From contig OZ024766.1 of NCBI GenBank assembly GCA_964016885.1, positions 1,240,001 through 1,304,000 on the forward strand: a DNA stretch of 64,000 nt, in the 5' to 3' direction. The notes under the pieces were generated by a model. The model did no database searches. It was not told the DNA's origin and saw nothing but the letters and a program-made list of their open reading frames with translations. Origin of the DNA: Eledone cirrhosa. Lineage: Eukaryota. The stretch's first letter is position 1; each line of letters starts with the position of its first letter. Shown here piece after piece: positions 1 through 64,000 of the stretch. A program made the translations under genes and the position numbers.

Positions 1-1380
1 TACACGTGTTCATACAGGAGATAAGCCATATCACTGTGATATCTGTGGTAAATCATTCACTACAGATAGTAGCCTAACATCTCACAAACGTATTCACACT
101 GGAGAGCAGCCATACCACTGTGATATCTGTGGTAAATCATTCTCTGTAAATAGTAACTTCGCTGCTCATAAACGCACTCATACAGGAGAGAAACCACATC
201 AGTGTGATATCTGTGGTACATCCTTCTCTCAAAAAGAGCAGTTAAATAGACACAAGCGTATTCACACAGGAGAGAAGCCACATCACTGTGATATCTGTGG
301 TAAATCTTTCACTAGAACTACTGGATTGACTTTGCACAAACGTATTCATACAGGAGAGAAGCCATTTGACTGTGATGTCTGTGGTAAATCATTCTCTCAG
401 TTGAGTAGCGTAACAATTCACAAACGTGTTCACACTGGAAAGTAGCCATACCACTGACATCTGTGGTAAATCATTCTCTGTTAGGTAACTTAACTGTACA
501 CAAACGTATTCACACCCGAGACAAGCCATATCACTGGAATGACTCTCCAGTGATTCTTTCCTGAGACATTCTAACCACATGCCCATAGTACAGGGTTGCT
601 ATTTAAATTAAAATCTTGCAACACAAGTCATGTTAAGTTACAATCTTTTTAATGAAATAATAATTTTAGCAGACCCAGCTCTGGGAATGTTAAATAAAAC
701 CACCCAGTTGAAAGGGTTCCTATTTAGATTGATATCTTTAGATATAGTTTTATATCAGAAGTAAATGTTAACTTACTATCTTAGTAATGTAATAATTTTA
801 GTAAATTATTTAATTGCAATACAGGGTTCCTATTTAATATAAGAACCTTCATTAAGTTACTTTCTTAGTAATGAAATAAATTTTACTAAACTCCTCCAGA
901 TTTGTCATTAATTAATTGAAATAGAGTGTATTTAATTAGAAATAAGGTGAGAAAAGGCTCAAACCTAGCTCTCCAGAATATCAGCTCTTTATCTGTATAT
1001 TTATATCAACAGAACTGTGAACCCCAGTATTGTAGGTTCTAATCTCACTACTGTTTGTAAATATTAAAAATAAACTGAAATTTCAACAAAACTATTTCTT
1101 CAAATATTCTTTTATTTTGTATGTGTGGCTTAGTGGTTAGGTTGTGGGACTTTCAATGATGGGGATGAGAGTTTCATTCCTTGACTGGGTTGTTAATTTA
1201 TTTTTCAGCAGGGCACGTCCTTACATGTTATTTCTCATGATAGGACTAGGGTCCCTATTGTTAAAACACTTAAGAATCCTCATTGGGATACAACCTTGTA
1301 AGAGGTCAGTTAGACCTTCCTAAGTGAGAGCTGTAACATATATATGATAGGACGGGGTCATGTATCTTAAAAACACTTGT
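1..1380 (+). repeat. Segmental duplication copy 1 (matches 7106-8481)
   Basis: Near-identical ZNF tail, 3' UTR with AATAAA at ~1069 and SINE remnant; similarity ends after aaacacttgt at 1380/8481. Confidence 0.95.
2..445 (+). CDS. 3' end of a tandem C2H2 zinc-finger gene (partial, 5 complete fingers), paralog of 5421-7550
   Basis: Frame from base 2 reads [19 protein letters not shown]...HKRVHTGK* with TAG at 443-445; aligns to 7107-7550 at offset 7105. Confidence 0.85.
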
Positions 1381-1810
1381 AAAATCTATGAGGACAGCTA
1401 AATCTATAAAGGTGTGCGGTAACAATATGATTGAAATGAGATTCCCTAACCTTAAAACAGCCAAGAAATCTCATTTGAGATGCAGCTACACCTACATTGG
1501 TGTGTTGTAAGAACAGGATAGGATTAGGGGCCCTCTCATTAAGTTGAGAAACCTCATAGAAGGTCAGTTGATGGGACTTGCACCAGCTAACCGATACGGG
1601 TGTGTGTTGTAATTAAAATATGAGAGGACTGGACTCCCTATCATTAAAACACCTGAGAAACCTCGTATAAGAGACAATCTTTACAGAGGCCAGCTACATA
1701 TACTTAACTGTTGTAACAACATGAGAGAACTGGGGTCTCCTATCATTAAAACACCAGAGACCTCATGGAAGGCCAGCTAACCCTACATAGGTGTATACTG
1801 GAACATGATA
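1237..1810 (+). repeat. Degenerate ~95-110 bp tandem repeat
   Basis: Motif atgataggact(g)gggtccctatc/tt..aaaacac recurs at ~1237, 1345, 1425, 1517, 1620, 1721; the same motif lies inside SINE A. Confidence 0.6.
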
Positions 1811-2599
1811 TACAACCTGTAAGGATAAATAAGTAGGTAAACAACCCCATTAATGTGTTGATGAAGGATCAAGAAACCTTTAAAAGGGGTCATTGATTTT
1901 AATTTGGTGATGGGAATCCAGCTGTAGAAACTTGCCAAATAAAGAGTCGATAGAACCCTTAATCTGTATCAAAGACATGACAACTTCCCTAGTGTTGGTG
2001 ACGTGATATAATACACCCAGTGCACTCTGTAATGTGGTTGGTAATAGGAAGGGCATCTAGCCGTAGACACTATGCCAAGATAGAACAGATAAATGGAAGG
2101 TGTTTATCCTTCACAATACACATTTTGACATCTTGAAAAATGCTAGAAATAGTAGCAAAACATTCTCAATATGTCTTAGATAATGCTAATTATAGTGTTG
2201 TAAAAATTACACTTTACTATATATTCAATATATGACGTTCTCGTTGTAATCTACACACTCTAATGTGTATCTCTGACAATTTTCAATGCAAAATATAAAT
2301 TATTGAGAAAGTTATGAGGAAATAAATGTTGAAGCCTAACTATTTTTGAATCGAAATCAATTTTACTGCCAAATATTAGTCACGTAAGATTTTCTTCCCT
2401 TTGAACATTACGTAATTTTTTTTTTACCCTGCGCTAGGAATCGCACCTGGTCAGCCTACATGCTAGAAATAACAGCCCAATGTTCCTCTTTGTTTCGTCT
2501 TAACTTTCTTAATAATTCATTTTTTGTTCGTTTGTTTTTTTGCAACTAAATATATTTTATTAATAAAAATCAAAACAATGGTAAACAAATCTCAAATAA

Positions 2600-2905
2600 C
2601 AACAACACTCTTTTGTGAGGCTAAACTCCACCAAACAGGGAGTATGTTCAGTTATTATTACAACAATATGACCCTCCCAAGTATAACAATATTTGTTTCG
2701 ACACACGATTTCATATCAAAAACCTCGCAAAACAAATATATATTCCAAGGCTCTGATACCATCAACACTATAAACACAGAGCTGGCATATCTAAGAACTG
2801 ACTAACTGCCTGATGAGGTCATAGCCATTCAATGGCTATCATCGAAATATATATAGCAGTAAATAAAGGATTATAAGTTCATGCAATTGACTTATGTTTC
2901 GTCAC
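2600..2905 (+). mobile_element. Penelope-like element 3' remnant with hammerhead motif
   Basis: Degenerate peptide HDFISKTSQNKYIF resembles the Penelope ORF end (ELISxCxHxNKY) and is followed by a hammerhead; related pieces at 39130-39156, 40122-40152, 55440-55510 (minus). Confidence 0.5.
2805..2860 (+). ncRNA. Type I hammerhead ribozyme motif
   Basis: ACTGC-CTGATGA-GGTCATAGCCA/TTCAA/TGGCTATCATC-GAAA-TATATA-TA-GCAGT: intact core, stem I ACTGC/GCAGT, long stem II, self-complementary stem III. Confidence 0.8.
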
Positions 2906-3187
2906 TATATATATATATATACACACACATAGGGAAAAAGAGAGGATTTACGAATTTCAATGGCTTAAGAAAGAAAGCTAGCTCTATTTGTTTATTGTGA
3001 CAAGATACGAATCTGTGGCTAAAGAATAAAATAGATCAACGTTAATGGCGGAGAAAGGTGAAAAAATTTTTGAAATTTTTAATTTAACAACATGGAGATT
3101 ATTTCTTTGGTTGTTTAGTAAAATATAAGAAGACAACAAATTAATTACATGTGAAGAGGGTAAGTTTAGATTTACTTCAAGTCTATA

Positions 3188-3745
3188 ATAATTGTTTCAA
3201 CTTTAGGCACAACGCCAGTAATTTGTCTATAATAATGTGTAATAATTGTTTCTACTTTAGGCACAAGGCCAGCAATTATCCAGTACATTACTGGTACTGT
3301 ATTTTATCGACCCCGTAAGGATGAAAAGCAAAGTTAACCTGGGCGGGATTTGAACTCAGATCGTAAAGGGACGTAACTATGCTGGAAAGCATGGCGTCCG
3401 ACCCTCTACCGATACTGCCGATCCACCCTATAATAATTGTTTCTACTATTGGCACAAGGCCAGCAATTATTCAGTACATTACTGGTACTTTATTGATCTT
3501 TATTGTACGTTATTGATCCACCCTATAATAATGTGTGTAAATAATGGTTTCTAGTTATTGTACAAGGCCAGTAATTTGGGGTGAGGGGAAAGTTGATTAA
3601 TTCGAACCAGTGTATTACTGGTACTTCATTTTATCGACCCCCGTAATGATGAAAGGCAAAGTTAACTTCGGTGGGATTTGAACTCAGACCGTAAAGGGTT
3701 GTAACTATGCTGCGACTTTCTACCGATACTGCCAATCCACCACCT
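3188..3745 (-). mobile_element. Cluster of tRNA-derived SINE B copies
   Basis: Minus strand has TGGCAGTATCGGTAG (A-box-like), GAGTTCAAATC (B box) and core GCCTTTCATCCTTACGGGGTCGATAAAATAAAGTACCAG; many dispersed copies. Confidence 0.8.
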
Positions 3746-4189
3746 TATTGTTTGTAAATATAATTATGTGAACCTTTCAACGAAGGGCCTTGTTTCAGGA
3801 GCTACCAGGAGACAAGTCCCCTCCACTTTTTCAGGAACGGGACACAAACCCTCTTTTGTCTCCCCTAATCTTTCCCAATTTAGTCAAACGTCTATGTTTT
3901 ATATTTTGTTTATTTGATATAATAAATTCTTTTTAAACTTTTTTTTTTTAAATATCTGAACTTCATTTGAATATATAAAATTTAATTAGTGTAAAATGTT
4001 ACTTATGTGATAGGGTCCGGGGAAAATCTCCGTAAATAATACTAACATGCCCCTTTAAGGACCAACAAATGTTGGTTTGTCTCCCTCACATTTTGAAGGC
4101 AAACGAGACCCCTGCTTTCAATGATACAGTAATTATAGGATTTTGAGCTTTTAAAAATGATGAAAAGAATCGCCTAACCCTAACCCTTC

Positions 4190-4430
4190 TGTCATGACAC
4201 CAGCACTACCACATTTCAGAGTGTACTGTGTGTATTTTATCATGACACCAACACTATCACTTTACAGAATGTACTGGGTGTATTTTGTCATGACACCAGC
4301 ACTACTACTTTACAAAGTGTACTGGGTGTATTTTGTCATGACACCAGCACTTTACAGAGTGTACTGGGTGTATTTTGTCATGACTCCAGCACTTCCACTT
4401 TACAGAGTGTACTGGGTGTATTTTATTATG
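4190..4430. repeat. ~45-50 bp minisatellite, about 5 copies
   Basis: Unit catgacaccagcactaccactttacagagtgtactgggtgtattttgt; its reverse complement resembles the SINE A segment aaaaagcacccag..cactgtaaagtgg. Confidence 0.8.
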
Positions 4431-4435
4431 TATAT

Positions 4436-4843
4436 TTAACCCTTTAGCATTCACATTAATTTGTCAAATGTCATGTTTATCTGTTCACATTATTTGAAGA
4501 TAAATCACTAATATTGTCTTTTGATTCTTGTTTATTTTGAATGTCGTCGAGTGTAAAACCTTCAGAGTCGGTCCCACAACTTTCACAAGCCATGTTGATA
4601 CACACATAAAATCTGTTCTAATTTTAATGTTAAAAAAACACGTTGTTTCAAGTAGTTTCACTGTATTAAGTGTTAATTTTCGTGGTAAAGGCCTAATCTC
4701 GCAGTAATCTCGAATTGACGAGATTTTGATGACAGTATTGTTTATTTTGAGAATTTTAGTGTGGGTCTTGTTGGCTGGTTTTGGCCAGTTTGAACAAATA
4801 AAGGGGAAATAGTTCTGGCCGGTTTGAACATTAAAGTGTTTAA
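4436..4843. mobile_element. piggyBac-type MITE, decayed right end
   Basis: Starts TTAA-CCCTTTAGCATTCACATTA like 30710; ends ggccggtttgaacattaaagtgtttaa versus ggccggttttaacattaaagggttaa at 31084-31109. Confidence 0.6.
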
Positions 4844-5420
4844 CATATTTTCCAATTATAAATAGATATCTTAATGTCTTAAACTTTCCACTGTTGAATC
4901 TCTCCAGTTTAAGTTTCCTGTTTGTCTCATAGAGTTTCTTTATTATTTCAGAGTATCTCATGACATTGGCAGAAGATGACAGGTTTCACTTGAAAGGAAG
5001 ATACAGAACAGATATAACCCTGGTTATATAAATCTATCGTAGGAATTACTGGGAAATATTTCATCTAAACTGAGATAACAGCAGTTTTTCCACTTCATTT
5101 AATGGAATGTCTACAAGATAGTTTACTATGTTATTTAACTCTTAACTAAAGTATCATGGTGGACACAAACATCTAGAGTATCATCTCAATGACTGGTTAC
5201 ACAACTGAAGAGATCTTCAGTAAAATAATTCTAGAAAGGCTCACTAGTTTATAATTTCTGGTATTAAATACTAGTAAATTGAGTATTGTAGTGAGACAGA
5301 AATTGTGGAGGTATCAATCATTTGAGATTGATTTGTACCTTGAGAAAGGAACAAATAAGGAGAACCTGATACAACTGTGATATCTGTGGTAAATCATTCT
5401 CTGAAAGTACTGGATTAACT

Positions 5421-7550
5421 ATGCACAAACATAGTCGTACACGAGAGAAGCCATATCACTGTGATATCTGTGATAAATCATTCTATACAAAGAGTAACCT
5501 AAACACTCACAAACCTATTCATACAGGAGTGAAGCCATACCATTGTGATATCTGTGGAAAATCATTCTCAAGAAAAGAAGCCCTTATTTCTCACAAACGT
5601 ATTCACACAGGAGAGAAGCCATATCATTGTGATATCTGTGGTAAATCATTCTCTAGAAAGAGTGGCCTACCCAATCACAAACGTATTCATACCGGCGAGA
5701 AGCCACATCATTGTGATATCTGTGGTAAATCATTCACTACAAATTCTGAATTAACTAGACATAAACGTATTCATACCGGAGAAAAGCCGTATCGCTGTGA
5801 TATTTGTGGTAATTCATTCGCTACAAATACTGGATTAACTTCACACAAAAGATTTCATACAGGAGAGAAGCCATATCACTGTGACATCTGTGGTAAATCT
5901 TTCTCTGGAAATAGTAACCTAACATCTCACAAACGTACTCATACCGGAGAGAAGCCATATCAGTGTGACATCTGTGGTAAATCATTCTCTACAAATTCTG
6001 AATTAACTAGACATAAACGTACTCATACCGGAGAGAAGCCGTACCACTGTGATATCTGTGGTAAGTCATTCACTGTAGATACTGGATTATCTTCGCACAC
6101 ACGTATTCATACAGGCGAGAAGCCATATCATTGTGATATCTGTGGTAAATCATTCACTGTAGGTAGTGGATTAAGAGCACACAAACGTATACACACAGGA
6201 GAGAAACCATATCACTGTGATATCTGTGGTAAGTCATTCTCTCAAAATGGTGTATTGAAAGTTCACAAACGTATACACAGAGGAGAGAAGCCACACAGCT
6301 GTGATATCTGTGGTAAGTTATTCGCATCAAGTACTGGATTAACTAGACATAAACATATCCACACAGGAGAGAAGCCATACCACTGTGATATCTGTGGTAA
6401 GTCATTCTGTAGAAATGATGGATTAATTACGCACAAGCGGGCTCACACAGGAGAGAAGCCATGTCACTGTGATATCTGTGGTATGTCATTCTCCACAATT
6501 GCTAGCTTGACTAAACACAAACGTATTCATACTGGAGAGAAGCCATACCACTGTGCTATCTGTGGCAAATCATTCTCTCAAAATTCTGTGTTAATAACAC
6601 ACAAACGCATCCACACAGGAGAGAGGCCATATCACTGTGTTATCTGTGGTAAATCATTCTCTACAATTGGTGGTTTAAAGGAACACAAACAGATACATAC
6701 AGGAGAAAAGCCATACCACTGTGATATTTGTGGTAAATCATTTCTTACAAACAGAGTATTAACTAGACACAAACGTATTCATACAGGAGAGAAGCCATAT
6801 CACTGTGATATCTGTGGTAAATCATTCACACAAAATTCTGGGTTAACTGAACACAAGCGTACTCATACAGGAGAGAAGCCATATCATTGTGATATCTGCG
6901 GTAAATCATTCATTAGAAGTAGTCGGCTAAAAGCTCACAAATTTATTCATACTGGAGAGAAGCCATACCCCTGTAATATCTGTGGTAAATCATTCTCTAC
7001 AAATGCTGCATTATCTCAACATAAACTTGTTCACTCAGGGTTAAAGCGATACCGTTGTGACATCTGTGGTAAATCATTCAATTGTAGTGGTCATCTGACT
7101 ACTCACACACGTGTTCATACAGGAGATAAGCCATATCACTGTGATATCTGTGGTAAATCATTCACTACAGATAGTAGCCTAACATCTCACAAACGTATTC
7201 ACACTGGAGAGAAGCCATACCACTGTGATATCTGTGGTAAATCATTCTCTGTAAATAGTAACTTCGCTGCTCATAAACGCACTCATACAGGACAAAAGCC
7301 ACATCACTGTGATATCTGTGGTAAATCCTTCTCTGAAAAACACCTTTTAAATAGACACAAACGTATTCACACAGGAGAGAAACCACATCACTGTGATATC
7401 TGTGGTAAATCTTTCACTAGAACTACTGGATTGACTTCGCACAAACGTATTCATACAGGAGAGAAGCCATTTGACTGTGATGTCTGTGGTAAATCATTCT
7501 CTCAGTTGAGTAACCTAACAATTCACAAACGTGTTCACACTGGAGAGTAG
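5421..7550 (+). CDS. Tandem C2H2 zinc-finger protein, 25 fingers, no recognisable effector domain
   Basis: 709-aa ORF of 28-aa CxxC..F..L..HxxxH-TGEKP units. The start is uncertain because the ATG lies in a decayed upstream finger preceded by in-frame TGA at 5367. Confidence 0.9.
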
Positions 7551-8481
7551 ACATACCACTGATATCTGTGGTAAATCATTCTCTCAGTTAGGTAACTTAA
7601 CTGTACACAAACGTATTCACACCCAAGACAAGCCATATCACTGGAATGACTCTCCAGTGATTCTTTCCTGAGACATTCTAACCTAATGCCCATAGTACAG
7701 GGTTGCTATTTAAATTAAAATCTTGCAACACAAGTCATGTTAAGTTACAATCTTTTTAATGAAATAATAAAATTTAGCAGACCCAGCTCTGGGAATGTTA
7801 AATAAAACCACCCAGTTGAAAGGGTTCCTATTTAGATTGATATCTTTAGATATAGTTTTATATCAGAAGTAAATGTTAACTTACTATCTTAGTAATGTAA
7901 TAATTTTAGTAAATTATTTAATTGCAATACAGGGTTCCTATTTAATATAAGAACCTTCATTAAGTTACTTTCTTAGTAATGAAATAATTTTACTAAACTC
8001 CTCCAGATTTGTCATTAATTAATTAAAATACAGTGTATTTAATTAGAAATAAGGTGAGAAAAGGCTCAAACCTAGCTCTCCAGAATATCAGCTCTTTATC
8101 TGTATATTTATATCAACAGAACTGTGAACCCCAGTATTGTAGGTTCTAATCTCACTATTGTTTGTAAATATTAAAAATAAACTGAAATTTCAACAAAACT
8201 ATTTTTTCAAATATTCTTTTATTTTGTATGTGTGGCTTAGTGGTTAGGTTGTTGGACTTTCAATGATGAGAGTTTCATTCCTTGACTGGGTTGTTAATTT
8301 ATTTTTCAGCAGGGCACGTCCTTACATGTTATTTCTCATGATAGGGCTAGGGTCCCTATTGTTAAAACACTTGAGAATCCTCATTGGGATACAACCTTGT
8401 AAGAGGTCAGTTAGACCTTCCTAAGTGAGAGCTGTAACATATATATGATAGGACGGGGTCATGTATCTTAAAAACACTTGT
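7106..8481 (+). repeat. Segmental duplication copy 2 (matches 1-1380)
   Basis: Direct alignment at offset ~7105; truncated by an RTE fragment at 8482. Confidence 0.95.
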
Positions 8482-8945
8482 CCATCCAATGGAGCATGCT
8501 TGCTTCATTTCTCTCCAGCCGTCGCATATCCTCCGCAATTGCTGCCCATTTCTCACTACCATGCAGTATCGCGCATCTCACATAGTCATCATATAAGTGA
8601 CCTTTCATTCATAGGGAGAAACCCTTCTTTGTCAACAGAAGAAGCAACTCCCTAAATTTCTTCCAACCTGTCCTTATTCTAGATACTATGGCCTCGGAGC
8701 ACACCCCTCCCTTGCTAATCTGATCATCTTGATATCGGAAGCTATCAACCACCTCTGTAGATCCTACCTGCATTTGAAAATGTGTCTATCACTGCAACTT
8801 CTACTATCAAATTTCCCTGAACATCTGCTGCATATATAGTTTTCCCTTCCTGTTAGTTTGCCTGCTATCCCACTACATCTCCCGTGTACCCAATATCTGC
8901 ATTGCATACATTCTATAGAGTTTATGCCAACTACTTTTCTACATA
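8482..8945 (-). mobile_element. RTE-clade LINE ORF fragment
   Basis: Minus-strand peptides CRKVVGINSIECMQCRYWVHGRCSGI, RIRTGWKKFRELL and EDMRRLERNEASMLHWM, with stops and deletions. Confidence 0.8.
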
Positions 8946-8949
8946 TATA

Positions 8950-9740
8950 TTTTGACTTGGAGAAAGCCTTTGACAGAGTCCCCCTCTCCATTATCTGGTA
9001 GGCTCTTAGAAAACTAGGTGTAGATGAATGGCTTGTGAGAGCTATACAAGCCATGTATAAAGATAGTCAGCAAGGTTAGAATTAGTAATGAATATAGTGA
9101 AGAATTTAGCGTAAAAGTAGGTGTACATCAAGGCTCTGTCCTTAGTCCCCTCCAGGCTATAACAGGAGTTTAAGACCAGCTGCCCATGGGAACTCCTATA
9201 TGTAGATGATGTAACTCTCATAGCTGAATCTATGGCTGAACTAGAGAAGAAATTCCAAACATGGAAGCATGGCCTAGAATCAAAAGGCCTTAAAGTTAAC
9301 TTGTCTAGGACTAAAGTTCTAGTATGTAGAAAGGAAAATAGGGCACAGGTGCCCTCTGGGAAATGGCGATGCTCAGTGTGTAGGAAAGGAGTAGGTAGAA
9401 ATCCCATTCTATGCCACAAATGCAAGCTATGGGTACATAAAAGATGTAGTGGCATTACAGTGTGTAGGAAAGGAATAGGCAGAAATTCCATTTTATGTCC
9501 CAAATGCAAACTATGGGTACATAAAAGATGTAGTGGGATCACAGGTAAACTATCTAAGAACATAGATTTTATATGTGGCCGATGTTCAGGTGCAGTAAGT
9601 AGCAAGGGTCCACAGGATACGAGCTCCTTCTATTGCCCAGATGATTCTATAAAATAGTGGACACCTTCCGTTACCTGGGTGACAAAATCAGCAGTGGTGG
9701 AGGGTGTTCTGAAAGAACAGTAGCCACAGTCAGAACGGTG
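8950..9740 (+). mobile_element. RTE-clade LINE reverse transcriptase fragment with Cys-rich PHD-like insert
   Basis: DLEKAFDRVP, GVHQGSVLSP, ELLYVDD, GLKVNLSRTKVL, then CSVCRKGVGRN..CxxCxxWVHKRCSG..CGRC; disrupted by stops and frameshifts. Confidence 0.9.
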
Positions 9741-9787
9741 GTTTCGTTCCACTTTTTGGATACATCCAATCTTGAATAAATCAACAT

Positions 9788-12700
9788 ATATCTGGGACAG
9801 ATGTTGTTACATACAGACAACCTTGACCACATTACAGTACTGCTACCACATCTGGGACAGTGTTGTTACACACAGACATCCTAGACCACATTACAGTACT
9901 GCTACCATATCTGGGACAGATGTTGTTACATACAGACAACCTTGACCACATTACAGTACTGCTACCACATCTGGGACAGTGTTGTTGTTACATACAGACA
10001 TCCTAGACCACATTACAGTACTGCTACCACATCTGGGACAGTGTTGTTACATACAGACATCCTAGACCACATTACAGTACTGCTACCACATCTGGGGCAG
10101 GGTTGTTACATACAGACATCCTAGACCACATTACAGTACTGCTACCACATCTGGGACAGTGTTGTTACATACAGACATCCTAGACCACATTACAGTACTG
10201 CTACCACATCTGGGGCAGGGTTGTTACATACAGACATCCTAGACCACATTACAGTACTGCTACCACATCTGGGACAGATCTTGTTACGTACAGATATCCT
10301 AGACCACATTACAGTACTGCTCCCACATCTGGGACAGATGTTGTTACATACAGACATCCTAGACCACATTACAGTACTGCTACCACATCTGGGACAGTGT
10401 TGTTACATACAGACACCCTAGACCACATTACAGTACTGCTACCACATCTGGGACAGTGTTGTTACATACAGACACCCTAGACCACATTACAGTACTGCTA
10501 CCACATCTGGGACAGTGTTGTTACATACAGACATCCTAGACCACATTACAGTACTGCTACCACATCTGGGACAGTGTTGTTACATACAGACATCCTAGAC
10601 CACATTACAGTACTGCTACCACATCTGGGACAGTGTTGTTACATACAGACATCCTAGACCACATTACAGTACTGCTACCACATCTGGGACAGATGTGGTT
10701 ACATACAGACATCCTAGACCACATTACAGTACTGCTACCACATCTGGGACAGATGTGGTTACATACAGACATCCTAGACCACATTACAGTACTGCTACCA
10801 TCTGGGACAGATGTTGTTACATACAGACATCCTAGACCACATTACAGTATTGCTACCACATCTGGGACAATGTTGTTACATACAGACATCCTAGACCACA
10901 TTACAGTACTGCTACCACATCTGGGGCAGGGTTGTTACATACAGACATCCTAGACCACATTACAGTACTGCTACCACATCTGGGACAGATCTTGTTACAT
11001 ACAGATATCCTAGACCACATTACAGTACTGCTACCACATCTGGGACAGATGTTGTTACATACAGACATCCTAGACCACATTACAGTACTGCTACCACATC
11101 TGGGACAGATCTTGTTACATACAGATATCCTAGACCACATTACAGTACTGCTACCACATCTGGGACAGATGTTGTTACATACAGATATCCTAGACCACAT
11201 TACAGTACTGCTACCACATCTGGGACAGATGTTGTTACATACAGACATCCTAGACCACATTACAGTACTGCTACCACATCTGGGACAGATCTTGTTACAT
11301 ACAGATATCCTAGACCACATTACAGTACTGCTACCACATCTGGGACAGATCTTGTTACATACAGATATCCTAGACCACATTACAGTACTGCTACCACATC
11401 TGGGACAGATGTTGTTACATACAGACATCCTAGACCACATTACAGTACTGCTACCACATCTGGGACAGATCTTGTTACATACAGATATCCTAGACCACAT
11501 TACAGTACTGCTACCACATCTGGGACAGTGTTGTTACATACAGACATCCTAGACCACATTACAGTACTGCTACCATATCTGGGGCAGGATTGTTACATAC
11601 AGACACCCTAGACCACATTACAGTACTGCTACCACATCTGGGACAGTGTTGTTACATACAGACATCCTAGACCACATTACACTACTGCTACCATATCTGG
11701 GACAGATGTTGTTACATACAGATATCCTAGACCACATTATAGTACTGCTACCACATCTGGGACAGTGTTGTTACATACAGACATCCTAGACCACATTACA
11801 GTATTGCTACCACATCTGGGACAGATGTTGTTACATACAGACATCCTAGACCACATTACAGTACTGCTACCATATCTGGGACAGATGTTGTTACATACAG
11901 ACATCCTAGACCACATTACAGTACTGCTACCACATCTGGGACAGTGTTGTTACATACAGACATCCTAGACCACATTACAGTACTGCTACCATATCTGGGA
12001 CAGATGTTGTTACATACAGACATCCTAGACCACATTACAGTACTGCTACCACATCTGGGACAGATGTTGTTACATACAGACAACCTTGACCACATTACAG
12101 TACTGCTACCACATCTGGGACAGATGTGGTTACATACAGACAACCTTGACCACATTACAGTACTGCTACCACATCTGGGACAGTGTTGTTGTTACATACA
12201 GACATCCTAGACCACATTACAGTACTGCTACCATATCTGGGGCAGGGTTGTTACATACAGACATCCTTGACCACATTACAGTACTGCTACCACATCTGGG
12301 ACAGTGTTGTTACATACAGACATCCTAGACCACATTACAGTACTGCTACCACATCTGGGGCAGGGTTGTTACATACAGACATCCTAGACCACATTACAGT
12401 ACTGCTACCATATCTGGGGCAGGGTTGTTGTTACATACAGACATCCTAGACCACATTACAGTACTGCTACCACATCTGGGACAGTGTTGTTACATACAGA
12501 CATCCTAGACCACATTACAGTACTGCTACCACATCTGGGACAGTGTTGTTACATACAGACATCCTAGACCACATTACAGTACTGCTACCACATCTGGGAC
12601 AGTGTTGTTGTTACATACAGACATCCTAGACCACATTACAGTACTGCTACCACATCTGGGACAGTGTTGTTACATACAGACATCCTAGACCACATTACAG

Positions 12701-13470
12701 TACTGCTACCACATCTGGGGCAGTGTTGTTACATACAGACATCCTAGACCACATTACAGTACTGCTACCACATCTGGGACAGTGTTGTTACATACAGACA
12801 TCCTAGACCACATTACAGTACTGCTACCATATCTGGGACAGATGTTGTTACATACAGACAACCTTGACCACATTACAGTACTGCTACCACATCTGGGACA
12901 GTGTTGTTACATACAGACATCCTAGACCACATTACAGTACTGCTACCACATCTGGGGCAGGGTTGTTACATACAGACATCCTAGACCACATTACAGTACT
13001 GCTACCATATCTGGGACAGATGTTACATACAGACATCCTTGACCACATTACAGTACTGCTACCACATCTGGGACAGTGTTGTTACATACAGACATCCTAG
13101 ACCACATTACAGTACTGCTACCACATCTGGGGCAGGGTTGTTACATACAGACATCCTAGACCACATTACAGTACTGCTACCATATCTGGGGCAGGGTTGT
13201 TACATACAGACATCCTAGACCACATTACAGTACTGCTACCACATCTGGGACAGTGCTGTTACATACAGACATCCTAGACCACATTACAGTACTGCTACCA
13301 TATCTGGGACAGATGTTGTTACATACAGACATCCTAGACCACATTACAGTACTGCTACCACATCTGGGACAGATGTTGTTACATACAGACATCCTAGACC
13401 ACATTACAGTACTGCTACCATATCTGGGACAGTGTTGTTACACAGATATCATAGACATTAGAGTACTGCT
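9788..13470. repeat. 59-62 bp tandem satellite, roughly 60 copies
   Basis: Unit catctgggacagatgttgttacatacagacatcctagaccacattacagtactgctacca, head-to-tail with no unique spacers. Confidence 0.97.
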
Positions 13471-13692
13471 CGCATATCTACTGGGATTTCTTGGCACTTC
13501 TTCACCCAGCAGTCATCCTCCATGTGCATCACATGTCCATACCAACGCAGTCTTCTCTCCCGTACACTACAACTCATCCCTCTTATACAGTTTCTCTCAT
13601 CCATGCTTGGTGGTTCACATATATTGACATTGCACATCCAGCAGAGCATGATTGCTTCATTTCTCTCCAGTTGTCGCATATCCTCTGCTGTA
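13470..13692 (-). mobile_element. RTE-clade LINE C-terminal fragment
   Basis: MRQLERNEAIMLCWMC...ERRLRWYGHVMHMEDDCWVKKC is typical of the RTE ORF end. Confidence 0.85.
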
Positions 13693-13875
13693 TATATATA
13701 TATAAAATTGATAAATACATTATATATTTACTCACATAATTATCAAATTATTATAATTAACCATATACATTAGTAGCTTATAATATACTACAATACAATA
13801 CATTTTTTTATATAACCAATTTAATCAGATTTACATTCTTAAAATGTATGTAAAAATATATGTATAGTTACTTAT

Positions 13876-14210
13876 GGAAGCACATGGCTTAGTGGTGAGC
13901 GCATTGGGCTTGCAATCGAAAGGTTGTGAGTTCAATTCTCAGACCGAGTGATGTGTTGTTTCCTTGAGCAAGACACTATTTCACATTGCTCCAGTTTACT
14001 CAGCTGTAGAAATGAGATGATAGGACTGTCGTCCCTATCATTCCACTGCAAAGTGGTCGTGGAGGTGCCACGGCAAAAAAGCACCCAGCCCACACTGTAA
14101 ATGAGGTTGGCGTTAGGAAGGGCATCCAGCTGTAGAAATCAAGTCAGAATCAGTTCCCGTCCCACCCTTGCAAGCAGGGAAAAGCAGACGTATGATGATG
14201 ATGGTGATGA
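13876..14210 (+). mobile_element. tRNA-derived SINE A with (GAT)n tail
   Basis: A box TGGCTTAGTGG, B box GAGTTCAATTC; a second long copy at 52725-53110. Confidence 0.85.
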
Positions 14211-14232
14211 TTACGTGATTTTTTCTATGCTC

Positions 14233-14296
<64 letters not shown>

Positions 14297-14302
<6 letters not shown>

Positions 14303-14895
14303 TGCCGAATTGGTTCTTCCCTTAATTTAAGACGTTAAAAGTCAGTTGGCCGCTATTTCTAGCACATCAAGTAACAAGGTAAGAGACAGCCTCGTTCATA
14401 CTTAATAGTTTATTTCACTGGGTGGTGTTGTTTGTTTTACCGGGTGTTGTGAATTGATATAACTGAAGGTATTAAATTATATCAGGGACTTGTAACATAC
14501 GACACCGGTGTCAAGGGGAGTGAAGTATTACCAACGACACCGAGTATCTGGCATGTTAATTATAACTTTAATTAATCTAATTATATCTTGTGTGGTAATT
14601 ATCTCATGTTAAGGTGAAAGTTAATATTCTGTAGATAACATAGAGTGAGCTACATGTTCCAGGGTAGGTGTTCCATCTCCTACATGATTAAATATTTCAT
14701 TTTATGAGAAACTACGCTACATCGTGAATTGGTTGTTCCACATTTTACAGGACAGTGAGAAATAGGCTTATATCACCAACATCTGAACAATTAGCTTTCC
14801 TGGTCTTTCTTGACTTTACACTTGGACTTGAAATATAAAGTACGTATTATTTGTATTGTTAACACAGCAGATAGTGTGTACTTTTTCTACAGTCC
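14297..14895 (+). promoter_or_regulatory. Shared upstream/5' UTR block of the inverted ZNF pair (inverse of 21310-21910)
   Basis: Near-identical reverse complement, bounded by (TA)n in both copies; includes AAG|GTAAGA (~14378) and ttttacag| (~14750). The regulatory role is inferred from position. Confidence 0.55.
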
Positions 14896-15386
14896 GTGGT
14901 GAACAATCCTGGTTTATTAGGTCAACACACGTATACAGAAATAAACACACGATCATATATTCTGCCACCTCATCCCGAATATATACACACACACACATTC
15001 TTTCCGGTCATCAGTCTCATACTGTCATGTCTATTCTTACTTTACAGTTGTGTCAACTGAGAGTTCCATTATAATCTGTAGAAGAACGACTTTGACCAGA
15101 ACATCTGCTATCGGTCATTTATAGACAAAACATCTTGTTTTAGACTACATAGCATCCATTAACTATAGCCACCTTTCTTAACAAAGAAATAGAAGTATTT
15201 TTCTCTACAACAATATATATGTAGCACTTGGAGAGGACTCACTTTGCTACAAGAATTTTATTGGTATGTAGAAAATATATCTACATTGCATATTTTCCAC
15301 ACGTGTAAATAGTCCTACGATATCTAAGACAAGAAACTGAACTGTAACATATAAACAGATATTTCCCAACTTCTTCAAGAATTACT

Positions 15387-16688
15387 ATGGAAGACGTTAA
15401 ACACTCGGACATTTCTAACACATCTGTTTCTACCAATATAGATACAGTTACACAGACATACAGTGGTGAGATGGACATTTCTAAAACACCTGTTTCTACC
15501 AATATAGATACAGTTACGCAGACATACAGTGGTGAGCTGGACATTTCTACCACACCTGTTTCTACCAATATAGATACAGTTACACAGACATACAGTGATG
15601 AGAAACCTTTACCTAGTGAAACATGTACTGAACAAGGATCTTTACACAGAAATATTCCTGAATATAGCTGTGAGATTTGTAGGAAAACTTTCTCTTCAGA
15701 AGATGAATTATCCACACACAAAGGCTCACACACTAAAGACAAACCCTTCCAATGTCAAATATGTGAAAAATCTTTCACTGCGAAATCGCATCTCATTTAC
15801 CACATTCGAAGTCACACCGGAGAAAAACCTTTCCACTGTGAAATATGTGGGAAATCTTTTGTCAACAGCAATGACTTAAGAAAACATGTAAGAATCCATA
15901 CTGGAGAGAAACCCTACCATTGTGAAATATGTGGGAAGTCTTTTGGCCATAATAGTCATTTGTCTACACATATACGGATACACACAGGAGAGAAACCTTA
16001 TCACTGTGAAATATGTGCGAAATCTTTCACTCAGTACTCCAACCTTATTACACATCTACGTAGACACACTGGGGAGAAACCTTTCCACTGTGAACTATGT
16101 GGAAAAACTTTCGTTGAAAATGCTTGTCTTCTAGTCCACAAACGAACACACAGTGGTGAGAAACCTTACCATTGTGAAATATGTGGGAAATCCTTTGTTA
16201 AAAACGATTATCTAATTGTACACAAGAGAACACATACAGGAGAGAAACCATTTCATTGTGAAACTTGTGGGAAATCTTTTACTTCAAATTCTAATATTGT
16301 TCGTCACATTCGTAGCCACACAGGAGAGAAACCGTTTCACTGTGAAATATGTGGGAAATCTTTTCTTACAAGTAGCCACTTAAGCAGACATAAAAAATCA
16401 CACACCGGAGAAAGATCTTACCACTGTGAAATATGTGGTAAATCATTTGTCTCAAACAGTGATTTATCACGACACAACCGAATACATACTGGAGAAAAAC
16501 CTTATCATTGCGATGTCTGTGGAAAATCTTTCTCTGTAGATTCTCATCTAATTACCCACAAACGTTGTCATACCGGTGAAAAACCCTACCACTGTGAAAT
16601 ATGTGGGAAATCTTTTGTCTGTAGCAGTCACTTAAGTCGACACAAGCGAATACATACAAAACGACAGTCTCTTTACTGTGAAACCTGA
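15387..16688 (+). CDS. C2H2 zinc-finger protein, 12 fingers, N-terminal 3 x 21-aa T/S-rich repeat
   Basis: 433-aa ATG-initiated ORF; repeat [21 protein letters not shown]; AATAAA at ~17218. Confidence 0.9.
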
Positions 16689-16749
16689 GACGTTACCTCT
16701 TCAAAATCTCAACTTTTTTTTCCTTCAACTTCGTAAAGGAACCCACAAC

Positions 16750-17140
16750 CCTGTAGCGAGACAGGACAGAACTATTTTATTGGTGTGGTGTAATTTGGCC
16801 ATACTTGGTGAATTTCCATCCCTGTAATGACAGGACATAACTATTTTATTGGTGTAATTTGGCCATACTTGGTCAATCTCCAATCCTGTAATGACAGGAC
16901 ATAACTATTTTATTGGTGTAATTTGGCCATACTTGGTCAATCTCCAGCCCTGTAATGACAGGACATAACTATTTTATTGGTGTAATTTGGCCATACTTGG
17001 TCAATCTCCAACCCATAACTATTTTATTGGTGTAATTTGGCCATACTTGGTCAATCTCCAGCCCTGTAATGACAGGACATAACTATTTTATTGGTGTAAT
17101 TTGGCCATACTTGGTCAATCTCCAGCCCTGTAATGACGGA
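16750..17140. repeat. 64-bp minisatellite (~6 copies) in the putative 3' UTR
   Basis: cctgtaatgacaggacataactattttattggtgtaatttggccatacttggtcaatctcca at 16821, 16885, 16949 and onward. Confidence 0.9.
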
Positions 17141-17448
17141 ACATTTATTTTGCTGACATCTACACAAAAAAAACCCAACTTTTACTGCATACATTTTGTA
17201 AATGTACAAACAATCAAAATAAATTATTTTTATATAAAATAAAACTATGCCTTCCTTTCTATAATTTTCGATACATATAAAACAATAGGTTTTAGCAAAG
17301 AAGTAGCGTTAGAGAAATAAATAGGAGGGGGAGCTGGTAGATAAGTTAGACGAGGATAAGGGACACAACCACACGGATATGGTCCAAACTCCCACTGTCA
17401 TCGCCTCCATCTCTCTCGTCCTCCCCAACCTCTATCTTCTTAAAGGTT

Positions 17449-17780
17449 ATAATTGTTTCTACTTTTGGCACAAGGCCAGCAAATACCCAGTACATTACTG
17501 GTACTTTATTTTATCGACCCCGTAAGGATGAAAGGCAAAGTTAACCTTGGAGGGATTTGAACTCAGTTTATAAAATATAATAATAATAATTGTTTCTACT
17601 TTTGGCACAAGGCCAGCAATTACCCCAGTGTATTACCGGTACTTTATTTTATCGATCTCTGTAAGATTGAAAGGCAAAGTTAACCTCGGCGGGATTTGAA
17701 CTCAGATCATAAAGGGACGCAACTCTTTGCTTGAAAGCATGGCGTCTGGCGCTCTACCGATTCTGCCAATCCACCACCTA
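17449..17780 (-). mobile_element. Two SINE B copies
   Basis: Same core and B box as 3188-3745. Confidence 0.8.
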
Positions 17781-17889
17781 AAGTGTATAATGACCGCTAA
17801 GGCAGTTTTCCAGAATCTATGTATCTTTTATTTCAAAGTATCTTTATTTACAGAAATATTTATATAAGTGAGAAATTAGGAATAAGAGG

Positions 17890-18145
17890 GATCAGATGCT
17901 GTTTACTTGAGAGACGACTACGTTGATACGGTCACGTGATGTGCATGAAAGACGACAGCTGTATAAAAAAGTGCAGGGTGATCAAAATTGATGGAAGTTA
18001 CGGAGTAGGTAGACCCAGAAAAACCTTGGAAAATTTGATAAATTCCAACCTTACACACTTGCACCTCTTTAAGACAATGTCATTGGACCGAGATCTTTGG
18101 CACTACGCAGTAATACAGAAGACACGCCTTGCCTATGTACAAAGT
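17890..18145 (+). mobile_element. RTE LINE 3' end fragment
   Basis: RRLR*YGHVMCMKDDSCIKKCRVIKIDGSYGVGRPRKT. Confidence 0.8.
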
Positions 18146-18269
18146 TAACCTACAGTCAGTAGACCCCTCTTAACCAAATATACACCCAAACCCACTACCC
18201 CGACACCATCCTCCCACCAACACCACCCTTTCTCTGTAAAGTTGTTAGTACCACAACATCCAATCCAAA

Positions 18270-18545
18270 CTAAAGTGGTCATGTAGGTGTCACAACAACA
18301 AGTACCCAGTCCACACTGTAAAGTGGTCATGTAGGTGTCACAACAAAAAGCACCCAGTCCACACTGTAAAGTGGTCTTGTAGGTGTCACAGTAAAAAGCA
18401 ACTAGTCCACACTGTAAAGAGGTTGTGTAGGTGACAACAAAAGGTACCCACTCCACACTGTAAAGTGGTTGTGTAGGTGACACAACAAAAGGTACCCAGT
18501 CCACACTGTAAAGTGGTCATGTAGGTGTCACAACAAAAAGTACCG
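18270..18545. repeat. ~48 bp minisatellite derived from SINE A
   Basis: aaagtggtcatgtaggtgtcacaacaaaaagcacccagtccacactgt x5-6; matches SINE A at 14045-14100. Confidence 0.85.
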
Positions 18546-18933
18546 TCCTCACGGTCTTGTATCAGATATTTTAGAGGGTAACACCAACATTCCCTACTGA
18601 AGTGTGTTAGAGAAGGACCCTCTCTCACCTAATATAATATGTTTTGTCTTTTCTCAAAAACTTTCAGGAGCCAACTCGGTAATATTATTTTCATACTTTA
18701 TTAATCCTTTAGTTACTAACCTGGTGAAAACCACCCGGTTTAAAGAGTCCTCCTTATGATTAAACTCTTCCAACATAATTTTATATAAGAACCTTACATT
18801 AGGTTACTATCTTAGTAATGAAATAATTAATTTTATTAAATCCCTCAAAATGTTTCATTAATTAATTGAAATACAGGGTTCCTATTTAAATTAAAATCTT
18901 CCAACATAATTTTATATAAGAACCTTACATTAA

Positions 18934-19502
18934 CCCTTTAACATTTACATTACTCTATATATACTATTGTATGTTCACAGTAAAGGCTTTACCTCACATA
19001 ACATTTACATTACTCTATATATACTATTGTATTTTCACAGTAAAGGCTTTACCTCACATAACATTTACATTACTCTATATATACTATTGTATTTTCACAG
19101 TAAAGGCTTTATCTTACATAATATCTCGCATAACATTTACATTACTCTATATATACTATTGTATTGTCACAGGAAAGGCTTTACCTCACATAACATTTAC
19201 ATTACTCCATATATACTGTATTTTCACAGTAAAGACTTACCTCACATAACATTTACATTACTCTGTATATACTATTGTATTTTCACAATAAAGGCTTTAC
19301 CTCACAACATTTACATTACTCTCTATATACTCTTGTATTTTCATGATAAACACTTTATTTCACACAAAACCTCACATAATATTGAATCTACGAGATTTTG
19401 AAATTATTTATTTTGAGAACAATACCTTAACATAGATATAAGTAGCCAGTTATGATCAGTTTGAACAGAAAGAAGTGAAATAATTCTGGCCAGTTTAAAG
19501 GG
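18934..19502. mobile_element. piggyBac-type MITE with internal 60-bp tandem array
   Basis: TTAA (18930-33) CCCTTTA ... TAAAGGG TTAA (19503-06); internal unit aacatttacattactctatatatactattgtattttcacagtaaaggctttacctcacat x~7. Confidence 0.8.
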
Positions 19503-19514
19503 TTAAGGATGTCT

Positions 19515-19918
19515 CATATTTCACAGTTAAAATGTTTTCCTCCAATGTGTGTTTGTGTTTATTTAAGTTACGATTAGAGAAGAAAGATTTCCCATATATT
19601 TCACAATGAAAGGGTTTCTCTCCAGTGTGACTATGTATGTGTCTAAGAAGACAGGTTTCTCAGTGAAAGATTTTCCACATATTTCAGTGATAGGGTTTCT
19701 CTCCAGTATGTGTTCTTTTGTGAAATAGAAGTTTAGTATTTTCAGTGAAAGATTTCCCACATATTTCACAATGATAGGGTTTCTCTCCAGTATGTGTTCT
19801 CTTGTGTCTAGCTTGTGACAAAAGATTTCCCACATATTTCGCAGTGATAGGGTTTCTCTCCAGTGTGACTACGTGTCTAAGAAGACTAAGTTTCTCAGTG
19901 AAAGATTTCCCACATATT
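19515..19918 (-). pseudogene. About 5 decayed zinc fingers downstream of the stop of the minus-strand ZNF
   Basis: Finger DNA (ggagagaaaccctatcattgtgaaatatgtgggaaatct) continues with several small deletions and frameshifts. Confidence 0.85.
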
Positions 19919-21232
19919 TCACAATGATAGAGTTTTTTCTCCAGTGTGAGTTCTTTTGTGTTCAGTTAGTTTACTGGTTCTGACAAAAGATTTCCCACAA
20001 ATCTCGCATTGGAAGGGTTTTTCTCCAGTATGACCCCGTTTGTGGTTGATAAGAGTTGAATTAGCAGAGAAGGATTTTCCACATATTTCACAGTGGAAAG
20101 GTTTTTCTCCAGTGTGAACACGTATGTGGCTAACCAGATTAACATTCGAAGTGAAAGATTTCCCACATCTTTCACAATGAAAATGTCTATCTCCAGTGTG
20201 TATTCTTCTATGTTTTGTTAACGCACTACTGTCGATAAACGATTTTTGACATAATTCACACGTATATGGTTTTTCTCCAGTGTGTATTCTTTTGTGTTTC
20301 TTCAAATCCCCCTTAACAGCAAAAAATTTCCCACATATTTCACATTGATAAGGTTTTTCTCCTGTGTGTGTCCTTTTGTGTTTAGTTAAATCACAGGTTT
20401 TAACAAAAGATAGTCCACATATTTCACAGTGGAAGGGTTTTTCTCCTGTGTGAGTTCGTATGTGTAAAACAAGATTACCACTCCGAGGAAAAGATTTCCC
20501 ACATATTTCACAGTGGAAGGGTTTCTCTCCCGTGTGACTACGTATATGTAAAACAAGGTTAGAACTCTGAGGGAACGATTTCCCACATATTTCACAGTGG
20601 AAGGGTTTCTCTCTCGTGTGTGTCATTTTATGCCTGTTTAATTGACTATTAGTGAGAAAATATTTTCCACATATTTCACAATGGAAGGGTTTTTCTCCAG
20701 TGTGACCACGAATATGGACAACTAGAAGATATTTACAAGTGAAACATTTCCCAAATATTTCACAATGAAATGGTTTCTCTCCTGTGTGACTTCGTATATG
20801 GATAACAAGGTGAGATTTTTTAGTGAAAGATTTCCCACATATTTCACATTTGAAAGGTTTCTCTCCAGTGTGGCTACGTATGTGCCTACCAAGACAATTT
20901 TTCCGAGTGAAAGATTTCCCACATATTTCACATTGGAAGGGTTTGTCTTTAGTGTGTGTGCCTTTGTGTGTGGATAATTCATCTTCTGAAGAGAAAGTTT
21001 TCCTACAAATCTCACAGCTATATTCAGGAATATTTCTGTGTAAAGATCCTTGTTCAGTACATGTTTCACTAGGTAAAGGTTTCTCATCACTGTATGTCTG
21101 TGTAACTGTATCTATATTGGTAGAAACAGGTGTGGTAGAAATGTCCATCTCACCACTGTATGTCTGTGTAACTGTATCTATATTGGTAGAAACAGGTGTG
21201 GTATAAATGTCTAAGTGTTTAATGTACTCCAT
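19919..21232 (-). CDS. C2H2 zinc-finger protein, 13 fingers (finger 4 has Cys->Phe), N-terminal 2 x 21-aa repeat
   Basis: ATG at 21232 (MEYIKHLDI) aligns with paralog start MEDVKHSDI; ends through an A-run frameshift (TGEKTLSL*). Confidence 0.88.
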
Positions 21233-21309
21233 ATTATATATATATATACAGGTGTCCAAGAAATTATTAATTGTATGACTGCGTGCGTGTAGTCTTAATA
21301 ATTGTTCAC

Positions 21310-21910
21310 CACGGAGTGTAAAGAAGTACACAATATCTGCTGTGTTAACAATACAAATAATACGTATTTTATATTTCAAGTCCAAATGTAAAGTCAAGAA
21401 AGACCAGGAAAGCTAATTGTTCAGATGTTGGTGATTTAAACCTATTTCTCACTGTCCTGTAAAATGTGGAACAACCAATTCACGATGTAGCGTAGTTTCT
21501 CATGAAATGAAATATTTAATCATGTAGGAGATGGAACACCTACCCTGGAACATGTAGCTCACTCTATGTTATCTACAGAATATTAACTTTCACCTTAACA
21601 TGAGATAATTACCACACAAGATATAATTAGATTAATTAAAGTTATAATTAACATGCCAGATACTCGGTGTCGTTGGTAATACTTCACTCCCCTTGACACC
21701 GGTGTCGTACGTTAAAAGTCCCTGATATAATTTAATACCTTCAGTTATATCAATTCACAACACCCGGTAAAACAAACAACACCACCCAGTGAAATAAACT
21801 ATTAAGTATGAACGAGGCTGTCTCTTACCTTGTTACTTGATGTGCTAGAAATAGCGGCCAACTGACTTTTAACGTCTTAAATTAAGGGAAGAACCGATTC
21901 AGCAGTGTAC
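21310..21910 (-). promoter_or_regulatory. Inverted copy of 14297-14895
   Basis: Direct reverse-complement match; regulatory role inferred. Confidence 0.55.
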
Positions 21911-22599
21911 ATATATATATATATATATATTAGAAAAATGGAGTGCTGCGTGGTTGCACATAGGTTACATATGAATAAAATTAGTCCTTCATCAGTGATC
22001 TTCCAACCTTCATTGGTATTTCATCGCTTTAAAAATCATATTCCTCTGGTTGGTGCGAGCAATAACTAAATAAAGTTATTGGGACAAGTAAAATAGGGTG
22101 AAGCTAGCGAGACATGTAAACAAACAAAGATGGTATTGCAACGGAAAGATAGGAAGAGACAAGTACATGATATCGATAAGCTTAAGCTTGGTGAAATCAT
22201 GGACGAGAGATATAGACCATCCGACCTGGGTGCGATGTTAGCAAGAAAAGGATTTCACACAGGTCAAACGGGAGGAAGTGAGAGAGGGGGAGAAGAAGAG
22301 AGTGAGTGAGTGAATGGAAGTGTGAGGAAGAAGCCAGCTGAGAGAGATTGTGACTAGCAGAGGGCGGTGAAAAGAAGGAGAGAGGGGGGAAGCAGTAAGA
22401 AAGAAACAGACAAGTCGCAGGTGAGGAAAAAATATAAGTATCATCATCATCATTTTACGTCCGCTATTCCCTATATTTATATATATATATTAAATGGAAA
22501 AAATGAAACGAAATTTCATTTCTCACTCTTAGTCCAACAGGACAACCCGTCTAACCCATGCTAGCGTGGAAGAACAGACATAAAACGGTGATGATGATG

Positions 22600-22600
22600 A

Positions 22601-22657
<57 letters not shown>

Positions 22658-22681
22658 ATAAATATATATGTATATATATAT

Positions 22682-22713
<32 letters not shown>

Positions 22714-22892
22714 ATATATATATATATGTATGTGTATATATATATATATATGTATGTATATATATATATATATATGTATGTATATATATATATATATGTA
22801 TGTATATATATATATATATGTATGTATATATATATATATGTATGTATATATATATATATATATGTATGTATATATATATATATATATGTATG

Positions 22893-22930
<38 letters not shown>

Positions 22931-22934
22931 TATG

Positions 22935-23004
<70 letters not shown>

Positions 23005-23242
23005 TATGTATGTATATATATATATATGTATGTATATATATATATATGTATGTATATATATATATATGTATGTATATATATATATATGTATGTATATATA
23101 TATATATGTATGTATATATATATATGTATGTATATATATATATGTATGTATATATATATATGTATATATATATATATGTATATATATATGTATGTATATA
23201 TGTATGTATATATATGTATATATATATATATGTATATATATG

Positions 23243-23301
<59 letters not shown>

Positions 23302-23306
23302 GTATG

Positions 23307-23342
<36 letters not shown>

Positions 23343-23376
23343 TGTATGTATATATATATGTATGTATATATATATG

Positions 23377-23415
<39 letters not shown>

Positions 23416-23447
23416 GTATGTATATATATATATATATATATGTATAT
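22600..23447. repeat. (TA)n/(TATG)n microsatellite after an RTE-type tail; representative of many tracts between 22 and 64 kb
   Basis: Directly visible; the tail acccgtctaacccatgctagcgtggaa..(GAT)n is also at 43680 (minus), 46005 and 63790. Confidence 0.97.
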
Positions 23448-23562
23448 GTTTTTAATCATTTTCTAACCCAGAAAAAAAGAGAGACAGAAACAAAAAAAGG
23501 AAAAAAATATATTGTTCTTCCTAATAATCGTCTCTTTCTCCCTGTTTTCATATATCTATCTA

Positions 23563-23623
<61 letters not shown>

Positions 23624-24062
23624 CAAGAAGAAGAAGAATATGGCTGAAAATATGTACATTATTTACTCGAATATAACTCTAAATCAAGGCAGTGGCCCAG
23701 CATGGCCGCAGTCTATGTGGAAATCAAATAAATATTTTTTTAAAAAAATTGACAAGAGAAGATAACTCTACATATTAAAAATATTCCACGGGAGATAAGT
23801 CATTTATATAAAAGCTTTCAGACGACCAAAATGCCGTCGAGATTGTTTCAAAAGCTTATGACGTCACAATTGTAGAATTTCACGGTTTCGTTTCTTTGGT
23901 GGCATTTTGTGCTTCAAATCAATCACAGACGAACATTTCAATTTAGTTATTGATCTATTGGTTCCAATGTCACTATATACTCGCGTATAAGTCGGATTCA
24001 GCGGAAAAACGACGTGAAAAGAAACTAACGAATATACCGGGTGAGTTAGCTGCCAAACATAT

Positions 24063-24147
<85 letters not shown>

Positions 24148-24242
24148 AACACACCATGTCGTCAGACCTTTGTATTGGAATGATATGAAAATATTTTACA
24201 CACTAGATAAAAGATAAAGAAGGAGGTATGTATGTATATATG

Positions 24243-24276
<34 letters not shown>

Positions 24277-24301
24277 TATATATACACATATATATATACA
24301 C

Positions 24302-24341
<40 letters not shown>

Positions 24342-24342
<1 letters not shown>

Positions 24343-25060
24343 TATCACGATAAATTAACGGAGCTATAGGCCCTCGCTATTCCCTGTAAATAATGTGCTC
24401 AAAGGAGAAGAAATCCTGAGCTCTTTAAAATACAATATGTTGAAAAGGTAACACACCTGAGAGAGATATCAGTGCGCTATCAATAAAACAGGGAAAAGAA
24501 CCACCAGTGTATGGAATCTATAACCTATGAAAGGCAGACTATAGACACGATAATTAAAAATATAAATTAAAGCGTAAATAAATACCTTTATAACTATATA
24601 ACACACGTACAAATCCAAAGATATGTTTCACCAGTAATTTGTTGAAAGAAATGGATTAACCTCGGTTCATCAGCGTGTGTAAGGCTATACATTTCAGACA
24701 ACACGAAGAGAATTTTAAAAGTGACTGTCCAGCTACACGTGGGAGAGAGAAGTCACAGCGTGTTTAAGGGCAGTGAGCCAGTGGCCTCTGAGGGACGAAC
24801 TGCTAGAAAGGGCATCCCAAACCCACTTAGAGAAGTGTGCTCAACCAAACAGAGAGATAGGAAAGACTGTTATAAGGAGCGAAATATCACGATAAATTAA
24901 CGGAGCCATAGGCCCTCGCTATTCCCTGTAAATAATGTGCTCAAAGGAGAGGAAATCCTGAGCTCTTTACACTGGTGGAGCACCATACACTGGTGGTTCT
25001 TTTCCCCGATTTATTGATAGCGCACTGTATATCTCTCTCTGGTGTGTTACCTTTTAAACA
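24342..25060 (-). mobile_element. Penelope-like remnant with direct and inverted terminal repeats
   Basis: 24342-24426 is repeated directly at 24885-24969; 24443-24514 is inverted at 24982-25054; hammerhead between them. Confidence 0.65.
24602..24679 (-). ncRNA. Type I hammerhead ribozyme motif
   Basis: CACACG-CTGATGA-ACC...GGT-GAAACA-tatctttggatt-TGTA-CGTGTG: 6-bp stem I, closed stems II and III, GUA cleavage triplet. Confidence 0.85.
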
Positions 25061-25262
25061 TATTATATACACATATATATATACATATATATATACACAT
25101 ATATATATACATATATATATACACACATATATACACATATATATATATATATACACACATATATACACATATATATATACATATATATACACGCATATAT
25201 ACACATATATATACACGCATATATACACACGCATATATACACATATATATATACATATATAT

Positions 25263-57404: not shown

Positions 57405-57987
57405 ATGATTGATTTTAAATCAGTGATATAATTTATGGAGAAAAACCCTGCATTTCGATATTACTCAATGTAAAATGTAATGCATGAAAAATTGGAAAAC
57501 ATTATTTTTTGTAATATATCACATCAAAATTACATTATTAAATCTTATTCTTATTTTGTTTCTTGTAAATAATTTTTTTCAAAATATCAATTAAAACTTT
57601 TTGTGAATATGCATCATATGTTGTCATTTACCTATGGCTTAAATTTCATATAAATCGAAGGGAAAACACTTTCGGCAGGGGTTTTGGCCGTCGGCGACCC
57701 TAATAGGTGGTTTAACCCCCATTAGGGTGTCTTAATATTATTGAAATTTGCTGAAATTTTGTGAATAGACATCATATCTTATCATTTATCTATGGTTTAA
57801 ATTTCATATAAATTGAAGGGAAACAAATTTTCAGCGGGGTTTTGTGTCCCCGGGGAACCCTTTGATTAAAATGAACTATAGTTATCCAAGTACCCTGGGC
57901 AATGTAGTTTCAGAATATATATGGTTATGGGGGTCTGTCTCCAAAACCATAGGAGTTTGTGAACAACAAAACAAACAGACGGGAATA

Positions 57988-60178
57988 CAACCATCCGACC
58001 AGCCAGCCAACCAACCAACCATACCAACCAGCCAGCCAACCAACCAACCAGCCATCCAACCAACCAACCAACCATCCAACCAGCCATCCAACCAACCAAC
58101 CAACCATCCAACCAGCCATCCAACCAACCAACCATCCAACCAGCCATCCAACCAACCAACCAACCAACCATCCAACCAGCCATCCAACCAGCCATCCAAC
58201 CAGCCATCCAACCAACCAACCAACCAACCAACCAAGAATCCAACCAACCAACCATCCAACCAACCATCCAACCAACCAACCAACTATCCAACCAGCCATC
58301 CAACCAACCATCCAACCATCCAACCATCCAACCAACCAACCAACCATCCAACCAACCGACCAACCAACCAGCCAGCCATCCAACCAACCATCCAACCAAC
58401 CAAACAACCATCCAACCAGCCATCCAACCAACCAACCAACCAACCAACCATCCAACCAGCCATCCAACCAACCAACCAACCAACCAACCATCCAACCAAC
58501 CATCCAACCAACCAACCAAGAATCCAACCAACCAACCATCCAACCAACCAACCAGCCAGCCATCCAACCAACCATCCAACCAACCAACCAACTATCCAAC
58601 CAGCGATCCAACCATCCAACCATCCAACCATCCAACCAACCAACCATCCAACCAACCAACCGACCAACCAACCAGCCAGCCATCCAACCAACCATCCAAC
58701 CAACCAACCAACCAACCAACCACCCAACCAGCCAGCCAGCCAGCCATCCAACCGACCAACCAACCACCCAACCAACCAACCAGCCAACCAACCACCCAAC
58801 CAACCAGCCATCCAACCAACCAACCATCCAGCCAACCAGCCATCCAACCAACCAACCATCCAACCAGCCATCCAACCATCCAGCCATCCAACCAACCATC
58901 CAACCATCCATCCATCCAACCATCCAACCAACCAACCAACCAACCAGCCAACCAACCAACCATCCAACCAACCACCCACCCAACCAACCAGCCAACCAAC
59001 CAGCCAACCAACCAACCATCCAACCAACCATCCAACCATCCAACCAACCAACCAACCATCCAACCAACCAACCGACCAACCAACCAGCCAGCCATCCAAC
59101 CAACCATCCAACCAGCCATCCAACCAACCAACCAACCAACCAACCACCCAACCATCCAGCCAGCCAGCCATCCAACCGACCAACCAACCAACCAACCAAC
59201 CACCCAACCAACCAACCAGCCAACCAGCCAACCAACCAACCACCCAACCAACCAGCCATCCAACCAACCAACCAGCCAGCCAACCAGCCATCCAACCAAC
59301 CAACCATCCAACCAGCCATCCAACCAACCATCCAACCATCCATCCATCCAACCATCCAACCAACCAACCAACCAACCAGCCAACCAACCAACCATCCAAC
59401 CAACCACCCACCCAACCAACCAACCAGCCAACCAACCAGCCAACCAACCAACCATCCAACCATCCAACCAACCAGCCAACCATCCAACCAACCAACCATC
59501 CAACCAACCAGCCATCCATCCAACCAACCAACCAACCATCCATCCAACCAACCAACCATCCAACCAACCAACCATCCATCCAACCAACCAACCAACCATC
59601 CAACCAGCCAGCCAACCAACCAACCAGCCAGCCAACCATCCAACCAACCAACCAACCAACCAACCAACCATCCATCCAACCAACCAGCCATCCATCCAAC
59701 CAACCAACCATCCAGCCATCCATCCAACCAACCAGCCATCCATCCATCCAACCAACCATCCATCCAACCAACCAGCCATCCATCCAACCAACCAGCCAAC
59801 CATCCAACCAACCAACCATCCAACCAACCAGCCATCCATCCAACCAACCAACCAACCATCCATCCAACCAACTAACCATCCAACCAACCAACCAACCAGC
59901 CAGCCAACCAACCAACCAACCATCCAACCATCCAACCATCCAACCAACCAGCCAACCATCCAACCAACCAACCATCCAACCAACCAGCCATCCATCCAAC
60001 CAACCACCCAGCCATCCAACCAACCAACCAACCATCCAACCAACCATCCAACCATCCAACCAACCAACCAACCAACCAGCCATCCATCCAACCAACCAGC
60101 CATCCATCCAACCAACCAACCATCCAACCAACCAACCAACCAACCAACCAACCACCCAACCAGCCAGCCAGCCAGCCG
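57988..60178. repeat. 2.2-kb (CCAA/CCAT/CCAG)n tetranucleotide tract
   Basis: Directly visible. Confidence 0.97.
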
Positions 60179-60210
60179 TGCAGTCAGTCAGTCAGTATTT
60201 CGTTGCTGCG

Positions 60211-60958
60211 ATGTTCGGAGCCAAACGTGAGTTGATGTGTCTGGAGTTGTATTCGGGGAACCGACCCTGTCGTGTTTCCTTCAGCGACGAGGGGGTGGTG
60301 TGGTGTCACGTTGGGATGACACCGCCACCTCCACCATCATCGACCTACACCACCACCACCACCACTACTACTACACCGCCGCCGCCGCCAACTAGTACTT
60401 CTAACATCAACAACAACACTACACCAACAACTACACCACCACCGAGCTACACCGCCGCCGCCGCTACCACCACTACCACTACAGCACCAACACCGCCATC
60501 ACAACAAACCACGACACCGTCGAAAACCACTTCCTTCCCCTGCTCTTCCTCCTCGCCCTATGGTGGAAATCCGCCTTACAACAACAACAACAACAACACC
60601 ACAACAACAACAACAGCCACACTATTACAACAACAACAACACAAAAAACAACACAAGAAGAAAAAACAACAACAACAATATGTAGAACGATATCGCCAAC
60701 TCGATACGAATGCTGCTCAGGCACCTGCAGCAGAGCAAAAGTTGACAAACAACAACAACAGCACAACAACAACAACAACGACAACAACACATCAACACAA
60801 ACAACAACAACAACAATATTATGAGCGTTACCGCCAAATGGATACTGAGGCTGCTCGGACACTTGCCGGACCCCAACCCCAGCAAAAGCAGGTTCCCCTG
60901 CCCCCGAGGCCGACCAAAAGACAAAACCGGGGGAGACCTGATACAGAAGATTTCGGAG
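60211..60958 (+). CDS. Candidate first coding exon; start resembles the ceramide kinase/CERKL PH-domain N-terminus, then T/P/Q/N low-complexity sequence
   Basis: ATG at 60211; [16 protein letters not shown] fits a GxxxCxVxLSExxxxW pattern recalled from CERKL; in-frame triplet repeats; donor GAG|GTAGGG at 60959. Confidence 0.5.
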
Positions 60959-61000
60959 GTAGGGCAATTTATGGTTTTCTACTTATCTATATACACACAC

Positions 61001-61033
<33 letters not shown>

Positions 61034-61042
61034 TATATATAT

Positions 61043-61087
<45 letters not shown>

Positions 61088-61641
61088 TACATATACATAT
61101 ATATATACACACTCACACATATATATATATACATACACACACACATATATATATTTATATACACACACGTGTGTGTGTATAAATATATATATATATGTGT
61201 GTGTGTATTTATATATGTATGTATAGAAATTTATACACACACACACACGGGTATACATATATATATATATACACACACACACACACGTGTTGTATATAAA
61301 CACAATGATTATACGCGTTGTTTATACACACAAGCATATATTCACATGTTTATATGTATCTATATGTATATATACATAAATACTTGTTTCTACTTTAGGC
61401 ACAAGGCCAGCAATACATACATATATTTATTTATTTATACACACTCACACGCGTGTATATATATATATATATATATACGCGCGTGTATATATATATATAT
61501 ATATATATATAAAGTTTATCCCGGGTTAAATCAGTAAGGTGCTCAATTAACAGAATAAATATATAATATAGAAAAGGCTTCTACAGGACTAAAACTGTTT
61601 CATTCGAGAGATATCAGGAAAAACTTTTCCTAGTGATTTCT

Positions 61642-61694
<53 letters not shown>

Positions 61695-62062
61695 GGAACA
61701 GCATATATATGTATAAACATTTATATATAAACATGTTTATATATATAAACATGTTTATATATATAAACATGTTTATATATATGTGTGTGTGTGGTATGTA
61801 TGTTTCATTGTTTATCGTTCATACACTTGTATTTATATATTTCGTTTACACACACACCTACATATATATTTGTGTGTGTGTGCGTGTGTGTATGTGAATG
61901 ACCGTATAAGTATGTAGAAAACTTGTTTTATGTTTATACATATAAACACACACACACATATATATATATATATATGTGTTTATATGTATATATATATATA
62001 TATTTATATGTGTGTATATATAAGTATATATAAATATATATACAGTATATATATATATAAAA

Positions 62063-62695
62063 GCAACATATGTTTGTGGAATGCTCAGCCACTTGCACGC
62101 TAATTTCAGTAGCAGGTGGTTCAACAAGACCGCTCATCGTCGAAACCGACGAAGTGTCATTATATTAAGATCAGTAGAGGGGTCGGACGCCATGCTTTGA
62201 TGCAAAGAGTTCCGTCCCTTTACGATCTGAGTTCAAATCCCGCCGAGGTCAACTTTGTCTTCCACCCTTACGGGGTCGATAAAATGAAGTACCAGTAATA
62301 CACGTTTGTCGTACTGCCTCTCTGTTTGTTCCCGTATATATATATATATATATATATATATCAACACCATATGTATAAACATTCTTATACACGTTTATAT
62401 ATATATATATATATAATTGTTTCTACTTTTGGCACAAGGCAAGCAATTACCCCAGTGTATTACTGGTACTTTATTTTATCGACCCCGTAAGGGTGGAAGA
62501 CAAAGTTGACCTCGGCGGGATTTGAACTCAGATCGTAAAGGGACGGAACTCTTTGCATCAAAGCATGGCGTCCGACCCCTCTACTGATCTTAATATAATG
62601 ACACTTCGTCGGTTTCGACGATGAGCGGTCTTGTTGAACCACCTGCTACTGAAATTAGCGTGCAAGTGGCTGAGCATTCCACAAACATATGTTGC
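62063..62695. repeat. Inverted repeat with ~240-bp near-identical arms and ~150-bp spacer
   Basis: 62063-62303 versus 62455-62695; each arm is a SINE B piece joined to another repeat. Confidence 0.95.
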
Positions 62696-62802
62696 ATTTA
62701 ACGTAGATCTCAGGGAGACTCAGCATGCCACACAATGTGATATGTTATATATATATATATATGTTATATATATGTTATATATATATATATATGTTATATA
62801 TA

Positions 62803-62838
<36 letters not shown>

Positions 62839-63041
62839 TATATATATATATGTTATATATATATATATATATGTTATATATATATATGTTATATATATAT
62901 ATATATATGTTATATATATATATATATATGTTATATATATGTTATATATATATATGTATGTTATATATATGTATATATGTATGTTATATATATATATATG
63001 TATATTATATATATATATATTATATATATATATATGTATAT

Positions 63042-63072
<31 letters not shown>

Positions 63073-63193
63073 TATATATATACATATATATATATATATG
63101 TATATATGTATGTTATATATATGTATATATGTATGTTATATATATGTATATATGTATGTTATATATATATATATGTATATATATATAGATATG

Positions 63194-63232
<39 letters not shown>

Positions 63233-63534
63233 GTGTATTTTGAGAAGGTCCATCCCAAAACATTTGTTTAAACAAATGTTTTTACATCGTCAACAATCTT
63301 AGAAAACATAAACACACACATATATACACACACACATACACACGTACACACACATACACATATACACACACATATACACACACACATACACACGTACACA
63401 CACATACACACACACATACACACGTACACACACATACACACACACATACACACGTATACACACATAAAGAGAAGCACACTAACACAAGCATGTACACACA
63501 CACACACAGACAAGCCATACACCCATACACACAC

Positions 63535-63592
<58 letters not shown>

Positions 63593-63666
63593 ATTTTACC
63601 CCATTCTCAAGGGGTTTCTCACAGGATTGCCTTCTCACGACCCGGTGAGAAGCAGGCGAACTGGTG

Positions 63667-63714
<48 letters not shown>

Positions 63715-63914
63715 CATATATATATAATATATATATGTGTGTATATGTATATATATATCTATGTGTGTATATTTATATATATATATCTGTAAACCCATGC
63801 TAGCATGGAAGATAGACGTTAAACGATGATGATATACATATATATATACACACATATATATATATATATGTATATACATATAGAAGTGGTAACACAACAG
63901 TTAGTTCACCATAC

Positions 63915-64000
63915 CGAGCACAATTGTTTCACCTTACCAGATCCTCAGCTCGTAATCGAGATTACGAGCTGAGGATCCGCTAAGGTGAAACAATTGTTCT
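63915..64000. ncRNA. Head-to-head pair of hammerhead motifs (plus copy runs off the window)
   Basis: Plus: CGAG-CTGAGGA-TCC/GCTAA/GGT-GAAAC-AATT-GTT-CT. Minus 63915-63953: same design with a GUG triplet. Confidence 0.7.

What the first reader, a model, noticed from the sequence alone, without database searches (positions are those of the whole stretch)
182..445. Recent ZNF duplicates differ preferentially at DNA-contact residues
Seen: 3' flanks of the two copies (1-1380 and 7106-8481) are nearly identical, yet recognition helices differ: QKEQLNR vs EKHLLNR (-1, +2, +3), RTTGLTL vs RTTGLTS (+6), QLSSVTI vs QLSNLTI (+3, +4). Established: positions -1, +2, +3 and +6 set base specificity. Inference: diversifying selection or targeted conversion, as in vertebrate KRAB-ZNF versus transposon arms races but without KRAB. 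Only five fingers are comparable.
Basis: partly seen in the sequence, partly recalled or inferred. Interest (0 to 1): 0.7.

Follow-up and report, generated by a model that had tools for sequence, protein, structure and literature searches.

The report
Zinc-finger twins rewriting DNA-reading residues
Three side-by-side copies of a 26-finger zinc-finger gene, in a genome that is likely an octopus's, change their DNA-reading amino acids about 2 to 2.7 times faster than silent sites while keeping the fold intact, which likely means selection for new DNA targets, a pattern already known from mammals and fish, with the targets themselves untested.

Summary
One finger supplies 3 of the 5 (codon test p 0.03-0.07). 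I fetched the upstream DNA: the upstream copy is an intact 726-codon, 26-finger frame, one of four paralogs in a nine-gene cluster. Across three alignable copies, contact-site dN/dS is 2.7 (about 1.75-4.3, p about 1e-5), or 2.3 with multinucleotide changes; scaffold is 0.42 and no zinc ligand of fingers 2-26 changes. M7/M8-type tests agree (p 5e-4). One clear finger conversion (fingers 13-14) was excluded. Simulated neutral conversion inflates the ratio to 1.5-2.0 but leaves donor footprints on 27-68% of contact changes; 1 of 17 had one. No KRAB or other effector domain was found. The transposon target is untested. The pattern is published for KRAB-less fish, and this scan found it before on other DNA of this genome. 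New member of a known kind.

The parts
2..445 (+). 3' end of gene A3 (end of finger 21, fingers 22-26, stop TAG at 443-445). The full frame starts upstream of the window at G000:C27:1238265; 726 codons, 26 fingers, first ATG at C27:1238316 (709 aa)
203..265 (+). A3 finger 24, helix QKEQLNR (same as in A2, so the ancestral state)
287..349 (+). A3 finger 25, helix RTTGLTL (same as in A1 and A2)
371..433 (+). A3 finger 26, helix QLSSVTI (same as in A1)
446..1380 (+). A3 3' flank: out-of-frame finger remnant after the stop, then non-coding DNA with AATAAA at 693, 875, 1069; 13 of 928 columns differ from the A4 flank; the duplication with A4 ends at 1380 while that with A2 runs on for 2.8 kb
4210..5369 (+). 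A4 5' flank shared with A3 (starts in a minisatellite); pyrimidine tract and AG before 4952 are kept in all four copies, a likely splice acceptor of a last exon (inferred, no RNA evidence)
5370..7550 (+). Gene A4: 726-codon frame, 26 C2H2 fingers; first ATG at 5421 lies inside finger 1 and is kept in all four copies, giving a likely 709-aa, 25-finger protein; no other Pfam domain among the 25 best of 33 families shown
6384..6530 (+). A4 fingers 13-14 (like A2); in A3 these two are replaced by copies of fingers 15-16 (exact matches of 67, 31, 45 and 24 nt to the A1 counterparts), a gene-conversion tract left out of the main test
7308..7370 (+). A4 finger 24, derived helix EKHLLNR: five transversions in 12 nt (7335-7346), no donor found in the genome
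7392..7538 (+). A4 fingers 25 and 26, derived helices RTTGLTS and QLSNLTI; the second matches finger 7 over 12 nt and may be a micro-conversion
   Evidence: the finger-25 change lies in a public contig with 0 differences over 7387-7469
7551..8481 (+). A4 3' flank, end of the duplicated segment
15348..16688 (+). Gene B3, 12 fingers with an N-terminal leader; second family of the same cluster
19919..21412 (-). Gene B4, 13 finger units (one degenerate) followed by out-of-frame remnants; second family of the same cluster

Best explanation
These are intact tandem duplicates of a zinc-finger-only gene whose base-contacting residues (-1, +2, +3, +6) change about 2 to 2.7 times faster than silent sites while the scaffold is conserved, likely because natural selection favours new DNA-binding specificities. 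Shown: four paralogs in one cluster, intact frames, conserved zinc ligands, excess amino-acid change at contact codons, one two-finger conversion. Inferred: copies arose by unequal crossing-over; most contact changes are point mutations fixed by selection, with occasional finger conversion adding variety; each copy makes a 709-aa, 25-finger DNA-binding protein with no effector domain. Predicted and untested: the copies read different sequences (12 of 25 fingers differ in the contact quartet between A3 and A4), and the moving target is most likely young transposons or other repeats (about 0.4), silenced by occupancy or by a partner not yet known.
For: Fixed-site codon model on A2, A3, A4 without the conversion tract (664 of 724 codons): omega contact 2.73, other helix 1.18, scaffold 0.42, linker 0.68; 2dL 17.9; profile interval about 1.75-4.3. 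With multinucleotide changes 2.30 (p 6e-4); without finger 24, 2.60 and 2.34; A3/A4 alone 2.57 (p 0.004) and 2.00 (p 0.043). M1a/M2a p 7e-4, M7/M8 p 5e-4, M8a/M8 p 7e-5 (own implementation). The four contact positions carry 8, 8, 8 and 10 changes; no other position more than 4. Silent change in helix codons is 0.041, not raised, so the helix is not a mutation hot spot. A1 against each other copy gives 3.0-6.8 (uncorrected counts, not independent). 0 zinc-ligand changes in fingers 2-26 against 3.1-7.9 expected on the A3 and A4 branches if neutral. Donor footprints on 1 of 17 contact changes. Precedent: PMC2604467, PMC10547256.
Against: Only three fully alignable copies, with a mosaic history (informative sites 30:2:3; flank indels disagree). 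The A3/A4 pair alone is borderline with multinucleotide changes (p 0.043). Neutral conversion reaches the observed ratio in 4-16% of simulations when it supplies 80% of silent divergence. 3 of 17 contact changes have a weaker donor match (at least 4 nt each side) against 5% expected from point mutation. Lost or allelic donors cannot be excluded. The random-site models flagged all 82 variable codons, only 33 of them contact sites, so they do not resolve sites. No expression, binding or target data.
Confidence: 0.72

Rival explanations
1. Neutral conversion between fingers or paralogs: fingers differ from each other mainly in the helix, so any copied tract looks like contact-site change and inflates dN/dS without selection.
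For: One clear tract (A3 fingers 13-14). Array silent divergence 0.079 against 0.027 (3' flank) and 0.046 (5' flank); silent change is higher in scaffold and linker (0.090) than in helices (0.041), p 0.064. Simulated conversion gives omega 1.5-2.0. A1's middle fingers and the B arrays are replaced wholesale. Differences cluster at 188-277.
Against: Conversion from the extant arrays would leave donor matches of at least 6 nt each side on 27-68% of contact changes; observed 1 of 17. No genome-wide donor for the finger-24 helix and no local template of 11 nt or more in 264 kb. With conversion at 50% of silent divergence, at most 2.7% of simulations reach the observed value.
Confidence: 0.15
2. 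Relaxed constraint at contact sites plus multinucleotide mutations: true omega is near 1 and a few multi-base events create the excess.
For: The multinucleotide term improves the fit (lnL -3374.2 to -3366.9); several contact codons change at two bases; such events are known to mislead selection tests (10.1101/165969, search listing).
Against: Omega stays 2.3 (p 6e-4) with the term, and 2.34 without finger 24; counting one event per codon gives 2.2.
Confidence: 0.08
3. Assembly artefact or stacked haplotypes: the copies are alleles or carry sequencing errors.
For: Flank divergence of 1-2% is in the range of heterozygosity reported for a squid (about 1.2%, PMC9068888). No listed public contig bridges the finger-24 helix.
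Against: Four copies with different boundaries and orientations; differences respect codon structure and spare zinc ligands; public contigs show the A4 form of 6971-7143 with 0 differences and a form with the A3 letters at 7083, 7089, 7090. These runs are one study and may include the assembled sample, so they are not independent.
Confidence: 0.04

Closest known systems
Vertebrate poly-ZF lineage-specific expansions (Emerson and Thomas 2009, PMC2604467; passages read)
   Same: Recent tandem paralogs, positive selection concentrated at helix contact positions, short conversions among paralogs; includes zebrafish and fugu, listed with 0 KRAB domains.
   Different: Here a small invertebrate-type cluster with no effector domain found; that paper found no such signal in Drosophila or Anopheles and lists no mollusc in its tables.
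Zebrafish FiNZ-ZNFs and the metazoan survey (Wells et al. 2023, PMC10547256; passages and section 6 read)
   Same: KRAB-less arrays under positive selection at base-contacting residues; octopus ZNF motifs are predicted there to be enriched in transposon sequences, and contact positions are among the most variable.
   Different: FiNZ genes have a conserved N-terminal domain on its own exon and knock-down evidence; dN/dS was run there for zebrafish only. Family A shows no N-terminal domain and has no functional data.
Coleoid cephalopod C2H2 expansion (PMC12513265, passages and section 16; PMC9068888, passages)
   Same: Large, lineage-specific, clustered C2H2 families; the arms race with transposons is stated as an open question.
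   Different: The passages I saw report no contact-site selection test. That this genome is an octopus's is inferred (recalled finger consensus and genome features, and earlier notes); my protein searches listed no cephalopod name.
Hemipteran ZF271-like genes (PMC6444547; passages)
   Same: Finger-only proteins in tandem clusters of 4-8 genes, high turnover, array shuffling, no KRAB.
   Different: No dN/dS test at contact sites in the passages seen.
PRDM9 finger minisatellite (search listing only; details recalled)
   Same: Fast change at contact residues with conversion among fingers.
   Different: No PR/SET, KRAB or SSXRD match; fingers within A4 are only 76% identical, not a homogenised minisatellite; four paralogs, not one locus.

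Membership tests
Tandem Kruppel-type C2H2 poly-ZF genes | Many C-x2-C-x12-H-x3-H fingers joined by TGEKP-type linkers | tested here: met
   25 canonical fingers plus one with a lost His in A3 and A4; Pfam PF00096 24 stretches
Tandem Kruppel-type C2H2 poly-ZF genes | Clustered recent paralogs under purifying selection on the fold | tested here: met
   Nine genes in about 60 kb, no other array in 264 kb; scaffold omega 0.42; 0 zinc-ligand changes
Adaptively evolving poly-ZF expansions | dN/dS above 1 at -1, +2, +3, +6 | tested here: met
   omega 2.0-2.7; M7/M8 p 5e-4
KRAB-ZNF | N-terminal KRAB domain | tested here: not met
   No KRAB in A4, B3, B4 or 18 plus-strand frames of 35 aa or more upstream of A4. 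PF01352 gave 0 matches in the genome, but its control rang nowhere, so that search alone does not show absence. Distant 5' exons are unknown.
FiNZ-ZNF | Conserved acidic 28-aa FiNZ domain on a separate upstream exon | tested here: inconclusive
   No FiNZ profile was searched; no Pfam match upstream; described as cyprinid-specific
Transposon-silencing ZNFs | Sequence-specific binding to transposon families and their repression | not testable with these tools
   No motif predictor, transposon library or binding data on hand
PRDM9 | PR/SET domain with KRAB and SSXRD, and a near-identical finger minisatellite | tested here: not met
   No such Pfam match; mean finger-to-finger identity 0.758
Coleoid cephalopod C2H2 expansion | Cephalopod origin and placement in an octopus-specific clade | tested here: inconclusive
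   Searches ranked generic long arrays of other animals (best 120 of 6463 and of 6083 listed); the B leader found no match
Functional gene | Transcription | tested here: inconclusive
   No RNA holder was listed

The most novel reading that the evidence does not exclude
A likely octopus runs an ongoing, vertebrate-like arms race against young transposons with proteins made of fingers alone: point mutations at contact residues are selected within near-identical duplicates, whole arrays are swapped behind shared 5' modules (family B), and silencing works without KRAB or FiNZ through an unknown partner. This would be a third independent origin of such a defence and the first with contact-site dN/dS above 1 in a mollusc that my searches could find.
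Probability: 0.3. Interest if true: 0.62.

Novelty: new member of a known kind. Interest (0 to 1): 0.36.

Why it matters
Whether the huge cephalopod zinc-finger expansion is driven by conflict with transposons is named as an open question (PMC12513265 section 16). A small, fully alignable set of paralogs with known derived contact changes makes it testable: A3 and A4 differ in 12 of 25 fingers on an otherwise shared background. It also gives a caution for such scans: neutral finger conversion alone yields an apparent dN/dS of 1.5-2.0 at contact sites, so a donor test is needed. The pattern itself is not a surprise to a specialist.

Tried and rejected
Self-BLAST of the whole window timed out; done later on 71 kb with arrays masked. 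Protein searches for orthologs and taxon: best 120 rows were generic long arrays with no cephalopod name; the B leader had 71 candidates and none at E 0.001. KRAB search of the genome: 0 matches, control silent. No RNA holder listed; the two guessed-RNA runs laid matched only as short pieces with many differences, from other organisms by their labels, so nothing on expression. Focused contig laying did not list a piece bridging the finger-24 helix. My first orthology rule for A1 was off by one for fingers 2-5, so the 140-nt 'donor' matches for A2 there are orthologous sequence, not conversion; I discarded them, and the donor count uses only the A3 and A4 branches. The donor pool was A2-A4 only; A1, B and C were covered and gave no two-sided long match outside the tract. 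Family B could not serve as a replicate: beyond finger 1 its fingers do not align in register. Site posteriors were uninformative with three sequences. Motif prediction by a recalled recognition code was not done; published accuracy is about 5%. Albertin 2015 (PMC4795812) is not held. Using flank identity as the neutral clock was rejected.

Full report
Observation. Window 2-1380 aligns to 7107-8481 with 30 mismatches in 1372 columns; 17 lie in the 445 coding bases and 13 in the flank. But the five fingers differ at 11 residues: 5 contact, 1 at +4, 5 linker or scaffold. Twelve of the 17 nucleotide differences cluster in 188-277 (p 2e-4), and finger 24 alone gives three contact changes through five transversions in 12 nt. 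On these five fingers a codon model gives omega_contact 3.1-3.3 with p 0.035-0.067.

Anatomy. The window is G000:C27:1240001-1304000. The 3' flank has four close copies in the genome search, all within 37 kb. Twenty neighbouring stretches show an isolated cluster of nine finger arrays at C27:1.2016-1.2614 Mb and no other array in the 264 kb examined. Family B has four genes and C one. A2, A3 and A4 align finger for finger over 26 fingers. The next arrays in the genome are 78% identical or less (best 40 of 2054 candidates scored). The first ATG lies inside finger 1 in all four copies, so the likely product is 709 aa with 25 fingers; a likely splice acceptor before 4952 is shared. Both points are inference. 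Pfam finds only finger families in A4 among the 25 best of 33 shown, and nothing but one weak unrelated hit in 18 upstream frames.

Not pseudogenes. A3 and A4 have no stop or frameshift over 726 codons, while their flanks align in 5 and 9 blocks. No Cys or His ligand of fingers 2-26 changes in A2, A3 or A4; 3.1-7.9 changes would be expected on the A3 and A4 branches if neutral (P 0.046-0.0004), and 6.7-19.8 on all three.

Selection test. A3 against A4 over 26 fingers: 21 of 104 contact codons differ, against 9 of 104 other helix, 10 of 338 scaffold and 9 of 178 linker; pN contact 0.117, pS 0.068. A3 fingers 13-14 are a converted copy of fingers 15-16, so 60 of 724 codons were dropped. A fixed-site MG94-type model of my own on the remaining 664 codons of three copies gives omega 2.73, 1.18, 0.42 and 0.68 for contact, other helix, scaffold and linker (2dL 17.9; interval about 1.75-4.3); with the tract kept, 2.41. 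Allowing multi-base changes gives 2.30 (p 6e-4); dropping finger 24 gives 2.60 and 2.34; A3/A4 alone 2.57 (p 0.004) and 2.00 (p 0.043). Random-site versions agree: M1a/M2a p 7e-4, M7/M8 p 5e-4, M8a/M8 p 7e-5, but they flag all 82 variable codons (33 of 96 contact, 49 of 568 others) and do not resolve sites. A1 against the others on 16-17 orthologous fingers gives 3.0-6.8 by uncorrected counts, not independent of the above.

The flank is the wrong clock. Neutral tree length is 0.079 in the array, 0.027 in the 3' flank and 0.046 in the 5' flank. Silent change is 0.090 in scaffold and linker and 0.041 in helix codons (p 0.064). This suggests conversion among scaffolds, or homogenised flanks (inference). 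It makes the internal omega conservative and argues against a mutation hot spot in the helix.

Conversion as a rival. I simulated three lineages with neutral contact sites and conversion from out-of-register fingers, 150 runs per setting. Without conversion omega is 1.02 and 0 of 150 reach the observed count-based 2.61. With conversion at 50% of silent divergence omega is 1.5-1.6 (0.7-2.7% reach it); at 80%, 1.9-2.0 (4-16%). Such conversion leaves exact donor matches of at least 6 nt on each side for 27-68% of contact changes; the observed figure on the A3 and A4 branches is 1 of 17 (1% under point mutation). At 4 nt it is 3 of 17 (5% expected), so a few micro-conversions are possible, such as finger 26 of A4. 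The finger-24 helix of A4 occurs once in the genome, exactly or with up to 3 mismatches in 32 nt, and has no local template of 11 nt or more. Lost or allelic donors remain possible.

Artefact. Public contigs of one study show both the A4 and the A3 letters at finger 21 and the A4 form of finger 25; none listed bridges the finger-24 helix. They may come from the assembled sample.

Mechanism. Shown: duplication, conserved fold, excess contact change, one conversion. From established knowledge (PMC2604467): -1, +3 and +6 make the main base contacts, with +1 and +2 in some fingers. Inferred: the copies diverge in specificity, as 12 of 25 fingers differ in the contact quartet between A3 and A4 and 17 of 25 against A2. 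Untested: the target. Transposons are the leading guess because octopus ZNF motifs are predicted to be enriched in them (PMC10547256 section 6), but that paper calls for direct validation.

Comparison. Positive selection at contact sites in recent paralogs is published for mammals, frog, chicken, and for zebrafish and fugu with no KRAB, and was not found in Drosophila or Anopheles (PMC2604467, passages). FiNZ genes repeat it (PMC10547256, passages and section 6). Finger-only clusters are described in bugs (PMC6444547, passages). Cephalopod papers describe the expansion and leave the arms race open (PMC12513265 passages and section 16; PMC9068888 passages; PMC12988792 passages). Five searches listed no cephalopod contact-site dN/dS test. 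I read no supplements, and Albertin 2015 is not held; its supplements and Supplemental Fig. 8 of PMC10547256 may bear on that claim. The octopus label is inferred from recalled features and from earlier notes, not from a call that names the organism. Earlier notes of this scan report the same pattern at other clusters of this genome (8 of 230 shown); they are unchecked and not counted as support.

Verdict. Real, statistically supported on the full genes, mechanism of a known kind, target unknown. New member of a known kind; interest 0.36.

Noticed in passing
window 15348-16688 (+), 19919-21412 (-); G000:C27:1208668-1210062 (-), 1221772-1223625 (+): Family B: 5' flanks differ by only 1.9-2.4% and finger 1 is 79-83 of 84 nt identical, yet the other fingers match no better than 48-73 of 84 nt and I saw no shared 3' flank in the (cut) BLAST list. 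Either whole arrays were swapped or a 5' module was copied or homogenised in front of older arrays.
   Followed up: partly
G000:C27:1212391-1214832 (-), gene A1: Flanks within 1.5-2.3% of the other A copies, fingers 1-5 and 15-26 largely orthologous, but the middle fingers match no A2 finger above background.
   Followed up: partly
window 15390-15668 and 21017-21232: Family B proteins start with a 50-90-aa leader with a 22-aa repeat in one to three copies; no Pfam match and no protein match in the large collection. Possible effector or decayed finger.
   Followed up: partly
window 446-547 and 7551-7654; window 19700-19920: Out-of-frame finger remnants lie behind the stop codons of family A and of B4: arrays shortened from the 3' end.
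   Followed up: partly
window 9163-9657: Fragment with a weak reverse-transcriptase match and PHD fingers, likely a LINE relic inserted at or near the end of the A4 duplication.
   Followed up: partly
window about 9790-13480, 4160-4400; C27:1199272-1200652, 1228610-1229110: Several minisatellites (about 60-nt and 99-nt units) interleave the cluster; some are shared between gene units.
   Followed up: no
window 34224-34586: A 120-aa frame that resembles a DDE transposase fragment (recalled motif).
   Followed up: no
window 57817-60230: Long low-complexity tetranucleotide-derived repeat giving open frames in several phases.
   Followed up: no
G000:C18:6443600-6445772 and 6461124-6463296, C28:126919788-126921960; C27:15.8-16.75 Mb: Other sets of finger arrays with near-equal scores and lengths, likely recent duplicates, one set spread over two contigs; candidates for replicate tests.
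   Followed up: no
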